Source of the DNA: an uncultured Bacteroidia bacterium
GTDB lineage: Bacteria > Bacteroidota > Bacteroidia > Bacteroidales > UBA932
Length of the DNA: 64,000 nt
Direction of reading: 5' to 3'
Assembly (NCBI GenBank): GCA_902801205.1
Contig: CADCHE010000015.1
Coordinates: 6,110-70,109, forward strand
Part shown: piece after piece, positions 1 to 64,000 of the stretch
How the letters are laid out: the number at the start of each line of letters is the position of its first letter
How positions within the stretch are numbered: the stretch's first letter is position 1
Translations under genes and position numbers: made by a program
The notes under the pieces: model-generated
Databases searched by the model: none
Seen by the model: the letters and a program-made list of their open reading frames with translations, nothing else
What the model was told of the DNA's origin: nothing

Positions 1-1055
1 TGTGCGGCATCATCGTCGCCAAGCCGGTGTCCTCTCCGTTCACCTTGTACAGTTTCATTGCGAAAGACTTCCTGACCATGGATCGGGAGGAAGGCAACGA
101 CCTGCTGTTTACCGACCGGAAGGGGAACGTCTACGGCGACGAAGCCTTGCCGCTGTTCTACCATTCGGTGCTGCATTCGCGCGGCGCGTTCCCGGACAGC
201 ATCGGCGGCCGGGCGGTCACGCGCGACGAAGTGAAACTGCACAACTACAACCTGTCGGAGAAACCTGCCAACGTCGACCGCATTGCGGCGAAGGCGTATC
301 TCCTGATGGAATCGGTGCCGCTCCGGCTCGAACTGCAGGATCCGGCCTACGGGATGGTATTCCGTAAGGATGGCCTTCATGTCTATGTCCTGGAGGACAA
401 CAGCCCGGATCCGGAAAAGTCTGCTGCGTTTACCCGTGCGCTGACGGAAGCGGGGTTCGTCTTCCCGGCTTCGCTGACTTCGGGCAACCCGACGCACCGG
501 AAAGAGTTCGACGAAGGATATCTCCTGACGGATGCTGCCGGCCGTCTCTTCCAGTTGAAGATGGTGGACGGTCAGCCGGAGGTCCGGCATTTCCCGGCCG
601 CCGACGCCCTCACGCTCACGTACATCTCGATCGTGGAGGTCTCCGACCACAGCGTGCTGGGGTATCTGTCCGATCGTGACGGGCACCTGGCCATCCTGCG
701 CCCCGACGGGACGGTGCTTCCGACGGAGGTGGTCTGGAATCCGTGCAAGGAACAGCTCTTCGTTGTCGGCGACATGTTCAACCATACGGTGAAAGTCTCC
801 GATCGCAGCGTCGACCGCTTCTATGCGCTCCGCTCCGACGACTTCTCGCTCATCGACACGATGGAGCGGGCTTATCCCGATCCTCCGGTCAACTTCAGCC
901 GCTGGTTCCTTCCGTGCCGGCTGAGTTTCGTGTCCGGCACCGACGGATATGTCCGTCCGCGCGTCCGCGATTTCTCCTGGGTCGGCCTGGCCGTCGACCT
1001 GGTGCTCCTGGCGGGCCTGTGGGCGCTGCGCCGCCGGCGGAATCCCCACAAATAG
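1..1055 (+). CDS. DUF4857-like membrane-anchored protein, 5'-truncated
   Basis: Frame is open from position 3 (CGIIVAKPVSSPFTLYS...), so the true start lies upstream of the window. Contains GNPTHRKEFDEGYLLTD and a C-terminal TM helix followed by RRRR. Family recalled from similar Bacteroidales TBDR/DUF4876 loci. Confidence 0.6.
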   Translation, partial: CGIIVAKPVSSPFTLYSFIAKDFLTMDREEGNDLLFTDRKGNVYGDEALPLFYHSVLHSRGAFPDSIGGRAVTRDEVKLHNYNLSEKPANVDRIAAKAYLLMESVPLRLELQDPAYGMVFRKDGLHVYVLEDNSPDPEKSAAFTRALTEAGFVFPASLTSGNPTHRKEFDEGYLLTDAAGRLFQLKMVDGQPEVRHFPAADALTLTYISIVEVSDHSVLGYLSDRDGHLAILRPDGTVLPTEVVWNPCKEQLFVVGDMFNHTVKVSDRSVDRFYALRSDDFSLIDTMERAYPDPPVNFSRWFLPCRLSFVSGTDGYVRPRVRDFSWVGLAVDLVLLAGLWALRRRRNPHK

Positions 1056-1113
1056 TTATCTGCATACCCGAAAATCCGCACAAGTTGGCATTGCCCGGGT
1101 AGGGGATTCCGCA

Positions 1114-1121
1114 TAACTTTG
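1114..1121 (+). promoter_or_regulatory. Bacteroidota -7 promoter element TAACTTTG upstream of the TonB receptor
   Basis: Exact TAnnTTTG match 26 nt before the TTG start at 1148. Confidence 0.6.
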
Positions 1122-1147
1122 CAACTTGTAAACGTGAAAAGCGGAAA

Positions 1148-3850
1148 TTGAAACGAACGAGCCTCATACTTCTCTTCCTCCTTGTCGTGCTGTCCGCACG
1201 GGCGCAACGGCAGGTGGAAGGGGTTGTGCTCGATGCTTCTTCCCGGATTCCCGTCGTCGGCGCCGCCGTCACCAGCGGCAAGGCCTGGGCGATCAGCGAT
1301 TCGCTCGGCCGCTTCTCGATCCGCGCCGACGGTGCGCTCACCATTACCTGCCTGGGGTACAAGACCCTGAAGACCCTTCCCCGCACGGACCGGACCTACC
1401 TTCTGCCCGTTGACCTGATGTCCCTGCGTGAAACGGTCATCACCGCGCGGGAGGACCACGGCCTGACGGCCACCTCGAAAATCGGGGAGGATGCCATTGC
1501 GCACATCCAGCCTTCTTCCATCGCGGACGTCCTGGAACTTTTGCCGGGCGGCCGTGCGGTGGATCCCGCCTTCGGCGCTCCGCAGATCGTCAACCTGCGC
1601 GCGGCCGGCTCGCTGAGTTCCGACTATGCGACTTCCGCCCTCGGAACGCGCTTCCTCGTGGATGGACGCCCGATCGGCGGCAATGCGAACCTGCAGTATT
1701 CTCCCGGCGCCAGCATGCTGGGCAGCAATTATGTGAACCTCGGAACGGATATGCGCACCCTGTCCACGGAAGACATCGAATCCGTGGAGGTGGTCCGCGG
1801 CATCGCCTCGGTCGAATACGGCGACCTGACGAGCGGCCTGTTCAAGATCAACCGCAAGCACGGCGGCAGGGACCTTCGCATGCGTTTCAAGTCCGACATG
1901 AAGTCGAAGCTCGTCTATGCCGGCAAAGGCTGGGAGTGGGGGAGCAAGGATCTGCTGACGATGAACGTGAGCGCCAACTTCCTCGATTCCCGTGCGGATC
2001 CGCGCAACCCCCGCCAGAACTACAAGCGTCTGACCGGCAGTTGGCGGGTGGGCAAAACCTGGAGTGAAGGCCGCGCCTTCACGCAGGTCCTGCATGCCAG
2101 TTTCGACTATACCGGGTCGTTCGACGACCAGAAATCCGACACCGACCTTGACAACGTGGACGGCAAGCCCATCGAGACCTATCGCTCCACGTACAACAAA
2201 TTCGCCCTCGCTGCCGACTACGCGCTCATGAACAAGTCCGCCGATGTGTTCTTCCGCTCCTTCAAGGTCAATGCTTCCTTCTCCCTGGAACGCGACCTGA
2301 TCGACCGCTGGAAGCATGTCGCGCTCGGTTCCGAACAGCCGCTTTTCACATCGCTGGACGAAGGCGTGCACGATGCGGTCGTCCTGCCCGCGACGTACGA
2401 CGCCACCTTGCAGGTCGACGGACGGCCTTTCTACGCGTACCTGCATGCGGTGGCCCATTTCCGGAAGGGGGGGCATTCCCTCATGGCCGGCGCCGACTGG
2501 AACATGGACAAGAATTTCGGCCAGGGTTCCATCTACGATACGTCCCGTCCGCTTTCTCCATCGATGAGTACGCGCCCGCGCGCGTTCAGCGCCATCCCGG
2601 CCAGCCATCAGTTCGCCCTGTTCGCGGAGGAGAATTCTTCCGTCAGCCTGGGAGCCTGGCGCCTGGAATGGCTGCTGGGCCTTCGCGTCAGTGCCCTGGC
2701 AGGGGCGGGAAGCGCCTATGACATCAATGGACGCCCCTGCTTCGATCCGCGCGCGAACCTGCGCGTCAACCTGCCTGAGCAGGTGGTCGGCGGATACCGG
2801 CTCCAGGCGGGCGTCTTCGGCGGTGTGGGCTGGCACTCGAAGTTCCCGACGATGGAGATGCTCCATCCGGAACCTATCTACCTGGATTACATTCAGTTGA
2901 GCTATTGGCCGACGAACAAGGAGCTCCGCCGGATGAATGTCCTGATGGTCAAGACCGATCCGACGAACTACGCACTCGGTCCGGCCCGCAACGTCAAGTA
3001 CGAACTCGGTGCCGACCTTTCCTGGAACGGGTTCTCCTTCAGTGTGGACGTGTTCCGGGAAGACATGACTTCCGGCTTCCGCGGTGGCAGCGCCCTCCGC
3101 GCCGTCCCGTACACCCGTTACGACGCTTCCGGCGTTCCCTCGTCTTCGCTGACGGCACCGCCGGCCCTGGAATCCCTGCCTTCGCAGCGGGATACCTCGC
3201 TCAGTGTATACGGCATGTCGACGAACGGCAGCCGTACCCTCAAGCAGGGTGTGGAGTTCACGTTCGCGTCCAAGCGGATCCCCGGCATCAACACCCGGAT
3301 CACGGCGAACGGCGCCTGGTTCGTCACCACGTACCGGAACAGCACGCCGGAACTCTATCGTCCTTCCATGGTGATCGACGGCCGCGTCTTTCCCTTCGTC
3401 GGGCTGTATGACATTACAGACGGATCCTCCCACGAGTCGCTCACGACCAACGTGATGCTGGACTCCCAGGTGCCCGACCTCGGACTGATCGTCTCCCTTT
3501 CGTTCCAGACGGTCTGGTACACCGATTATGAAACCCTGCTCAAGGACCCGCTGCCGGTCGGTTATTACGACAAGCAGCTGAACTACCACGTCTATACGAC
3601 GGCGATGCAGGAAGACCCCCTGCTGAAGAATTTCCACCGCGACTTCGCCTCGGTGGAATACGACTACCGCGTTCCTTTCGCGATGAACGTAAACCTTAAA
3701 TTGACGAAGAAACTGCTGCAGGACCGCATGTCCTGCTCGCTCTTCGTGAACCGGATCCTGGATGTCACACCCGACTATTACCAGAACGGTTTCCTGACAC
3801 GGCGGAACGTCGTGCCTTATTTCGGAATGGAATTGGATTTCAGGCTATGA
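1148..3850 (+). CDS. TonB-dependent receptor (900 aa)
   Basis: Signal peptide ending ARA-Q, N-terminal carboxypeptidase-regulatory-like domain, plug motif DIESVEVVRGIASVEYGDLTSG, alternating beta-strands, C-terminal MELDFRL. TTG start. Confidence 0.92.
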   Translation: MKRTSLILLFLLVVLSARAQRQVEGVVLDASSRIPVVGAAVTSGKAWAISDSLGRFSIRADGALTITCLGYKTLKTLPRTDRTYLLPVDLMSLRETVITAREDHGLTATSKIGEDAIAHIQPSSIADVLELLPGGRAVDPAFGAPQIVNLRAAGSLSSDYATSALGTRFLVDGRPIGGNANLQYSPGASMLGSNYVNLGTDMRTLSTEDIESVEVVRGIASVEYGDLTSGLFKINRKHGGRDLRMRFKSDMKSKLVYAGKGWEWGSKDLLTMNVSANFLDSRADPRNPRQNYKRLTGSWRVGKTWSEGRAFTQVLHASFDYTGSFDDQKSDTDLDNVDGKPIETYRSTYNKFALAADYALMNKSADVFFRSFKVNASFSLERDLIDRWKHVALGSEQPLFTSLDEGVHDAVVLPATYDATLQVDGRPFYAYLHAVAHFRKGGHSLMAGADWNMDKNFGQGSIYDTSRPLSPSMSTRPRAFSAIPASHQFALFAEENSSVSLGAWRLEWLLGLRVSALAGAGSAYDINGRPCFDPRANLRVNLPEQVVGGYRLQAGVFGGVGWHSKFPTMEMLHPEPIYLDYIQLSYWPTNKELRRMNVLMVKTDPTNYALGPARNVKYELGADLSWNGFSFSVDVFREDMTSGFRGGSALRAVPYTRYDASGVPSSSLTAPPALESLPSQRDTSLSVYGMSTNGSRTLKQGVEFTFASKRIPGINTRITANGAWFVTTYRNSTPELYRPSMVIDGRVFPFVGLYDITDGSSHESLTTNVMLDSQVPDLGLIVSLSFQTVWYTDYETLLKDPLPVGYYDKQLNYHVYTTAMQEDPLLKNFHRDFASVEYDYRVPFAMNVNLKLTKKLLQDRMSCSLFVNRILDVTPDYYQNGFLTRRNVVPYFGMELDFRL

Positions 3851-4242
3851 TGAGAAGCGTGTTTTCCTATGTTGCCGCCGTGGTCCTGTTCCTGACGCTC
3901 TCGGGCTGTTCGAAGGAACGGCAGGTGTTCTGCGACCTCACGCTGCGCCTCGTGCAGCCGGACGGCCTGCAGGCCGTGACGGTGCGTATCGACAACACGC
4001 TGCCCGGCAATGTCCTGCGTAACTACAATACCGGGCAGAACTATGATTTCCCGCTCTTTGTCAACGGAGCGGCCAATCTCCGCGTCCTGAAAGGCGTCTA
4101 CCTGATCGCTTTCGACGGCGTGGCCACGCTTTCGGACGGTTCGGTGCGGACCTTCCGGTTCTCCGGATACAATGCGCCCGACAAGGCCGTTTCCATCCTG
4201 GATGATGTGCAGACCGTAGAATTGGAGGTGCGTGCCCTATGA
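3847..4242 (+). CDS. Small hypothetical lipoprotein (131 aa)
   Basis: Lipobox LSGC; ATGA overlaps with both neighbours; beta-strand-rich mature part. Confidence 0.8.
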   Translation: MMRSVFSYVAAVVLFLTLSGCSKERQVFCDLTLRLVQPDGLQAVTVRIDNTLPGNVLRNYNTGQNYDFPLFVNGAANLRVLKGVYLIAFDGVATLSDGSVRTFRFSGYNAPDKAVSILDDVQTVELEVRAL

Positions 4243-5705
4243 TACGGAGGAAGTTCATATCGACGCTCGTGCTGTCTGTCCTGATGTGCTTTGCGGCGGC
4301 TGCGCAGGATTTCTCCGCAGGCGCGCTGCTGTATCCCGGCCAGGCCGACAGTTCGGACGTCGCCGCCGGCTGGCGCTTCCGTTCGGAAGACCGCGCTCGC
4401 GTGGTACAGGAAGGCCGCGGCTTGAGCGAAGGCTTCTTCGACGCGCATACGCTTCTCCATCTGTCCGGGCATTCCGCACTTCGGGGTTCCGCCACGTACC
4501 GCCGCGGTGTGAAACGGGGCGTCCGGTGGAACTCCACCTCTGATTTCGATTTGCTCTTCCCCTACGTGCTGGCCGATTCGGTCGGCGGAGACCTGCAGAC
4601 GGAAACCTATGCCTTCGGCGGCGCCTATGCCCGTCGGCTCGGTGACTGGACGGCCGGTCTCTCCGGAAATTACCGAGCCTTGCACGAATACCGGCAGGTC
4701 GATCCGCGCCCCCGGAACATCACTTCCGATTTCGAGGTCGATGCCTCCGGCGGCAGGGTCCTGGGTGCTTATGCATTGGATCTCACCCTGGGCTACCGGC
4801 GTTATTTCCAGTCGCAGACGGTCTCCTTCATCAACCAGCGCGGCGCGAATACCACCGAGTTCCACATGACCGGCCTCGGCAGCCATTTCGGCCGCTTCAT
4901 GGGCACCAGCGCCTATACGTCGACCTATTATCGCGGTCAGGGATTCCGCGCCGGCGCCTCTTTCTCCGCCCTTTCCGACGACGGATGGCGGGGGAGCGTG
5001 TTCTTCAGTCATACCGCCTTCGTGCGCCATCTGGTGAACCAGAACCAGGCGCCCATCACCCGGCTCGGCGTCAGCCGCCTGACGGCCAGCCTGTATTGGC
5101 TTTCGCACCGGGGGAACAACCTCCTGCAGGCCGGGGGTGACGTCGCCTGTTCGCTTCGCAGCGGCTCGGAGAACGTCATCTCCAATATGTCTACCGGCAG
5201 TTTCGGTACGCTGATGTCGCTGCCGATGTATGAACGGAAATCATTGGATGCCAGGATATTCGGTGATTATCACCACCCTGTTGACACCCGCAGCGGATTC
5301 GCGCTCCGTCCGACGCTGTACGTGCGGGCCTCCCGGGCGGAACATGTCTATCCGGCCCGCATGGCCGAGATGCTGGTGCTTGCCGCTACGGTCCGTGCAG
5401 GATATGACCGGACCTTCCCTTCTTCCTGGCGCCTGGACGCCGGACTGACCGCGGGTGTCTCTGCCTCTCCTGCGCACGACTTGTCCCTGCCGGAGGCGCA
5501 CACGATGCCCCGGCTGCTGGAAGACATGCGTCTTCAGTACGGGGTGCTGACGGACACGCGCGCGGACGCCGGCGCCGATGTCCGGATCTCCCGTTCCGCG
5601 GGCGGTAAGATGCGGGTGTATCTCCGAGGGATTTATCTCCGGTCCTTCTATGCCGGCGGATATGCCGCACGCCATGCGGCCTGTGCCGTCGGATTGTGCT
5701 TTTAA
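4239..5705 (+). CDS. Outer-membrane beta-barrel protein, DUF6850-like (488 aa)
   Basis: Signal peptide ending AAAA-Q, amphipathic Gly/aromatic strands, C-terminal Phe (VGLCF), no plug motif. Confidence 0.7.
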   Translation: MIRRKFISTLVLSVLMCFAAAAQDFSAGALLYPGQADSSDVAAGWRFRSEDRARVVQEGRGLSEGFFDAHTLLHLSGHSALRGSATYRRGVKRGVRWNSTSDFDLLFPYVLADSVGGDLQTETYAFGGAYARRLGDWTAGLSGNYRALHEYRQVDPRPRNITSDFEVDASGGRVLGAYALDLTLGYRRYFQSQTVSFINQRGANTTEFHMTGLGSHFGRFMGTSAYTSTYYRGQGFRAGASFSALSDDGWRGSVFFSHTAFVRHLVNQNQAPITRLGVSRLTASLYWLSHRGNNLLQAGGDVACSLRSGSENVISNMSTGSFGTLMSLPMYERKSLDARIFGDYHHPVDTRSGFALRPTLYVRASRAEHVYPARMAEMLVLAATVRAGYDRTFPSSWRLDAGLTAGVSASPAHDLSLPEAHTMPRLLEDMRLQYGVLTDTRADAGADVRISRSAGGKMRVYLRGIYLRSFYAGGYAARHAACAVGLCF

Positions 5706-5735
5706 TGAAATGATTAACAATAAACCATACAGGTA

Positions 5736-7175
5736 ATGAAAAAGATTTTGACGTTATTCGCGACGGCCGCGCTCCTGGTTACCGGGTGCGGCCATGACAT
5801 GGACTCCTATGTGGAGATTTCGCCCAATGCGCTGGAAGCGCTGAAAGAGGGCGGTGAACTGACGATCCAGGTCCATTCCAATACGCAGTGGTCCTTTGTC
5901 GGTGACAACCAGGCTTGGTACACTGCATCTCCCGTTTCCGGTGAAGGCGACGGCACCGTCGTCCTGACCCTGGAACCCAATACGACGGCCGCGCCCCGCG
6001 CCGCTGCCTTCCGGGTTGCTGCTTTCGGCATTTCCGCCGAAGGAACGCTGGTCCAGGCTGCCCCCGCCCCTCCGGCATCCGTGACCGAGAATACCCTCAA
6101 TGTGATCCGCGCAGGCGGTCCGTATGACGTACAACTTCCTGCAGGATATACTTTTACCGCGGAAAGTGCGGAGGATTGGGTGAGGGTGACCGGTACGGAT
6201 GCCGAAGGGCACCTTGCGCTCGAATTCGCGGCCAATCCCACTGCTGAGAACCGTACCGCGACGGTGACGGCCAAACTGACCGACGGATCTGTCCTGGCGA
6301 ACATCGATGTCGTCCAGAGCTGGCGGAACATCGAACCCGGCGAAATGCTGATCGAGGAAATCTTCTTCGCCAGCACGCTGATCCCCGAGTCCACTGGCAC
6401 CTATGGTGACCAGTATGTCAAGCTGACCAACAATTCGGACCATACGCTCTACGCCGACGGCCTGTCCCTGGTCATCAGCTCCTACGACTCGCAGACTTCG
6501 AGCGCCGGCGCCTACTGGGCTCCGCCGGAACTGCCCGGAGCGATCGGTGTCAAGACGATCTACCGGATCCCCGGTGCCGGCCGTGATGTCCCTGTCGAAC
6601 CCGGCGCTTCGCTGGTCATCGCCGTCGATGCGCAGAACTATTCCGCGGAAGGCGGTGTCGGCATCGACCTTTCCAAGGCGGACTTCGAGTTCAACGATGT
6701 CAATGAAATCCATCCGGACATCGACAACCCTGACGTTCCCGACATGGACTGCTGGGTCCGTTCTTCCGTAACCATCACGTCCCTGCACAACCGTGGTTAC
6801 GGCAGCTTCGCCATCGTTACCTTCCCGACGACGCTGAGCAGCGAGTCCTTCTTCGCGGACTATGCCTGGAAGGACAATGAGGACTTCTGGTTCCGTGGAA
6901 CCATCTTCCGCACCCGCCAGATCCTCGACGGCAACTATACCATTCCCAACGCCTGGGTCGTTGACGGCGTGAACTGTGGTGTCGAAGAATACTTCCGTAC
7001 GCCTTCGTTCAACGAGACCGTCGATGCCGGCTACACGGGTTGCGGAAAGGTTGACGGCGATCCCGACCGCTTCGGCAAGTGCCCGCGCCGCAAGGTGCAG
7101 AACGGCAAGCTCGTGGATACGAACAACTCGACCAACGATTTCGACCGCGACGCAAAACCTTCCCTCGCGAAGTAA
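5736..7175 (+). CDS. Lipoprotein with two N-terminal BACON-like domains and a DUF4876 domain (479 aa)
   Basis: Lipobox VTGC; BACON-like segments ([25 protein letters not shown]; WVRV...[14 protein letters not shown]); DUF4876-type motifs [30 protein letters not shown]. Confidence 0.8.
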
Positions 7176-7190
7176 TCCGTCGGTTTGAAG

Positions 7191-7230
7191 AAAGACCGGC
7201 CTGCAGATGCAGGCCGGTCTTTTTTCTTTC
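7191..7230 (+). terminator. Intrinsic terminator, probably bidirectional
   Basis: Perfect 15-bp inverted repeat AAAGACCGGCCTGCA-GA-TGCAGGCCGGTCTTT followed by a T-tract, just after the DUF4876 stop. Confidence 0.85.
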
Positions 7231-7242
7231 AGGAACATTTTT

Positions 7243-7250
7243 TATTTTTG
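7243..7250 (+). promoter_or_regulatory. -7 promoter element TATTTTTG for upp
   Basis: TAnnTTTG match 17 nt before the ATG at 7268. Confidence 0.55.
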
Positions 7251-7267
7251 TGAAAACTATTTCTGCG

Positions 7268-7897
7268 ATGAGTCAAGTTCACGTAATCAATCATCCGATG
7301 ATCCAGCACAAGCTGACGATCATGCGCGACAAGCAGACCGGGTCCAAGGACTTCCGGGAACTGTTGAAAGAGATCTCCCTGCTGATGGGGTACGAAATCA
7401 CCCGTGACATTCCGCTCGAAGACGTCGAGATAGAGACGCCGATCTGCAAGATGACTGCGAAGGAAGTTTCCGGCCGCAAGCTGGCCATCGTCCCCATCCT
7501 CCGTGCCGGCATGGGAATGGTGGAAGGCCTCCTGTCGCTCGTCCCTGTCGCAAAGGTCGGCCATATCGGCCTGTATCGCAACGAGGAGACGCACAAGCCT
7601 GTCGTGTATTACTGCAAACTGCCCGAAGACATCCAGGATCGCCTTGTCATTGTCACCGACCCGATGCTTGCCACCGGCGGAAGCGCCTGCGATGCGGTTT
7701 CGATGCTGAAGGAACGTGGCTGCACGAACATCCGGCTGATGTGCCTGGTGGCCGTCCCCGAGGGCCTTTCGAAAGTACAGACGGAGCATCCCGACGTGGA
7801 CATCTACGTGGCGGCCGTAGACGACCATCTGAACGAGAACGCCTACATCGTTCCCGGCCTCGGTGATGCCGGAGACCGCATTTTCGGAACGAAGTAA
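7268..7897 (+). CDS. upp: Uracil phosphoribosyltransferase
   Basis: [31 protein letters not shown] motif [26 protein letters not shown]. Start moved to 7268. Confidence 0.97.
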
Positions 7898-7900
7898 CCG

Positions 7901-8311
7901 TTACCGGCAGTCCGGGCACACGCCCTTGACGAGGTAGGTCGCCGATTCCGCCGCGAACCCTTCCGGCAGTTCGACTTTCGGAAGGGGGATGCGTTCCATG
8001 CAGAAGGTCCGTCCGCATTTCAGGCAGTGGAAATGGAGGTGGGCGTCATCGTCTTCCTCGTGGTCGTGGCTGTGGCACAGTTCGTACCGCACGCCGTCTT
8101 CCTCTTCGATCGTGTGAACGAGTTTTTTCTCCCGGAAGAGGACCAGGGTGCGGAAAATACCGGATTTGTCGATGGTTTCCAGCCGGTCTTCCAGATCGGC
8201 CATGGTCAGGGGGAAGCCCGCTTCCGCGAGAGTGGAAGCGATGCGCTGGCGGTTGGCTGTCGGTTTGATGCCGTGTTCCTCCAGCAAGCGGGTGATGTCC
8301 TTTGCGCTCAT
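7901..8311 (-). CDS. Fur-family metal-responsive transcriptional regulator
   Basis: GIKPTANR N-terminal wHTH, HLHFHCLKCG, terminal GVCPDC, His/Asp-rich loop HSHDHEEDDDAH. Confidence 0.9.
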   Translation of the reverse strand: MSAKDITRLLEEHGIKPTANRQRIASTLAEAGFPLTMADLEDRLETIDKSGIFRTLVLFREKKLVHTIEEEDGVRYELCHSHDHEEDDDAHLHFHCLKCGRTFCMERIPLPKVELPEGFAAESATYLVKGVCPDCR

Positions 8312-8315
8312 GATA

Positions 8316-8323
8316 CAAAGATA
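8316..8323 (-). promoter_or_regulatory. -7 promoter element TATCTTTG for the Fur-family gene
   Basis: Minus-strand TAnnTTTG only 4 nt upstream of the ATG. Confidence 0.55.
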
Positions 8324-8347
8324 ACGATTTTACTTTTTGGTTGAGAC

Positions 8348-9181
8348 ATGAAGAATACGGAGAAAGGACACGTCGTCCTTGTCACAGGCGGGAGCAGCGG
8401 CATCGGCGCTGCTACTGTCAAGCTCCTGTCGGAAGCGGGGTTCACCGTCTATGCGGCTTCCCGGAGCGGCCGCCTGCCGGAAGGATGCCAGGCCGGTCCC
8501 ACGCTGCTTCCGCTGGTCATGGATGTCAATGACGAGGCCGCCGTACGGTCCGGTGTTGAACGGATCGTCTCGGAACAGGGGAGGATCGACGCCGTCGTCT
8601 GCAATGCGGGCAACGGCATCGCCGGACCGGTTGAAGAAACCTCCGTCGCGGAAATGCACGCGCAGTTCGAGACGACGTTTTTCGGCGTCGCACGTACCAT
8701 CCGCGCCTGCGCTCCGTTTTTCCGCGCGCAGGGGAGCGGCCGGGTCATCACGGTCTCTTCCGTCGCCGCCGTCGCGCCGCTGCCTTTCCAGGCTTTTTAT
8801 TCCGCGGCCAAAGCGGGCATCCTCCAACTGACCAAGGCCCTTTCGATTGAAATGCGTACATTCGGCGTCCAGTGTTGCTGCATCCTGCCCGGAGACGTCA
8901 AGACCGGTTTCACCGCTGCGCGTCGTATCGCCGCGGCCGCGCAGGATCCCGCTTCTCCGTACCGGGAGATGACGGTCCGCTCGCTTGCGCAAATGGAAAA
9001 GGACGAACAGCGCGAAGGCATGGCCCCTCCCGTCATCGCCTCCGCCGTCCTGCGACAGCTCCGGCGGAAAAAAATGCGTCCGGAATGTGTTCCGGGCGCA
9101 TTGTATGCCTTCCTTGTGCCGGTGATCCGGCTGCTGCCGGAGCGGTTGGTCCTCCGGGTTATCGGGAAGATGTACCTCTAG
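8348..9181 (+). CDS. Classical short-chain dehydrogenase/reductase
   Basis: TGGSSGIG cofactor motif, NAG, catalytic YSAAK, PGDVKTGF. Confidence 0.92.
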   Translation: MKNTEKGHVVLVTGGSSGIGAATVKLLSEAGFTVYAASRSGRLPEGCQAGPTLLPLVMDVNDEAAVRSGVERIVSEQGRIDAVVCNAGNGIAGPVEETSVAEMHAQFETTFFGVARTIRACAPFFRAQGSGRVITVSSVAAVAPLPFQAFYSAAKAGILQLTKALSIEMRTFGVQCCCILPGDVKTGFTAARRIAAAAQDPASPYREMTVRSLAQMEKDEQREGMAPPVIASAVLRQLRRKKMRPECVPGALYAFLVPVIRLLPERLVLRVIGKMYL

Positions 9182-9187
9182 GCCGTT

Positions 9188-10594
9188 CTATTTCGGCTGG
9201 AGCGTCAGCTGTGCGATGTTCTTCTTGTTGACGGTGTTCGAGGCATTGCTCATTGCCTCGATGTCGATGGTCAGCGGCGCGGCGCCTTCGTCAGCCTGCA
9301 CGTAAAGGTCGATGTTGAGCGGATTCGTGTTCAGGATCCGCAGTCCGCCCTTGCAGTTGAGTCCGCCGCGGAAGACGAAGTCATCCGTCACGTCGTTGTT
9401 CTTGCGGACGAATTTATAGTGCCACCCTTTTGCGCGGGTGTCGAAGACCGCGCGCAGCACGGGGGCCAGCTCCACGCTCGGGCAGTTCCGGTTGGAGAAC
9501 GCAAGGGAGAGTTTCACGACTTCGCCCTTCGGCACATCGGCTTTCACGGATTCCGTCGCTTCGCCGCCGTAGTTGAGCACGGGGAACTCGTTCAGGTGCT
9601 TGAGCAGCCACCACGCGACGCCGGTTCCGGAGCAGGCCGCCTCTTCGATGCCGCCCGTCGACGTGCATTCCGGGAACAGGTCCATTCCGCCGGCACCATA
9701 CATCCAGAGCGTCCAGATCTGCGGCATCGCTCCGGCATCCTCATGCCCGAGCACGCAGTCTTTCGAGACCCGCAGGAAGTCCTTGCGTGGGTCGTAGGCG
9801 TCGATTCCCGCATAATAGGGGGCCAGCATGATGGCGGTTTCCTTGCCCATCTGGTCCATCTGCTTGACGATCGAGTAGCTGGTCTCCTTCATCTTGTTCT
9901 GATTGGAATACCAGAAGCCCAGCGGGCCGTCCGTCTGCGTGCCGTCTCCCCAGGTACACATCTGCATGGCATCCTTGTCGTTCTTGATGCTGCCTCCGAA
10001 GCACCAGGGACCGCAGAGGTAGAGGCATTTCCGGTTGCCGCGGTACGTGGCGACGAGTTTCATCCGCTCCTTGCAGTAGTCGGCCTCACTGACGCTCATG
10101 TAGTTGACCGAGGTGTAGTCCACGCTGAAGCCGGCGTCGGAAAGCTGGTCGATGGTGCGTCGGTCGGTCTCTTCATTGTTGTAGCCGGTCGGCGAGTCGT
10201 TGACCCGTGTCTCCATCGTGGCTTCGAAAAAGGCGCTTTTCCCTTCGAAGGTGTCGTACAGGTTCTTGAGGGTCTGCTGCGGGGAGAGTTTGTTCTGGAA
10301 GTTGATCTTCCACATGTCGATGAAGTTTGTATAGAAGCCCGTCACATGCGTCCGCACATAGTCCCATTTCGAACGGTTCTTCGGGTCCGTAATCTCATGC
10401 CAGCGCGTGTCCCAGCCCCAGTAGACGAGTGCCTGGCGCTCGTCCAGGGTCTTCACGGTCTTGCCGCTGTGGTCGTCGAAAGAAAAGCCGTCCTTTTCCT
10501 CTTCGGGTTGCCCGGTCGCCTTTTCCCCGCAGGCGGAGAAGGTCAGGCAGGCCGCCAGGGTGGCGGCGAGAATTCCTATCCTATGGTTCATCAT
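9188..10594 (-). CDS. Hypothetical lipoprotein (about 468 aa), no recognised family
   Basis: Start moved to MMNHRIG at 10594: signal peptide with lipobox FSAC, then an acidic stretch EEEKDG; promoter element directly upstream. Confidence 0.8.
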   Translation of the reverse strand: MMNHRIGILAATLAACLTFSACGEKATGQPEEEKDGFSFDDHSGKTVKTLDERQALVYWGWDTRWHEITDPKNRSKWDYVRTHVTGFYTNFIDMWKINFQNKLSPQQTLKNLYDTFEGKSAFFEATMETRVNDSPTGYNNEETDRRTIDQLSDAGFSVDYTSVNYMSVSEADYCKERMKLVATYRGNRKCLYLCGPWCFGGSIKNDKDAMQMCTWGDGTQTDGPLGFWYSNQNKMKETSYSIVKQMDQMGKETAIMLAPYYAGIDAYDPRKDFLRVSKDCVLGHEDAGAMPQIWTLWMYGAGGMDLFPECTSTGGIEEAACSGTGVAWWLLKHLNEFPVLNYGGEATESVKADVPKGEVVKLSLAFSNRNCPSVELAPVLRAVFDTRAKGWHYKFVRKNNDVTDDFVFRGGLNCKGGLRILNTNPLNIDLYVQADEGAAPLTIDIEAMSNASNTVNKKNIAQLTLQPK

Positions 10595-10610
10595 CTCGTG
10601 GTTTGATACA

Positions 10611-10618
10611 CAAAAATA
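10611..10618 (-). promoter_or_regulatory. -7 promoter element TATTTTTG for the orphan lipoprotein
   Basis: Minus-strand TAnnTTTG 16 nt upstream of the proposed ATG. Confidence 0.55.
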
Positions 10619-10649
10619 CAAATAATTCTTATCTTTATCCAGCATTGAA

Positions 10650-11831
10650 ATGAGACCCATGAAGAAGTTCCGTCTTGGCCTGCTGCCTTCCATCCTGATC
10701 GCGATTGTGCTCGGCATCGCGCTGGGCAGGATGCTGCCTCTGGGCGCCGTCCGGTTTTTCGCTACCTTCAACGCCCTGTTCAGCAGCTTCCTGCAGTTCC
10801 TGATCCCGCTGATCATCATCGGCCTGGTCACCCCAGCCATTTCGGACATCGGCCGCGGTGCCGGCCGCCTTTTGCTCGTGACGGCCCTGCTGGCCTATGC
10901 TGACACGGTGTTTGCCGGTCTGCTGTCGTACGGGACCAGCGTCACCTTCTTCCCGCGCCTTATCGGGGCCGGCGGGGGAGCGGAAGCCCTTTCCGAAGCG
11001 GCGTCCATTGAGCCTTTCTTCACGCTGCAGATCCCGCCCATGGTCGACGTCATGTCCGCCCTGGTCTTCTCCTTTACCCTGGGGCTCGGCATGGCTTTCT
11101 TCGGATCCGCTTCCCTGAAGACCCTTTTCAGCGAGTTCAAGGAGATTGTCGTCAAGACGATCGAAGTGGTCATCCTGCCGTTGCTGCCGGTCTACATCTT
11201 CGGCATCTTCCTGGGAATGACACATACCGGACAGGTCTTCCAAGTCGTTAAAGTATTCCTGTCGATCATTATTGTCATCTTCTTGATGCATATATTTTTG
11301 CTGCTTCTCCAGTATTGTATCGCGGGGGTGGTGACCCGACGCAATCCGCTGCGTTTGCTGGGCCGGATGATGCCAGCGTATTTCACCGCCCTGGGTACAT
11401 CCTCTTCGGCCGCGACGATCCCCGTGACCCTGGAGCAGACGAAGAAGAACGGCGTCAGTGACGAGGTGGCCGGATTCACGGTCCCGCTCTGCGCCACGAT
11501 CCACCTTTCCGGCAGTACGCTCAAGATCGTGGCCTGTGCCGTCGCCCTGATGCTGATGAACGGCATGCCATTCGATTTCGGCATGTTCCTCGGTTTCATC
11601 CTGATGCTTGGCATCATGATGGTCGCCGCGCCGGGTGTTCCGGGCGGGGCGATCATGGCCGCCCTCGGCGTCTTGTCTTCCATGCTCGGTTTCGGCGAGC
11701 AGGAGCAGGCCCTGATGATCGCGCTCTACATCGCGATGGACAATTTCGGAACGGCGTGCAACGTGACCGGCGACGGGGCCATCGCCCTCATCGTCGACCG
11801 CTTCTTCAAGAAAGGAAAGGTGTCCGCCTAA
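10650..11831 (+). CDS. Dicarboxylate/amino acid:cation symporter (DAACS, SstT-like)
   Basis: Multi-TM protein with AYFTALGTSSSAATIPV, PLCATIHLSG, DNFGTACNVTGDGA. Alternative start at 10659. Confidence 0.93.
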   Translation: MRPMKKFRLGLLPSILIAIVLGIALGRMLPLGAVRFFATFNALFSSFLQFLIPLIIIGLVTPAISDIGRGAGRLLLVTALLAYADTVFAGLLSYGTSVTFFPRLIGAGGGAEALSEAASIEPFFTLQIPPMVDVMSALVFSFTLGLGMAFFGSASLKTLFSEFKEIVVKTIEVVILPLLPVYIFGIFLGMTHTGQVFQVVKVFLSIIIVIFLMHIFLLLLQYCIAGVVTRRNPLRLLGRMMPAYFTALGTSSSAATIPVTLEQTKKNGVSDEVAGFTVPLCATIHLSGSTLKIVACAVALMLMNGMPFDFGMFLGFILMLGIMMVAAPGVPGGAIMAALGVLSSMLGFGEQEQALMIALYIAMDNFGTACNVTGDGAIALIVDRFFKKGKVSA

Positions 11832-13873
11832 CCGAGCCGGGACAGTTCTTCCGCCCAGAGACGCACCTGCGCGTCTGAGGCCATCCGCCAGTCACCGCGC
11901 GGCGAGAGGCTCACGACGCTGATCTTCGGCCCGTCCGGCATGCAGGAGCGCTTGAACTGCTGGGAGAAGAAGCGCTGGAAGAACTTCTTTTCCCACTTGA
12001 GCAGGGTCGCGTCATCATATTTCCCCTCGAAAGCGCACCGGGCCAGGAAGAAGATCTTCGCCGGCGATGCGCCGTAGCGCAGGAAATTGTACAGGAAGAA
12101 GTCGTGCAGTTCGTACGGCCCGATGATGTCTTCGGTTTTCTGCTGGATCTCACCCTTCGGGTCGCCGGGCATCAGTTCCGGGCTGATCGGCGTCTGCGTC
12201 ACGTCGATCAGGATCTCCGCTGCGGGACGGTCTCCGCGGACGGGGGCCTGCGTGAAGACGTGTTCCGCCGCCCAGCGGACCAGGTGCCGGATCAGCGTCT
12301 TGGGAACGGAAGCGTTCACCCCGTACATCGACATGTGGTCGCCGTTGTAGGTGCACCAGCCCAGGGCCAGTTCGGACAGGTCGCCCGTCCCGATCACCAG
12401 CGCACCTTCCTGGTTGGCGATGTCCATCAGGATCTGCGTGCGTTCGCGTGCCTGTGCATTCTCGTAAGTGGAATCCATGACGGCGGGGTCATGCCCGATG
12501 TCGCGGAAATGCTGTTCGACGGCGGGAACGACCGAAATCTCCCGGGCCGTGACGCCCAGGGCGGCCATCAAGTCCTTCGCGTTCGACTTCGTCCGCGGGG
12601 TCGTGCCCAGTCCGGGCATCGTGATGCCGATGATGTTTTCCCGGGGAATGCCCAGCCGGTCGAAGGCCATGGCGGTGACCAGGAGGGCCAGGGTGCTGTC
12701 CAGGCCGCCGGAAATGCCCAGGACGGCCTTGCGGATGCCGGTATGCTCCAGCCGGCCGATGAGGCCGAGGGTCTGGATGGACAGGATCTCGCGCGAGGAT
12801 GCCGCAATCCGCTCCGGGTCGCCTTCCGGCAGGAAGGGATGCGGTTCGACTTCGCGCAGCAGCGCTTTTCCGAAATCGGTCGGCGCCGCGGGACCGAGGT
12901 CGAAGCGGGCGTAAAGCGAGGCGTATTCGCCGGCGCCCGTCCCGTCAGGAGCCATGCCCCGGAAGGAATTCTTCTTCTGGCGGAGGATGTCCAGGCGCTC
13001 GACGTCCAGGTCGGCGAACAGGATGCCGTCCTCCATCGAGAAACGGTCGTTCTCCGCCAGGATGCGGCCATTCTCGCAGATCATCGTCGATCCGCCATAC
13101 ACGGTATCCTGCGTGGATTCGCCGCAGCCGGCCGAGCAGTAGACATAGCCCGACACCGTGCGGCCGGACTGGTTGGCAACCAGTTCACGCCGCTCCGCGT
13201 GCTTGTTCATGACCTCGTTCGAGGCCGACAGGTTCAGGATGACCTGTGCGCCGGCAGGTGCCAGGAAGGAGGACGGCGGTACGGGGGCCCAGAAATCCTC
13301 GCAGATCTCGATGCCGAAGGTCGTCCTTCCGACCGTGAAGAGCAGGTTCGGGGAGATGTTGCAGCGGATACCCGCATAGCGGACCGATGCCTCGAATCCT
13401 TCCAGGCAGAAGTCTTTCCCGTCGTCCGTCATCCGTCCGGAAGTGTGGGCGGAAGGGGAGAGGAAGTCGGCTCCGGAAGCGAACCAGCGGGACTCGTCGA
13501 ATTCCGCATAGGTTGGCAGGTAGATCTTGGGAACCATTCCCTTGATGCCGCCGTTGCGGATGACGATGGCGCAGTTGTACAGCCGGCCGCGAAGGCGGAC
13601 CGGGGCACCGACGACGACGGTGACATGCTTGCCACGCGTGCGGACAGCGATCCTGCCCACGGCGTCCTCCGCCTGCTGGAGCAGCAGTTCCTGGGCGAAG
13701 AGGTCGCCGCAGGTATAGCCCGTGACGGAGAGCTCCGGAAAGACGACGATGGAGGCGTCCTTCGCTTCCGCTTCGTCGACCATCCGGCAGATGCCTTCGA
13801 AATTGTACGCCACGTCGGCGACTTTGACGCGCGGCACGGCGGCCGCGACCCTGATCATTCCGTAATCTTTCAT
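11828..13873 (-). CDS. nadE: Glutamine-dependent NAD+ synthetase
   Basis: N-terminal nitrilase domain (VFPELS, EICED) and synthetase domain (LGISGGLDSTL, ENAQARER, GTGDLSE). Alternative start at 13885. Confidence 0.96.
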   Translation of the reverse strand: MKDYGMIRVAAAVPRVKVADVAYNFEGICRMVDEAEAKDASIVVFPELSVTGYTCGDLFAQELLLQQAEDAVGRIAVRTRGKHVTVVVGAPVRLRGRLYNCAIVIRNGGIKGMVPKIYLPTYAEFDESRWFASGADFLSPSAHTSGRMTDDGKDFCLEGFEASVRYAGIRCNISPNLLFTVGRTTFGIEICEDFWAPVPPSSFLAPAGAQVILNLSASNEVMNKHAERRELVANQSGRTVSGYVYCSAGCGESTQDTVYGGSTMICENGRILAENDRFSMEDGILFADLDVERLDILRQKKNSFRGMAPDGTGAGEYASLYARFDLGPAAPTDFGKALLREVEPHPFLPEGDPERIAASSREILSIQTLGLIGRLEHTGIRKAVLGISGGLDSTLALLVTAMAFDRLGIPRENIIGITMPGLGTTPRTKSNAKDLMAALGVTAREISVVPAVEQHFRDIGHDPAVMDSTYENAQARERTQILMDIANQEGALVIGTGDLSELALGWCTYNGDHMSMYGVNASVPKTLIRHLVRWAAEHVFTQAPVRGDRPAAEILIDVTQTPISPELMPGDPKGEIQQKTEDIIGPYELHDFFLYNFLRYGASPAKIFFLARCAFEGKYDDATLLKWEKKFFQRFFSQQFKRSCMPDGPKISVVSLSPRGDWRMASDAQVRLWAEELSRLG

Positions 13874-13877
13874 TTCC

Positions 13878-14105
13878 TTATGCATTCTCCGGGTCGTTTT
13901 CCCGGTCGGTCCTTTCCTGTTCTTCGCGGCTGCGGCGGATGCGCGCGTTGACGGTCGTCGCGATGCCCCTGTAAAGGAAGTACAGGCCGATCAGCAGGAT
14001 ACAGATGTTCGTCGCCGTCTTTCCTTCGCCGGAAAGCAGCAGTTTTCCGCCGAAGAACAGGATGAAGGCGGAGAGGACGAAGTACAGGAGATTCGTGTAT
14101 TTCAT
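13878..14105 (-). CDS. Small two-TM membrane protein (75 aa)
   Basis: Two hydrophobic helices and a charged tail; tightly packed between the nucleoside phosphorylase and nadE on the same strand. Confidence 0.7.
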   Translation of the reverse strand: MKYTNLLYFVLSAFILFFGGKLLLSGEGKTATNICILLIGLYFLYRGIATTVNARIRRSREEQERTDRENDPENA

Positions 14106-14118
14106 GTCAGTGGATGTT

Positions 14119-14946
14119 TCAGAGGGATGCGATGAGTTTCTTGAAAATGCCGGTCATCTTGTCGGCGGCCTTGTCGGCGGCGACGACGACGTCGTGGCCG
14201 TCGTTGACATAGTCCGGTGCGTAGTCGTCATGCGCCTCGTTGGTGATCACGGACATCCCGAATACGGGGATGCCGGCATGCCGGGCGACGATCACTTCCG
14301 GAATCGTGGACATGCCCACGGCATCCGCACCGATGAGCCGGAAGTACTTGTACTCGGCCGGTGTCTCGTAGGAGGGGCCGGTTCCGGCGATATACACGCC
14401 CTTCTTCAATTTGATGCCGCTTTCCGCCGCGATTTCCTCGGCCTTGGCGATCAGGCCCAGGTCGTACGGACGGGTCATGTCCGGGAACCGGGGGCCGAAT
14501 TCGTCGATGTTCGGGCCGATCAGCGGGTTCGGCAGCAGGTTGATGTGGTCGCGGATGACCATCAGGTCGCCGATGTGGAAATCGTAGTTGACCCCGCCCG
14601 CCGCGTTGGAGACGAACAGGTACTTGATGCCGGCGCGGATCATCACGCGGATCGGCAGCGTCACCAGGTCCATCGTGTATCCTTCATAATAATGCAGGCG
14701 GCCCTGCATCGCGATCACGTCCTTTCCGCCGAGCCGTCCCGCGATGAAGTTGCCTTTGTGGCCGATCGCGGTGGAAACGGGGAATTCAGGTACATCCTTG
14801 TAAGGAATCACGACGGGGTCTTCGATGTGGTCGGCGAGTTTGCCGAGTCCGCTGCCGAGCACGATCCCCACGGTGGGGCGGAAGCCTTCCAGCCGGGTCA
14901 TCAGATACTCGGCCGCCTGGTTGATCCTTGTCAGTCTTGCGTCCAT
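14119..14946 (-). CDS. punA: Purine nucleoside phosphorylase, trimeric inosine/guanosine type
   Basis: [43 protein letters not shown]. Confidence 0.93.
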
Positions 14947-14952
14947 GTCCGG

Positions 14953-16227
14953 TTATTGCTTGGGTTCGATTTCATTCAGTACGGTGCGTGCGCCCTTCAG
15001 GATGTCCTGCTCGCCGAAGACTTTCCGCTCGCGCATGACGAAGCGGCCGCCGGCGATCAGCGAAGAAATGCAGTCGCTGTGGGCGGAGTATACGTAGTTG
15101 GCCAAGAAGGGGGCGGGGGAGAGGAAGAAGGTGTTGTCGGTGTCGACGATCTGGATGTCGGCTTCATACCCTTCTTCGATACGTCCGGTCTTCAGCCCGA
15201 GCGCTTTCGCCCCGTTGACGGTGGCCATGTCGAGCAGCGGCTGCAGCGGCATTTCCGACGGATCCTTCCGCCAGGCTTTCTGGAAGAGGGCGGTCGTCTT
15301 CATCGCCTCCAGTATGTCGAGGTTGTTGGAAGAGGCGCAGCCGTCCGTGCCGAGGCAGACATTGGCGCCTGCCTGCGCGAGTTCCTTCCACTTGAATTTG
15401 TAGCCGGAGGAGAGTTTTGCGTTGGAGTTGATGTTGTGCACGCAGTTGACCTTCCGCCGTCCGAGGATCTCGATGTCCTTCTCGGAGATCCACAGCGTGT
15501 GCGCAGCGATCACGTCCGGTCCGAGCACCCCCAGCTTGTCGAGGTACTCCACCGGGGAGAGCCCGCCGTGCGCGGCCTTGCAATCGAGGTCTTCCTTCTC
15601 CGATTCGGCGACATGGATGTGGATCCGCAGCCCGTGCCGGCGGGCGTACTCGGTCGCCCACAGGATCAGTTCTTCGCTGACGGAGTAGACGGCGTGGATG
15701 CCGATCGTGAAGATCGACCGGCGGTCCCAGTGCGCCGCGACGCTCTCGTGCATGGCGATGCACTGCTCCTTTTCCCGGGCGGCTTCGGACGGATCCATGT
15801 GGTCCAGGAATACGTACGACACGGCGTCACGGATGCCCATCTCCGCTGCGGCGACGTGGGCGGTGGGGGAGAACCAGTACTGGTCGTTGAAGGCAGTCGT
15901 CCCGGTCTTGATCATCTCCAGTGCGGCGGCTTTCGTGCCCCAGTAGATGAACGGTGCGTCGAGTTTCGATTCGATCACCCAGATGTGGGCGAGCCAGTCG
16001 TCCAGGCGCATGTCTTCTCCGATGCCGCGCATCAGGCTCATCGCGGCGTGTGTATGCATATTGATGAATCCGGGTACCGCCGCTTTCAGCGTGCAGTCCA
16101 TCACTTCGGCCCCTTCGGGCGCGTTGACGGAGCCGGCGTTTCCGATCTTGTGGATGATGCCGTCGCGGATGTCGATGTCTACGTGCCGGTTTTCCAGCAG
16201 TATGTTTTTCAAAAGAATGCTTCCCAT
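14953..16227 (-). CDS. Amidohydrolase-family nucleoside deaminase (MtaD-like)
   Basis: Metal ligands NMHTH, HAVY, HIHVAES, LGTDG; SSNNLD. Start moved to MGSILL at 16227. Confidence 0.85.
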   Translation of the reverse strand: MGSILLKNILLENRHVDIDIRDGIIHKIGNAGSVNAPEGAEVMDCTLKAAVPGFINMHTHAAMSLMRGIGEDMRLDDWLAHIWVIESKLDAPFIYWGTKAAALEMIKTGTTAFNDQYWFSPTAHVAAAEMGIRDAVSYVFLDHMDPSEAAREKEQCIAMHESVAAHWDRRSIFTIGIHAVYSVSEELILWATEYARRHGLRIHIHVAESEKEDLDCKAAHGGLSPVEYLDKLGVLGPDVIAAHTLWISEKDIEILGRRKVNCVHNINSNAKLSSGYKFKWKELAQAGANVCLGTDGCASSNNLDILEAMKTTALFQKAWRKDPSEMPLQPLLDMATVNGAKALGLKTGRIEEGYEADIQIVDTDNTFFLSPAPFLANYVYSAHSDCISSLIAGGRFVMRERKVFGEQDILKGARTVLNEIEPKQ

Positions 16228-16244
16228 GGTTGTATGTGTTGTCA

Positions 16245-16252
16245 CAAAGCTA
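16245..16252 (-). promoter_or_regulatory. -7 promoter element TAGCTTTG for the deaminase-PNP-nadE operon
   Basis: Minus-strand TAnnTTTG 17 nt before the ATG at 16227. Confidence 0.55.
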
Positions 16253-16287
16253 CTAATTTTTCTTTAAATTCTGCGGCCCGTCCGTTT

Positions 16288-16794
16288 TTATCCCTTGTTC
16301 GCCTTGGCGGCGAAATCGAACAGCGCCTTGGGCAGGTGGCAGTATCCGCCGGGATTCTTGTCCAGATAGTCCTGGTGGTACTCTTCCGCCGGATAGAAAT
16401 TCTGCAGCGGTAGCATCTCCACGGCCAACGGCTCTTCGTACTTCCGCTGTTCCTCCCGGAAAACCTTCTCGATGACGGGCAGGTCTTCCGTGTCCGTATA
16501 ATAGACACCGGTCCGGTATTGGTTGCCGCAGTCTTCACCCTGCCGCTCGAAGCTCAACGGGTCGATGGCCTTGAAATAGAGCTCCAACAGCAGTTCCAGG
16601 CCGACGATCGCCGGATCGTAGGTGATGCGGACCGTTTCGGCAAAACCGGTATCTTCCGTGCAGACCTGCCGGTAGGAGGGATTTTTTATCCTTCCATTGG
16701 CGAATCCGACTTCTGTCGCGGTGACGCCCCGTATCTGCTTGAAATAGTGTTCGGTGCCCCAAAAGCACCCGCCGGCGAGATAGATTTCTTTCAT
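16288..16794 (-). CDS. msrA: Peptide methionine sulfoxide reductase MsrA
   Basis: MKEIYLAGGCFWG, QYRTGVY, AEEYHQDYL, GYCH. Start moved to 16794. Confidence 0.95.
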   Translation of the reverse strand: MKEIYLAGGCFWGTEHYFKQIRGVTATEVGFANGRIKNPSYRQVCTEDTGFAETVRITYDPAIVGLELLLELYFKAIDPLSFERQGEDCGNQYRTGVYYTDTEDLPVIEKVFREEQRKYEEPLAVEMLPLQNFYPAEEYHQDYLDKNPGGYCHLPKALFDFAAKANKG

Positions 16795-16939
16795 GGTGGG
16801 TTGACAATTTAATGTAAAAATAATCAATGATTTGCAAATACGCAATCTTCCTTGGAGACATCATTTGTTTCCTATGGAAAAACTTGCGATATTTGACGAA
16901 GCTAGGATGGAAATAGGCAATCACTTTATTATTTATACA

Positions 16940-18169
16940 ATGAAAAAGACGAGATTCATGATTCTGCTGGCGGCATCGCTCTGTTTCATGCTACCGGCGC
17001 AGGCCCAGAAGGACTCGAAGACGACGTTCGCCAAAGACGCCCTCCAGCCCTATGTGGACAATGGACAGCTTCCCGGCGCCATCAGCGTCTTCTACAAAGA
17101 CGGCGTCCAGGAGACCTGTTGCGTGGGGTATGCCGACGTCTCCCAAAAACGCCGCATCAAGATGGACAACGTTTTCATGCAGTGCTCCCAGACGAAGGGG
17201 TTCTGCGGCGTGACGATCGCCAAGCTGGTCGAGGAAGGCAGGATTTCGCTGGACGACCCCGTGTCGAAGTACCTGCCGGAATTCGCCGAACTGTGGGTGC
17301 TGGATGAAGAGAAGGACGGTGTCCGGAAGATGCACAAGGCGAAGAACGTGCTGACGATCAGGATGGTGCTCAACCACACCGGCGGATTCCCGTTCGAGAT
17401 CAGCGCCAAGCGCAGCGACGTGCGTGGCGGCGGGTGGTCCGGCGGTGCCCCCCTGCGCCAGACGGCGTCCATCGCGGCCGCTTCTGCGCTGTTGTTCGAA
17501 CCCGGGACCCGCGAGGCCTATTCCAATACCGGTATCGACATCGGCGCCGCGGTGGTGGAGGTCGTCACCGGGATGAAGTGGGAGCAGTACCTCAAGAAAG
17601 AGGTCCTCGATCCGCTGGGCATGAAGTCGAGCTGGTTCTGGCCCACCGACCGGCAGCTGAAAAAGAAGATCGAACTGTACGAGTTCCGGGAGAATGCGCC
17701 CGCCGTCTGGCGTGAGGAGATGGGCTGGCAGCAGCGTCCGTACAACGATGCGCATGTATTCGCCTCGGCGGGTGCCGGCCTGTGGACGACGGCGGCCGAC
17801 CAGCTGAAATTCTACAAGATGCTGATGAACCTCGGCGTGGGTGAAAACGGTGTCCGTATCCTGAAGGAAGAGACGGTCAAGTCCATCCTGGCCCGTTCCA
17901 CGCGTCCTGCGAACCTGGGCGGCTATTCCCTCGGCCTTTCTGCGCCCATCGAGGACAGCGAAGACGCCTGGTTCGGCCACGGCGGCGCCTGGGGAACCAA
18001 CTGCAGCGTCAACTGGCACAAGAAGGAACTGCGCCTGTGGGTGATCCAGAGCGCCGGCGGCCCGCAGCCGTGGGGCCCTGCCGTCGACGAAGCGGCGAAA
18101 AAGTTCTTCGCTACGGACTTCACCGCCTCCGGCGTCGGGGAGTACACCGGCCGGATCGGTTCGAAATAA
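16940..18169 (+). CDS. Secreted serine hydrolase, beta-lactamase class C / family VIII esterase fold
   Basis: Signal peptide AQA-Q; SxxK (SQTK), YSN, LLxH-like VLNHTGG, HGG. Start moved to MKKTRF at 16940. Confidence 0.88.
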   Translation: MKKTRFMILLAASLCFMLPAQAQKDSKTTFAKDALQPYVDNGQLPGAISVFYKDGVQETCCVGYADVSQKRRIKMDNVFMQCSQTKGFCGVTIAKLVEEGRISLDDPVSKYLPEFAELWVLDEEKDGVRKMHKAKNVLTIRMVLNHTGGFPFEISAKRSDVRGGGWSGGAPLRQTASIAAASALLFEPGTREAYSNTGIDIGAAVVEVVTGMKWEQYLKKEVLDPLGMKSSWFWPTDRQLKKKIELYEFRENAPAVWREEMGWQQRPYNDAHVFASAGAGLWTTAADQLKFYKMLMNLGVGENGVRILKEETVKSILARSTRPANLGGYSLGLSAPIEDSEDAWFGHGGAWGTNCSVNWHKKELRLWVIQSAGGPQPWGPAVDEAAKKFFATDFTASGVGEYTGRIGSK

Positions 18170-18192
18170 TCCCGCTCCCCACAGGGGGCTAT

Positions 18193-18240
18193 AAAAAAGG
18201 AAGGCGACTAATAAGTGATTATTGGTCGTCTTCTTTTTTT
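18193..18240. terminator. Bidirectional intrinsic terminator
   Basis: A-tract, GGAAGGCGACTAATAA-GTGA-TTATTGGTCGTCTTCT stem with G-U pairs, T-tract; lies between convergent genes. Confidence 0.8.
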
Positions 18241-18251
18241 ATTTAAGAAAG

Positions 18252-18353
18252 TGAGCCGGGCGGGTTGTCCTGGCAAACCCGTGGCCGCCCGTGGCCTCGT
18301 GAACGGGAGGGGCCCGCCGCGAAGCGGTGGGAGGGATGGAGCGAAGCGTCGTC
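18252..18353. repeat. GC-rich multi-hairpin REP-like intergenic element (putative)
   Basis: Several short stems and two GCGAAGC mini-hairpins. Single copy in the window, so repeat status is unproven. Confidence 0.35.
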
Positions 18354-19241
18354 TTACTTCTCGTAGGAAGCCTTGACGAAAGGTGCGTTGATGATGTAGT
18401 CGGCGCACATCTTCAGGCTCTCCCTCCAGTCACCGTTCGTGAAGGCCTCGATTTCGACGATGTAGTTCTCCAGACCCGCCACATCGGCGTTGTTGAAGAT
18501 CGCATCGAAACCGACCATGCCGCTCTGTCCGAGTTCACGGTAGTCCTTGATGTGGAGCATCTTGAAGCGGCCGGGATACTTCTTGAAGTACACGACCGGG
18601 GCGGCATGTCCCATCATGGCCCAGTAGACATCCATTTCGAAGAAGACCTTCTCCGGGTCGGTGTTCTCGAGCATGAAGTCATAGATGACCTTGCCCTCGA
18701 GCTTGCCGAACTCGTGCGAATGGTTGTGATAACCGAACTGCATGCCGTTCTCGAGGCACTTCTGGCCGATGGCATTGAAGTAGTCGCAGTAGACCTTCAG
18801 GCCGGCCAGCGTGGACGGAATGCCGAATCCGGGGCAGACGATGTACTTGCAGCCGGCGCGCTTGTGCGCGTCGATCGCCTGGTCCCACCATTTCATCGCC
18901 TCGGTGAAGTCCGCGTTCTCGATCTCCTCGGGGGAGAGGCCCCGCATGATGTGGGTGGAGAGGGACTTCAGGCCGGCGGCTTCCAGGTCGGCCTTGTACT
19001 GCTCGGGCTCAACACCGTAGAGTTTGCCATCGGAATAGCAGGCCGCCTCCGCGGCGGTGTATCCCATCTCGCCGAGGGCCTGCAGGACCTCGACATGGTT
19101 CTTGGCGTACAGTTCAGGATTGCCGATGAGTTCGCGGAGGTTGTACAGCTGGACGCCGATTTCCTTCTTCGCGGGTTTGCTCGTCGCACAGGCGCTCAGC
19201 AGCATGGCCGCCGCGGCGCAGATGATCAGAAGCTTTTTCAT
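18354..19241 (-). CDS. Sugar phosphate isomerase/epimerase TIM-barrel lipoprotein (AP endonuclease 2 family, BT2156-like)
   Basis: Lipobox LSAC; GVQLY, YHNHSHEF, FEMDVYW, HIKD, VEIE. Confidence 0.88.
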   Translation of the reverse strand: MKKLLIICAAAAMLLSACATSKPAKKEIGVQLYNLRELIGNPELYAKNHVEVLQALGEMGYTAAEAACYSDGKLYGVEPEQYKADLEAAGLKSLSTHIMRGLSPEEIENADFTEAMKWWDQAIDAHKRAGCKYIVCPGFGIPSTLAGLKVYCDYFNAIGQKCLENGMQFGYHNHSHEFGKLEGKVIYDFMLENTDPEKVFFEMDVYWAMMGHAAPVVYFKKYPGRFKMLHIKDYRELGQSGMVGFDAIFNNADVAGLENYIVEIEAFTNGDWRESLKMCADYIINAPFVKASYEK

Positions 19242-20140
19242 CAGTCGAGCACCTTTACACGGATGTTACGATACCAGACATCGTTCCCATGGTCCTGGAA
19301 ACCGATGTAGCCTTCGTGGTTGTCGCCGCCGCAGTTGTTCAGCAGCTCGAAAGCGATCGGCCAGGCGGCCTGGGAGAACTTGCAGCCCTGGAGCATGTCG
19401 GTCCACTGGTTGGTCCACAGGTGATACTCGAGGACCTTCTTGTCGTTCTGGAAGTGGGCGACGGTGCCCTGGTACACGAGGATCTTGGCGGTGTTCCATT
19501 CGCCGGCCGGCTTCGCGTTCTGCGGCTTGGCGGGGATCATGTCATACAGGGAGGCGGACATGCGGTTGCCGTCCTGGCCGAGCTTGGCGTCCGGATGGCG
19601 CTCGTTGTCCAGCACCTGGTATTCGGGAGAGGAGACATAGATAGGCTCGTACCGGTCAGCGCCGGAGGTCGGGTCCTTGGTCATCACTTCCTGGGCCAGG
19701 TAGAAGATACCGGAGTTTCCGCCTTCGGAGATCTTCCACTCGAGGGTCAGCTCGAAGTCCTTGAACGTCTTGGCGAAGATGATGTCGCCGCCTTCGCCGG
19801 TCTGGCCTTCACCGGTATTGGTGCCGGAGAACTTGATGGCACCGTCTTCGAGGGTCCAGCGGGAAGGGATGGTGTCCTTGCCGTAGCCGCGCCAGCCGTC
19901 CAGGGAGGTGCCGTCGAAGAGGATGTATGCACCGTCCTTGTCCTGCTTCAGGGAAGCGAGGTCAACCTGCGCCTTGCGGACGAGGGTGTATTCAGGGGCG
20001 CCTTCATGGGCGACCACGAGGTTGGGCTGGGCTTCCGTCCACTTGATTTCGACGGGCGCCTCGGCCGCTTTCTTGTTCTTGCAGGAGGCGAAGGCGAAAA
20101 CCGCCGCCGCGCATGCAGTGAAAAGAAGAATCTTTTTCAT
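19241..20140 (-). CDS. DUF1080 3-keto-glycoside hydrolase-like lipoprotein (BT2157-like)
   Basis: Lipobox FASC; LFDGTSLDGW, FELTLEWK, NSGIFY, EYQVLDN, SLYD, GEWN, GFQDHG, VWYRNI. Confidence 0.92.
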   Translation of the reverse strand: MKKILLFTACAAAVFAFASCKNKKAAEAPVEIKWTEAQPNLVVAHEGAPEYTLVRKAQVDLASLKQDKDGAYILFDGTSLDGWRGYGKDTIPSRWTLEDGAIKFSGTNTGEGQTGEGGDIIFAKTFKDFELTLEWKISEGGNSGIFYLAQEVMTKDPTSGADRYEPIYVSSPEYQVLDNERHPDAKLGQDGNRMSASLYDMIPAKPQNAKPAGEWNTAKILVYQGTVAHFQNDKKVLEYHLWTNQWTDMLQGCKFSQAAWPIAFELLNNCGGDNHEGYIGFQDHGNDVWYRNIRVKVLD

Positions 20141-20160
20141 CGTATCAGTCTTTTAATTGT

Positions 20161-21660
20161 TTATTCGGGCATGTCGGGAAGGACATATCCTTCACGGTAC
20201 TGTTTCTTGATGAGTCTGGCGGCGAACTCGCGCGCGTTGACCGGATCGGTGTAGGTCTTCGCGAAGGTCGGATGGCCGTCCTTGATGGTGAAGCCGTCGT
20301 GGACCTGGAACTTGATCGTCGCTTCGGCGGGAATGTTGGTGAACTTCATGTTCTGGCCGTCCCAGTCGAGGATCTGGTTGAGTTCCTGGAGCCGGACCGC
20401 GGCGACGCCGAGGTCGACCATCTCCACGAACGGACCCGCCTCGCTGAAGTCGGAGTTGGAGCGGAGGAAGTTGTCGGGATCCTGCTTGCATTCCTTGCAG
20501 GCGCGGATCCAGTCCTGCTGGTGGGAGACGGTAACTTCGCGGAGCACGTGCGGCACCTCGGGCTTGCGGCCGGAGACGAGGTACGGGCGGTTGCCGTAGC
20601 AGCCGACGACCATGATGTCCTTCGTGCCGTAGAAGATGCTGCAGCCGCCGTCGATATTGAGGTTGACACCCTCGGGAATGCCTTCGGGACGTTCGGGCTT
20701 GAAGCCGCCGTCGTACCAGCGCACCTCGACCTCGGGAAGGGCGAGCTTGGGCAGGTTCTCACGGGCGGGGAAGGTCAGCTTGATCATCTCAGCGCTCGGG
20801 CAGCAGTCGGTGAGAACCGGGGTGGAGCTGGCCTGGACCTTGATCGGATAACCGAGCTTGAGGCCCTTGAACGGGACATGCATGATGTGGCAGGCCATGT
20901 CGCCCATGGCGCCGGTGCCGAAGTCCCACCAGCCGCGGAAGTTCCAGGGGTGGTAGATCTCGTTGTAGTCGCGCATCGGGGCGGGACCGATGAAGGCGTC
21001 CCAGTTGAGGGTCGAAGGAATGGGCTGGACTTCGGAGGGCTTTTCGAGACCCTGGGGCCAGATCGGACGGTCGGTGAAGCAGTCCACGCGGGTCACTTCG
21101 CCGATCTCACCGTTCCACAGCCACTCGAGCGCCTGGCGGGTTCCGGCGCCGGAAGCACCCTGGTTGCCCATCTGGGTGGCGACCTTGTACTTGGCGGCCA
21201 GCTTGGTCAGCAGGCGGGCCTCATAGACGGTCAGCGTCAGCGGTTTCTCGACATAGACATGCTTGCCGGCGGCGATCGCCTGGGCGGCGATGATCGCATG
21301 CGTATGGTCGGCGGTGGCCACCATCACGGCGTCAGCCTGGTCCAGCATCTCGTCGAACATCACGCGGTAGTCGTTGTACTTCTTCGCCTGCGGATATTTC
21401 TTGAAGATGTGGTCGGCATACTTCCAGTCGACATCGCACAGACCGATGATGTTCTCGGTCTCCATTGCAGCCAGGTCGGCGGCGCCACGGCCTCCGATAC
21501 CGACACCGAGGATGTTCAGCTTGTCGCTGGCCGGCGTGGTCTTCTTCTTTTTCTTGGGAGTCTTCTCTCCTGCGATGATCACATTCGGCGCGACGGCGAG
21601 CCCCACCGCGGCGGCGGTCCCTGTCTTCAGGAACGAACGTCTTGAAATTTCTTTGTCCAT
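20161..21660 (-). CDS. Tat-exported Gfo/Idh/MocA oxidoreductase (BT2158-like)
   Basis: Twin-arginine SRRSFLK, GVGIGGRG, VATADHTHA, HVYVEKPL, GDMACH. Start moved to MDKEIS at 21660. Confidence 0.92.
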   Translation of the reverse strand: MDKEISRRSFLKTGTAAAVGLAVAPNVIIAGEKTPKKKKKTTPASDKLNILGVGIGGRGAADLAAMETENIIGLCDVDWKYADHIFKKYPQAKKYNDYRVMFDEMLDQADAVMVATADHTHAIIAAQAIAAGKHVYVEKPLTLTVYEARLLTKLAAKYKVATQMGNQGASGAGTRQALEWLWNGEIGEVTRVDCFTDRPIWPQGLEKPSEVQPIPSTLNWDAFIGPAPMRDYNEIYHPWNFRGWWDFGTGAMGDMACHIMHVPFKGLKLGYPIKVQASSTPVLTDCCPSAEMIKLTFPARENLPKLALPEVEVRWYDGGFKPERPEGIPEGVNLNIDGGCSIFYGTKDIMVVGCYGNRPYLVSGRKPEVPHVLREVTVSHQQDWIRACKECKQDPDNFLRSNSDFSEAGPFVEMVDLGVAAVRLQELNQILDWDGQNMKFTNIPAEATIKFQVHDGFTIKDGHPTFAKTYTDPVNAREFAARLIKKQYREGYVLPDMPE

Positions 21661-21701
21661 AGTTGTACTGTTGTTTGTAAAAATTATGTGATTAATTTGC
21701 A

Positions 21702-22070
21702 TTACAGTTCGTCGAAATCGACATCGGAGAACGACTTTCCCTCCGACGTTTCCTCCTCCTGCGCGGGCGCCTGTGCGGCGTCGCCTTTGAGAAGCTGTTC
21801 GCGGATGAAAGTCACCGCGTCGTACAATCCTTCCTGGAATTTCTCGAAATCTTCTTTGTACAGGAAAATCTTGTGCTTGTCGAATACGAAGGCGCCGTCC
21901 TGTTCCTGCCGGCGCTTGCTCTCGGTGATCGTAAGGTAGAAATCCTTGCCTTCCTTCGTCGACTTCACATCGAAGAAATAGGTCCTTTTCCCGGCACGCA
22001 CCGGTTTGGAGTAAATGTCTTCTGCGTTGCGGTCGGAAAAACGGGACCGCTCGAAATCCTCTTTGTACAT
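21702..22070 (-). CDS. DUF3276 / PUR-family nucleic-acid-binding protein
   Basis: IYSKPVRAGKRTYFFDVK, YLTITESKRR, KHKIFLYKEDF. Confidence 0.9.
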   Translation of the reverse strand: MYKEDFERSRFSDRNAEDIYSKPVRAGKRTYFFDVKSTKEGKDFYLTITESKRRQEQDGAFVFDKHKIFLYKEDFEKFQEGLYDAVTFIREQLLKGDAAQAPAQEEETSEGKSFSDVDFDEL

Positions 22071-22101
22071 CTTGTGTCTCCCGATTGAGATTGAATCAAT
22101 A

Positions 22102-22109
22102 CAAAAATA
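22102..22109 (-). promoter_or_regulatory. -7 promoter element TATTTTTG for DUF3276
   Basis: Minus-strand TAnnTTTG in the divergent spacer. Confidence 0.5.
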
Positions 22110-22132
22110 CAGAAAAATCTGAATTTGTGTAT

Positions 22133-22140
22133 TATCTTTG
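22133..22140 (+). promoter_or_regulatory. -7 promoter element TATCTTTG for the nusB operon
   Basis: TAnnTTTG 19 nt before the ATG at 22160. Confidence 0.6.
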
Positions 22141-22159
22141 CATAAAATTTTAGCGGACC

Positions 22160-23146
22160 ATGCTCAACAGACGAATACTGCGGATCAAGGCTTTCAAGAC
22201 GCTGTACAGCTATGCCCTGGATCCGACCCTCACCCTCGCCGAGGCGGAATCGCAGTTGGAACGCTCCTGCGAATCCACCCGGTCGCTCTATCTCTTCATG
22301 CTCTCCGTCATCCCGGCGCTGACCGCGGAGGCGCGTACCCGTATCGAAGAGGCGAGCCGGAAGTTCCATCCGACCGAGGAGGAGCGGAATCCCAACCTCA
22401 AGTTCGTCAGGAATGCCCTGGCGCCCGTCCTTGAAGACGATCCCGACTTCCAGAAGGCCCTTTCCCGCGTGAAACTCTCCTGGGAGCAGTACGACGCCTT
22501 CCTGCGTGCCCTGTACGAGTCTGTCCGGTCGAAGGAGTACTTCGCCGAATACATGGCCGACCCGGACACGTCGCTCGGGCGCGACGTCCGTCTCTTCATC
22601 CGCATTTTCGAAGAAGAGTTCGTCGACAGCGCCGCCTTGGCGGACATCCTGGAGGAACTTTCCATCTGGTGGAACGATGACCTGGCGTACGCGCTGACCT
22701 GCTGCTGCGACACGCTGAAGGACCTCGCCCGCGGGGAACGGTGGTCGCTGCCGCCCCTGTACCGCAGCGAGATGACGGGCGCACCTGACAGCGACAAGGC
22801 GTTCGTATTCCGCCTGCTCCGTTCCTCTTATGCGCTGTTCGACAAGTATTTCGCCATGGTGGCGGACCGTGTCCCCTCCTGGGAGAAGGAGCGGCTTTTC
22901 ACGACGGACATGGTGCTGATCGTGATGGGGCTCGCCGAGGCGAAGACCTTCCCCGACATGCCGCTGCGCGTGACGCTCAACGAGTATGTGGAGATCTCCA
23001 AGTATTACAGCACCCCGAAGAGCCGCTCCTTCGTGAACGGCCTTCTGGACTCGCTGATCCGGTCGCTGATGGAGGAAGGGGAGATCGTCAAGACGGAGCG
23101 CCTGGACGTCCCCGCTGAAAAACCGAAGAAAGATACAAACCAATAG
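22160..23146 (+). CDS. nusB: Transcription antitermination factor NusB (long Bacteroidota form)
   Basis: MLNRRILRIK, VTLNEYVEISKYYSTPKSRSFVNGLLD. Confidence 0.93.
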   Translation: MLNRRILRIKAFKTLYSYALDPTLTLAEAESQLERSCESTRSLYLFMLSVIPALTAEARTRIEEASRKFHPTEEERNPNLKFVRNALAPVLEDDPDFQKALSRVKLSWEQYDAFLRALYESVRSKEYFAEYMADPDTSLGRDVRLFIRIFEEEFVDSAALADILEELSIWWNDDLAYALTCCCDTLKDLARGERWSLPPLYRSEMTGAPDSDKAFVFRLLRSSYALFDKYFAMVADRVPSWEKERLFTTDMVLIVMGLAEAKTFPDMPLRVTLNEYVEISKYYSTPKSRSFVNGLLDSLIRSLMEEGEIVKTERLDVPAEKPKKDTNQ

Positions 23147-23157
23147 AAATTCGCAGA

Positions 23158-23493
23158 ATGAACGTTCTTTTCGTTATGCTCCAGGCCGAGGCCGGAGCGG
23201 CTCCCGCGGGAGCGATGGGCGGCGGATCCATGATGTGGATCATGCTGATCGCGATGTTCGCCATCATGTACCTGTTCATGATCCGTCCCCAGAACAAGCA
23301 GCGCAAGGAGCTCGAGCAGTTCCGCGCCTCCCTCAAAAAGGGTGACAAAGTGGTGACGGTCGGCGGCATCTACGGCATCATCGAAGAGGTGTCCGAGCGC
23401 ACGGCCATCATCAAGGTCGACGGCGCCGTCAAACTGAAGGTCGACAAGAACTCGCTGGTCCGGGATTACACCCAGGATACGCCGCAGCAGTAA
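23158..23493 (+). CDS. yajC: Preprotein translocase subunit YajC
   Basis: YLFMIRPQNKQRK, LKKGDKVVTVGGIYG. Confidence 0.95.
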   Translation: MNVLFVMLQAEAGAAPAGAMGGGSMMWIMLIAMFAIMYLFMIRPQNKQRKELEQFRASLKKGDKVVTVGGIYGIIEEVSERTAIIKVDGAVKLKVDKNSLVRDYTQDTPQQ

Positions 23494-23516
23494 TCCTTTC
23501 CGGAGGAGGCTCCGCG

Positions 23517-24494
23517 ATGAAACTGCGGCTGAGGCGCCTGGCCGGAAAGATCCGTCTCGACGGAAGGGATATCGTCTTTTTCGGGATGTCCCTTCTGCTT
23601 GCGTTCAGTATCTGGCTCATCCACAACCTGTCCCTGAACTACTCCGAGACGGTGAGTGTCCCGGTGGTGGCGGAATGCAACCTCGACGGCCATTCGAACC
23701 GGTCCTCCAACGCCGGCGTCGTGGCCGCCCGTTGCCGGACGTCGGGGTTTTCCCTGGTCCGGAACCGCTACCAGCACAGCCGCAGCGCACAGGTCATCCG
23801 TTTCGAGGCGGCGGACATGCATCATCGGGAAGGGGAGCTCTTCTATGTGACCGCCTCCGACCTGGCCGGCTATGTCAACGACATATTCGGCGAGAGCGCC
23901 CGGCTGGAATCCATCCTTTCCGACGAGGTGACGTTCCGGTTCCCGTATGAGAACCACAAGCGCGTGCCCGTACAGGCCGTTGCGGTCCTGAATTTCCGTC
24001 CGCAGTACACGGCGATGGGGCCGGTCCGCCTCCAGCCGGATTCGGTCACGGTCTACGGCGAACCTTTCCATCTAGAACAGGTCGACCGGGTGATGACCCG
24101 TACGATCACCCTTTCCGACATCCATGGCGGTGCCCATGGTTCCGTGAAACTGGATCCGGTGTCGGGCCTGCGGATGTCGGACACGGAGGTCAACTATTCC
24201 TTGGACGTGACCCGTTATGTGGAAATCCACTCCGAGGTGACAGTCTCGATGCGGAATGTACCTGCCGGCCGGAAGGTCTCCGTCTTCCCTTCGATGGCGA
24301 AGGTGACGTACAAATGCGCTTTCCCGCTTTCGACGGACCCTTCGTCCGGCGTGCGTTTTTTCATCGATTACAAGGATTTCGAAGGGTCCATCGGCGGACG
24401 CTGCATTCCCCGGCCCGTTTCCCTTCCGGACGGCGTGCTGGATTATTCCCTGGAGCCTGAAGTCTTCGAATGCGTAGAGGAGGGCCGGCAATGA
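23517..24494 (+). CDS. YbbR-like domain membrane-anchored protein
   Basis: N-terminal TM (FSIWL), PDSVTVYG; conserved position between yajC and coaE in Bacteroidota. Confidence 0.75.
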   Translation: MKLRLRRLAGKIRLDGRDIVFFGMSLLLAFSIWLIHNLSLNYSETVSVPVVAECNLDGHSNRSSNAGVVAARCRTSGFSLVRNRYQHSRSAQVIRFEAADMHHREGELFYVTASDLAGYVNDIFGESARLESILSDEVTFRFPYENHKRVPVQAVAVLNFRPQYTAMGPVRLQPDSVTVYGEPFHLEQVDRVMTRTITLSDIHGGAHGSVKLDPVSGLRMSDTEVNYSLDVTRYVEIHSEVTVSMRNVPAGRKVSVFPSMAKVTYKCAFPLSTDPSSGVRFFIDYKDFEGSIGGRCIPRPVSLPDGVLDYSLEPEVFECVEEGRQ

Positions 24495-25090
24495 TCACAT
24501 GGGCGGTAACAGGAGGTATCGGCAGCGGAAAGAGTCTGGTGTGCCGTTTCCTGGCGGAACGCGGTGTCCCGGTGTACGATTCCGATGCGGCCGGCCGCCG
24601 GCTGTATGACACGGACGACACCCTGGTCGATGCCGTGGAGACGGCATTCGGCTGCGGCCTGCGCCTGCCGGACGGTCGGATGGACCGGAAGCGCCTGGCT
24701 TCCATTGTCTTTCCATCGCCGGCAAAACTGGAAACCCTCGAATCGATCGTCCACCCGGCGATCCTGAAGGATTTCCTGCGCTGGAAGACCCTGCAGGACG
24801 TGCGCGGCGAACAGGTGGCAGCCATGGAATCCGCGATCATCCTTTCCAAGCCTGCGTTTCTGCACGCCGTCGACAAGGTCCTGCTGGTCGATGCGCCGCT
24901 GCCCCTGCGCATGTCACGGGCCTGTGCGCGCGACGGCTCGGATCCTGCTGCCATCGCCGACCGCATGGCCCGGCAGCACTTCGACCTGTCGCGCGTTGAC
25001 GAAACCCTCTGGAATGATGGCACCGTCGAAGAACTCCGGCGGAAAGTGGATGCTTTTCTTGCGGGTCTTGATCCGTCTTTCCAAAAATAA
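24491..25090 (+). CDS. coaE: Dephospho-CoA kinase
   Basis: TGGIGSGKS P-loop, LESIVHP, ESAI. Start moved to 24491 (ATGA overlap). Confidence 0.93.
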   Translation: MITWAVTGGIGSGKSLVCRFLAERGVPVYDSDAAGRRLYDTDDTLVDAVETAFGCGLRLPDGRMDRKRLASIVFPSPAKLETLESIVHPAILKDFLRWKTLQDVRGEQVAAMESAIILSKPAFLHAVDKVLLVDAPLPLRMSRACARDGSDPAAIADRMARQHFDLSRVDETLWNDGTVEELRRKVDAFLAGLDPSFQK

Positions 25091-25127
25091 TGATTATCTT
25101 TCACAAATTTTTTTCTATAACATTTCT

Positions 25128-25583
25128 ATGAAAACAGATTTAGCCAGAATTCTCTCGGTTTCAGGGCAGCATGGACTGTTCAGTTATGTCGCACAGGCCC
25201 GCGGCGGTGTGATCGTCGAGGCCCTTTCGGACAAGAAGCGGACGATGTTCGACGCCAAGAACCGGATTTCCACGATGGCCGACATCGCCATCTATACGAC
25301 GGAAGAGGAAATGAAACTCCAGGATGTCTTCCTGAAGATGAAGGAGGTCCTCGGCGACAAGCCGGCGCCTTCCTCCAAGTCGGATGTGGCCCTCATCAAG
25401 GACCTCTTCGCCAAGGCCGTTCCCAACTACGATCCCGACCGTTTCTATGTTTCACACATGAAGAAAGTCGTGGACTGGTACAATGAGATCCTCGCTTACG
25501 CTTCCTTCGATTTCGTGCAGGAAGGCGAGGAAGTGGAAGAAGCGGAAGAAGATACGCCCGGCGAAGACGCCGCCAACGACTGA
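25128..25583 (+). CDS. DUF5606-family protein
   Basis: ILSVSGQHGLF, ISTMADIAIYT, PNYDPDRFYVSHMKKVVDWYN, acidic tail. Start moved to 25128. Confidence 0.85.
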   Translation: MKTDLARILSVSGQHGLFSYVAQARGGVIVEALSDKKRTMFDAKNRISTMADIAIYTTEEEMKLQDVFLKMKEVLGDKPAPSSKSDVALIKDLFAKAVPNYDPDRFYVSHMKKVVDWYNEILAYASFDFVQEGEEVEEAEEDTPGEDAAND

Positions 25584-25587
25584 CGCC

Positions 25588-26916
25588 ATGTCCTCCGGCG
25601 GACAGAAGACCCTGCAGGTGCAGACCCTGGGCTGTTCCAAGAACCAGGTCGACACCGAGCATCTGCTTTCCCGGTTGGAGCGCCATTACCGGATCCTTCC
25701 CGAGGAGGCGGACGAGCGGGTGGACTGTCTGCTGGTGAATACGTGCGGGTTCATCGGCGACGCCAAGGAAGAGTCGGTGCAGGCGGTCCTGGAGGCCGCC
25801 CGGCGCAAACAGGAGGGGCAGGTCGGCAAGCTATATGTTTTCGGCTGCCTTTCCCAGCGCTATTCCGATGAGCTGCCGGGGCTGATTCCGGAAGTGGACG
25901 GCTGGTTCGGCGCGCGGGACCTCGATCCCATCGTGCGTGCCCTTGTGCCCGGATCGCCGTCTCCGTCTCCTTCCGGCCGCTACCGCACCGATCCAGCCCA
26001 CGGCTACGCCTATCTCAAGATTTCCGAAGGCTGCGACCGGCATTGCTCCTACTGCGCCATCCCGCTGATCCGCGGCCCGCACCGTTCCGTCCCTGTGGAA
26101 GCCCTCGTTGCCGAGGCGCGCGCCCTGGCGGCCTCCGGTGTCCGGGAACTGATCCTGATTGCCCAGGACACCACGTTCTACGGGTTGGACCTCTACCGGC
26201 GCCGTGCCCTGGCGGAACTGATCCGTGCGCTCTCCGGCATCGAAGGCATCGAGTGGATCCGGATCCATTATTCCTATCCCTCCGATTTTCCTGAAGATGT
26301 CCTTGAGGAAATGGCATCCAACCCGAAGGTGTGCAAGTATTTGGACATTCCTCTCCAGCATATCGCCGACCCGGTTCTCACAGCCATGCGCCGACACATC
26401 GACGGTGCTGCCACGCGCCGGCTCATTGAACGGATCCGGGAGCGGGTTCCCGGCGTCGTGCTCCGGACGACGATGATCGTCGGCCATCCCGGGGAAGGGA
26501 AGCGCGCCTTCGCCGAACTGCTCGACTTCGTCCGCGAAGCGCGGTTCGAACGGCTCGGTGCCTTCACCTATTCCGAAGAGGAGGGGACGTACGGGGCCTC
26601 GGCCTTCAAGGATACCGTGTCTGCCCGCGAGAAGGAGCGCCGCCTCCGGGAACTGATGACGCTTCAGCGGGATATCTCGCTGGCATTCAATGAGTCCCGT
26701 GTCGGTACGTGCGAGCGTGTCCTGGTTGACGGGGCCTCCGGCGACACCCTGGTCTGCCGCAGCCGGTACGAGAGTCCCGACGTGGACGGCGAGATCCTGG
26801 TGCCTTATTCGCCCGAATTTTTCGCCGGACGCCCGGCTGAGTCGCTTTTCGGCTCGTTTATTGATGTGAGGATTACCGGTGCGGATGAGTACGACCTCTC
26901 CGCGCAACCGCTTTAA
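25588..26916 (+). CDS. rimO: Ribosomal protein S12 methylthiotransferase
   Basis: TLGCSKNQVD, NTCGFI, radical SAM CDRHCSYC, PLQH, C-terminal TRAM (SPDVDG). Start moved to 25588. Confidence 0.95.
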   Translation: MSSGGQKTLQVQTLGCSKNQVDTEHLLSRLERHYRILPEEADERVDCLLVNTCGFIGDAKEESVQAVLEAARRKQEGQVGKLYVFGCLSQRYSDELPGLIPEVDGWFGARDLDPIVRALVPGSPSPSPSGRYRTDPAHGYAYLKISEGCDRHCSYCAIPLIRGPHRSVPVEALVAEARALAASGVRELILIAQDTTFYGLDLYRRRALAELIRALSGIEGIEWIRIHYSYPSDFPEDVLEEMASNPKVCKYLDIPLQHIADPVLTAMRRHIDGAATRRLIERIRERVPGVVLRTTMIVGHPGEGKRAFAELLDFVREARFERLGAFTYSEEEGTYGASAFKDTVSAREKERRLRELMTLQRDISLAFNESRVGTCERVLVDGASGDTLVCRSRYESPDVDGEILVPYSPEFFAGRPAESLFGSFIDVRITGADEYDLSAQPL

Positions 26917-26925
26917 TACGCTACG

Positions 26926-27870
26926 ATGATGAAACGATATTTCCCATTGCTCATTCTGCCGTTGTTGCTGGCCGCATCGTGCGCGCCGCAGGCATTCGTG
27001 CTCAATTCCGAGATGCGCGGCCCCTCCAAATCCGGACTGGATTTTGCCGGCAAGTCGATGGCGGTCGTCTATCTTTGCCCGCAGGAGCGTGACACGCTGT
27101 TCGCCTCCTCGGTCGCGACCGGTTTCGCCACGCGCCTGGAAGAGGATTATTTCGGCGGGGACACCTTCATCGATATCTACCGGATGCCGGCCAAGGCCGG
27201 TGTCGACTACGGCGTGAAGGATTCGCTGGTGGCCCTGGTGATGGATACGGGCAAGGACGTCGTCTTCCTGTTCGATACGCCAGAACTCGGCGCAGCCGAC
27301 TTCACGACGGAACCGGCCCGTGTGAGCGGACAGCCCGCCCAGTCGGATTCCGCCTATGTCGCCTCCGTCCAGGTCCCCTACAAGATGAAGATTTACGTCT
27401 ATGATTCGATGGGGAAGGAAGACAAGGTCTACGGCTTCGGCGGCTCGCAGGACATCCAGCAGCCGGTTTACATGCGGCTGGTCTCGAAACGTCCTTCCGG
27501 CGTCGCCCTGCACGACGCGCTTGCTTCCTCCGCCGTGAAGATCGGCTACAAGGCGGCGGATTCTTTCATGTCCACCTGGAAGGAGGACGCCTTCTACGTC
27601 GTCTATTACGACGGGGCGGAGAAAGCCTGGGACCGCGGGGCGGAAAACGCCTACCGCTACCAGTGGCGCGAGGCCATCGAGGAATGGATGACGATCCTGC
27701 AGTCCCGCAACCCCGAGAAGAAGGCCTGTGCCTCCTACAACATCGCCTTGGCCTGCTTCATGCTCGGGCAGCCCGACCTCGCCCTGGAATGGCTCGACCG
27801 TTCTGACAAGGAACTTCCCGTCAGCCTTTCCAAACGCCTGCGTGAGCAAATCGAAAAGTACAGGAGATGA
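26926..27870 (+). CDS. Lipoprotein with C-terminal TPR-like helices (DUF6340-like)
   Basis: Lipobox AASC; W...AIEEW, ASYNIALACFMLGQPDLALEWL TPR pattern. Confidence 0.7.
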   Translation: MMKRYFPLLILPLLLAASCAPQAFVLNSEMRGPSKSGLDFAGKSMAVVYLCPQERDTLFASSVATGFATRLEEDYFGGDTFIDIYRMPAKAGVDYGVKDSLVALVMDTGKDVVFLFDTPELGAADFTTEPARVSGQPAQSDSAYVASVQVPYKMKIYVYDSMGKEDKVYGFGGSQDIQQPVYMRLVSKRPSGVALHDALASSAVKIGYKAADSFMSTWKEDAFYVVYYDGAEKAWDRGAENAYRYQWREAIEEWMTILQSRNPEKKACASYNIALACFMLGQPDLALEWLDRSDKELPVSLSKRLREQIEKYRR

Positions 27871-29483
27871 TCGACGTCGCTCCGGAATATGACGTCATCA
27901 TCATCGGCGGCGGCATCACCGGTGCCGGCACGGCCCGGGACTGCGCCATGCGCGGCCTCCGGACGCTGCTGATCGAGCGCGGCGACATCGCCACGGGTGC
28001 GACGGGCCGGAACCACGGCCTGCTGCACAGTGGTGCCCGTTACGCCGTCACCGACCGTGAATCCGCTGCGGAATGCATCAAGGAGAACCTGATTCTCAAG
28101 AAGATCGCGCGCCATTGTGTGGACGACACCTCCGGTTTCTTCCTTACCCTTCCGGACGATGACCTGGACTACCAGAAAACGTTCGTGAAGGCCTGCCAGA
28201 ACGCCGGCATCAAGGCGGAGGTCATCGATCCCGAGGAAGCCCGCAGGGCCGAGCCCTCGGTGAATCCCGCCATCATCGGCGCCGTGCGCGTTCCCGACGG
28301 CTCCGTCGATCCGTTCCGGCTCTGTTCCTCGAACATCGTGGATGCGAAACTGCACGGGGCGCATGTGCGCACCTATACGGAAGTCATCCGCCTGCAGGTC
28401 CGCCAGGACACCGTGGAGGGCGTCGAGGCCGTCGATCTGCGAAGCGGAGAGAAGCTTTCCTTCCGGGGCCGGGTCATCGTCAACGCCTGTGGCATCTGGG
28501 GTCATCACATCGCTTCGCTGGCCGGCGTAAATGTGGGCATGTTCCCAGCCAAAGGGGCCCTGCTCGTCTTCGCGCACCGTGTGAACAACATCGTTCTGAA
28601 CCGCTGCCGGAAGCCGGCCAATGCAGATATCCTCGTGCCCGGCGATACGGTCTGTGTCATCGGAACGACATCCGACCGTGTCCGTTACGAAGAGTGCGAC
28701 CACCTGAGCGTCACGCCTGAAGAAGTCGACCTGCTGCTCGGAGAGGGGATGAAACTCGCCCCTGTCCTTGCGCAGACGCGCGTCCTGCGCGCCTATGCCG
28801 GTGTCCGCCCGCTGGTGTCCGCCGACAACGATCCGTCCGGCCGGAACATCAGCCGCGGCATCGTCTGTATCGACCACGAGAAGCGGGACGGCCTCAAGGG
28901 ATTCGTCACCATTACAGGCGGAAAACTGATGACCTACCGCCTGATGGCGGAGCAGGCTACCGACATGGTCTGCCGCAAGCTGCACCGCGACATCGCCTGC
29001 CAGACCGCCACTACGCCCCTTCCGGGATCCGAAAAGGGCGGTATCGAGAAGGTGCTGAAGAAAGTATGGCCCACGCCTACGCTTACGCAGAAAGCTTTGC
29101 TGGGGCGTGCAGGGGCTCTTGCCGGTTCGCTTCCGCAAGAAGAGGAAGCCGGCGGCAGTGACCTGGTCTGCGAGTGCGAACAGGTGTCCGTCTCAGAGGT
29201 GGACGCTGCCTTGAAGCACCTCGATGTCCATACGCTGACGGACCTCCGCCGGAGGACCCGCGTCGGCATGGGGACCTGCCAGGGCGAACTCTGCTCCTGC
29301 CGTGCCGCCGCCCGCTTGGCCCGCAAGGCGTCGGATCCCGCCCTGGCCCGCACGCAGGCCCGCGCATTCATCGAAGAACGCTGGCGGGGCATCGTTCCCG
29401 TGGCGTGGGGGGAGACGCTCCGTGAAGCATCTTTCACGGAGTGGGTATATGCAGAAGTACTGGGATTGGACGACACGTTATGA
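27867..29483 (+). CDS. glpA: Anaerobic glycerol-3-phosphate dehydrogenase subunit A
   Basis: GGGITG, GATGRNHGLLHSGARY, ITGGKLMTYRLMAE, C-terminal BFD-like CECE...TRVGMGTCQGELC. Confidence 0.96.
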   Translation: MIDVAPEYDVIIIGGGITGAGTARDCAMRGLRTLLIERGDIATGATGRNHGLLHSGARYAVTDRESAAECIKENLILKKIARHCVDDTSGFFLTLPDDDLDYQKTFVKACQNAGIKAEVIDPEEARRAEPSVNPAIIGAVRVPDGSVDPFRLCSSNIVDAKLHGAHVRTYTEVIRLQVRQDTVEGVEAVDLRSGEKLSFRGRVIVNACGIWGHHIASLAGVNVGMFPAKGALLVFAHRVNNIVLNRCRKPANADILVPGDTVCVIGTTSDRVRYEECDHLSVTPEEVDLLLGEGMKLAPVLAQTRVLRAYAGVRPLVSADNDPSGRNISRGIVCIDHEKRDGLKGFVTITGGKLMTYRLMAEQATDMVCRKLHRDIACQTATTPLPGSEKGGIEKVLKKVWPTPTLTQKALLGRAGALAGSLPQEEEAGGSDLVCECEQVSVSEVDAALKHLDVHTLTDLRRRTRVGMGTCQGELCSCRAAARLARKASDPALARTQARAFIEERWRGIVPVAWGETLREASFTEWVYAEVLGLDDTL

Positions 29484-30748
29484 GATTCGATACGGTATTG
29501 ATTGGCGGAGGGCTTTCGTCCCTGGTCTGCGGCATCCTGCTGCAGCGGGAGGGGAAGAAGTGCCTGATGATTTCCGCCGGGCAGAATGCCCTTCATTTCT
29601 CCTCCGGAGCGTTCGGGCTCCTCGGCTGCATGCCGGACGGAACGCCGGTCGATGCGCCGTTCGAGGCCTTTTCTGCGCTGGCTCCGTCGCATCCCTATCG
29701 CAAAATCGGCCGGACACTTTGTGAATCGTATGCGGATGCCGCCGTTCCGTTCTTTGCTTCCTGCGGCATTCCGCTGCAGGGTTTCGGACGCAGGAACGGA
29801 TTCCGGCTGACGGCGTCCGGATCATTCAAGCGGGCCTGGCTTGCCTTCCAGGACGTTCCTTTCTTCTCCAGCGACGATGCTTTGGACGGGAAACGCGCCC
29901 TGATCGTGACATTGGACGGTTTTCTCGACTTCTATCCGGAAATGCTTTCGGACGGCCTGCGCCGGCGCGGCGTGGAGAGCCGCTGTGTCTCCGTGCACCT
30001 GTCATGCCTGGACGCGCTTCGCGGCGGCCCCGGCGAAATGCGTTCCGTCGGCATCGCCAGGATCCTGAACCGGGAGACCAACTGGAAGCAGTTCGGCCGG
30101 GAAGTCCGCGCCCTGCTCGACGGGGAAGACCTCGTCATCGTGCCGGAAGTATTCGGCCTGGAAGACCGGATCGTCAACGAGTGGATTGCGGAAATGATTC
30201 CCGCTCAAGTACTTTATGTCGGCACCATGCCGCCATCCGTCTCCGGTATCCGCGTGCAGCGTCTCCTGAAGAATGCCTTCATCCAGGCGGGCGGTACGTT
30301 CCTCATGGGGGACACCGCCTGTGATCCGGAATGGGCACCGGACGGCACGGTCCGCTGTATCCACACGGCGAACTTGGGGGCGCCGGGCATAGAAGCGGAT
30401 TCGTTTGTCTATGCAGGCGGCCATCTTTTTGGAAGGGGCATCGAATCGCATCCGGATGGTTTTTCGGATCCGGTCTTCGGACTCGACGTCGTCTGCGACG
30501 CGGACCGCGCTTCGTGGGTCGAACGCGGGTTCTTCCAGGCGCAGCCTTACATGGGCTACGGCATCGGAACGGACGAGCGCTTCCGCGGCCTGAAGGACGG
30601 ACGTACCGTGGAGAACCTGTATGTGGCCGGTGCGCAGCTTGCGGGATGCAATTCCCTACAGGAGGGGAGTGGCGCCGGAGTTGCCGTCATGTCGGCGATG
30701 CACATCGCTGCGGACATTCTAAAACGGACTGAAAATGTCGGAGAATAG
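29480..30748 (+). CDS. glpB: Anaerobic glycerol-3-phosphate dehydrogenase subunit B
   Basis: MRFDTVLIGGGLS, GQNALHFSSG, PPSVSGIR, EGSGAGVA. Start moved to 29480. Confidence 0.95.
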   Translation: MRFDTVLIGGGLSSLVCGILLQREGKKCLMISAGQNALHFSSGAFGLLGCMPDGTPVDAPFEAFSALAPSHPYRKIGRTLCESYADAAVPFFASCGIPLQGFGRRNGFRLTASGSFKRAWLAFQDVPFFSSDDALDGKRALIVTLDGFLDFYPEMLSDGLRRRGVESRCVSVHLSCLDALRGGPGEMRSVGIARILNRETNWKQFGREVRALLDGEDLVIVPEVFGLEDRIVNEWIAEMIPAQVLYVGTMPPSVSGIRVQRLLKNAFIQAGGTFLMGDTACDPEWAPDGTVRCIHTANLGAPGIEADSFVYAGGHLFGRGIESHPDGFSDPVFGLDVVCDADRASWVERGFFQAQPYMGYGIGTDERFRGLKDGRTVENLYVAGAQLAGCNSLQEGSGAGVAVMSAMHIAADILKRTENVGE

Positions 30749-31979
30749 CATCAATCATTTCGAGCAGTGCATCAAGTGCACGGTCTGTACGGCTTATTGT
30801 CCGGTCCTCGGGGTGAATCCGGCTTTCCCGGGTCCCAAACAGGCCGGCCCCGACGGAGAGCGGCTCCGCCTGAAAGACAAGTTCTACTACGATCCCAGCC
30901 TGAAGTATTGCCTGAATTGCAAGCGCTGCGAAGTGTCCTGCCCGTCCGGCGTCAAGATTGCGGACATCATCCAGAGTGCGCGCCGCCGTTTCAACGACGA
31001 TACCCCCGATCTCCGTGACCGTGTGCTGGCAAACACCGATTTCATGGGAAAGATGGCCCGTCCGTTTGCCCCCCTTGTCAACAAGGTGGTTTCTTTGCGG
31101 CCGGTCAAGAAGGTGATGGACGTGATGATGGATATCGAACAGGAACGGACGTTCCCGAAATACCGTTCCAAAGGGTTTGATGCGATCTTCCGCAGCGACT
31201 TCGCTCCTTACCAGAACCGTTTCCCGCGCCATGTCGCATTCTTCCGCGGCTGTTCGACGGAGTTCCAGCATCCGGAGACGGGAATCGCTTTTGTGCGGCT
31301 GATGAACGCCGTGGGCATCGGTGTGCGGCTGCTCGACGAGAAATGCTGCGGCGTGGCGCTGATGGCCAACGGCCTGTGGCATCATGCGGAGAAGAATGCC
31401 CGGCATAACGTGAAGGTCTTCTCGGAGGCTGTGGCCGGGGGACTGCCCGTGGTCGCCGTGTCTTCCACGTGCGCCTTTACGATGCGGGACGAGTATCCCG
31501 GTGTCCTGGAGGTGGATAACGCATCGGTGCGGGAGTCGATCACCCTGGCGGAGAAATTCCTTTTCGAGCAGGTCGACAGCGGTCGGGTGAAACTGGTCTT
31601 CCGCAAGGATTACGCCTCGCGCATTGCATACCACATTCCGTGTCACATGGAGAAGCTGGGCTGGAGTATCTTTACGAAAGAGCTGCTTCAGATGGCTCCG
31701 AGTATCTCATTGAAAGTCTTGGACTCCAATTGCTGTGGAATGGCTGGAACATATGGCTTCAAGAAGGAGAATTATCCGTATTCCCAGGCCATCGGACGCC
31801 CGCTTTTCGAACAGATCAAGTCGCTTTCTCCAGACGTGGTCTGCTGCGAGTGCGAGACGTGCAAGTGGCAGATCGAGGCGTCAACGGGTTACACGGTGTT
31901 GAATCCGGTGGTCATCCTGGCGGAGGCGCTGGATATCGAGGCGACGTGTGCGGCGAACGGCGGGTTCGTCAAGGCATAA
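30735..31979 (+). CDS. glpC: Anaerobic glycerol-3-phosphate dehydrogenase subunit C
   Basis: Two ferredoxin motifs CIKCTVCTAYCP and CLNCKRCEVSCP, CCG domains, CETCKWQI. Confidence 0.96.
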   Translation: MSENSINHFEQCIKCTVCTAYCPVLGVNPAFPGPKQAGPDGERLRLKDKFYYDPSLKYCLNCKRCEVSCPSGVKIADIIQSARRRFNDDTPDLRDRVLANTDFMGKMARPFAPLVNKVVSLRPVKKVMDVMMDIEQERTFPKYRSKGFDAIFRSDFAPYQNRFPRHVAFFRGCSTEFQHPETGIAFVRLMNAVGIGVRLLDEKCCGVALMANGLWHHAEKNARHNVKVFSEAVAGGLPVVAVSSTCAFTMRDEYPGVLEVDNASVRESITLAEKFLFEQVDSGRVKLVFRKDYASRIAYHIPCHMEKLGWSIFTKELLQMAPSISLKVLDSNCCGMAGTYGFKKENYPYSQAIGRPLFEQIKSLSPDVVCCECETCKWQIEASTGYTVLNPVVILAEALDIEATCAANGGFVKA

Positions 31980-31987
31980 TAAAAAAA

Positions 31988-32305
31988 GGTGGGGCCGTAA
32001 GCCGGTTTCTGTTTTTGAATCTGTCATTTATCTTCGCAACCTACCCCCCGGCATCGGACGGGCCGTCCTCATTTGCCGGTATATTTGGTCTTGCAGGCCC
32101 CGGCACCGTACCCGCAGCGGGTCGCCCCGTTACGTCGTGAGCTCTTGCCTCACGTTTTCACCCTTACCCGGTTTCCCGGGCGGTTGTTTTCTGTTACGGT
32201 GCGATAAGATTGCTCCCATCTGGGATTTCCCCAGCGGGGTGCCCTATCCTGTCCGGACTTTCCTCACCCCGGCTTCGCAGCCGTGGCGCGACAGATCGCC
32301 CCACC
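31988..32305 (-). ncRNA. rnpB: RNase P RNA, bacterial type A (318 nt)
   Basis: Minus strand has GAGGAAAGUCCGG and ACAGAAACCGGCUUAC (P4), P1 GGUGGGG/CCCCACC, P2 AUCUGUCG/UGACAGAU, AACAGAAA in J11/12, then a T-tract. Confidence 0.97.
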
Positions 32306-32420
32306 TAATTTTATCAGGGGCTACCGCCCCCGAACCCCTCGCGGCCTTTCCGGCTCCACGACTTTGCCTTGCAGCAAAGTCCCGCCCCGGCCGGTCCGCT
32401 GATGCGGACGGGGGGAGAAT
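32306..32420. repeat. Structured GC-rich element between rnpB and its likely promoter (putative REP-like)
   Basis: Hairpins AGGGG/CCCCT, GACTTTGC/GCAAAGTC and GTCCGC/GCGGAC; single copy in the window. Confidence 0.35.
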
Positions 32421-32426
32421 GGGCTG

Positions 32427-32434
32427 CAAAAGTA
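32427..32434 (-). promoter_or_regulatory. -7 promoter element TACTTTTG, probably for rnpB
   Basis: Only clean minus-strand TAnnTTTG noticed upstream of rnpB. Confidence 0.55.
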
Positions 32435-32455
32435 GGAAAAAAAACAAAAAATTCC

Positions 32456-32463
32456 TACCTTTG
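32456..32463 (+). promoter_or_regulatory. -7 promoter element TACCTTTG for the glutaminyl cyclase
   Basis: TAnnTTTG 22 nt before the ATG at 32486. Confidence 0.6.
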
Positions 32464-32485
32464 CGGCCGTATTCAGAAGCGTACG

Positions 32486-33292
32486 ATGAAAAGGAAGTCG
32501 CCATACCTCTTTGGAAAGGCCGGAGCCCTGCGGCCCCTTGCCGCCTTCCTGCTCCTGCTCTCCCTGCTTCTGCCTGTATCCTGCGCCCAGGGAAAAGTCC
32601 GGAACTACCGCCTTCAGGTCGTCAAAGACTACCCGCACGACGAGCAGTCCTACACGCAGGGCCTTTTCTTCCATGAAGGAGGGATGTATGAAACGACGGG
32701 GCAGTATGGTGAGTCCTCCCTCCGGAAGGTCGACCTTGCCACCGGCAAAGCCTTGAAGCGCTTCGATTTCGACGCGAAATATTTCGTGGAAGGTTCCGTC
32801 GTCCTGGACGGGAACCTGTATATCCTTACGTGGAAGAACAAGGTTGCTTTCGTCTACGATGCGGCCACGTTGGCCTACAAGTCGACGGCCCGCTATCCGC
32901 GCGAAGGATGGGGCTTGACGACGGACGGAAAGTCCCTGATTGCCTCGGACGGCTCCTCCCGCCTGTATTTCATGGACGGGTCGTTCCAGGTGAAAAAGAC
33001 CGTGACGGTAACGATGAATGGCCGCAACGTGAACATGCTCAATGAGTTGGAGTGGATCGACGGGAAGGTCTGGGCCAATGTCTACCTGACGGACATGATC
33101 GTCATCATCAACCCTTCATCGGGCGCCGTGGAAGCGACGGTCGACTGCACCGGCTTGCTGCCCGCCCGTTTGCGGGATGCCCGGACGGATGTGCTGAACG
33201 GCATCGCTTTCGACCCTGTCTCGAAAAAGATTTACTTGACGGGAAAATATTGGAAAAAACTGTACGAAGTCGAACTGGTGGAAAAGAAATAG
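32486..33292 (+). CDS. Glutaminyl-peptide cyclotransferase (plant/bacterial beta-propeller type), lipoprotein
   Basis: PHDEQSYTQGL, ETTGQYGES, FVEG, EGWGLT, SDGSSRL, LNELEW, DVLNGIA; lipobox PVSC. Start moved to 32486. Confidence 0.93.
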   Translation: MKRKSPYLFGKAGALRPLAAFLLLLSLLLPVSCAQGKVRNYRLQVVKDYPHDEQSYTQGLFFHEGGMYETTGQYGESSLRKVDLATGKALKRFDFDAKYFVEGSVVLDGNLYILTWKNKVAFVYDAATLAYKSTARYPREGWGLTTDGKSLIASDGSSRLYFMDGSFQVKKTVTVTMNGRNVNMLNELEWIDGKVWANVYLTDMIVIINPSSGAVEATVDCTGLLPARLRDARTDVLNGIAFDPVSKKIYLTGKYWKKLYEVELVEKK

Positions 33293-33307
33293 AGAAAACA
33301 GAAAATA

Positions 33308-33384
33308 ATTGCGGGGGTACCGGTTTTCCGGTTGAGATCATACCCAATGAACCTGATGCGGGTCATGCCGCCGTAGGGAAGCAT
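33308..33384 (+). promoter_or_regulatory. TPP riboswitch
   Basis: GGGGGUACCGG-UUUU-CCGGUUGAGAUCAUACCC...GAACCUGAUGCGGGUCAUGCCGCCGUAGGGAAG matches the UGAGA, ACCUGAU and GUAGGGAA core of the TPP aptamer. Confidence 0.9.
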
Positions 33385-33446
33385 TCCATCTCATCGTGCC
33401 TGTCAAAGGCCCCCCTTGCATTAATATCAATTCAAAATTCGTTATT

Positions 33447-35777
33447 ATGCGAGGTTTTATTTTATCTGCGGCGTTCCTGCCGCTTCTGATGGCCCCGGCT
33501 GCCTGGACGGCAGCTGCGCCGGCCGCAAAACAAGATTCGGAGAAGAAAGAGAAACTGGACAGTGTCATCGTGTCCACCTCCCGTGCCGACGCGTCTTCTC
33601 CGGTTACGTACACGATGGTCTCCGGCCGGCAACTGCGGGACGCCAATCCGATCCAGTCCCTGCCCATGAACCTGAACCTGCAGCCTTCTGTGGTGACGTA
33701 CAATGAAGGCGGGACCGGCCTGGGCAATTCCGCGATGACCGTCCGTGGCGTAAAAGGTTCGCAGATCAATGTCACGCTCAACGGCATCACGCTCAACGAT
33801 GCCGAATCACAGGAAGTGTTCTGGGTGAACATTCCGGCGCTGACCGGCCTGCTTTCGTCGGTGCAGCTTCAGCGCGGACTGGGTACCTCCGCGAGCGGAG
33901 CGGGGGCCTTCGGAGCAAGCGTGAACATGAGCACCGCCTCCGTAGGCGTGTCGCCTTCCGCCGCCGTAGAGTACACGACGGGCTCCTGGAATACAAATAT
34001 GGCTTCCGTCGCGGCATCTACCGGCCTGACGAAGTCGGGCTTCTATGCGCAGTTCGCCTGGTCGCGTGCGCGGACGGACGGATACATCCGGAATGCCGGT
34101 GTGCGTGCCCAGTCCGGTTTCGCAGTCCTGGGATGGATGCGCGGTGCGAATTCATTCCGCCTGACCTATCTGGTCGGCGACCAGCACAGCGGCATCACAT
34201 GGGACGGCATCGACCCGGCCGTCTATGAAACCGACCGCCGTTTCAATGCTGCCGGGCAGTACACGGACGACGGTGGCGCCATCCGGTACTATGACAACCA
34301 GACGGACAACTACCGCCAGCATCACCTCCAGTTGAACTACACCCGCCAGGTCACGGACGACCTTGTCTGGACGACGACGGCGGACTACACGCGCGGAGAC
34401 GGATACGACGAGTACTACAAGACGGGCCGGAAGTTCGCGGAATTCGGTTTCCCTTCTCCGATGCGGGGTGCCGACGGACAGGATTACAAGAAATCCGACC
34501 TGATCTACCGCAAGGCGCTGGACAACGACCTTTATGTCCTCAAGTCCGACATGCGTTACCGCCACGGTGGGCTGGACCTGACGGGCGGCATCTATTTCTC
34601 CGAGTACCTGGGCAACCACTGGGGCGAGATCCTTTGGGCGCGTGTCCTGGAACCGGCCCCTGTCGTCGGGGAGATGGACTGGAAGTCCACGATCGCCGGT
34701 GCGCGCTTTGATTACGAGGCCCTGAACGCAGCCGACGCGTGGTACCGGTATGGCGGTACGAAATGGGACCTGAGTTCTTACCTGCGCGCGGAATACGCTC
34801 TTTCGCCGCGCTGGATGCTCTATGCCGACCTGCAACTGCGGAATGTGGACTATATACTGGCGGGTCGTGACGACAAAGCCAGCACCATCCCGATGGATTA
34901 TCACAAGATGTGGACTTTCTTCAATCCGCGTGCGGGGGTTACCTTCCTTCCTGCCGCCGGACACAAGTTCTATGCTTCCGCCGCCGTCGGTCACCGTGAA
35001 CCGGGCCGCGGCGACATCAAGGAGAACATCAAGGGGGAGCAGATCCCGATCAAGCCGGAATCGATGCTCGACTTCGAGGCTGGATACGCCTGGACGGGCC
35101 GTACGTTGTCTGCTTCTGCGAATCTTTACTTGATGGAGTACAAAGACATGCTGCTCGAAACGGGCCGGCTGAATTCCTCCGGATACGCCATCAAGGAAAA
35201 CATCGGACGTGCCTGGCGCCGCGGTATCGAGCTTGCGGGAGCCTGGAAGCCTTCCGATTACTTCCGTCTGGATGCGAACGCGACGCTCAGTACCAACCGG
35301 ATCAAGCATTTCACCGCCTCCTTGGAGAACTGGGTAGACGGCGGTTACCGGCTGGAGGAATATGACCGGGTGAACATGCTGTTGTCTCCTTCGCTGACCG
35401 GCATGGTTGCTTTGAACGTCAAACCCTTCGCGGAAAAACGCGGCTCCCTGCGCACGACGACGCTCTCGCTGGACGGCAAGTATGTGGGGAAGCAGTACTG
35501 GGACAACACGGAAAATGCCGACCGCTGCATCCCGGCCTTCTTCGTCAGCAACCTTTCCCTTTCGCACGCTTTCGACCTGCGTCACGGGCAGCTGGGCCTG
35601 ACGTTCTACGTGAATAATCTGCTGAACGCGAAGTATTACGCCAGTGCCTGGGTCTACCGTGCCTGGCAGGGTGCCGTCGCCGAAGACGGGAGCGCCCGGG
35701 ATCCGTATTACCTCGAAGCCGGTGTCTTCCCGCAGGCGACGCGGAACTGGATGCTGAAAGTCAGCTGGCGCTTCTAG
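33447..35777 (+). CDS. TonB-dependent receptor, probable thiamine importer (OMthi-like)
   Basis: Signal peptide, plug GITLNDAESQEVFWVN, VQLQRGLGTS.SGAGAFG, C-terminal KVSWRF; directly downstream of the TPP riboswitch. Start moved to 33447. Confidence 0.88.
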   Translation: MRGFILSAAFLPLLMAPAAWTAAAPAAKQDSEKKEKLDSVIVSTSRADASSPVTYTMVSGRQLRDANPIQSLPMNLNLQPSVVTYNEGGTGLGNSAMTVRGVKGSQINVTLNGITLNDAESQEVFWVNIPALTGLLSSVQLQRGLGTSASGAGAFGASVNMSTASVGVSPSAAVEYTTGSWNTNMASVAASTGLTKSGFYAQFAWSRARTDGYIRNAGVRAQSGFAVLGWMRGANSFRLTYLVGDQHSGITWDGIDPAVYETDRRFNAAGQYTDDGGAIRYYDNQTDNYRQHHLQLNYTRQVTDDLVWTTTADYTRGDGYDEYYKTGRKFAEFGFPSPMRGADGQDYKKSDLIYRKALDNDLYVLKSDMRYRHGGLDLTGGIYFSEYLGNHWGEILWARVLEPAPVVGEMDWKSTIAGARFDYEALNAADAWYRYGGTKWDLSSYLRAEYALSPRWMLYADLQLRNVDYILAGRDDKASTIPMDYHKMWTFFNPRAGVTFLPAAGHKFYASAAVGHREPGRGDIKENIKGEQIPIKPESMLDFEAGYAWTGRTLSASANLYLMEYKDMLLETGRLNSSGYAIKENIGRAWRRGIELAGAWKPSDYFRLDANATLSTNRIKHFTASLENWVDGGYRLEEYDRVNMLLSPSLTGMVALNVKPFAEKRGSLRTTTLSLDGKYVGKQYWDNTENADRCIPAFFVSNLSLSHAFDLRHGQLGLTFYVNNLLNAKYYASAWVYRAWQGAVAEDGSARDPYYLEAGVFPQATRNWMLKVSWRF

Positions 35778-36883
35778 CGCGTACGGTCCAGCTGGTCGAG
35801 GGCGAAATCGTACGCACCGATAGAAATCGCCTTCGATGCACCGATTTTGGAGATCGTCACGCCGATCCTTTTCTGTGGATCGTACGTGACGGTCTTTTCT
35901 GTTCCGTGGATACGGATTTCCCGCGCCTCGCCGCGTGCGAACGCCGCGAATTCTGCCGGGTCGTCCAGGTTGTAGACCTGCATCTGCAACTTGCCGATCA
36001 CGTCGCCGGACAGGGTCCGTACGGTGCCGCGCATGGCCTTCAGCAGGGAAGGGAGGATGTATTTGGCGGAGGCCGTGATGCCGCCGCCGATGACGACAAG
36101 CCCGTCGACGAGCTGTGCGGCCAGGGCCATGGCCTCGCCGGCGACCGTCCCCATCTCCTCGAACGAGGCGCGTGCTGCGTCCGCGTTTCCGGGCCGTTTC
36201 CCTTCGGCGATGTCGAAGATGTCCTTCGGGGTCAAATCCGGATCGTCGATGCCGGACCGTTCGGCGTAGACGCGCTTGACGGCCCGCACGGCGACGCCGT
36301 CTTCCACGATGATGCCGGGCTTGAGGCTATGGGGCAGGCAGAAGGTTTCCACGCAGGAATTGTCGCCCCGGTTGAGCTTGCCGTCGATGACGCAGCCGAT
36401 CCCGAATCCGGTGCCGAACGTGTATCCGATCAGGTTGCGGTACTGCTTGGCGCTGCCTGTTTCCGACAGCCGGCGGTTGATTTCCGGCAGCACGCCGCCC
36501 AGGGCCTCGCCGTAGGCATACAAGTCGCCGTCATTGTTGATGAAGACAGGAACTCCGAATGTTTCGGCCAGGAAGGGACCGAGTGCGACGCCGTCGCGGA
36601 AGGAAGGGAAGTTCGGCAGGTAACCGCCGATGATCCCGTTGGGATAGTCCGCCGGTCCTGGAAAGGCGAAACTGATCGCGGAAGGGGCTCCGCCGGCCCT
36701 TTCGGCCGCGGAGCGGAATCCGCGGACCATCGTGTCCAGGCATAGGTCCAGGTCATCCGCCCGGGAGGGGAGCGTCAAGGGTTCGCCGATGTATTCTTCG
36801 CCGCACATGGCGCCGAAAACCATGTTCGTTCCGCCTGCATCGAGCGTCAGGACGGTCCGGGTGTCTTTTGCGTATCTTCCCAT
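35774..36883 (-). CDS. ROK-family sugar kinase
   Basis: TLDAGGTN, FAFPGP, FINNDGD, TFGTGFG; lacks the CxCGxxGC zinc motif. Confidence 0.88.
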   Translation of the reverse strand: MGRYAKDTRTVLTLDAGGTNMVFGAMCGEEYIGEPLTLPSRADDLDLCLDTMVRGFRSAAERAGGAPSAISFAFPGPADYPNGIIGGYLPNFPSFRDGVALGPFLAETFGVPVFINNDGDLYAYGEALGGVLPEINRRLSETGSAKQYRNLIGYTFGTGFGIGCVIDGKLNRGDNSCVETFCLPHSLKPGIIVEDGVAVRAVKRVYAERSGIDDPDLTPKDIFDIAEGKRPGNADAARASFEEMGTVAGEAMALAAQLVDGLVVIGGGITASAKYILPSLLKAMRGTVRTLSGDVIGKLQMQVYNLDDPAEFAAFARGEAREIRIHGTEKTVTYDPQKRIGVTISKIGASKAISIGAYDFALDQLDRTR

Positions 36884-36884
36884 C

Positions 36885-39080
36885 TTATTTCCCCATTTCG
36901 AAAGTCAATGTCCCGCCCTTGGCGATGTCCTCGTATGTGATGTAAGGGAGGTCGTAGGGTTCGCCGTTCAGGCGGATGCCGCGGATATAGCGGTTCTCCT
37001 CGGAGAGGCCTTCCGCCTTGATCGTGAACGTGCCGCCGGCGACCTGCAGGACCATTTCCGGGAAGCGGGGGACGCCGAACCAGAAGCGGGGCTTCGCCGG
37101 CTCCGTCTGGTAGAAACCGAAGCAGGAGAGGATGTACCAGGCGCTCATCTGCCCCACGTCTTCGTTTCCGGCCAGGCCGTCTTCGGCGTCGAAGTACATC
37201 TCGTCACAGACCTGACGCACCCGGTCCGCCGTCTTGTCCCGCTCACCGAGCATGCTGTACAGGTACAGGATATGGTGGCTAGGCTCGTTGCCGTGGACAT
37301 ACTGCCCGATCAACCCCGAAATATCCGCCGAAGCCTTTTCGCCTTCGACGCGGTCCGGCGCTTCGAACAGGCTGTCCAGTTTGGCCAGCGTCGCTTCCCG
37401 GGAACCGAACAGTCCGACAAGGCCGTCCAGGTCCTGCGGGACGAGCCACAGGTACTGCCATGCGGTGCCTTCGGTATAGTCGGAAGCGCGGTGGTTCGAG
37501 TAGAGGGGATTGAACGGCTCCGTGAAACGGCCGTCCGCCTTGCGTCCGCGCATGAACTGCGTCTCCGGATCCCAGAAGTGGCGGTAGGAGTGGCTCCGCT
37601 CCCGATAGACCGCGGCGGTTTCCTTGTCGCCGAGGAAGTCGGCGGCTTCGGCCAGCGCAGCATCTGCGATCGCATATTCCATGTCGTAGGAGAGGCCCTC
37701 GTTGAACAGGTCGGCCGGAATGTAGCCGTACTTCATCCGGAGGTCCTGGCCCCGGTCGGACCGGGTGGCCGTCTCGGTCATCGCGCGGAGCAGCTGTTCC
37801 TTGGAAAGTCCTCCGTCGAAGCCCTTGACAATGTTGTCCGCGAAGGCGATCAGGCCGGGGTTGCCCACCATGCAGTCGGTCTCGCAACTCATCAGGTGCC
37901 AGACGGGAAGGTCGCCCTGCTGCTCGTAGATGTGGTAGAAGGCGGCGGTGATGTCGTCACAGCGTTCCGGATGGATCAGCGTCATCAACGGCATCGCGGC
38001 CCGGTAGGTATCCCACAGGGAGAATGTCGTATAATTCTGGAAATCACCGTCGTATACCTTGTCGTCCGCGCCGCGGTACTTCCCGTCCACGTCGTTGTAC
38101 ACCGACGGGGCCACCATCGTGTGGTAGAGCGCGGTGTAAAAGATGGTCTTGTCTTTCTCGCTGCCGGTAACCTCCACTTTCGCAAGCGCCTCGTTCCAGG
38201 CGTCCCGGGCGGCCTTCCGTGTCGCCTTGAAGTCCCAGCCGGGCAGTTCGGCGGCCATGTCGGCCTTCGCCCCTTCGATGCTGACGGGGGAGAGGGCGAC
38301 TTTCACCAGCACCTGCTCGTCTTTCTTCGTCTTGCCCAGGCGATAGTGGCCGTAGAGCGGCTTGGTATTCTCTCCGTGCAGCTTGACGGGATTCTCGACG
38401 ATGTCGAACCCTTCGGCCGGGCGGGAGAATTCAGCCCAGAAAAAGACCTTCTGGTTGTTGGCCCAACCGATGGTGTTCCGCCAGCCGCCGATGGCGGTGA
38501 CCCGTCCGGCGGCATCTTTCTCTACCTCGAATCCGGCGTCACGCACCACATCGCTGAAGCCGTTCTCCAAGTCGAAGACCAGTTCCGCATCCTCCGAGGC
38601 GGGGAAGGTGAAGCGATGGAAGCCCACCCGGGCGGTGGAGGTCATTTCCGCCAGAATGCCATAGCGTTCAAGCGGGACGCTGTAATATCCGGGTTCGCAG
38701 ATCTCACGGGTCCGGTCTGCGTACGACCACATGCCGGAGGACGGGTCGCCTTCCGTGCCGCGTCCGGGATTGACCGGTCCGGTGACCGGCATCAGGACAA
38801 TGTCGAGGAGGTCGCCGCATCCCGTGCCGGACAGATGCAAGTGGCTGAATCCGATGACGGTACTGTCACTGGCGTGGTAGCCGGAGCACCAGTCCCAGGA
38901 AGCGGGGATGCTGGTCGGGCCGATCTGGACGAAGCCGAAGGGAACGTTGGCGCCGACGAAGACGTGGCCGTGTCCGCCGGATCCGATGCGGGGGTTGACG
39001 TATCCGGCGTAATCGGTCGAAGGGGCCGTACAGGCTGCCATGATCAGACCGGCGACGGCGAGAATGAAGAATCGTTTCAT
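36885..39080 (-). CDS. GH92 alpha-mannosidase, lipoprotein
   Basis: Lipobox MAAC; HLSGTGCGD, YTTFSLWDTYRA, YTEG, HGNEPSHH, GNEDVGQMSAWY. Confidence 0.95.
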   Translation of the reverse strand: MKRFFILAVAGLIMAACTAPSTDYAGYVNPRIGSGGHGHVFVGANVPFGFVQIGPTSIPASWDWCSGYHASDSTVIGFSHLHLSGTGCGDLLDIVLMPVTGPVNPGRGTEGDPSSGMWSYADRTREICEPGYYSVPLERYGILAEMTSTARVGFHRFTFPASEDAELVFDLENGFSDVVRDAGFEVEKDAAGRVTAIGGWRNTIGWANNQKVFFWAEFSRPAEGFDIVENPVKLHGENTKPLYGHYRLGKTKKDEQVLVKVALSPVSIEGAKADMAAELPGWDFKATRKAARDAWNEALAKVEVTGSEKDKTIFYTALYHTMVAPSVYNDVDGKYRGADDKVYDGDFQNYTTFSLWDTYRAAMPLMTLIHPERCDDITAAFYHIYEQQGDLPVWHLMSCETDCMVGNPGLIAFADNIVKGFDGGLSKEQLLRAMTETATRSDRGQDLRMKYGYIPADLFNEGLSYDMEYAIADAALAEAADFLGDKETAAVYRERSHSYRHFWDPETQFMRGRKADGRFTEPFNPLYSNHRASDYTEGTAWQYLWLVPQDLDGLVGLFGSREATLAKLDSLFEAPDRVEGEKASADISGLIGQYVHGNEPSHHILYLYSMLGERDKTADRVRQVCDEMYFDAEDGLAGNEDVGQMSAWYILSCFGFYQTEPAKPRFWFGVPRFPEMVLQVAGGTFTIKAEGLSEENRYIRGIRLNGEPYDLPYITYEDIAKGGTLTFEMGK

Positions 39081-39095
39081 ATCGCAGGTTGTAAT

Positions 39096-40415
39096 TTATT
39101 TGGAATCAAGTTTATATAGCATCAAAGGAGAAGGTGGCGGCAGTTCTCCCGCAGGCTTGCGGTCCCGGTTGGTCGGCAGCGTCTCCCAGTGGAGCAGGTA
39201 CCGGCCGCAGACGAGGACGTGCGGGATCAGGCCGGGGAACGTTCCCTTGACGGCGGTGTATTCCCCAGGCAGGCCGGGGGGCACCGGACGGGTTCCCGTC
39301 GCCTCCAGGGTCCTGGCGTCGAAGACGACCTCGCCGGCGCCCTCCTTGACGTGCCGGTAGCCGAAGGCCATCTTCCCGTCTCCGATGTACACGGGGTTCG
39401 AGATGCTGATTTCGTTCTTCATCGTCCCGTTCCCTTCGAACTGCCAGCGGTAATCCCATTGTGTCAGCTGCCGGATCATCCATTCCCCGTCCGTGAATCG
39501 GGCGGCGTACAGCTGGTTGTTTCCGGCGGAGTCGTACTTGTGGTAGCCGATGACGGGCGTCCCGTCCTCGTCGAAGCCCAGCTTGATGCCGGGATTGTAG
39601 AGGCCGCCCTTGGCGGGCGTGGGATCGACATGGAAGCCCGTCTTCCCGATGGTGATCGGCAGGGACGTCTCCTCGCCGCGGACCGTCTCCCAGTGGACGA
39701 GGTCGCGGCTGCGCGCGTACGACAAGGTATGGTTCGTGGAGCAGTCCGGCGTGTCGCGCCATACCCAGATCAGGTGGTAGCGGCCGTCCTTGGAGAGGAC
39801 CGGCCCCTGCATGTAGGCGTTCATCAAGCCTTCCCCGTCCATCAACGGCTTGTCCAGCAAGCGTTTCCATGTCTTCGTTCCGGTATCGTATACATTGTAT
39901 ATCTCCGAACCGTTGCCGCTTCCTCCGATCCGGTAGTGGAAGATCAGCCGTCCGTCCGGGCCTTTCATGAAGACCGGGTAGGTCACCCGGGTTTCGTCCT
40001 TGCCGGTCATCTCCGGAACCTGTTCCAGCGTGTGGATGTCGTAGGGCCGGGTGGAGCGGAAATACTTCAGGGGCTGGGCGTGCATGTTTCCGGACAGGTG
40101 CAGGAAGCCGTCGGCGTCGAACGCCATGTCCATGTAGTTGTGGCTGTCCCAGGTAATCTCCGTCGGCAGGATTTCATGGTCCCGCGCGCCCGTCCGGGTG
40201 TCGAACGTGGCGACGGTCAGCCGGTGCAGCGAATCGTAATAGGACAGGTAGAGGACGTCGTCCTGCTCCAGCATCTTGAAGCCGACATTGACGGCGGAGA
40301 GCACCCGGTCGATTTCGACGCCTTCCGGAGGAATCACGTTTTTGCCCGTGCAGCCCGTGCAGAGGACGGCGGAGGCGACGGATAGGATCATGAATAAGGA
40401 GCGCATGGCAATCAT
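39096..40415 (-). CDS. BNR_4-family beta-propeller lipoprotein (possible lyase/rhamnosidase)
   Basis: Lipobox CTGC; DSHNY, HLSGNMH, TYPVF, YRIGGSGNG, WVWR, YARSRDLVHW. Alternative start at 40406. Confidence 0.8.
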   Translation of the reverse strand: MIAMRSLFMILSVASAVLCTGCTGKNVIPPEGVEIDRVLSAVNVGFKMLEQDDVLYLSYYDSLHRLTVATFDTRTGARDHEILPTEITWDSHNYMDMAFDADGFLHLSGNMHAQPLKYFRSTRPYDIHTLEQVPEMTGKDETRVTYPVFMKGPDGRLIFHYRIGGSGNGSEIYNVYDTGTKTWKRLLDKPLMDGEGLMNAYMQGPVLSKDGRYHLIWVWRDTPDCSTNHTLSYARSRDLVHWETVRGEETSLPITIGKTGFHVDPTPAKGGLYNPGIKLGFDEDGTPVIGYHKYDSAGNNQLYAARFTDGEWMIRQLTQWDYRWQFEGNGTMKNEISISNPVYIGDGKMAFGYRHVKEGAGEVVFDARTLEATGTRPVPPGLPGEYTAVKGTFPGLIPHVLVCGRYLLHWETLPTNRDRKPAGELPPPSPLMLYKLDSK

Positions 40416-40428
40416 GTTCTGATGAAAA

Positions 40429-40436
40429 CAAAAATA
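40429..40436 (-). promoter_or_regulatory. -7 promoter element TATTTTTG for the BNR-GH92-ROK operon
   Basis: Minus-strand TAnnTTTG 13 nt before the ATG. Confidence 0.55.
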
Positions 40437-40467
40437 GCGGATTCTCAGGACAATTCCAATCTTTTGT

Positions 40468-40475
40468 TATCTTTG
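40468..40475 (+). promoter_or_regulatory. -7 promoter element TATCTTTG for GH78
   Basis: TAnnTTTG in the divergent spacer. Confidence 0.55.
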
Positions 40476-40511
40476 TAAGACCGCATGGAAACAATAAAAC
40501 AAGATAGCATC

Positions 40512-43244
40512 ATGAAACGTCTGATTCTTTCCCTTTCCGCCCTGCTCGTCTGCGTGGGGCTGTGGGCGGCTTCCGGCCTGAAGCCCGTATCGCTCCAATG
40601 CAACCGGATCGACAACCCCACCGGCGTGGAGAAGCCTTCCCTCGGCTGGAAACTGGCTGCTGCCGGCAAGGATGCCGCTTCAGCGGTGCAGACCGCCTAT
40701 GAAATCCAAATCGCTTCCGGGAGCGCGAAGATATTCGCGAAGGCGGATGTCTGGCGTTCCGGCAAGGTGATGTCGGACCGTCAGTTCGGCATTTCCCCCG
40801 AAGGCGCCGGTTTCGCCCCGGCCACGACGTACTGGTGGCGGGTCCGCGTCTGGGACGCTGCAGGAAAGGCTTCCGCCTGGTCGGAACCAGCCTGCTTCCA
40901 GACGGCGCTTTCCGATGCGGCCTGGACGGCTGAATGGATCACCTATGATACGGAAAAAGCGCAGCGCCTGCCGCTCCTCCGCAAAGAGATCCAGGTCGGG
41001 AAAGGGGTTGTCCGTGCGATGGCTTTCGTCTGCGGCCTCGGTGCCTCCGACCTCTTCATCAACGGTGAATATGCCGATCCGACCCGCGTCCTCGATCCGG
41101 CACAGACCAATTATGAGCAGTACGCGCTCTACAGCGCCATCGACGTGACGGACCGTCTTGTCCCCGGGAAGGCCAACTGCCTGGGCGTGATGCTGTACGA
41201 TGGCTGGTTCAACCAGAATTCCGTGTTCGCCGACTTCAGCTATGGCAAGCCGATGCTCCGCCTCCAGCTGCTGGTCGAGTATGCGAACGGCAAGTCGGAG
41301 ACCTTCATTACCGATGAAAGCTGGCAGTGGAAGGAAGGACCTGTCGTCAAGTCGAACATCTACAGCGGCGAAGTCTATGACGCCCGTCTCGAAGTCCCGG
41401 GCTGGGCGGAGGTCGGTGCCCCTTCCGAAGGCTGGCAGTCCTGCCGGAAAGCCACGCAGGGCGTTCCGCCGTCCCTCCGGGCGCAATTGCATCCTGCCAT
41501 CCGTCTGCAGGAGACCCTCGATGCCGTCCGTTTCTGGAAGACGGAAGCCGGCACCTGGGTCTATGACTTCGGTACCAACAACACGGCGGAAGTCCGCTTC
41601 CGCGTCTCCCTGCCTGAAGGAACGCGTCTGACCGTCCGGACGGGTGAAGAGATCCATGGCGAGGGCCAGGGCGTCGATTTCCGTTCCACGGGTATCGTCG
41701 TCGTCCCGGTCCAGACGGACGAGTACATCTGCGCCGGCAAGGGGCTCGAAGAATGGAACCCGCGCGGCACCTACCACGGTTTCCGCTACGCCGAGCTTTC
41801 CTGCCCGGAATCCGTCACGCCGTCAAAAGACTGGTTGCAGGCCATCCTGGTCCATACCGACTTGCGGGAGAAGGCTTCCTTCTCCTGTTCCGAACCGCAG
41901 CTGAACAAGCTTCACGAAATGGCGCTCCGCACCGTCCAGGGAAACATCGTCGGCGTTCCGACGGACTGCCCGACCCGCGAGAAGTGCGGCTGGCTCGGTG
42001 ACAGCCATGCCTACATCAAGATGGCGATGGTCGGCTACGACATGAACAATTTCCTCTACAAATACATGGACGACATCTGTTCCGGTGCCGCCCGTTTCGA
42101 GCCGAACACCTTGCACCACAAGTACAAGAACCGGTATTTCTATTTCACGGACAAGGCTTCGGGCATCCCGTACATGATCGCGCCCGGAAAGCGCCTCTGC
42201 GGCGTGGCATCCCCTGACTGGGGTACGGCCATTGTCCAGTTGCCCTGGCACATGTACCTGTATGACGGTGATGTGGACGCCCTTGTGAAGTATTATGCCT
42301 CGATGGCCCAATGGACGGATTACCTGACGGATACCTCCGTCGGACACATCGTCTATACCGGTCTGGGCGACTGGTGCCCCATGGGCAGCGGCGCCCCGTC
42401 CGTGGAGTTGACCTCTACTGCCTTCCATTACTATGACCTCTGCATCATGGAGCAGGTTGCCGGCATCCTGGACAAGAAAGAGGACCAGGCCCGTTTCGCC
42501 GCGGAACGCAAGGCGGTAAAGGAGGCCTTCATCCACAAGTTCTACAACCCGGTTCTCCATTCTTTCGGCTCGCAGACGGGCGATGCCATGGCCATGGATC
42601 TCGGCCTTTGCCCGGAAGGGGAGGAAAAGGAGGTGGCTTCGGCCGCTGCGATGCTTGTCGATCATTCCCGCCGTTTCTTCAACTGCGGTATCTTCGGCCT
42701 TTGCCGGATCGGCTCCGCCCTTTCGCGCAACGGGCAGGCACCGCTCGCTTACAAGACGTTCACCAAAAAGGGAAACAACAGTTTCGCGTACATGTGGGAG
42801 AAATACGATGCCACAACCCTGTGGGAATCGCTTCCAGTCAATGATGGGAATTATTCTGCCAGCGTGTCGCACTGCCATCCGATGCAGGCCGGCTTCGATA
42901 TCTATTTCTATGAAGATCTCGCCGGCATCCGTCCGGTGGCGGAAGCGCCCGGATACAAGCGTGTGCTGTTCGACACCTGCGCCTGGGACATCGACCTGGC
43001 TTCCACCGATGCCACCATCGATACCCCGTACGGGCCGGTGCGCAGTGCCTGGAACAAGGAGAACGGCAACATGGAGTGGGAGGTTTCCCTGCCTGTCGGA
43101 ACGACGGGCGTCATCGCCGTTCCCGAGGGAGTGAAGAAGCCCGCCGCGCTGGAAGACGGCTCCTTCCAGGAAGTCTGCCGTGCGGACGGGAAGGTATACT
43201 ATGCGCTACCTGCCGGCGTCCACACGTTTGTCTTCACGCTCTGA
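40512..43244 (+). CDS. GH78 alpha-L-rhamnosidase
   Basis: Signal peptide; TYWWRVRVWD, GLGAS, IYSGEVYDAR, YHGFRY, PTDCPTREKCGWLGD, GLGDW, TTLWE. Alternative start at 40485. Confidence 0.92.
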   Translation: MKRLILSLSALLVCVGLWAASGLKPVSLQCNRIDNPTGVEKPSLGWKLAAAGKDAASAVQTAYEIQIASGSAKIFAKADVWRSGKVMSDRQFGISPEGAGFAPATTYWWRVRVWDAAGKASAWSEPACFQTALSDAAWTAEWITYDTEKAQRLPLLRKEIQVGKGVVRAMAFVCGLGASDLFINGEYADPTRVLDPAQTNYEQYALYSAIDVTDRLVPGKANCLGVMLYDGWFNQNSVFADFSYGKPMLRLQLLVEYANGKSETFITDESWQWKEGPVVKSNIYSGEVYDARLEVPGWAEVGAPSEGWQSCRKATQGVPPSLRAQLHPAIRLQETLDAVRFWKTEAGTWVYDFGTNNTAEVRFRVSLPEGTRLTVRTGEEIHGEGQGVDFRSTGIVVVPVQTDEYICAGKGLEEWNPRGTYHGFRYAELSCPESVTPSKDWLQAILVHTDLREKASFSCSEPQLNKLHEMALRTVQGNIVGVPTDCPTREKCGWLGDSHAYIKMAMVGYDMNNFLYKYMDDICSGAARFEPNTLHHKYKNRYFYFTDKASGIPYMIAPGKRLCGVASPDWGTAIVQLPWHMYLYDGDVDALVKYYASMAQWTDYLTDTSVGHIVYTGLGDWCPMGSGAPSVELTSTAFHYYDLCIMEQVAGILDKKEDQARFAAERKAVKEAFIHKFYNPVLHSFGSQTGDAMAMDLGLCPEGEEKEVASAAAMLVDHSRRFFNCGIFGLCRIGSALSRNGQAPLAYKTFTKKGNNSFAYMWEKYDATTLWESLPVNDGNYSASVSHCHPMQAGFDIYFYEDLAGIRPVAEAPGYKRVLFDTCAWDIDLASTDATIDTPYGPVRSAWNKENGNMEWEVSLPVGTTGVIAVPEGVKKPAALEDGSFQEVCRADGKVYYALPAGVHTFVFTL

Positions 43245-44713
43245 TGACCATGACACGGAGAATGCATATCCAAGAGGAGGCGGCACGCTGCCTCCTCTGT
43301 GAAGATGCTCCCTGCACCGCTGCGTGCGGGAGCGGCGATCCGGCACGCGCCGTCCGCGCCGTCCGTTTCGGCAATGCCGCCCAGGCGGGCCGCTGGGTAG
43401 CCTCCTGTTCCGAGGCCGACCTGGAAGCAGCCGAGCAGGCGTGTATCCATTACGACCGGCCGGTACGCCTGCGGGAGCTGTTCGCACTGCTTCCCGAGGC
43501 TCCTGCTGCGGCCCCTGCTTTCCCGCTTGGCATCGATTTCTGCGGCATCCGCTGCGAGAATCCGTTCTTCCTGGCCTCTTCTGCGGTCTGCACCAACTAC
43601 GAGATGGTCGCATCGGCTTTCGAAGCCGGCTGGGCCGGCGTTTTCTACAAGACCCTCTGCATCCAGGATATCGATGAAGTGTCTCCGCGTTTCGATGCCG
43701 TCAAACGTCCCGACGGCTCTTTCGCCGGCTTCCGCAACATGGAACAGCTGTCCGAGAATCCGCTGGAGGAGGACCTGGACATCCTGCACCGCCTCAAGGT
43801 AAACTACCCGGGAAAGGTTGTCGTGGCCTCCATCATGGGCCGGACGGACGAACAGTGGATCCGTCTTGCCAAGAAGGTCGAAAAAGCCGGTGTCGACGCC
43901 ATCGAACTCAATTTTTCCTGTCCGCAGATGCGCCTGGCCGGGATGGGCAGTGACGTGGGCCAGAGTATGGAGCATGTCGCCTTCTACACCTCCTATGTCA
44001 AGCGGGCGGTCAAGATTCCCGTGATCGCGAAGATGACGCCGAACGTCGCGTCGATGACACCGGTCGCGATGGCTGCGCTGCTCGGCGGTGCGGACGGCAT
44101 TTCCGCCATCAATACCATCAAGTCCGTCACGATGGGCGGGGAGGTCGCCGGGAAACGGATCGTTTCCGGTTACTCCGGCGCTGCCGTCAAGCCCATCGCG
44201 CAGCGCTTCATCCTGGAAATCGCGAAGAATCCGCACGCACAGGCGGCGCAGCTTTCCGGTATCGGGGGAATCACGACCTGGCAGGATGCGCTGGAATTCA
44301 TTCAGCTCGGATGCCGTAACGTGCAGATATGTACCGCAGTGATGGAATACGGCTATCGGATTATCGACGACCTCGTCGCCGGTCTGCAGGCGTATCTCGT
44401 CCAGCGCGGCGTCGCTTCGCTGGAAGACATCGTAGGGGAGGCACTCGACCAGTTCGTCCGGGTTTCCGACCTGGACAGGCAGTCATTCGTTTTCCCGACT
44501 GTCGACCGCAGCCTGTGCATCGGTTGCGGCCGTTGCTATGTTTCCTGCCGGGACGGGGGGCACCAGGCGATCACCTTCGGCGCAGACCGCGTTCCGCGGG
44601 TCGTTGGTACGCGTTGCGTAGGGTGCCACCTCTGCCTTCTCGTCTGTCCTTCCGGTGCGATCGGGACCGCCCGCCGGATCCCCAAGCGGGCCGCTTCACC
44701 GCACAAAGTGTAA
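43244..44713 (+). CDS. preA: Dihydropyrimidine dehydrogenase PreA with a fused, truncated PreT-like N-terminal Fe-S module
   Basis: ENPFFLASS, AFEAGWAGV, VSPRF, GFRNMEQLS, catalytic NFSCPQ, KMTPN, GYSG.AVKP, two C-terminal 4Fe-4S motifs; N-terminal EAARCLLCEDAPC. Start at the TGATG overlap. Confidence 0.88.
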   Translation: MTMTRRMHIQEEAARCLLCEDAPCTAACGSGDPARAVRAVRFGNAAQAGRWVASCSEADLEAAEQACIHYDRPVRLRELFALLPEAPAAAPAFPLGIDFCGIRCENPFFLASSAVCTNYEMVASAFEAGWAGVFYKTLCIQDIDEVSPRFDAVKRPDGSFAGFRNMEQLSENPLEEDLDILHRLKVNYPGKVVVASIMGRTDEQWIRLAKKVEKAGVDAIELNFSCPQMRLAGMGSDVGQSMEHVAFYTSYVKRAVKIPVIAKMTPNVASMTPVAMAALLGGADGISAINTIKSVTMGGEVAGKRIVSGYSGAAVKPIAQRFILEIAKNPHAQAAQLSGIGGITTWQDALEFIQLGCRNVQICTAVMEYGYRIIDDLVAGLQAYLVQRGVASLEDIVGEALDQFVRVSDLDRQSFVFPTVDRSLCIGCGRCYVSCRDGGHQAITFGADRVPRVVGTRCVGCHLCLLVCPSGAIGTARRIPKRAASPHKV

Positions 44714-44839
44714 TTTTTTTCGATTTTGTTTGCGGCATATAAAAAAATCCGAAAGCTGAGCAGCTCGAAATGATCGAGGAGATCGGTCTGCAGAACTGGC
44801 TCGTAAAACAACTTTAGCCATGGCACGGACCTTGTCGCG

Positions 44840-45436
44840 CTAGGCCGTCTCCGTTCCGATGAAAGCGAGCAGTTCTTGGTAGAAGCGGTGGGTGGGGAAG
44901 CCGACGACGTTCCAGTAGGAGCCGTCGATGCCCCGGATGCCGACATAGCCGATCCACTCCTGGATGCCGTATGCGCCGGCCTTGTCCAGGGGAGCGCAGT
45001 GGTCGACGTACCACTCGATCATTTCGTCGGTCAGCGTCCCGAAGCGGACTTCCGTCGAGACGGAGAACGTGTGCATCCGGTGGGTGTCCCGCAGGGTGAC
45101 CGCCGTGATGACATGGTGCGACCGGCCCGAAAGCAGGTGCAGCATGCGGATCGCATCTTTCCGGTCGCGCGGTTTGCCCAGGACTCCTTCCCCGCACAGG
45201 ACGAGGGTATCGGCGGTGACGAGGATCTCGTCTTCCGCCAGCGGCCGGTGGAACCCGACCGATTTTCCCTCCGACATGCACGAAGGGATCCGTTCATGCG
45301 GCGTATCCGGCGGAATCGTCTCTATGAAAGAGGTTTCCGCATCGACGGTGAAGGGAAGCCGCAGGGCTTCCATCAGATCGCGGCGGCGGGGAGAATTGCT
45401 TCCTAGGACCAGCCGTTTTTTTGCGGGCAGTTCCAT
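44840..45436 (-). CDS. maf: Maf-family nucleoside triphosphate pyrophosphatase
   Basis: LGSNSPRRR, ADTLV, LGKP, DKAGAYGIQ, GSYWNVVGFP. Confidence 0.93.
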   Translation of the reverse strand: MELPAKKRLVLGSNSPRRRDLMEALRLPFTVDAETSFIETIPPDTPHERIPSCMSEGKSVGFHRPLAEDEILVTADTLVLCGEGVLGKPRDRKDAIRMLHLLSGRSHHVITAVTLRDTHRMHTFSVSTEVRFGTLTDEMIEWYVDHCAPLDKAGAYGIQEWIGYVGIRGIDGSYWNVVGFPTHRFYQELLAFIGTETA

Positions 45437-45438
45437 TT

Positions 45439-45966
45439 TCAGAACATTTTCTTATACAGGGCGACATCGAACTCCCAGTCGCCCCGTTCCTTCATCACTT
45501 TCTCCATGTATTCGCGTACGACGCCTTTTCCGCCGGGGCGGCTGGAGATGACGTCTGCGGCCTGCCTGGCTTCTTCGGCGGCATCCGAAGGGCAGACACC
45601 GATGCCTGCGGCGAGCAGGACGCCGATGTCGGGGACATCGTCGCCGAAGTACATCACCTCGTCGGGGGAGAGGCCGTGCCGCCGGCAGAAGTCGGCGAAG
45701 TCGGCCATCTTGTCGCGGGAGCCCAGGTAGATGTCTTCCGGTGCGATTCCGTTGGTCCGGAAGCGGTTGCGGATACTCTGCGAGCGGCCACCCGTAAGCA
45801 CCCCCACGGGATAGCCCTTCATGCAGGCCATCCGGACGGCGAAACCGTCCTTCGCGTCGAACGTTCGGTACAGGTTCCCTTCCAGGTCGGCGAGGATGCC
45901 CCCGTCCGTCATGACTCCGTCAATGTCGAAGGTGAATGCGCGGATGTGTTTGAAATCCAATGACAT
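45439..45966 (-). CDS. kdsC: KdsC/YrbI-family HAD phosphatase
   Basis: FDIDGVMTDG, FDAKDG, YFGDDVPD, GGKGVVRE. Confidence 0.9.
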   Translation of the reverse strand: MSLDFKHIRAFTFDIDGVMTDGGILADLEGNLYRTFDAKDGFAVRMACMKGYPVGVLTGGRSQSIRNRFRTNGIAPEDIYLGSRDKMADFADFCRRHGLSPDEVMYFGDDVPDIGVLLAAGIGVCPSDAAEEARQAADVISSRPGGKGVVREYMEKVMKERGDWEFDVALYKKMF

Positions 45967-45969
45967 GTC

Positions 45970-46305
45970 TCAGGATTTGGTACCGCCCTTGCCGCCGAAC
46001 TGCGGCAGGTCGCCGAGGTTGAACGTGCCGCCGTTTTCAGACGCCGGGTTGCCGCCCAGGTTGATGAGGCCGAACTGCGACTCGTATTTCGTGAGATTGT
46101 CCATGAGGGCTTGCAGCAGGCGCTTGGCGTGTTCGGGCGTCATGACGATGCGGCTGGAGATGTCCGGTTTGCGGAGTCCGGGCAGCATCGTGGCGAAATC
46201 TATGATGAACTCGCTGTGCGAGTGCGTGATGATCGCGAGGTTCGAATAGACGCCCCGGGCGATTTCCGGCTTCAGCTCGAGGCTGATTTCTTTCTTTTCT
46301 TCCAT
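45970..46305 (-). CDS. DUF3467-family protein (111 aa)
   Basis: GVYSNLAIITHSHSEFIIDF, RIVMTPEHAKRLL. True start at 46305; the longer track ORF is a shadow of valS. Confidence 0.88.
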   Translation of the reverse strand: MEEKKEISLELKPEIARGVYSNLAIITHSHSEFIIDFATMLPGLRKPDISSRIVMTPEHAKRLLQALMDNLTKYESQFGLINLGGNPASENGGTFNLGDLPQFGGKGGTKS

Positions 46306-46355
46306 AGTACTGTCGTTTTCTTGGCTTGGGTCGGCGATTATTCGCCCGGCCACGA

Positions 46356-46363
46356 CAAATTTA
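46356..46363 (-). promoter_or_regulatory. -7 promoter element TAAATTTG for DUF3467-kdsC-maf
   Basis: Minus-strand TAnnTTTG in the divergent spacer. Confidence 0.5.
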
Positions 46364-46376
46364 GTGAAAAATAATG

Positions 46377-46384
46377 TATCTTTG
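46377..46384 (+). promoter_or_regulatory. -7 promoter element TATCTTTG for valS
   Basis: TAnnTTTG 41 nt before the ATG. Confidence 0.55.
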
Positions 46385-46425
46385 TCAGAATAATGATTCT
46401 TGTGAAGTACGATTAAATACGATTT

Positions 46426-49083
46426 ATGGAACTTTCTGCGAAATACAATCCGGCGGAAGTCGAGGACAAGTGGTACGCATGGTGGCTGGAACACAAGTGT
46501 TTCCATTCCGAGCCCGATGAAAGGGAGCCCTATACCATCGTCATCCCGCCGCCCAACGTGACGGGTATCCTCCATATGGGCCACGTGCTCAACAACACGC
46601 TCAACGATGTCCTCATCCGCAAGGCGCGGATGGATGGGAAGAACGCCTGCTGGGTGCCCGGCACCGACCATGCGTCGATCGCGACCGAGAGCAAGGTGGT
46701 CGCCCGTCTCAAGGAGCAGGGCATCAGCAAGGACAGCCTGACGCGCGAGGAGTTCCTCAAATATGCCTGGGAGTGGAAGGAGGAGCATGGAGGCATCATC
46801 CTCAAGCAGCTGCGCAAGCTGGGCGCCTCCTGCGACTGGGACCGCACCCGCTTCACGATGGAGCCCGCCCTTTCCGAAGCGGTAATCAATACTTTCGTTT
46901 ATTTCTATAAAAAAGGATGGATCTACAAGGGTGTCCGCATGGTCAACTGGGATCCCGAGGCCTTGACGGCCGTCAGTGACGACGAAGTCATCCACAAGGA
47001 TACGCAGAGCCATTTCTATCACCTGAAATACTACATTTCCGACGGGGAAGGACATCCGACCGACCAGTACCTGGTCATCGCGACCACCCGCCCGGAGACG
47101 ATCATGGCGGATGCGGCGATCTGTGTGAACCCCGCCGACGAACGCCACCACTGGCTGCGCGGCAAGAAAGTGCTGATTCCGCTGATCGGCAGGGAGATCC
47201 CCGTCATCGAGGACAGCTATGTCGAGATGGATTTCGGTACGGGATGCCTGAAGGTTACCCCCGCCCACGACGTGCATGACTACGAGATCGGGCTCCGGCA
47301 CAACCTGCCTGTGCTGGAGATCATCGACGAGCACGGCCGGCTCAACGAGAAAGCGCAGATCCTGGTGGGCGAAGACCGCTTCGTCGCCAGGAAGAAGATT
47401 GTCAAGATGCTCGAGGAAGCCGGCAACCTGCTCAAGGTGGAAGACTACACCTCACCGGTCGGTTACTCCGAACGGACGCAGGCCGTCATCGAGCCGAAAC
47501 TCTCCGCGCAGTGGTTCCTCAAGATGGATGAACTCGCCCGGATGGCGCTGGATACCGTCCTGAGCGGCCGGACGCGGCTGATTCCGGACCGCTACGTGAA
47601 CACGTACCGCCACTGGATGGAAAACGTCCGCGACTGGTGCATCTCCCGCCAGCTCTGGTGGGGGCAGCGGATTCCCGCCTGGTACCTGCCGGACGGTCAG
47701 GTGGTGGTGGAACCGACACCTGAAGCGGCGCTTGAGGCAGCACGTCGTATCAATCCTTCCATCAACATGGAAGACTTGCACCAGGATGAAGATGTCCTCG
47801 ACACCTGGTTCAGTTCCTGGCTCTGGCCGATCTCCGTTTTCGATCCGCAGATGCCGGGGCATCCCGACCATCAACCCAACAAGGACCTTTCCTATTATTA
47901 TCCGACCAGCGACCTGGTCACCGGCCCCGACATCATCTTTTTCTGGGTGGCCCGCATGATCATGGCCGGCGAGGAGTTCATGGGGAAGGAACCGTTCTCC
48001 AACGTCTACTTTACCGGCATCGTCCGGGACAAGATCGGACGGAAGATGTCCAAGACACTCGGCAATTCGCCGGATCCGCTCGACCTGATCGCCAAATACG
48101 GTGCCGACGCCGTCCGCATCGGCATGCTGCTCTGCGCCTCCGCCGGCAACGACATCTTCTACGATGAAAGCCAGGTCGAGCAGGGCAGGAACTTCTGCAA
48201 CAAGATCTGGAATTCCTTCCGCCTGATCCAGGGCTGGAAGGTGGACGAAAACCTCCCGCAGCCGGAAGCTGCCGGGGCGGCCGTCGAGTGGTTCGGCAAC
48301 AAGCTCGCCCAAGTGACGGCGCAGGTCGAAGACCATTATGCCAAATTCCGCATCTCCGATGCCTTGATGACCATCTACAAGACGTTCTGGGACGATTACT
48401 GCTCCTGGTATCTGGAGGCGGTCAAGCCCGCATGGGGCGAAGCGGCGGATGCGAAGACCTACCGGGCGACCCTGCACTATTTCGAGACCCTCCTGAAGAT
48501 GATCCATCCGGTGATGCCGTTCATCACGGAGGAACTCTGGCATGCCATGCAGGAGCGCGGACCCCAGGAGACGATCATGTTCCAACCCAGTCCCAAGCCT
48601 GTTCCGTTCGATGCAGACCTGCTGATGCGCTTCGAGATCGCGCAGGAGACGGTCAATGCCGTGCGGGTCATCCGCCAGCAGAAAAACATCGCGCCGAAGG
48701 AGCCGCTCAACCTCCTGGTCAAGTCGGATTTCCCCGCCGGTATCGCTGCCGTGATCCGCAAGCTGGCGAATGTGGGCGAGGTGTCCGTCGCCGACGATTT
48801 CGGCGGGCAGGGGACCGGCGTCTCCCAGATGATCCGCACGTTCGAGATCTTCGTCCCGCTGGGGAACCTGGTGAATGTCGACGAGGAGATCGCCAAGTTG
48901 TCCGCCGAGCTCGAAAGGCAGCAGGGCTTCCTGGCTTCCGTCCGGAAAAAACTCGCCAACGAGGCCTTTGTCGCCCATGCGCCGGAGAAGATCGTCGCTC
49001 TGGAGCGTAAGAAGGAGTCTGACAGCCTTTCCAAGATTGAAAGTTTGGAGCAGGCAATCAATGCGTTGAAAAACAATGCATAA
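46426..49083 (+). CDS. valS: Valine--tRNA ligase
   Basis: PPPNVTGILHMGH, DWCISRQLWWGQRIP, KMSKT, C-terminal coiled coil. Confidence 0.98.
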   Translation: MELSAKYNPAEVEDKWYAWWLEHKCFHSEPDEREPYTIVIPPPNVTGILHMGHVLNNTLNDVLIRKARMDGKNACWVPGTDHASIATESKVVARLKEQGISKDSLTREEFLKYAWEWKEEHGGIILKQLRKLGASCDWDRTRFTMEPALSEAVINTFVYFYKKGWIYKGVRMVNWDPEALTAVSDDEVIHKDTQSHFYHLKYYISDGEGHPTDQYLVIATTRPETIMADAAICVNPADERHHWLRGKKVLIPLIGREIPVIEDSYVEMDFGTGCLKVTPAHDVHDYEIGLRHNLPVLEIIDEHGRLNEKAQILVGEDRFVARKKIVKMLEEAGNLLKVEDYTSPVGYSERTQAVIEPKLSAQWFLKMDELARMALDTVLSGRTRLIPDRYVNTYRHWMENVRDWCISRQLWWGQRIPAWYLPDGQVVVEPTPEAALEAARRINPSINMEDLHQDEDVLDTWFSSWLWPISVFDPQMPGHPDHQPNKDLSYYYPTSDLVTGPDIIFFWVARMIMAGEEFMGKEPFSNVYFTGIVRDKIGRKMSKTLGNSPDPLDLIAKYGADAVRIGMLLCASAGNDIFYDESQVEQGRNFCNKIWNSFRLIQGWKVDENLPQPEAAGAAVEWFGNKLAQVTAQVEDHYAKFRISDALMTIYKTFWDDYCSWYLEAVKPAWGEAADAKTYRATLHYFETLLKMIHPVMPFITEELWHAMQERGPQETIMFQPSPKPVPFDADLLMRFEIAQETVNAVRVIRQQKNIAPKEPLNLLVKSDFPAGIAAVIRKLANVGEVSVADDFGGQGTGVSQMIRTFEIFVPLGNLVNVDEEIAKLSAELERQQGFLASVRKKLANEAFVAHAPEKIVALERKKESDSLSKIESLEQAINALKNNA

Positions 49084-49116
49084 AATATAATTGTTACTAC
49101 ATATAACATTTTTGTA

Positions 49117-49527
49117 ATGCTGCAATCCGAGGTTACTTTCCCCGTTCGTTACTACGAAACCGACCAGATGGGTGTCGTCCACCACTCGAATTACATCCGG
49201 TATTTCGAGTGTGCGCGGAATACCCTGATGGCGGAGGGGGGATACCCGATCGAGCAGTGCGAGGCGGACGGGGTCGTGATCCCGGTCGTCAGCGTGCAGT
49301 GCCGTTACCACCATCCCGCGCGGATGGGGGACGTACTCCGCGTGACGGCGGCCATCGAGAAGGTTCCGCTGGCCAAGCTGGTCGTCCGGCAGGCTGTCTA
49401 CAACCAGGACGGCGTGCTCTGTGCCGACGGGGAAGTCCTGCTGGGCTTCCTGGGCAAGGAGTCCGGCCGGCCGGTCCGCTGCCCGGAACGCCTCCTGCAG
49501 ATGATTGAAAGTCAGTTGAACAAATAA
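49117..49527 (+). CDS. Acyl-CoA thioesterase, 4HBT/YbgC family
   Basis: [25 protein letters not shown]. Confidence 0.9.
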
Positions 49528-49546
49528 TCCATTCATTTTGTACATT

Positions 49547-49786
49547 ATGAATACATTTACCATCATGCCGTTCGGCGTCATCGGTCCCTGGCAGGTCGTC
49601 ATCATCGCCCTGGTCGTTCTCCTTCTTTTCGGTGGAAAGAAGATTCCCGAATTGATGGAAGGCCTCGGCAAGGGGATGAAGAGTTTCAAGAAGGGCCTCA
49701 ACGAGATCGAGAAAGAGACCCGCGAAATCGAGAAGGATCTCAAAACCTCCGCAAAGGAGCCGGACGAGATCAAGAAGGCGGAATAA
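49547..49786 (+). CDS. tatA: Twin-arginine translocase subunit TatA
   Basis: [29 protein letters not shown]. Start uncertain (49538, 49547 or 49565). Confidence 0.92.
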
Positions 49787-49807
49787 CAACTTCAATCCGA
49801 TTCCCGC

Positions 49808-50593
49808 GTGAGCAGGCAGGAAGCTGAAATGTCCTTCTGGGACCACCTGGAAGTGCTGAGGGGAACGTTGTTTCGCTCCTTGCTGGTCGTTACCTTCTTC
49901 AGTGTCATCGTCTTCTGTTTCAAGACGTTCGTATTCGATGACTTGATCCTGGCGCCGACCCGCAGCGATTTCTTCATCTACAAGTTGCTCGGGATGGATG
50001 TGGAGATGTCGCTGGTGAACCTGGACATTTCCACGCAGTTCTTCGTGCACCTGAAGGTGGCGTTTTCGCTGGGCTTTATCGTGGCTTTCCCGTTCGTCTG
50101 CTTCGAGGTCTGGAAGTTCATCGCCCCGGCCTTGTACGAGAATGAAAAGAAGACGGTGCGCGGAGTGTTTCTCATCGCCACCCTGCTTTTCTATATCGGC
50201 CTGGTCGTCGGTTACCTGCTGATCGTCCCGATTTCCCTGAATTTCTTCCTGGGATACAAGGTGAGCGAGTCGATCGTCAACACCATTTCGCTTACTTCCT
50301 ATATCTCTCTGTTCACTTCGACCATCCTGGCGTTCGGTATTGTTTTCGAATTCCCGGCCGTTATCACGATCCTGTCTCAATTGGGACTGGTGACGCGCGG
50401 CACGCTCCGGAAATACCGCCGCCACGCCATCGTTGCGATCCTGATCATTGCCGCCATCATCACGCCGGCCGACCCGTTCTCCATGCTTGTCGCCGCCGCT
50501 CCACTCTTCATCCTCTTCGAAGTCAGTGTGCTGGCCTGCAAGAAGGACAAGCCTGAGACAACGGACGACGGGGAAGAGGAGGCTGGAAAATGA
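49808..50593 (+). CDS. tatC: Twin-arginine translocase subunit TatC
   Basis: EMSFWDHLEVLR, FIAPALYENE, YRRHA, AIITP.D; GTG start. Confidence 0.95.
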   Translation: MSRQEAEMSFWDHLEVLRGTLFRSLLVVTFFSVIVFCFKTFVFDDLILAPTRSDFFIYKLLGMDVEMSLVNLDISTQFFVHLKVAFSLGFIVAFPFVCFEVWKFIAPALYENEKKTVRGVFLIATLLFYIGLVVGYLLIVPISLNFFLGYKVSESIVNTISLTSYISLFTSTILAFGIVFEFPAVITILSQLGLVTRGTLRKYRRHAIVAILIIAAIITPADPFSMLVAAAPLFILFEVSVLACKKDKPETTDDGEEEAGK

Positions 50594-52518
50594 TCTCCAT
50601 CCAAAACCTGACGGTGTCGTTCGGCAGCTTCAACCTGCTGGACCACATTGACATGCATGTCGACGGAAAGGACCGCATCGGCCTCGTCGGCAAGAATGGC
50701 GCCGGCAAATCGACCCTCATGAAAATCATCTGCGGCCTGCAGGCACCGACCAGCGGCCGGGTCGACGTCCGGCCCGATATCCGGGTGGGATACCTGCCGC
50801 AGGTCATGGAGCACGCGCGCGGCCATTCGGTAATGGAGGAGGTGATGAAGGCCTTTGAGCATCTGTCGCAGATGGAGCAGGAGATCCAGCGTCTTTCCGG
50901 GCAACTGGCAGAGCGGACCGATTACGATTCTGACGCGTACATGTCGCTCATCACGCGCATGAACGACCTTTCCGATGCCCTGGCCGTACACCGGACCGAG
51001 CAGCCGGAGGTGCTCTGCGAGCGGACGCTTCTCGGACTCGGGTTCCGCCCGGAGGATTTCACCCGGAACACCGAAACCTTCAGCCAGGGGTGGCAGATGC
51101 GGATCGAACTGGCGAAACTGCTCCTTTCCGAACCGGACGTGCTGCTGCTCGACGAACCGACCAACCACCTCGACATCGAATCCATCGAGTGGCTGGAAGA
51201 CTACTTGAAGAAACGGGGTGGGGCGCTGTTGCTCGTCTCTCATGACCGGAAGTTCCTCGATACGGTCACGAACCGCACCGTAGAGATCATGCTGGGACGG
51301 GTGCATGATTATAAAGTTCCTTATAGCCAGTATGTTACCCTGCGTGCGGAACGCCTGGCACAGCAGCAGGCCGCCTACGACAACCAGCAGCGCATGATCG
51401 AGAAGACGGAAGATTTCATCAACCGCTTCCGGTATAAGCCCACCAAGTCGAACCAGGTGCAGTCGCGGATCAAGGCGCTTGAGAAGCTGGAGCGCGTGGA
51501 AGTGGACGAGACCGACAACGCCCGGCTCACCGTGAAATTTCCGCCGGCGCCCCGGGCGGGCGATGTCGTCTTCAAGGCGACCGGACTGTCCGCGGGCTAT
51601 CCTGGCAAGACCGTGTTCACCGACGCTTCCGTCGAAGTCCGCCGTGGGGAAAAGGTCGCCCTGATCGGACGGAACGGAGAAGGGAAGACCACCCTGATGC
51701 GGGTCATCGCCGGAGAACTGCCGGAACTTTCCGGAGACGTTTTTCACGGGTATAACGTTCGTCTGGGCTATTACGCACAGGACCAGGAGAATATCCTCGA
51801 CGGCAACCTGACGGTCTGGGAAACGATCGACCGCGCCGCCGTAGGGGAGGTCCGGACCAAACTGCGCGACATCCTCGCCCAGTTCCTCTTCCGCGGAGAG
51901 GATATCGACAAGCGTGTCAGCGTCCTCAGCGGCGGGGAGAGGGCCCGGCTCGGCATGGCGATGTTCATGCTGAAACCGTACAACCTGCTTGCCTTGGATG
52001 AACCGACCAACCATATGGATATCAAGTCCAAGGACATCCTGAAGCAGGCATTGCAGTCCTATGATGGCACGCTCATTGTTGTTTCGCATGATCGGGACTT
52101 CCTGGACGGACTTGTCGACAAGATGTATGAATTCCGCGACGGAAAGGTCCGGGAACATTTGGGCAGCGTTCAGGAATTCCTGGAAAAACGCAAGATGGAG
52201 ACCTTGCATGAGCTCGAGCGCAAACAGACCGTGGCGGAAGTCCAGGCGGATTCGGAAGTCAAGGCGGCGCGCCAGCAGGACTTCCAGCAGCGCAAATCCG
52301 AGTCCCGTGAGCAGCGGAAGCTGAAGAAGCAGGTCGCTGCCCTGGAAGAGGAAATCGACCGGATCGAAACGGAGATGAAACGGATCGAGGCTGTCCTGAC
52401 GGCGCCGGGCCCTGGTGACGACATCATGGAGCTGACGCGCTCTTATTTGGAGAACAAGCGGGAGGCTGACGCCCTGACGGCCCGCTGGGAAAGACTTTCA
52501 GAACAATTGGAATCTTAA
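50590..52518 (+). CDS. ABC-F family ATP-binding protein
   Basis: Two NBDs (GKNGAGKST, FSQGW, LLDEPTNHLD; GRNGEGKTT, LSGGE, LDEPTNHMD), no TM segments, C-terminal coiled coil. Confidence 0.94.
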   Translation: MISIQNLTVSFGSFNLLDHIDMHVDGKDRIGLVGKNGAGKSTLMKIICGLQAPTSGRVDVRPDIRVGYLPQVMEHARGHSVMEEVMKAFEHLSQMEQEIQRLSGQLAERTDYDSDAYMSLITRMNDLSDALAVHRTEQPEVLCERTLLGLGFRPEDFTRNTETFSQGWQMRIELAKLLLSEPDVLLLDEPTNHLDIESIEWLEDYLKKRGGALLLVSHDRKFLDTVTNRTVEIMLGRVHDYKVPYSQYVTLRAERLAQQQAAYDNQQRMIEKTEDFINRFRYKPTKSNQVQSRIKALEKLERVEVDETDNARLTVKFPPAPRAGDVVFKATGLSAGYPGKTVFTDASVEVRRGEKVALIGRNGEGKTTLMRVIAGELPELSGDVFHGYNVRLGYYAQDQENILDGNLTVWETIDRAAVGEVRTKLRDILAQFLFRGEDIDKRVSVLSGGERARLGMAMFMLKPYNLLALDEPTNHMDIKSKDILKQALQSYDGTLIVVSHDRDFLDGLVDKMYEFRDGKVREHLGSVQEFLEKRKMETLHELERKQTVAEVQADSEVKAARQQDFQQRKSESREQRKLKKQVAALEEEIDRIETEMKRIEAVLTAPGPGDDIMELTRSYLENKREADALTARWERLSEQLES

Positions 52519-52529
52519 TTGTATTTAAT

Positions 52530-53435
52530 ATGAATAGGATGATATTTAAGTATTTGCTTTTGTGCATCTGCTTTATTTCTTTAGGTTATTCTTCCTGGGC
52601 TCAGATCCGGGATGTCGAGCACGAACTCACTTCTTTCAATGCCGTGGACATTTCCGGTTCGTTCCAGGCCTCGATTACATACGACAAGGACTATGCGGCG
52701 AAAATCACGATCGACGATGCCCTCGAACCGTATGTCATCTGTTATGTCAAGGGGAAGACCCTTTTCATAGGCCTGGATGAGAAGGCGGTTCCGAAAGAAA
52801 CCAAGAAACAGTTCAAGGGGCGCAATTCCACTTCACCCACGTACCGCGTGGTCATCTACGCACCGGAGATTGTTTCCGTCACCCTGTCTGACGAGGCAAC
52901 CTTCTCTTTCCCCAGGACGGTGGAAGTGGACAGTTTCACGCTCTCCCTTTCTGGATCCGCGCAGGTGCAAGGTTTGTCTGTGATTTCTAAATCCGCTCAT
53001 ATTGAGGCTGTTAAAAAGTCTAACCTCATTATGAACGTGAAGTGTGATGCGCTTGATTTCTCTACCGATGGAAATGCAAAGTCCCGTGTGGATTTCACGG
53101 CCTCTTCCGTCCAGTTCAACTGCGCCGGGTCCTCTGACGCCGTATTGAACGGAACGTGCAGCGGAACGTTTGCCGTCAACGCGTCCGGTTCAGCGAAGGC
53201 GCTGGTTTCCGGGAAAGCGGACGTCCTGCAGGCCGGCGGAAAGGGGAATGCGAAGGTCGATGCTTCTGCGCTGCCTGTCAAGGAAGCCCGTATGTCCATT
53301 TCCGGCATCGCCGTCACGGTCAACGCAAGCGATCAACTCGAGCTGGACCTTTCCCGGGGGGCCAGCGTAACGTATTCCCAGGATCCGAAAATCAAGATCG
53401 TTTCCATCCAGAACGCTTCCGTCACGCGGGAATAG
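52530..53435 (+). CDS. DUF2807 (GIN-domain) secreted beta-helix protein
   Basis: Signal peptide SWA-Q; FNAVDISGS, repeated SGSA/AGSS strand motifs. Confidence 0.82.
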   Translation: MNRMIFKYLLLCICFISLGYSSWAQIRDVEHELTSFNAVDISGSFQASITYDKDYAAKITIDDALEPYVICYVKGKTLFIGLDEKAVPKETKKQFKGRNSTSPTYRVVIYAPEIVSVTLSDEATFSFPRTVEVDSFTLSLSGSAQVQGLSVISKSAHIEAVKKSNLIMNVKCDALDFSTDGNAKSRVDFTASSVQFNCAGSSDAVLNGTCSGTFAVNASGSAKALVSGKADVLQAGGKGNAKVDASALPVKEARMSISGIAVTVNASDQLELDLSRGASVTYSQDPKIKIVSIQNASVTRE

Positions 53436-53450
53436 CCCGCGTTTGCTGCT

Positions 53451-54479
53451 ATGTTAATCATTGATTCTCATTGTGATACCCCTTGTCAACTGATGAGGGG
53501 GTTTGATTTGTCCAAGGATCATTCCCAGGGGCATGTTGACATCCCTAAACTTCGCGCCGGCCATGTGGACGCCGTTTTTTTCGCTTTGTATACGTCCGCT
53601 TCCCTTGCACCCGATGCGGCGACACGCCGGGCGCTGGAAATGGCGGCATCGGTCTTCGATGCCGTCGGACGGAACAGCGAAGACCTGGCGCTCGCCACAT
53701 CGCCCGGCGAGATCCTGTCCAACCACGCCTCCGGAAAGATTTCCATCCTGCTGGGCATGGAGAACGGTGCTCCGATCCAGCGGTCGCTGTCCTTGCTCCG
53801 GCTTTTCCACCGGCTCGGCGTCCGCTATATGACACTTACCCACAACGGGGACAATGAAATTGCCGATTGTGCGGCTGTAGGGACGCGCTGGGGCGGTCTG
53901 AGTCCTTTCGGAAGGGAAGTGGTCGCTGAAATGAACGATCTCGGCATGATGATCGATGTCGCCCACGTATCGGACCGTACCTTCTTCGACTGCATTGCGG
54001 CATCGCGCGCTCCGATCCTGTCCACGCATTCCTGCTGCCGTGCGCTTGCAGGGCATCCCAGGAACATGACCGATGAAATGCTGCGGACCCTGGCCGACCA
54101 TGGCGGGGTCATCCAGATCAATTTCTATCCGGTTTTCCTTTCAGATGCCTATGGCGCCGCATTGGCCGCCCGCGGACTCGATCCGGATGATGAAACCGTC
54201 AGTGAACAGGTCTTTGCGATCCCGCGTCCCTCCTTCCGTGCCGTTGCCGACCATATCGATCATGCCGTACGTGTCGCGGGGGTGGAGAGCGTTGGGATCG
54301 GATCGGATTTCGATGGCATCGGTGTCGCTCCCGAGGGGCTGGAGAATGCCTCGAAAATGCCGGTCCTGTTCGACGAATTGCGTCGCCGGGGATACACGGA
54401 AAGCCAGTTGGAGAAGATTGCAGGCGGAAATTTCCTTCGTGTGTTCAACGATGTGATTTCCAGTCGGTTGTGTAAATAA
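53451..54479 (+). CDS. Membrane-dipeptidase family (M19) peptidase
   Basis: DSHCD, GMENG, YMTLTHNGDN, IDVAH, STHS, DHIDH, GIGSDFDG, GGNFLRV. Confidence 0.92.
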   Translation: MLIIDSHCDTPCQLMRGFDLSKDHSQGHVDIPKLRAGHVDAVFFALYTSASLAPDAATRRALEMAASVFDAVGRNSEDLALATSPGEILSNHASGKISILLGMENGAPIQRSLSLLRLFHRLGVRYMTLTHNGDNEIADCAAVGTRWGGLSPFGREVVAEMNDLGMMIDVAHVSDRTFFDCIAASRAPILSTHSCCRALAGHPRNMTDEMLRTLADHGGVIQINFYPVFLSDAYGAALAARGLDPDDETVSEQVFAIPRPSFRAVADHIDHAVRVAGVESVGIGSDFDGIGVAPEGLENASKMPVLFDELRRRGYTESQLEKIAGGNFLRVFNDVISSRLCK

Positions 54480-54491
54480 CGGCATGCTTGT

Positions 54492-54530
54492 AACAATTAT
54501 GTTACTCCTTGTTACATAATTGTTTTATTT
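54492..54530. terminator. AT-rich hairpin, probable terminator between convergent genes
   Basis: AACAATTATGTTAC-TCCTT-GTTACATAATTGTT (13 of 14 bp) followed by a T-rich run. Confidence 0.5.
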
Positions 54531-54532
54531 GC

Positions 54533-55810
54533 TTATTTTATTTTCGTTAGGTCTTTTTCGATCCATTTTCGCAATGCATCGAGTGCAGAGGCGGAAAACC
54601 GCTCGATATTGCGTTTCCGGTCGTTGCTGAAGGTGTGTCTTTCACTGTGCGTACCGGCCGGACCGGCGACCCCGATCCATACGGTTCCGACCGGCCATGT
54701 CCCATCTCCCTGCGGACCGGCGAGTCCGGTCGTCGCGACGGCATAAGTGCTCCCGGTCAGTCGCCGGACACCTGCGGCCATGGCTTCGGCTACTTCGCCG
54801 CTGACGACGCCATGTTTTTCGATGGTTTCCGCCGGCACGCCCAGCACTTGCTCCTTGACCGCGACGGCGTAGGACGTGACGGACCCCAGGTAATACTCCG
54901 AAGCACCCGGTACGGAGGTCAGCAGCGACGAAATCATGCCGCCCGTGCAGGATTCTGCTGCGCTGACCGTCTTTCCGGTGCCGCGCAGCAGGCGTCCGAC
55001 CGTATTCTCGAGGGTGTCGTCGCCCTGCGCATAGACCAGGTCGCCCAAAAGTGGCATGAGCTGCGCGAAGGCGGCGTCGATCTGCTTCTCTTCTTCTTCA
55101 CGGTTGCCGCCATAGATCGACAGACGCAGGCGTACGCCTGTCAGGGGATTGGGCAAGTAGGCCAGGTGCATCTTAGCCGGCAGTGCATCCTCCCAAGGTG
55201 CAATGCGCTCCGCCAGGGCGGATTCTGCCAGACCATAGACCATCAGGCACTTGTGGAAGATGTCCGATAGGCTGGCGTGGGCCCGGATGTCCGAAAGGAT
55301 ATCCGGAAGCGCGCCGAGTGCTTCGAAGGGTACGCCGGGAAGGGCGTACAGCGTGGCGGGATGGCCGAAGCGCTCGGCGGGAAAACGGAAAACCATCACC
55401 GGAGCCGTTCCCTTGCGGTTGGGAATCACCTCGCAGCCCTTCGGGACGAGGGCCTGTGCTTTGTTGCTTTCGAGGGCCTCCAGTCCACGCGCATGCAGGA
55501 TGCGGTGGATGATGTCCAGTTGCTCTTCGTTGCAGACATATTCGCCGGAGCCCAGGAGTTCAGCCAAGGCCGCCTTCGTGATGTCGTCCTTGGTCGGTCC
55601 CAGGCCGCCGGTGCAGATCACGATGTCGTTCTGACGCAGTTCTCCCTCCAGGTTCCGGAGGATGGCGTCGTGCTCGTCGCCGATGGAAAGCATACGCGTG
55701 ACCTGGATGCCCGTCGCTTCCAGTTCCCGGGCGATGAAGGCTGAATTCGTATCGATGATCTGGCCGATGAGGATCTCATCGCCGATGGTACAGACTGAAG
55801 CGGTCGTCAT
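54533..55810 (-). CDS. cinA: CinA-family protein (MocF domain plus PncC NMN deamidase)
   Basis: IGDEILIGQIIDTNS, GGLGPTKDDIT, AESCTGG, TTGLAGP. Confidence 0.94.
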   Translation of the reverse strand: MTTASVCTIGDEILIGQIIDTNSAFIARELEATGIQVTRMLSIGDEHDAILRNLEGELRQNDIVICTGGLGPTKDDITKAALAELLGSGEYVCNEEQLDIIHRILHARGLEALESNKAQALVPKGCEVIPNRKGTAPVMVFRFPAERFGHPATLYALPGVPFEALGALPDILSDIRAHASLSDIFHKCLMVYGLAESALAERIAPWEDALPAKMHLAYLPNPLTGVRLRLSIYGGNREEEEKQIDAAFAQLMPLLGDLVYAQGDDTLENTVGRLLRGTGKTVSAAESCTGGMISSLLTSVPGASEYYLGSVTSYAVAVKEQVLGVPAETIEKHGVVSGEVAEAMAAGVRRLTGSTYAVATTGLAGPQGDGTWPVGTVWIGVAGPAGTHSERHTFSNDRKRNIERFSASALDALRKWIEKDLTKIK

Positions 55811-56865
55811 TGTTTTTTCCCTCCCTCCGCAGTGGCATTCAGGTATTTCAGTATCTTGTGGACGAAGGCAGGTCCTTCGTATATAAATCCAGTGTAAATC
55901 TCTATCAACGAGGCACCTGCATCAAGCATCCGCTGCGCGCGCTGCGGTGTGTTGATGCCGCCGACGCCAATGATGGGGAGTCCGCCCTGCGTTTTCTCGT
56001 GGATATAGCGGACCAGGGCGAGATTCTTCTCGAAGAGCGGAGCACCGGAAAGGCCGCCTTTCCCGATCTTTTCCAACGTTTCCGCCGGAGTCTTCAGCCC
56101 TTCGCGCGAGCGGGTGGTGTTGCCGACGATAAGACCATCCACGCCGGACAATCTGCAATAGTGGATCAGGCCGTCCAGCTCTTCCTTTTCGATATCGGGG
56201 GAGACCTTGATCAGCAGCGGTTTGTAGGTATCGCAGCCCATGCGCATCTCCAGCAGGGGATCGACGAGGGCAGGCAGGTATCCGGCGCCTTGCAGGCGTT
56301 GCAGGCCCTCCACGTTGGGACAGGACACGTTGACCGTCAGGAAATCCACGAAGTCATACAGCGTAGAAAAGCACCGGAGATAATCCCGGCGGATCTCTTC
56401 TTCGCTTTCGCTGCCGGTATTCTTGGCTATGCTGCCGGCGAGCAGCACTTCGGGCCGGTCCTTGCCGATGCGTTCCACGGCCTTGTCTACCCCCTCATTG
56501 CCCAGGCCCATCCGGTTGATGAGGGCTTGGTCGGCGGGCAGCCGGAACAGGCGCGGGGCAGGATTGCCCGGCTGCGCCTCCGGGGTGAAAGAACCCACTT
56601 CGATGAAAGAGAACCCGCACCAGGACAACTCGTTGTAGCAGGTTGCGTTTTTGTCCAGTCCGGCCGCCAGGCCGACGGGATGCGGAAAATCGATGCCGAA
56701 AACCCGCCGAGCGAGCTGCGGAGCCGGTTTTTTCTTGTACAGCATGCGCATGACCGCACCTGCACCGGGGATCCGCCGCATGATCCGGAGACCCTTCAGG
56801 ACAAGGTCGTGGGCTTTTTCCGGGTTCATGCGGAAAAGGATGGGGCGTATGATGGACTTGTACAT
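55807..56865 (-). CDS. pyrD: Quinone-dependent dihydroorotate dehydrogenase (class 2)
   Basis: PEKAH, GLAAGLDKNA, GNPAPRLFRL, NRMG, NVSCPN, KVSPD, GGLSG, IGVGGI. Confidence 0.95.
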   Translation of the reverse strand: MYKSIIRPILFRMNPEKAHDLVLKGLRIMRRIPGAGAVMRMLYKKKPAPQLARRVFGIDFPHPVGLAAGLDKNATCYNELSWCGFSFIEVGSFTPEAQPGNPAPRLFRLPADQALINRMGLGNEGVDKAVERIGKDRPEVLLAGSIAKNTGSESEEEIRRDYLRCFSTLYDFVDFLTVNVSCPNVEGLQRLQGAGYLPALVDPLLEMRMGCDTYKPLLIKVSPDIEKEELDGLIHYCRLSGVDGLIVGNTTRSREGLKTPAETLEKIGKGGLSGAPLFEKNLALVRYIHEKTQGGLPIIGVGGINTPQRAQRMLDAGASLIEIYTGFIYEGPAFVHKILKYLNATAEGGKKQ

Positions 56866-56887
56866 TTGCTCAGATTGTATTGCGATA

Positions 56888-56895
56888 CAAACTTA
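56888..56895 (-). promoter_or_regulatory. -7 promoter element TAAGTTTG for pyrD-cinA
   Basis: Minus-strand TAnnTTTG 22 nt before the ATG. Confidence 0.55.
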
Positions 56896-56920
56896 GCAAA
56901 AAAAAGGGACATGCGGATGG

Positions 56921-57292
56921 TTAACGCACTTCCTTATAGGTGCCATCCGTGTAGAAAATGACGATTTTCTCAATGCATGGGGGCTCGGCGGCCGATGCAG
57001 AAGGGGCAGGATTTTCTTGTAAAGCAGGTGGTTCCGCAGGAAAAGGGATGCACGCCTCGGGAGGGGAAGCTGCATCGGGAGACGTTTTGTACATCTTGCC
57101 CTTTCCAAGCAGGAGCCATTCCAGGTTCAGGTTCGGATAAGCGCGGGCAAGGTTTTCCAGAAATTCGTAGCCGGGCTTGTTGCGTCCGGCGAGAATGTGC
57201 GAAATGCTGGCACGGCCTACGCCGATGCGATCCGCAAACTGGGATTGCGAAATATTTTCTGCGAGAAGGAACTGTTGGAGCCTGCCGTTCAT
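56921..57292 (-). CDS. XRE/Cro-C1 helix-turn-helix regulator
   Basis: SQSQFADRIGVGRASISHILAGRNKP, LNLEWLLLGKG, C-terminal IEKIVIFYTDGT. Confidence 0.9.
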   Translation of the reverse strand: MNGRLQQFLLAENISQSQFADRIGVGRASISHILAGRNKPGYEFLENLARAYPNLNLEWLLLGKGKMYKTSPDAASPPEACIPFPAEPPALQENPAPSASAAEPPCIEKIVIFYTDGTYKEVR

Positions 57293-57313
57293 CTTGTGAT
57301 TGCTTGTTGTTTA

Positions 57314-57321
57314 CAAAGATA
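57314..57321 (-). promoter_or_regulatory. -7 promoter element TATCTTTG for the XRE gene
   Basis: Minus-strand TAnnTTTG 21 nt before the ATG. Confidence 0.55.
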
Positions 57322-57710
57322 GCAATATAATTCAAAACAGTCAATATCCATTTTCGGGCTTTTGTACTTGGAAACAAATTTCAAAGCAGCAGAAATGGGT
57401 TAGAAAATACTTCACTAAACAAGTAGCTATTCTTTGATTATATTATAGTTAATTACGTTAATAATCGTCTTTTTCGCAGGATGGTTCAAAATCTTGTTCA
57501 CCTGACCGTTCTTTTATCTAAAGTCTTCTTTTTAAAAAACCAAATAAAACTCTGATTATGAATAAAATAGCACAAGTAGAAAAGTGTGATAAGATTCCTT
57601 TATGGTCCCATAGTTAACAAAACTAAAAATAATTAGAAAGTTTACAAAGTAGAACATGTGTAGTAGAATTGTAAACGCTACCAGGATTTCCGAATTTGAC
57701 CGCGAATGCG

Positions 57711-57718
57711 TAAATTTG
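57711..57718 (+). promoter_or_regulatory. -7 promoter element TAAATTTG for queA
   Basis: TAnnTTTG just upstream of queA. Confidence 0.55.
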
Positions 57719-57740
57719 CAGAGTAAAAAGCATGTGGCGT

Positions 57741-58961
57741 ATGATTCCGGAAATACACATCGAAGATTACAATTATGCGCTTTCTGACGAGCGCATCGCG
57801 AAATATCCTTTGTCGGAGCGGGACGCTTCAAAACTTCTCGTATATAAGGAAGGCAAAGTCACCGACGCCGTTTTCCGCCAGCTGGCCGACTATCTCCCCG
57901 CCGGCGCCCTGATGGTGTTCAACGATACCAAAGTGGTTCCTGCACGCCTTCACTTCCAGCGTGAAAGCGGTGCACATATCGAGATTTTCTGCCTGGAGCC
58001 GGTCGACCCCGTCGAATACAACCTCGCCTTTGCCGCGGACGCCTGCTGTACCTGGAAATGCGTCATCGGCAATGCAAAGCGATGGAAGGGCGATGTCCTG
58101 CATCTTTACAATCCGCAGGACGATCCTTCCCTGGTGCGGATGAACCTGCGGGCGGAACCCGGTATCCGTGAGGACCGTACGGGGACGGTGACCTTCCGCT
58201 GGGACGACGGCGCACCTTTCTCCCAGGTGCTGGAGCGCTGCGGCCAGGTTCCGATCCCTCCCTATCTCGGCCGGGAGACGGAGCGCATCGACGCAGAGCG
58301 TTACCAGACCCTGTACGCGCGCATCCGGGGCTCCGTGGCTGCGCCGACGGCCGGCCTCCATTTCACCGAACGGGTGCTCGGCGACATCGCGGCGAAGGGC
58401 ATCACGCGTGAACATGTCTGTCTCCATGTGGGCGCCGGGACCTTCCTGCCGGTCAAGGATTCCCTGGTGTCGCGCCACGCCATGCATCGCGAGCCGTTTG
58501 CCATCCGGCTGGACCTGCTGCGGAAACTGCGCCGCCGGGAAGCCCCCCTGGTCGCGGTCGGAACGACGTCGGTCCGGACCCTCGAGTCGCTCTATTATGC
58601 CGGTGTCTCCTGTATCGAGGGCGGTGCGCCGGAAGATGTCGCCCAGTGGGCGCCGTACGAACGGGAATACGCGTACAGCACCGAAGAGGCGCTCGACGCC
58701 CTTATCGCCTGGCTGGAGCGGAGCGGAAAGGAAGAACTGACCCTCGGTACACGCATCATCATCGTTCCGGGTTTCCGTTTCCGCCTGGTCGATATCCTCG
58801 TTACGAACTTCCACCAGCCTGAGAGTACGCTGATCCTGCTGGTTTCCGCTTTTGTGGACGGGGACTGGCGTACCATCTATGACCACGCCCTCGCGGGCGG
58901 CTACCGGTTCCTCAGTTACGGTGACAGCTCCGTTCTTTTCCGGAGAAGTCTTGTGATTTGA
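57741..58961 (+). CDS. queA: S-adenosylmethionine:tRNA ribosyltransferase-isomerase
   Basis: RIAKYP, FNDTKVVPAR, PIPPYL, YQTLYA, SVAAPTAGLHF, LHVGAGTF, TNFHQP, YRFLSYGD. Alternative start at 57732. Confidence 0.96.
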   Translation: MIPEIHIEDYNYALSDERIAKYPLSERDASKLLVYKEGKVTDAVFRQLADYLPAGALMVFNDTKVVPARLHFQRESGAHIEIFCLEPVDPVEYNLAFAADACCTWKCVIGNAKRWKGDVLHLYNPQDDPSLVRMNLRAEPGIREDRTGTVTFRWDDGAPFSQVLERCGQVPIPPYLGRETERIDAERYQTLYARIRGSVAAPTAGLHFTERVLGDIAAKGITREHVCLHVGAGTFLPVKDSLVSRHAMHREPFAIRLDLLRKLRRREAPLVAVGTTSVRTLESLYYAGVSCIEGGAPEDVAQWAPYEREYAYSTEEALDALIAWLERSGKEELTLGTRIIIVPGFRFRLVDILVTNFHQPESTLILLVSAFVDGDWRTIYDHALAGGYRFLSYGDSSVLFRRSLVI

Positions 58962-58973
58962 AAAAGAATTGTA

Positions 58974-58981
58974 TAGCTTTG
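58974..58981 (+). promoter_or_regulatory. -7 promoter element TAGCTTTG for the acyltransferase
   Basis: TAnnTTTG 7 nt before the ATG. Confidence 0.5.
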
Positions 58982-58988
58982 CATTGTT

Positions 58989-60164
58989 ATGGCTGAATAC
59001 AAGGAATTCGACAGTATATGTCCTTATAATGACGAGGAGGCGGTCGCTGCATTGAGTCAAGTGGCTGACCATCCCGCCGTCTTCGCACTCTCCGGTTATT
59101 TCTTTCCGGACGAACCCGTCACCTATCTCCGGAGCGCTTTGAAGCAGGTCCGCAGCATCGACGAGTTCCAGCAGCTGATCATGAACCAGGCGGTTACCTG
59201 GGTGATGGAGAATACCGTCCACAATTTCTCATACAGCGGTATCCGCAACGTCTCTGCCCAGAAAGGCAAGTTCCTGGCGATGTCCAACCATCGGGACATC
59301 ATCCTCGATCCGGCGATCACGCAGCAGGTGTTCTTCCGGAACGGCATTCCGATGACCGAGATCTGCGTCGGGGACAATCTGATCAAGCAAAGCAAGACGG
59401 TCGAGAAATTGCTCCGCTCCAACCGGATGATCACCGTGATCCGCGGGATTTCCGCCCGCGAGCTGTACCTTTCTTCGCAGGTGCTTTCCCGCTATATCCG
59501 CCAGACGATCACATCCGGAAAGTCTTCCATCTGGCTCGCGCAGCGGCAGGGACGGACAAAGGACGGCATCGATACGACGGAACAGGGCCTGCTCAAGATG
59601 CTCGACATGAGCGGAACGCGGTCTTTCGAAGAGAATTTCTCCGAACTCTGCATCCTCCCGATGAGCATTTCCTATGAGCTGGAGCCCTGCGACATCAAGA
59701 AGGCCCGCGAAATCCTGATTTCCCGTACGGAAAAATACGTAAAGAAACGTACGGAAGACCTCCATAGCATCGTCACCGGTATCCGCCAGCAGAAGGGCAA
59801 CATCCACCTGACCTTCTCGAACCCCTTGACGCGCGACGAAATCGCCGAGGCGGCGAAGGGCAGCGGCAACGACCGGTACCAGCGCATCCGGCACGTGGTC
59901 AACCGGCGTATCATCGCCGGGTACAAACTCTGGAAGACGAATTACATCGCCGTCGACCTTCTGGAGGGCGACACGCGGTACGCCGACCGGTACGCCCCCG
60001 AGGACCGCGAGCGCTTTGAGGCCTATACGGAACACCGGCTCGACAAGGTGGAGCGGAAACTCGACAGGAACGACCTGCGCGATATTTTCCTTCACATCTA
60101 TGCCAATCCGGTGTACTCGAAGGAGAAGCTTGCGGACAACGTCCCGTTCCGGGCGGACGAATAA
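58989..60164 (+). CDS. Glycerolipid acyltransferase (PlsC/PlsB-like)
   Basis: HxxxxD motif NHRDIILD, GDNL, AQRQGRTKDG, PMSISYE..PCD. Confidence 0.88.
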   Translation: MAEYKEFDSICPYNDEEAVAALSQVADHPAVFALSGYFFPDEPVTYLRSALKQVRSIDEFQQLIMNQAVTWVMENTVHNFSYSGIRNVSAQKGKFLAMSNHRDIILDPAITQQVFFRNGIPMTEICVGDNLIKQSKTVEKLLRSNRMITVIRGISARELYLSSQVLSRYIRQTITSGKSSIWLAQRQGRTKDGIDTTEQGLLKMLDMSGTRSFEENFSELCILPMSISYELEPCDIKKAREILISRTEKYVKKRTEDLHSIVTGIRQQKGNIHLTFSNPLTRDEIAEAAKGSGNDRYQRIRHVVNRRIIAGYKLWKTNYIAVDLLEGDTRYADRYAPEDRERFEAYTEHRLDKVERKLDRNDLRDIFLHIYANPVYSKEKLADNVPFRADE

Positions 60165-60171
60165 TCCTGAA

Positions 60172-61455
60172 TCAGAACAATGTGTTCACGGCGGCGATGA
60201 TCTCTTCCGCCGGCAGTTCGGGACTCAGGACGAGGTCCGGCTGTTTGAGCGAATACCCTTTGGCCGTCGCCTCGATCATTCCGGCGCCGGTGATATTGAG
60301 CATCACGGTCTCGTTCTTGGACACGGAACCGTCTTCCAGGGCTTTGGCCAGCGCGGCGACGGCGCAGGCGGAAGCGGGGAAGATGTCGTATCCTTCCTTG
60401 TGCAGGAACTGCAGGAGATAGAAGATCAGTTCGTCGTTGTTGACTTTGTAGAAGTCGCCGCCGGAGGCGCGGAGCACGTCGAACAGGCCGCCGGCGAGGC
60501 CGTACGGCGGTTTTCGGTTGGAGAGCACCTTGGCGAGGATGATCTCTGCGTTCCGGCGCGAGGAATCCGCCGTCAGGGGCACGAGGTCGCGGGTCCCCGC
60601 TTTCCATGAATCGTACATCAGGGTATAGGGAGCGTTCTGCACGCAGTAGATGCGCATCTTGTTCGCACCGAACCGGCCGTCGGCGGCCAGGCGTTCCGCG
60701 TTCTCCCATGCGGCAATGGCACCGGTGCCGCTGCCGACAGCCTGGAAATAGGCGTCGGGGATGCGCCCGATCGACTCCACGGCGCTCAGTACGGTCGTCC
60801 CCATGCCGTCGCGGCGGGCGACGTTCTTGGCGCCGCCTTCCAGCAGGTACCGGGGATCCTGGCAGAGTTTCTCGCCGAGTTGGATGGCGTCATAGTAGTC
60901 CGTTCCGTGCGGCGTGGCGATGACCTTCACGCAGGGATGCAGTTTGCGGCGGAACCACAGGTCGGCGACGTTGTCGCTGGGGATACAGACGACGAGGGGG
61001 ATGCCGTTGTCGGAGCAGACGCGGGCGAAGGCACGTGCCGTGTTGCCTGCAGACTGGACGACCAGGATGCGCTTGTTCTTCCTGGGCAGCCGGGCGCAGA
61101 CGGAATAGGCTTCCGTCTCCTTGAAGGATCCCGTTTCCATCCGGGCGCCCCGCTTGGGGACATAGCCCGAGAGGGTGATGTACAGGTCGCTCATTCCCAG
61201 CAGTTTGGCCAGCCCCTTGCTCTTGTAGGTGACCGGTGCGTGCGAGTGGCGCAGGGTGCGCTGGATCGGAAGCCAGTCGGCATAGCGGTACAGCCCCTTC
61301 AGGTTGCTCCTCGGGTTGAAGTTCTGGTTTTCATATACCGCGCGAAGCAGGGACGGATCGCCCCCTTCCGGATCCGAGAGGGTCCAGCCGGCGTCGTCGA
61401 AAATCCTGCCCGAACCGACGTTCATCAGCCGGTATTTCGTGGGTTCGAATTTCAT
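60172..61455 (-). CDS. Cysteate synthase (threonine-synthase-like PLP enzyme, archaeal type)
   Basis: YRYADWLP, TLSGY, PLP lysine in TGSFKETEA, SAGNTARAF, EGGAKNVARRDGMG, YFQAVGSGTG, VLSNRKPPY, LNITG. Confidence 0.85.
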   Translation of the reverse strand: MKFEPTKYRLMNVGSGRIFDDAGWTLSDPEGGDPSLLRAVYENQNFNPRSNLKGLYRYADWLPIQRTLRHSHAPVTYKSKGLAKLLGMSDLYITLSGYVPKRGARMETGSFKETEAYSVCARLPRKNKRILVVQSAGNTARAFARVCSDNGIPLVVCIPSDNVADLWFRRKLHPCVKVIATPHGTDYYDAIQLGEKLCQDPRYLLEGGAKNVARRDGMGTTVLSAVESIGRIPDAYFQAVGSGTGAIAAWENAERLAADGRFGANKMRIYCVQNAPYTLMYDSWKAGTRDLVPLTADSSRRNAEIILAKVLSNRKPPYGLAGGLFDVLRASGGDFYKVNNDELIFYLLQFLHKEGYDIFPASACAVAALAKALEDGSVSKNETVMLNITGAGMIEATAKGYSLKQPDLVLSPELPAEEIIAAVNTLF

Positions 61456-61482
61456 GGTGTGCGTTTTTTCGTGTTATGGTGA

Positions 61483-62448
61483 TTATAATTGACAGATCAG
61501 GAAAGTCATGTAAGCGGCTTCGCAGGCGACCAGGAGGGCGCCTCCACCGCGTCCCAGCAGCCTTCGGGGATGCACCAGGGCCAGCAGGAGGAGCAGCACG
61601 CCGCCGGAGAGGAAGGCGATGTAGTCCACCGGGGTGATGTTTGAGAAACTGAGCGGATGGATCAATGCCGAACCGCCCAGGATCAGCAGGACGTTCGAGA
61701 TGTTGGACCCGAGGATATTTCCGAGCGCGAGGGCGTCTTTCTGTTTGGCGGCTGCCACGATGCAGGTCACCAGTTCCGGCAGGGAAGTGCCGCCGGCGAG
61801 GATCGTGATGGCGATGAACTTGTCGCTCCAGCCGGCCATGCGGGCGATGTCCGTCGCCGCATTGACGAACAGGCGGCCGCCGATGACGAGCCCGGCAAGC
61901 CCGCCGAGGACCATCAGGACATACCAGACCGTTTTCCGGGTAGGGGCGGCTGCGCCGGGTTCCTCCTCGTCCTGCTGCGCTTTTCCGCTGCGGAAGGACA
62001 GGACCATGTAGAGGACGAAGAGCAGGAGAAAGAACAGTCCGCCTGCGCGTGTAAGCGTGTTCTCCGTTCCGAGCCCCAGAGCGGTGCGGGTGCCGATCCC
62101 TACCAGCAGCAGGCTGACGAGCAGGTTCAGCGGGATGTCGCGCCGCAGGTTCTCCTTGGTGATCCCGACCGGCAGGATGATGGCGGTCAGTCCGAGGATG
62201 AACAGGATGTTGAAGATGTTGGAACCGATGACATTGCCGATGGCGACATCCGATTTCCCCTGGAAGGCGCCGAAGAAACTGACGACCATTTCCGGCGTGG
62301 ATGTGCCGATGCCGACAATCGTCAGGCCGATGAGGAACTCGCTCAGCCCTGCTTTCCGGGCGATGCCGGAGGCGCCGTCCACCAGATAGTCGGCACCGAA
62401 AACGACCAGGGCGAGCCCGGCGAGAAGAATCAGGATATTTGTCAGCAT
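61483..62448 (-). CDS. Calcium/sodium:proton antiporter (YrbG/CaCA family)
   Basis: Two alpha-repeats GTSTPE...GNVIGSNIFN and GTSLPE...GNILGSNISN. Start moved to MLTN at 62448. Confidence 0.94.
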   Translation of the reverse strand: MLTNILILLAGLALVVFGADYLVDGASGIARKAGLSEFLIGLTIVGIGTSTPEMVVSFFGAFQGKSDVAIGNVIGSNIFNILFILGLTAIILPVGITKENLRRDIPLNLLVSLLLVGIGTRTALGLGTENTLTRAGGLFFLLLFVLYMVLSFRSGKAQQDEEEPGAAAPTRKTVWYVLMVLGGLAGLVIGGRLFVNAATDIARMAGWSDKFIAITILAGGTSLPELVTCIVAAAKQKDALALGNILGSNISNVLLILGGSALIHPLSFSNITPVDYIAFLSGGVLLLLLALVHPRRLLGRGGGALLVACEAAYMTFLICQL

Positions 62449-62456
62449 ATTCGTGA

Positions 62457-62464
62457 ACAAAGAT
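62457..62464 (-). promoter_or_regulatory. -7 promoter element TATCTTTG for the antiporter and cysteate synthase
   Basis: Minus-strand TAnnTTTG 8 nt before the ATG at 62448. Confidence 0.5.
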
Positions 62465-62487
62465 AGTATTTTTCTGCCGATTATGAT

Positions 62488-62495
62488 TAACTTTG
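62488..62495 (+). promoter_or_regulatory. -7 promoter element TAACTTTG for the final ORF
   Basis: TAnnTTTG 23 nt before the ATG at 62519. Confidence 0.55.
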
Positions 62496-62518
62496 GGCAT
62501 CATCCATCGCAATGAACC

Positions 62519-64000
62519 ATGAAAGTATTATCTCTCCTCGCCGGTCTGTTTTTTTCGGCGCTTCTGGGGGCCCAGGAAATCCCGGATGACTTCATCTCCT
62601 TCTCCGTTCCCGGATATGAAAAGCAGATGGAACAGATCCGTGCCATTTACTATGAGGCATACATGAATCCGGCTGCGCGTCCGGGCCCGTCTTTCTGGGA
62701 CGTCTGGACACCGGTTCCGCTGATGAGCGTCGCTCCGCTCAAGGCGGATATGGATTCTCTGTGGATCCACACGATGCTCACGCGCCACATCGACAGGCAC
62801 GGCTATGTCTCCAGCCACCAGCATTTCAGCCACGCGCTCGACAGCGGGTGGCCGTTCCCGTTGTTCCCGCAGTTGCAGGAGGGATTCGAAGGTGCTACGT
62901 TCGGATACCTGTTCCAGGATTCGCCGGAAGATGTGACCGGCATGCTTTCCGGCTGGCGGGGACTTTTGTACGACAAGGGGTACATGGGTGACCGTGCCGC
63001 GGGGCGCTGGACCTTGAAAGGGCTTCGCTCCGGTGGCATCGTGAACGATGCCTGGGAACTGACCGTGACGGACGAATCGCCGTCCATCGAGACGGAAGCG
63101 GGGTTCCTGATCGATGCCTTTTGCTGCCCGTTCATCAGCTTCCGGGCCGAATGGGACACCGATGCCCCCATGCAGGGCGTGATGGAATGGTGCCGGGAAG
63201 GGGAGGAGCGGCTGGGCGGGAAGGCGCAGCGGGTCCTCTTCGACATGCAGCAGCCCGATCCTTTCCATGGCACCCACGTCCGTTACTGTACGTTGGAGCC
63301 CTACCTTGAGAAAGCGTGGACCGGGAAGATCACCAAGTTGCGGTTCACCTTCCCGAACGCGCCCGGGTCGAAGATCCGCCTCCATGCCATCTTTTCAGCC
63401 TTCGACACGCGGCATCAGATGAATGCCTGCAACTTCCTGATCGGATCCATCCATACGTTCAACCAGACCGGAGACGAGGCCTTCCTGCGCGGGAACATCG
63501 AGCGGATGCGCAGGGTTTTCTCCTATGCCCAGGAAGAACTGTACGACCGGAAGGCGGGCATGATCCGGGTCCGTTACCCCGGCCACGACGGTTTGCCCGG
63601 CTTCATTCGGGATTCAGCGGGACGGAAAGTGTATCAATACGGCCATTCCATCGGTGGCAATTACTGGGACATCCTGCCCTTCGGAAACCTGGAGACATAT
63701 ACCTCATATTATTATGTTTATATGCTCCGTATGATGGCTGACTTGGAGGAATACATCAGGTCGAATGAGGCCCTCGGCGTGCCATCCGGCGGCCGTCGCC
63801 TGCATCCGCGCGCCCTGCGCCGGGAAGCGGACCGGATCGCGGCCACGCTGAATCGCAGGCTCTGGAATGAACGTACCGGCCGTTTCTATGCCTCCGAGGA
63901 TGTGGAAGGGAACAAATGGGACTACGGCTTCACCTTCCTGAATGAAGAGGCGATTTATTATGGCGTGGTTTCTCCGGAGCATGCGCGCTCGATCATGGAC
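62519..64000 (+). CDS. Secreted six-hairpin glycosidase-like protein, 3'-truncated (not in the ORF track)
   Basis: Hand translation gives 494 codons with no stop: MKVLSLLAGLFFSALLGA-QEIPDD...; TGDEAFLRGNIERMRRVFSY, GGNYWDILPFG, LWNERTGRFY, DYGFTFLNEEAIYYG resemble (alpha/alpha)6-barrel glycosidases. Confidence 0.8.
   Translation, partial: MKVLSLLAGLFFSALLGAQEIPDDFISFSVPGYEKQMEQIRAIYYEAYMNPAARPGPSFWDVWTPVPLMSVAPLKADMDSLWIHTMLTRHIDRHGYVSSHQHFSHALDSGWPFPLFPQLQEGFEGATFGYLFQDSPEDVTGMLSGWRGLLYDKGYMGDRAAGRWTLKGLRSGGIVNDAWELTVTDESPSIETEAGFLIDAFCCPFISFRAEWDTDAPMQGVMEWCREGEERLGGKAQRVLFDMQQPDPFHGTHVRYCTLEPYLEKAWTGKITKLRFTFPNAPGSKIRLHAIFSAFDTRHQMNACNFLIGSIHTFNQTGDEAFLRGNIERMRRVFSYAQEELYDRKAGMIRVRYPGHDGLPGFIRDSAGRKVYQYGHSIGGNYWDILPFGNLETYTSYYYVYMLRMMADLEEYIRSNEALGVPSGGRRLHPRALRREADRIAATLNRRLWNERTGRFYASEDVEGNKWDYGFTFLNEEAIYYGVVSPEHARSIMD

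Follow-up and report, generated by a model that had tools for sequence, protein, structure and literature searches.

A PydAc-type single-chain dihydropyrimidine dehydrogenase homologue with a degenerate N-terminal Fe-S domain in Bacteroidales

The window, that is, the whole 64,000-nucleotide stretch analysed from an uncultured Bacteroidia bacterium, contains a gene at 43244..44713 (plus strand) which, on the basis of the PreA model and of alignments with PreA and CcPydAc (Clostridium chromiireducens), encodes a homologue of PydAc-type single-chain dihydropyrimidine dehydrogenase (DPD). Its product is probably a homodimeric, ferredoxin- or flavodoxin-driven uracil/thymine reductase, a single chain that lacks an FAD/NAD(P)H module, holds three clusters per chain and has no downstream pathway. 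The PydAc-type architecture is already known, and the Bacteroidales branch is the new part. The stop-free translation comprises 489 amino acids in three modules: a ∼90-residue N-terminal Fe-S domain of PreT/DPD type, a PreA-type FMN barrel and a C-terminal 2x[4Fe-4S] domain. The features of this gene far exceed chance, and the same layout recurs in thousands of ∼480-residue database proteins.

The protein scored 511 bits against the PreA equivalog model NF006183 (cut-off 335), whereas all dihydroorotate dehydrogenase (DHODH) models remained below their own cut-offs (at most 179 bits against ∼270). It resembles PreA of the NAD-dependent PreT-PreA enzyme of Escherichia coli (50% identity over residues 95-489) and is collinear with CcPydAc from end to end (47% identity), sharing the same three modules, the same catalytic and base-binding residues and the lack of an FAD/NAD(P)H domain. 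In CcPydAc, uracil reduction was driven by reduced methyl viologen or ferredoxin and not by NAD(P)H (PMC7332683). Together, this collinearity, the PreA score and the kept residues support the proposal in the initial annotation of a ferredoxin- or flavodoxin-driven DPD without flavin or NAD(P)H input. No Pyr_redox or NAD-binding domain was found in the protein by Pfam, and its sole G-x-G-x-x-A string (G29) lies within the Fe-S domain, in agreement with the reported absence of an FAD/NAD domain. Among solved structures, the best match in both sequence and fold was pig DPD (PDB 1GT8/1H7X), of which the window protein has equivalents of domains I, IV and V, whereas domains II and III (FAD and NADPH) are absent.

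The N-terminal Fe-S domain (residues 1-90; 43244..43513, plus strand) shares homology with DPD domain I and with the N-terminal ∼106 residues of PreT. Although its Pfam Fer4_20 match was weak, residues 8-84 aligned with E. coli PreT 18-106 (hhalign, probability 97%, E-value 5e-11) and residues 11-30 with pig DPD 74-93, and the domain was modelled with a pLDDT of ∼90. The first Cys motif, C16-x2-C19-x4-C24-x3-C28 (43289..43327, plus strand), is present, and its C16, C19 and C24 are conserved in the clade described below. The second (43406..43444, plus strand) is degenerate: the C-x2-C-x4-C-x3-C motif of CcPydAc aligns to it gap-free, with alanine at both middle positions (C55 ... A58 ... A63 ... 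C67). PydAc has eight N-terminal cysteines for two clusters, whereas the window protein has six. Its eight-position pattern reads CCCCCAAC, compared with CCCCCxAC in the Bacteroidales clade (n=113) and CCCCCCCC in 119 PydAc proteins. The second Cys group had been described as degenerate from its A-E-Q-A-C67 end, which holds; however, two cysteines are missing rather than one, and the loss is a clade-wide trait.

The predicted site of the retained inner cluster is formed by C16, C19, C24 and C67 (positions 1-3 and 8), which are kept in 112 of 113 clade members, the exception being truncated at its N-terminus. Since positions 6 and 7 are never Cys throughout the clade, the outer N-terminal cluster, which is the counterpart of the mammalian DPD cluster adjacent to FAD, is most likely gone, leaving C28 as a putative leftover ligand. 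Positions 4 and 5 (C28 and C55) are under relaxed constraint, both being Cys in 97 members (86%) and one or both missing in 16; given this retention, carboxylate or His residues may instead help to ligate a second, non-canonical cluster. In pig DPD, one N-terminal cluster is bound by three cysteines and Gln156 (PMC8156676), but at that site the window protein keeps only two cysteines, and the residue in place of Gln is hydrophobic and varies. It should be noted that a small Bacillota group has independently lost position 6, or 6 and 7, while its gene still adjoins PydB, and that a Sphaerochaeta gene with a degenerate N-terminus lies inside a full Pyd cluster. Ligand loss is therefore compatible with retained function.

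The catalytic part is intact. The FMN-binding DHOD/PreA-type TIM barrel (residues 95-400; 43526..44443, plus strand; Pfam DHO_dh) contains K136, N165, E167, N223, S225, C226, K263, N290 and T291. Pig DPD residues 530-849 align to it with N609, E611, N668, S670, C671, N736 and T737 all matched, and these positions are invariant across the 113 clade members, the 119 PydAc proteins and E. coli PreA. All pyrimidine-binding and catalytic residues common to PreA and PydAc are kept, and clade-specific pocket substitutions are conservative, several being identical to pig DPD. The active-site loop N-F-S-C-P-Q-M (43910..43930, plus strand) aligns with pig L-N-L-S-C671-P-H and carries the family-invariant catalytic Cys226, as first noted. 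The C-terminal 2x[4Fe-4S] ferredoxin domain (residues 417-476; 44492..44671, plus strand; Pfam Fer4_21, 1e-16; aligned with pig DPD 912-998) has all eight cysteines (425, 428, 431, 435, 458, 461, 464 and 468), so that both clusters claimed there appear complete.

Structure prediction suggested that the protein is most likely a homodimer. The dimer model reached an ipSAE of 0.93 (best control 0.00) and so passed a mark that was also cleared by 20 of 30 proteins with a solved pair structure and by 1 of 23 with a solved single-chain structure, although pig DPD is itself a solved dimer and the prediction may merely reproduce that structure. The runs agreed in at least 93% of contacts, with a partner pLDDT of at least 91. 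As in pig DPD, the Fe-S domains lie at the predicted interface, which takes in the retained N-terminal site (residues 5-21 and 68-72) and the sites of the C-terminal clusters (426-441 and 459-470) but neither C28 nor C55.

Phylogenetically, the protein belongs to a well-supported single clade of about 113 sampled proteins, all from Bacteroidales, that is separate from PydAc and whose stem branch is long (0.55 changes per site). Clade members are ∼51% similar to E. coli PreA and ∼48% to CcPydAc, whereas the PreA and PydAc groups are ∼60% similar to each other. Searches of genomes from the same genus and the same family did not recover the gene, and in ∼90% of the Bacteroidales genomes covered it was likewise not detected. 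Genomic context also differs. Eight-Cys PydAc genes adjoin dihydropyrimidinase and/or ureidopropionase genes in 112 of 113 cases; that of CcPydAc (UniProt A0A399ILH0; L176:8986-10491) lies between pydB, a dihydropyrimidinase (TIGR02033, 483 bits), and pydC, an M20 carbamoylase-family amidase. In contrast, 101 of 102 clade loci have neither enzyme nearby, and no conserved neighbour was detected among about 72 clade loci. The window gene follows a GH78 alpha-L-rhamnosidase gene (40485..43244, plus strand; Pfam), whose stop codon overlaps the M1 start (TGATG). This overlap, initially read as coupling, is real if M1 is the start; however, homologues mostly start at the equivalents of M3-M7, so M3 or M7 could be used instead and the overlap is uncertain, and as the neighbours are not conserved it would be incidental.

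Gene absence was judged in a genome estimated to be 98.7% complete. A genome-wide search of the kind proposed in the initial annotation found no PreT, dihydropyrimidinase or ureidopropionase. The genome encodes Upp and two nucleobase permeases, which could supply substrate. A candidate electron source is present as a 1202-residue pyruvate:ferredoxin oxidoreductase (PFOR), along with other 2-oxoacid oxidoreductases; no stand-alone flavodoxin was detected with PF00258, the sole match being a flavodiiron-type protein.

Could the same fold and chemistry act on another substrate? A role in base salvage rather than in pyrimidine metabolism, with a purine-derived base (for example of xanthine or 2,8-dioxopurine type) or another nucleobase as substrate, is a fairly unlikely reading with several observations behind it. 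In four Prevotella MAGs the gene is fused in frame to xanthine phosphoribosyltransferase (Xpt), which points towards purine salvage; fusions of this kind (TIGR01744, 269-271 bits) were seen at L068, L071, L079 and L088 and in protein P0140, and in locus L052 Xpt lies ∼2.5 kb upstream. UacX of Clostridioides difficile, a PydAc-like enzyme encoded in a uric-acid cluster with SsnA, XdhD and HyuA, reduces 2,8-dioxopurine (yanthine) and not uracil (PMC12507026); by its description it is likewise a PydA homologue with an FMN site, no FAD domain and a proposed ferredoxin donor. The long stem and the loss of all Pyd partners would also fit a changed role or substrate. However, all pocket residues common to PreA and PydAc are retained here, Xpt is near only ∼5 of 80 loci, and neither SsnA (165 bits against 455), XdhD, Xpt nor a dihydropyrimidinase/HyuA-type hydrolase was found in this genome above cut-off.

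DPD chemistry is reversible, and an enzyme working mainly in the oxidative direction is improbable but conceivable. It would regenerate uracil or thymine for Upp-dependent salvage from dihydrouracil or dihydrothymine, which could stem from the turnover of dihydrouridine in tRNA or be released by the host or by neighbouring microbes, and would pass electrons to a higher-potential acceptor. Such a role would suit the missing catabolic enzymes, the presence of Upp and the permeases, and a choice of redox partner that is open once the outer cluster and the NAD(P)H module are lost. On the other hand, electron transfer to ferredoxin would be unfavourable, the clade gene has no conserved neighbour that could encode an acceptor, and the characterised relatives PydAc and PreTA are reductases (PMC7332683).

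It is highly improbable that the protein is half of a split, PreTA-like NAD(P)H-dependent enzyme using a flavoprotein encoded elsewhere, such as the NfnB- or GltD-like proteins on contigs C17 or C8. The genome has three PreT-related proteins, of which the one closest to E. coli PreT (33% identity) is encoded on C17; their genes, the only other Fer4_20 genes in the genome, are, however, an NfnB-type gene in an NfnA-NfnB operon (TIGR01316, 579 bits) and those of two gltB-gltD pairs, likewise in their own operons. Thus, the reported lack of a nearby preT extends to the whole genome, and a PreT-like match occurred near only 1 of 102 clade loci. Moreover, the protein already contains a PreT-type Fe-S domain, the degenerate cluster is exactly the one expected to face FAD, and CcPydAc is active without such a partner (PMC7332683). 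A class-1-like DHODH for pyrimidine biosynthesis, despite the DHO_dh domain and weak class 1 matches, is hardly credible given the scores above, a distribution that argues against a core biosynthetic gene, and the only other DHO_dh gene in the genome, a bona fide quinone-dependent (class 2) PyrD (55807..56865, minus strand; NF003652, 408 bits against 267) that covers dihydroorotate oxidation and makes pyrimidine synthesis independent of the PreA-like gene. This reading and the need for a separate PreT-like partner had both been set out in the initial annotation as refutations of its proposal, and neither was supported.

Architecture, homology, the Cys pattern, the structure of the clade and the genomic context are shown by the sequences; for the preferred reading, a ferredoxin- or flavodoxin-driven reductase, we infer the cofactors, the electron donor, the substrate, the reaction direction and the role in the cell as follows. 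Ferredoxin or flavodoxin, charged for instance by the PFOR, would serve as low-potential carrier and deliver electrons one at a time to the single N-terminal [4Fe-4S] cluster that is retained. From there they would travel to FMN via the two C-terminal clusters, probably those of the partner subunit. At FMN, Cys226 would donate the proton as uracil or thymine, and by analogy 5-fluorouracil, is reduced to its 5,6-dihydro derivative. With the outer cluster lost, each chain would carry three clusters instead of the four of clostridial PydAc.

E. coli PreTA is an orphan reductase without downstream Pyd enzymes (PMC7332683), and the window enzyme is similar in this respect. Unlike PreTA, it lacks FAD and NAD domains in the gene, in the locus and, as a dedicated partner, in the genome, and its PreT-derived Fe-S piece, with only one complete cluster site kept, is fused to PreA. 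Since dihydropyrimidinase and ureidopropionase are absent, the dihydropyrimidine would be the end product, as with PreTA, and could serve as an electron sink, a detoxification product or a cross-fed metabolite.

The gene at window 43244-44713 (+) was translated without internal stops into a protein of 489 aa, in which Pfam placed a DHO_dh barrel (aa 98-385), a C-terminal 4Fe-4S dicluster domain (Fer4_21, aa 420-473, 1e-16) and a weak match to Fer4_20 (aa 6-54), and no pyridine-nucleotide, FAD or Pyr_redox_2 domain. NCBIfam assigned it to the PreA equivalog (NF006183, 511 bits where 335 are required). Its identity to E. coli PreA is 50% over the part that starts at residue 95, and its nearest solved structure in both sequence and fold is pig dihydropyrimidine dehydrogenase (DPD). 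The catalytic and pyrimidine-binding residues were invariant, N165, E167, N223, S225, C226, N290 and T291 aligning to pig N609, E611, N668, S670, C671, N736 and T737, and all eight family-invariant cysteines of the two C-terminal [4Fe-4S] clusters were present (425, 428, 431, 435, 458, 461, 464 and 468). At the other end, a profile of 37 family N-termini matched residues 18-106 of E. coli PreT at 97% probability (hhalign). Translation, Pfam, NCBIfam and the alignments to pig DPD, PreA and the clostridial homolog discussed below therefore agreed with what the initial annotation had read from the sequence, namely a PreT-type Fe-S N-terminus joined directly to PreA with no FAD or NAD domain, one degenerate N-terminal cluster, and an intact catalytic Cys with both C-terminal clusters.

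Two alternatives raised at that stage did not hold. First, a class 1 dihydroorotate dehydrogenase is contradicted by the NCBIfam models for such enzymes, all of which stayed under their own cut-offs for this protein (best NF005574, 179 bits against 269), and by a separate class 2 PyrD encoded 11 kb downstream. Second, with regard to a separate PreT-like partner, the protein shares the PreA part of PreTA, the NAD-dependent DPD heterotetramer, but the adjacent PreT (Fer4_20, FAD and NAD) is absent; as the initial annotation had noted, no preT adjoins the gene. Nor was PreT found elsewhere in the genome (2.47 Mb, 98.7% complete), whose three other Fer4_20 genes were an NfnB next to its NfnA and the gltD members of two gltB-gltD pairs, all in operons of their own. 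In one of these pairs (contig C21; L002:1435-2046 and 2043-2780) gltD fell into two overlapping ORFs (203 and 245 aa), for which a frameshift, a pseudogene and an assembly error are all possible explanations; the other pair is on contig C8 (L003:1435-2781).

The gene had also been described as coupled through a TGATG overlap to an upstream GH78 rhamnosidase gene. The adjacency was confirmed, but it is incidental, no neighbor being conserved, and the overlap itself is uncertain: the start codon is ambiguous (M1, M3 or M7, with most homologs starting at M3-M7), so the real junction may lie elsewhere. A scan for sigma-70 promoters and terminators gave signals at shuffle level only, the consensus not applying to Bacteroidota. 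On the opposite side, a Maf-family nucleotide pyrophosphatase gene (window 44840-45436 (-)) converges on the 3' end, and this neighbor was not conserved elsewhere.

We then compared the protein with CcPydAc, the ferredoxin-dependent DPD of Clostridium chromiireducens. The two were collinear from end to end, with 47% identity and an alignment beginning at residue 3. The window protein has the FMN barrel, the two C-terminal clusters and the fused N-terminal Fe-S domain of the PydAc type, and neither the chain nor any adjacent gene supplies an FAD/NAD(P)H domain. It differs in lacking the eight N-terminal Cys and in lying outside any Pyd cluster, in which genes for dihydropyrimidinase (PydB) and ureidopropionase (PydC) would accompany it. 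The CcPydAc gene (L176:8986-10491) is flanked on one side by a dihydropyrimidinase gene (TIGR02033, 483 bits) and on the other by one for an M20 carbamoylase-family amidase, as described previously (PMC7332683). To reduce uracil, CcPydAc accepts electrons from reduced methyl viologen or ferredoxin and not from NAD(P)H (PMC7332683), and by homology the window protein most likely reduces uracil and thymine with electrons from ferredoxin or flavodoxin.

The main difference between the two proteins concerns the N-terminal domain. The eight Cys of CcPydAc (20, 23, 28 and 32 in motif 1; 63, 66, 71 and 75 in motif 2) follow the pattern CCCCCCCC, which was found in 119 PydAc proteins. Only six remain in the window protein (CCCCCAAC), the sixth and seventh positions being A58 and A63 in a gap-free alignment to CcPydAc. 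When the N-terminal profile was compared with PDB sequences, its alignment to pig DPD covered the first Cys motif but not the second, which was therefore mapped via E. coli PreT and CcPydAc. In ferredoxin-type sites with two [4Fe-4S] clusters, one cluster is held by the three leading Cys of motif 1 together with the final Cys of motif 2, and the second by the other four. By this rule, C16, C19, C24 and C67 would form a complete site, and the other site would keep C28 and C55 only. For pig DPD, Dobritzsch et al. in 2001 reportedly divided the ligands into C79/82/87/140 and C91/130/136/Q156, a split that also follows ferredoxin-fold logic. The ligand list of the pig enzyme likewise gives one cluster three Cys and Gln156 as the fourth ligand (PMC8156676); the residue equivalent to Gln156 was a variable hydrophobic one in the Bacteroidales proteins described next. 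Because PreT, mammalian DPD and PydAc all have Cys at position 7, the Ala found there must be derived wherever the root is placed.

Three scans of species-representative genomes yielded 236 full-length relatives, among them 119 with eight Cys (mostly Bacillota, some Spirochaetota and others) and 113, the window protein included, in which neither position 6 nor position 7 is Cys. The latter included 112 named loci, every one from Bacteroidota and nearly all classed as Bacteroidales, with Prevotellaceae (63) followed by Bacteroidaceae, Muribaculaceae, Porphyromonadaceae and Paludibacteraceae. Positions 1-3 and 8 were Cys in 112 of the 113 members of this clade, the remaining one being N-terminally truncated. 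Position 7 was Ala almost throughout, position 6 was variable and never Cys, and positions 4 and 5 were relaxed (both Cys in 97, 5 missing in 9, 4 missing in 2 and both missing in 5). The loss of two Cys is thus a trait of the clade and no accident of one gene. The clade was monophyletic in FastTree (support 0.96) and in a 55-row IQ-TREE quick tree (SH-aLRT 100), with a long stem of 0.55 changes per site, and it diverged more from PreA and from PydAc than these two from each other. FastTree placed Spirochaetota PydAc as its sister group; the quick tree did not resolve this placement and carried a long-branch attraction warning, and no donor lineage is claimed.

The distribution of the gene was patchy. 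A match to the PreA model above cut-off occurred in 17 of 201 genomes in a family-balanced sample of the order, and in none of the same-genus and same-family genomes searched. Most of the 17 were frames of ~420 aa scoring 540-660 bits, too short for the N-terminal domain, and hence probably canonical PreA without it. A 194-aa in-frame extension at one locus (L082) had no family match and is probably a spurious open frame. A search of 1.84 billion representatives with the N-terminal-domain profile returned mostly contig-end fragments, together with four leads, namely P0140 (an Xpt fusion), P0155, P0231 and P0252. It should be noted that three contigs labeled Bacteroides or Parabacteroides distasonis (L191, L193 and L228) carried eight-Cys PydAc genes with PydB and PydC; L228 was almost identical to an Elusimicrobiaceae-labeled contig (L221, branch lengths 0.02-0.05), which suggests mis-binning or very recent transfer.

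Genomic context separated the two groups further. A PydB and/or PydC homolog was present within ~9 kb of 112 out of 113 eight-Cys proteins with usable flanks, and neither was present within the same distance of 101 out of 102 degenerate-group proteins, the exception being a Bacillota protein outside the Bacteroidales clade; in the first scan, none of 80 loci had PydB or PydC within ~8 kb. We also considered an operon partner of another kind and rejected it, because clustering of the neighbors at ~72 clade loci revealed no family in more than six of them, and the most recurrent ones (a metallophosphatase with a PQQ-like propeller, FtsX, nitroreductase, M15 peptidase and an ABC ATPase) had no evident link. 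The gene travels alone. The genome search proposed in the initial annotation gave the same picture for the pathway: in the window's genome there was no dihydropyrimidinase (TIGR02033; best match the dihydroorotase PyrC, 159 bits against 393) and no M20 ureidopropionase, the CN-hydrolases being AguB (beside AguA), a YafV-like amidase and others. PFOR, Upp and two nucleobase permeases were encoded in this genome; the window itself holds a uracil phosphoribosyltransferase gene (PF14681, 274 bits) at 7283-7891 (+).

A homodimer was predicted for the window protein with an ipSAE of 0.93, compared with 0.00 for the best of three controls, although this result may reflect likeness to pig DPD, a solved dimer, instead of independent support. 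Of 30 proteins with a solved paired structure, 20 reach the mark used, compared with 1 of 23 whose structure is a single chain; the runs agreed in at least 93% of contacts, with a partner pLDDT of at least 91. In the model, residues 5-21 and 68-72, near the cluster site that is kept, contribute to the interface together with segments 426-441 and 459-470 of the C-terminal clusters; C28 and C55 lie outside it. Such an interface would fit an electron wire running from the retained N-terminal cluster to the C-terminal clusters of the partner and on to FMN. The missing cluster would then be peripheral, corresponding to the one that faces FAD in the mammalian enzyme. Since PydB and PydC are lacking, the pathway in this organism would stop at the dihydropyrimidine, as it does in E. 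coli.

An impaired outer site is compatible with a catabolic role, as two independent cases show. First, a small Bacillota group (L182, L185, L187 and L226, including Ruminiclostridium hungatei DSM 14427) lost Cys 6, or 6 and 7, independently (CCCCCACC, CCCCCGCC, CCCCCNCC and CCCCCKSC), and its genes adjoin a PydB gene. Second, a PydAc-like gene of a Sphaerochaeta MAG (L179:9001-10110; also L180) has a degenerate N-terminus, with Ala for the fourth Cys and the I-H-Y-D-R-P motif of the Bacteroidales clade, and is located inside a full Pyd cluster (amidohydrolase, aminotransferase, Fe-ADH, M20 peptidase and ABC transporter); this gene reads as frameshifted in a long-read assembly.

On the other hand, the divergence, long branch and lost pathway of the clade are classic signs of a shifted role. 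After loss of its partners and outer cluster, the enzyme might have been repurposed for nucleobase salvage or redox balancing instead of opening pyrimidine catabolism, acting on a purine-type ring, or oxidizing dihydropyrimidines to salvageable bases, with a redox partner unlike that of clostridial PydAc. The purine-type form is hinted at by xanthine phosphoribosyltransferase (Xpt, TIGR01744, ~270 bits) fused in frame to the PydAc-like N-terminus in four Prevotella/Prevotellaceae MAGs from independent studies (L068:3437-5467, L071:7419-9458, L079:7320-9467 and L088:3215-5278; products of 676-715 aa); P0140, a database cluster representative, is an additional case, and the cultured Prevotella lacticifex JCM 34664 (L052) carries an Xpt gene ~2.5 kb upstream of the PydAc-like gene. 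We consider such repurposing rather unlikely. Across PreA, PydAc and the clade, 106 columns were at least 98% conserved, including all known pocket and catalytic residues, and the 18 clade-specific substitutions were conservative, some matching pig DPD, which makes a substrate switch less favored. A related possibility is a UacX/YgfK-type yanthine reductase of the reductive uric-acid pathway, UacX being a PydAc-like enzyme of C. difficile that reduces 2,8-dioxopurine (PMC12507026). Such reductases co-occur with SsnA, XdhD and HyuA. In a comparison by gene content, neither SsnA nor a dihydropyrimidinase/HyuA-type protein was found above cut-off in the window's genome; the closest SsnA relative, a TRZ/ATZ-family deaminase (window 14974-16185 (-)), scored 165 bits against 455. 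The gene upstream of P0252 (L178), annotated for a UacX-like context, matched no family.

The FAD-less architecture itself was already described in 2020, and the novelty is the uncharacterized variant of the Bacteroidales clade, on which our literature search found no paper. The 2020 survey needed a PydB neighbor, and 5-fluorouracil-inactivating gut bacteria were surveyed by adjacent preT and preA, with mainly Proteobacteria and Firmicutes reported (bioRxiv 10.1101/820084); the clade was excluded from both by these filters. A single-chain, PreT-independent enzyme widespread in Prevotellaceae, Muribaculaceae and other Bacteroidales is invisible to a preT/preA filter, and if it reduces 5-fluorouracil with ferredoxin under gut conditions, it would represent an overlooked route of drug inactivation. 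For the electron wire of DPD, the clade also amounts to a natural experiment, in which the subunit-interface cluster appears to have been kept and the FAD-facing one discarded, and it predicts a working three-cluster chain. Finally, if Bacteroidales of the rumen and gut have an orphan reductase for uracil and thymine, this implies either a ferredoxin-oxidizing electron sink or cross-feeding of dihydropyrimidines to Firmicutes and Spirochaetes that have the rest of the pathway.

Follow-up and report, generated by a model that had tools for sequence, protein, structure and literature searches.

A gene for a threonine-synthase-like protein with the motifs of an archaeal-type cysteate synthase, lying behind a Ca/Na antiporter gene in a 64,000-nucleotide stretch of an uncultured Bacteroidia genome (contig 15; hereafter the window), raises the question of whether the enzyme is indeed a cysteate synthase, which product its cysteate would serve, and whether the adjoining antiporter takes part. 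By profile, structure and motif matches the gene is a genuine cysteate synthase of an already well-known type, and very probably, as judged from gene content, its cysteate feeds the synthesis of capnine-type sulfonolipids through a cysteate acyltransferase (CFAT) and a short-chain dehydrogenase (SDR) encoded elsewhere in the genome (Table 1).

Table 1. Positions of the cysteate synthase locus in the window and of the candidate pathway genes on contig 13
Feature	Position	Strand	Basis
Cysteate synthase (CapA/CYS type, TIGR03844), 427 aa	60172..61455	(-)	profile, structure-sequence and motif matches
Spacer, antiporter stop to cysteate synthase start, 27 nt	61456..61482	(-)	sequence
CaCA-family (YrbG-type) calcium/sodium antiporter, 321 aa	61483..62448	(-)	TIGR00367 and Pfam Na_Ca_ex
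SulA/CapB-type cysteate acyltransferase (CFAT), AOS family	C13:15058-16323		structure-sequence matches, residues
Short-chain dehydrogenase (SDR), 273 aa	contig 13, 18 nt downstream of CFAT		NF004825, 294 bits

The open reading frame of the synthase starts with an ATG at 61455, and the encoded protein scored 418.3 bits on the TIGR03844 cysteate_syn profile (residues 8-394 on positions 1-381 of 398), a curated NCBIfam equivalog for EC 2.5.1.76, which places it 93 bits over the cut-off of 324.9 bits; a whole-genome search with the same profile gave the same outcome, the gene being single-copy. Pfam PALP matched the protein with 118.8 bits. The nearest solved structure is PDB 9k3c, entitled 'Cysteate synthase' (478 bits, E 2.3e-142, residues 3-427 on 4-429 of 435), for which a literature search found no paper, whereas the best threonine synthase structure, 2d1f, reached 58 bits. 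The PLP lysine is Lys112 within the SFKETEA motif, and the loops comprise SAGNT at residues 135-139, EGGAKNVARRDG at 206-217 and the GSGTGA glycine loop at 241-246. Residues F111, K112, E115, A116, S135, G137, N138, T139, G207, G208, N211, R214, R215 and G245 are invariant among 15 diverse members including the window protein, and the family motifs (S/T)FK(E/D)xEA, SAGNT, EGGxxNxARRDG and GSGTG were all found in it, in a comparison that included an archaeal member. With these scores and motifs, the original prediction of a full-length threonine-synthase-like enzyme bearing cysteate-synthase motifs is borne out. The N-terminal, zinc-ribbon-like cysteine motif is incomplete, with N12, S15 and D28 at columns where Cys occurs in 48, 42 and 43 of 50 family representatives, respectively, a departure from the family majority shared by eight of nine other Bacteroidales sequences compared, as only one of the nine keeps all three cysteines; 9k3c displays Cys at the first and Thr at the second of these columns. 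Since both the Bacteroidales sequences and the solved structure depart from the triplet, it is not needed for membership of the family. From this membership we infer that the window enzyme would form cysteate from phosphoserine and sulfite.

In the proposed pathway, the synthase, a fold-type II PLP enzyme, would replace the phosphate of O-phospho-L-serine with sulfite to yield L-cysteate, with phosphoserine possibly supplied by the SerC-like aminotransferase encoded in the genome. The acyltransferase on contig 13 would join cysteate to an acyl thioester to give 3-ketocapnine, which the adjacent SDR may convert to capnine; sulfonolipids are built on capnine as their long-chain base. This AOS-family acyltransferase, which the original prediction had proposed to search for, matched SulA of Alistipes finegoldii (PDB 7u7h) with 567 bits and CapB of Capnocytophaga ochracea (PDB 28eh) with 538 bits, and harbours both the catalytic Lys251 (FAK251S) and the SulA-specific trans-subunit Lys281 (YAK281SLP), the latter position being Ala in the SPT-like paralogue of the genome. 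Its Asn53, FGY motif, His140 and Cys142 match the cysteate-bound CapB structure (PMC9304779; PMC13692747). The acyltransferase product is reported at m/z 364.0 (PMC13692747). The position of SulA Thr248, a PLP-phosphate contact, is occupied by Ala here as in the rest of the genus, and the equivalent T247A replacement in CapB left 19-48% of the activity (PMC13692747). Lys281 was rejected as proof of cysteate use, since CFAT-like proteins with this lysine are likewise encoded by about 110 of the sampled Bacteroidales genomes without a canonical cysteate synthase; the residue is thus necessary, not sufficient, and clade membership alone is no proof of cysteate use. NF004825 is the best SDR model for the contig-13 SDR as well as for the SDRs in the three-gene clusters of congeners, with which it shares only 32% identity, and adjacency together with the common SDR subfamily makes it a putative 3-ketocapnine reductase.

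The cysteate synthase gene (contig 15) is unlinked to the CFAT and SDR genes (contig 13) in the source genome, and three genomes of the same genus (G001, G005 and G007) contain CFAT, SDR and cysteate synthase in one cluster; these clusters and the contig-13 genes lend genomic support to the earlier suggestion that the lineage may make sulfonolipids. The TIGR03844 cut-off was passed in 45 of 201 sampled Bacteroidales genomes, 44 of which also hold a CFAT-like gene, and about half of the CFAT-like-positive sampled Bacteroidales have no recognisable cysteate synthase. Related loci were gathered with the alignment of 15 cysteate synthases, and the best 80, at 57-79% identity, are close relatives; among the matches listed all 80 came from Bacteroidales rumen or gut MAGs, many of them Candidatus Cryptobacteroides, which confirms the Bacteroidales origin of the DNA, and the source organism is probably a Candidatus Cryptobacteroides-like member of the Bacteroidales from rumen or gut. 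The closest homologues, from Candidatus Cryptobacteroides (74-76% identity), already carry the NCBI name 'cysteate synthase'. Among these matches, the CFAT gene adjoins the cysteate synthase gene in 6 of the 80 named relatives. A YeiH-family membrane protein annotated as 'putative sulfate exporter' follows the cysteate synthase in six related species.

Other Bacteroidales exhibited a second threonine-synthase-like family next to the acyltransferase, in place of the canonical cysteate synthase, for which it seems to substitute; one member of this family is encoded in genome G111 at C1:1279452-1280669. HdrB/HdrC-like genes adjoin these alternative clusters; they were dropped as pathway members because the homologues in the source genome (54-60% identity) are unlinked.

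The antiporter is best read from the ATG at 62448, with an alternative in-frame TTG start at 62460, so the span to 62464 given previously rightly took in the antiporter and ended a few bases too far out. The protein scored 232 bits on the TIGR00367 calcium/sodium antiporter model (cut-off 180) and 205 bits, in two repeats, on Pfam Na_Ca_ex, and is the sole CaCA copy found in the genome. The recomputed distance between its stop codon (61483-61485) and the ATG of the synthase is exactly 27 nt, and the arrangement first described, a CaCA antiporter immediately upstream on the same strand, holds. The two genes are probably co-transcribed, since the spacer is too short for a regulatory region of its own. 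At 61509-61482, across the 3' end of the antiporter gene, lies a sigma-70-like match (ATGACT-16-TATAAT), a consensus that is doubtful for Bacteroidota promoters, and a Bacteroidota-type TAnnTTTG just upstream of the antiporter ATG was discarded as too short a motif to count. In G153, a genome from an unrelated family, a CaCA gene with 44.5% identity over 256 residues to the window antiporter lies directly upstream of a cluster of CFAT and the threonine-synthase-like gene.

It is extremely improbable that the window gene is a divergent threonine synthase paralogue miscalled by the profile search. The cysteate synthase family arose from threonine synthase, and weak matches to threonine synthase models do occur, the best-scoring of which is NF006050 with 72.7 bits, under its cut-off of 303; against this, the thrC model TIGR00260 gives only 38.5 bits (cut-off 167.1), a clean separation from the excess over the TIGR03844 cut-off, threonine synthase structures reach at most 58 bits where 9k3c reaches 478, the family-specific EGGxxNxARRDG motif is present, and a real ThrC is encoded elsewhere in the genome (C10:43540-44541, 270.7 bits, cut-off 167). 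A different destination of the cysteate depends on where the sulfite originates. NIR_SIR, the PAPS-reductase/CysD family and Xsc were searched for in the genome and not found, and its two PFL2-family glycyl radical enzymes, encoded at C3:24316-26385 and C13:38027-40225, are far under every equivalog cut-off; as no sulfate-reduction genes were found, sulfite probably enters from outside the cell or is released by some desulfonation. The need to scavenge this substrate would suit a cell in which cysteate formation chiefly disposes of toxic sulfite from the environment, or serves a role other than lipid synthesis, for instance the storage or exchange of sulfonate, with the lipid pathway secondary or otherwise fed, and the unlinked synthase and CFAT genes, the YeiH-family gene of six species and the many CFAT-like-positive genomes without a recognisable synthase point the same way. 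This reading is nevertheless quite unlikely in view of the CFAT-like gene that accompanies nearly every cysteate synthase in the sampled Bacteroidales, the three-gene clusters and the adjoining CFAT genes of congeners and relatives, and the fact that no cysteate-degrading or coenzyme M enzymes were detected in the source genome.

Use of the cysteate for sulfonolipids, the preferred reading, leaves the part of the antiporter to be weighed. Among the matches listed, 43 of 80 related species have the antiporter directly upstream of the cysteate synthase, and the adjacency survives inversion of the flanking QueA/hypothetical block in related loci; with the 27-nt gap on one strand and the CaCA gene in G153, this could indicate a functional two-gene module for ion-coupled uptake or homeostasis in sulfite or sulfonolipid metabolism. 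Such a module is unlikely, as the pairing was observed in none of 30 cysteate synthase loci from other Bacteroidales families, is gone in congeners whose cysteate synthase joined CFAT, and involves a protein whose profile score is that of a typical YrbG-type Ca/Na antiporter; to our knowledge, no chemistry connects a CaCA antiporter with cysteate synthase and no function has been described for the adjacency. The neighbouring positions appear to reflect an inherited arrangement more than a functional unit. A more specific version draws on the lineage having no recognisable sulfite route and keeping the CaCA gene 27 nt upstream in over half of its species: the pair would be a scavenging module, in which the transporter helps to bring in sulfite or sulfonate from outside, or to keep the ions in balance for it, and the synthase incorporates the sulfite directly into lipid head groups. 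We consider it very unlikely; if true, sulfonolipid output would be tied to sulfite from neighbouring taurine- or sulfoquinovose-degrading microbes.

Sulfonolipids made by Bacteroidota of the gut influence TLR4 signalling in the host, and disease-association studies use the genes for sulfonolipid synthesis as markers (PMC11525784). A literature search found no sulfonolipid report for the uncultured Cryptobacteroides-like lineage, a large clade, mostly from rumen and animal gut, that appears on genomic grounds to possess all genes for the early steps of the pathway and would join the likely sulfonolipid producers. Neither this addition nor the gap in the sulfite source changes what is known of the enzyme or pathway, and the finding is not unusual, given the number of Bacteroidales genomes with the gene, the homologues already named by NCBI and the characterised pathway. 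The second threonine-synthase-like family is the more useful by-product of the analysis, for if it does act as a stand-in, estimates of the number of sulfonolipid producers that rely on homology fall short.

Among known systems, ThrC shares with the window protein the fold-type II PLP superfamily and a substrate with a phosphate leaving group, and differs in the profile scores and in being encoded separately in the same genome. The archaeal cysteate synthase of Methanosarcinales serves coenzyme M biosynthesis. It belongs to the same TIGR03844 equivalog, whose cut-off the Methanosarcina acetivorans control genome also passed; the window protein is 41% identical to a Methanomassiliicoccus member, with the catalytic motifs in common, and the chemistry of the two enzymes is presumed alike. 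The coenzyme M route differs in that the source genome encodes a cysteate acyltransferase instead of sulfopyruvate decarboxylase, the best match to ComDE (TIGR03846) in this genome reaching 27 bits, where the cut-off is 221.5. In a quick, largely unlabelled tree, the Bacteroidales cysteate synthases formed their own clade (SH-aLRT 96) apart from the one named archaeal sequence, only three of twenty family representatives being named (Gammaproteobacteria, Methanomassiliicoccus and Phycisphaerae). The local G+C (0.62) is near that of the genome contigs (0.56-0.62), and the locus thus bears no compositional mark of recent transfer. The label 'archaeal-type' is accordingly right as to the family and overstated as an oddity, the enzyme being common in Bacteroidales and its role in sulfonolipid synthesis already published (PMC11211663, PMC11525784, PMC13692747). 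The capnine/sulfonolipid pathway has been biochemically proven in Alistipes, Capnocytophaga and Chryseobacterium (PMC11211663, PMC9304779, PMC13692747), and the contig-13 acyltransferase resembles SulA and CapB in its scores and in both lysines and is adjoined by the SDR, the putative reductase, differing from SulA in the Ala at the Thr248 position. The closest likeness is to the bacterial CapA/CYS cysteate synthases (TIGR03844; PDB 9k3c/9k3o), which the window protein matches over its full length together with the PLP-lysine, SAGNT, EGGxxNxARRDG and glycine-loop motifs. As in the published CapA/CYS pathway (PMC11211663, PMC11525784), the source genome pairs cysteate synthase with CFAT and SDR, and it differs from those systems in that the window gene lies behind a CaCA antiporter, away from the other pathway genes.

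The cysteate-synthase-like enzyme proposed in the original prediction, lying behind a CaCA antiporter, was borne out in every particular, down to the gap of exactly 27 nt separating it from the antiporter upstream on the same strand. The protein scored 418.3 bits against TIGR03844, the NCBIfam equivalog for cysteate synthase (cut-off 324.9; profile positions 1-381 of 398), whereas every threonine synthase model stayed far under its cut-off, with 72.7 bits for NF006050 (cut-off 303) and 38.5 bits for thrC TIGR00260 (cut-off 167), and Pfam recognized only the general PALP domain. The best PDB match was 9k3c/9k3o, deposited as "Cysteate synthase" (478 bits, E 2.3e-142, residues 3-427 on 4-429 of 435), with threonine synthases at 58 bits or less, and the nearest named homologues, 74-76% identical, carried the name "cysteate synthase [Candidatus Cryptobacteroides sp.]". 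The gene is single copy in a genome that carries its own threonine synthase. When the protein was aligned with 14 diverse representatives of the family (36-47% identity), the invariant positions included F111 and K112 of the Schiff-base lysine region (SFKETEA), S135/G137/N138/T139 of the SAGNT loop, G245 in the glycine loop, and G207, G208, N211, R214 and R215 within EGGxxNxARRDG. From family membership, the enzyme would convert phosphoserine and sulfite to cysteate.

As to the "archaeal-type" label, Methanosarcina acetivorans, used as a control genome, passes the TIGR03844 cut-off, and a Methanomassiliicoccus family member carries the same motifs; members named Gammaproteobacteria and Phycisphaerae were also present. 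A quick tree grouped the Bacteroidales sequences in a clade of their own (SH-aLRT 96), with too few sequences named for a donor to be inferred. Of 200 Bacteroidota genomes sampled outside the order, four of which came from other Bacteroidales families, only one passed the cut-off. The G+C around the gene (0.62) is close to that of the contigs of the host genome (0.56-0.62; 2.47 Mb, 22 contigs including the window's contig 15, 98.7% complete), which offers no compositional hint that the gene was acquired recently.

Features of the window, its genome (G000; C, contig) and compared genomes (G111, G153) or extracted loci (L)
Feature	Location	Strand	Length	Remarks
Cysteate synthase	window 60172-61455	-	427 residues	ATG start; TIGR03844 and PDB match
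YrbG-type CaCA antiporter	window, ATG 62448 to stop 61483	-	321 aa	TIGR00367 and Na_Ca_ex
Flanking ORF	window 58989-60164	+	391 aa	neighbour conserved in 41/80 related species listed
Flanking ORF	window 62519-64000	+	>493 aa	runs off window
Cysteate acyltransferase (CFAT)	C13:15058-16323		421 aa	full-length match to SulA and CapB
Short-chain dehydrogenase (SDR)	C13:16342-17163		273 aa	18 nt downstream of CFAT; NF004825 294 bits
SPT-like enzyme	C11:68103-69290 (L016)			NF047600 609 bits; Sphingobacterium SPT structures 494 bits
Kbl	contig 19
Threonine synthase	C10:43540-44541			270.7 bits
PFL2-family glycyl radical enzymes	C3:24316-26385; C13:38027-40225			no assignable specificity
YeiH-family genes	L045:10499-11866; L046:2493-3833; own copy C3:112450-113808
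Second-family genes beside CFAT-like genes	G111:C1:1279452-1280669 (L136:3950-5170, -); L137:3412-4641; L138:3275-4498
CaCA antiporter of G153	L137:6118-7074

Three alpha-oxoamine synthases were detected in the genome, namely Kbl, an SPT-like enzyme falling just short of the NF047600 cut-off (640), and the cysteate acyltransferase (CFAT) whose presence the sulfonolipid reading implied. CFAT matched Alistipes finegoldii SulA (7u7h, 567 bits) and Capnocytophaga ochracea CapB (28eh, deposited as "Cysteate-C-fatty acyltransferase", 538 bits), both over the full length, and its alignments retain the catalytic Lys251 (FAKSMA) and Lys281 (YAKSLP), the latter identified by Radka et al. (PMC9304779) as what distinguishes SulA from SPT; the SPT-like paralogue has alanine there. 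The CapB-cysteate structure (PMC13692747) places Asn53, the FGY motif, His140 and Cys142 around the cysteate pocket, and these are kept as well. The CFATs of this genus have alanine at the PLP-phosphate-binding SulA Thr248 (CapB 247), where threonine is retained in the remaining CFAT-like proteins examined from Bacteroidales, and the equivalent CapB mutant, T247A, has 19-48% activity left (PMC13692747).

The gene order in congeners is CFAT, cysteate synthase and SDR, a putative 3-ketocapnine reductase, in one genome (G001), and CFAT, SDR, cysteate synthase and a YeiH-family membrane protein in two others (G005 and G007), with CFAT adjoining cysteate synthase in 6/80 named relatives listed. In a sample of 201 Bacteroidales genomes, each with a completeness of 90% or more, the cysteate synthase cut-off was passed in 45, and 44 of these carry a CFAT-like gene. 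The coenzyme M route was ruled out, since a profile search found no sulfopyruvate decarboxylase in the genome. Because of CFAT and SDR, the congener clusters, the co-occurrence and the exclusion of that route, the enzyme most likely performs the first step of capnine/sulfonolipid synthesis, in support of the original prediction.

Phosphoserine can be supplied by the product of a SerC-like gene, as judged from sequence. Neither an NIR_SIR sulfite reductase domain nor a PAPS-reductase/CysD family member nor Xsc was found in the 98.7% complete genome, so the cell must scavenge sulfite or produce it by some unrecognised means. A YeiH-family "putative sulfate exporter" (PF03601), possibly a sulfite or sulfonate transporter, lies directly 3' of cysteate synthase in G005, G007 and 6/80 named relatives listed; the 78% identical copy of the window's genome is unlinked.

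The antiporter (TIGR00367 232 bits, cut-off 180; two Na_Ca_ex repeats) lies directly upstream of cysteate synthase in 6/12 related loci and in 43/80 listed, and the pairing survives inversion of the adjacent QueA/hypothetical block. Other Bacteroidales families contributed 30 cysteate synthase loci, none of which showed it, and it is also absent where the congeners' cysteate synthase has joined CFAT. The adjacency is read as inherited gene order rather than a demonstrated module, and co-transcription is probable. G153, a genome from another Bacteroidales family, has a CaCA antiporter (44.5% identity to the window's over 256 residues) immediately upstream of a CFAT cluster that also holds a gene of the second threonine-synthase-like family described below and genes resembling HdrC and HdrB; this second, independent pairing of CaCA with sulfonolipid genes casts a small doubt on mere inherited order. 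Neither flanking ORF of the window matched Pfam or NCBIfam.

CFAT-like genes with Lys281 occur in 154/201 genomes, as against 45/201 for canonical cysteate synthase. A second threonine-synthase-like family was observed in 39/201 genomes, 37 of them with a CFAT-like gene, and together with the canonical enzyme in only one. Its proteins (403-410 aa) have an N-terminal CxxC...CxxC ribbon, keep the lysine and the SxGNT loop without EGGxxNxARRDG, and score under every threonine and cysteate synthase cut-off. In at least five genomes the gene is an immediate neighbour of CFAT, and in another six it lies no more than 10 kb away; a single genus includes both a species with this family and a species with the canonical enzyme. 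The pattern looks like non-orthologous displacement, making the family a candidate alternative cysteate synthase; however, no other ThrC was found in 3/6 genomes checked, where the protein could be the threonine synthase. Neither canonical cysteate synthase nor the second family was present in 74 of the 154 CFAT-like genomes; there, either cysteate has another source or cysteate specificity does not extend across the whole CFAT clade.

The literature already covers the enzyme family and its structure, the partner enzymes and the occurrence of the family in gut Bacteroidales, and near relatives are already annotated "cysteate synthase" by NCBI. The 80 related loci listed (species-representative genomes, 57-79% identity) all belong to rumen or animal-gut Bacteroidales MAGs, many named Candidatus Cryptobacteroides. 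A full-text literature search found no paper on sulfonolipids in this uncultured clade, and the modest new element is that this large Cryptobacteroides-like clade is, on genomic grounds, probably a sulfonolipid producer. The pathway is established in Alistipes, Capnocytophaga and Chryseobacterium (PMC11211663, PMC11525784, PMC9304779). According to PMC11525784, sulfonolipid producers do not make sphingolipids; the present genome, with its SPT-like enzyme and CFAT, may make both. A single structural difference was noted: the columns occupied by N12, S15 and D28 in the window enzyme hold cysteine, in a ribbon-like motif, in 42-48 of 50 representatives, and only one of nine other Bacteroidales sequences compared has the full set; the solved 9k3c has cysteine at the first column and threonine at the second, and the motif is therefore not treated as required.
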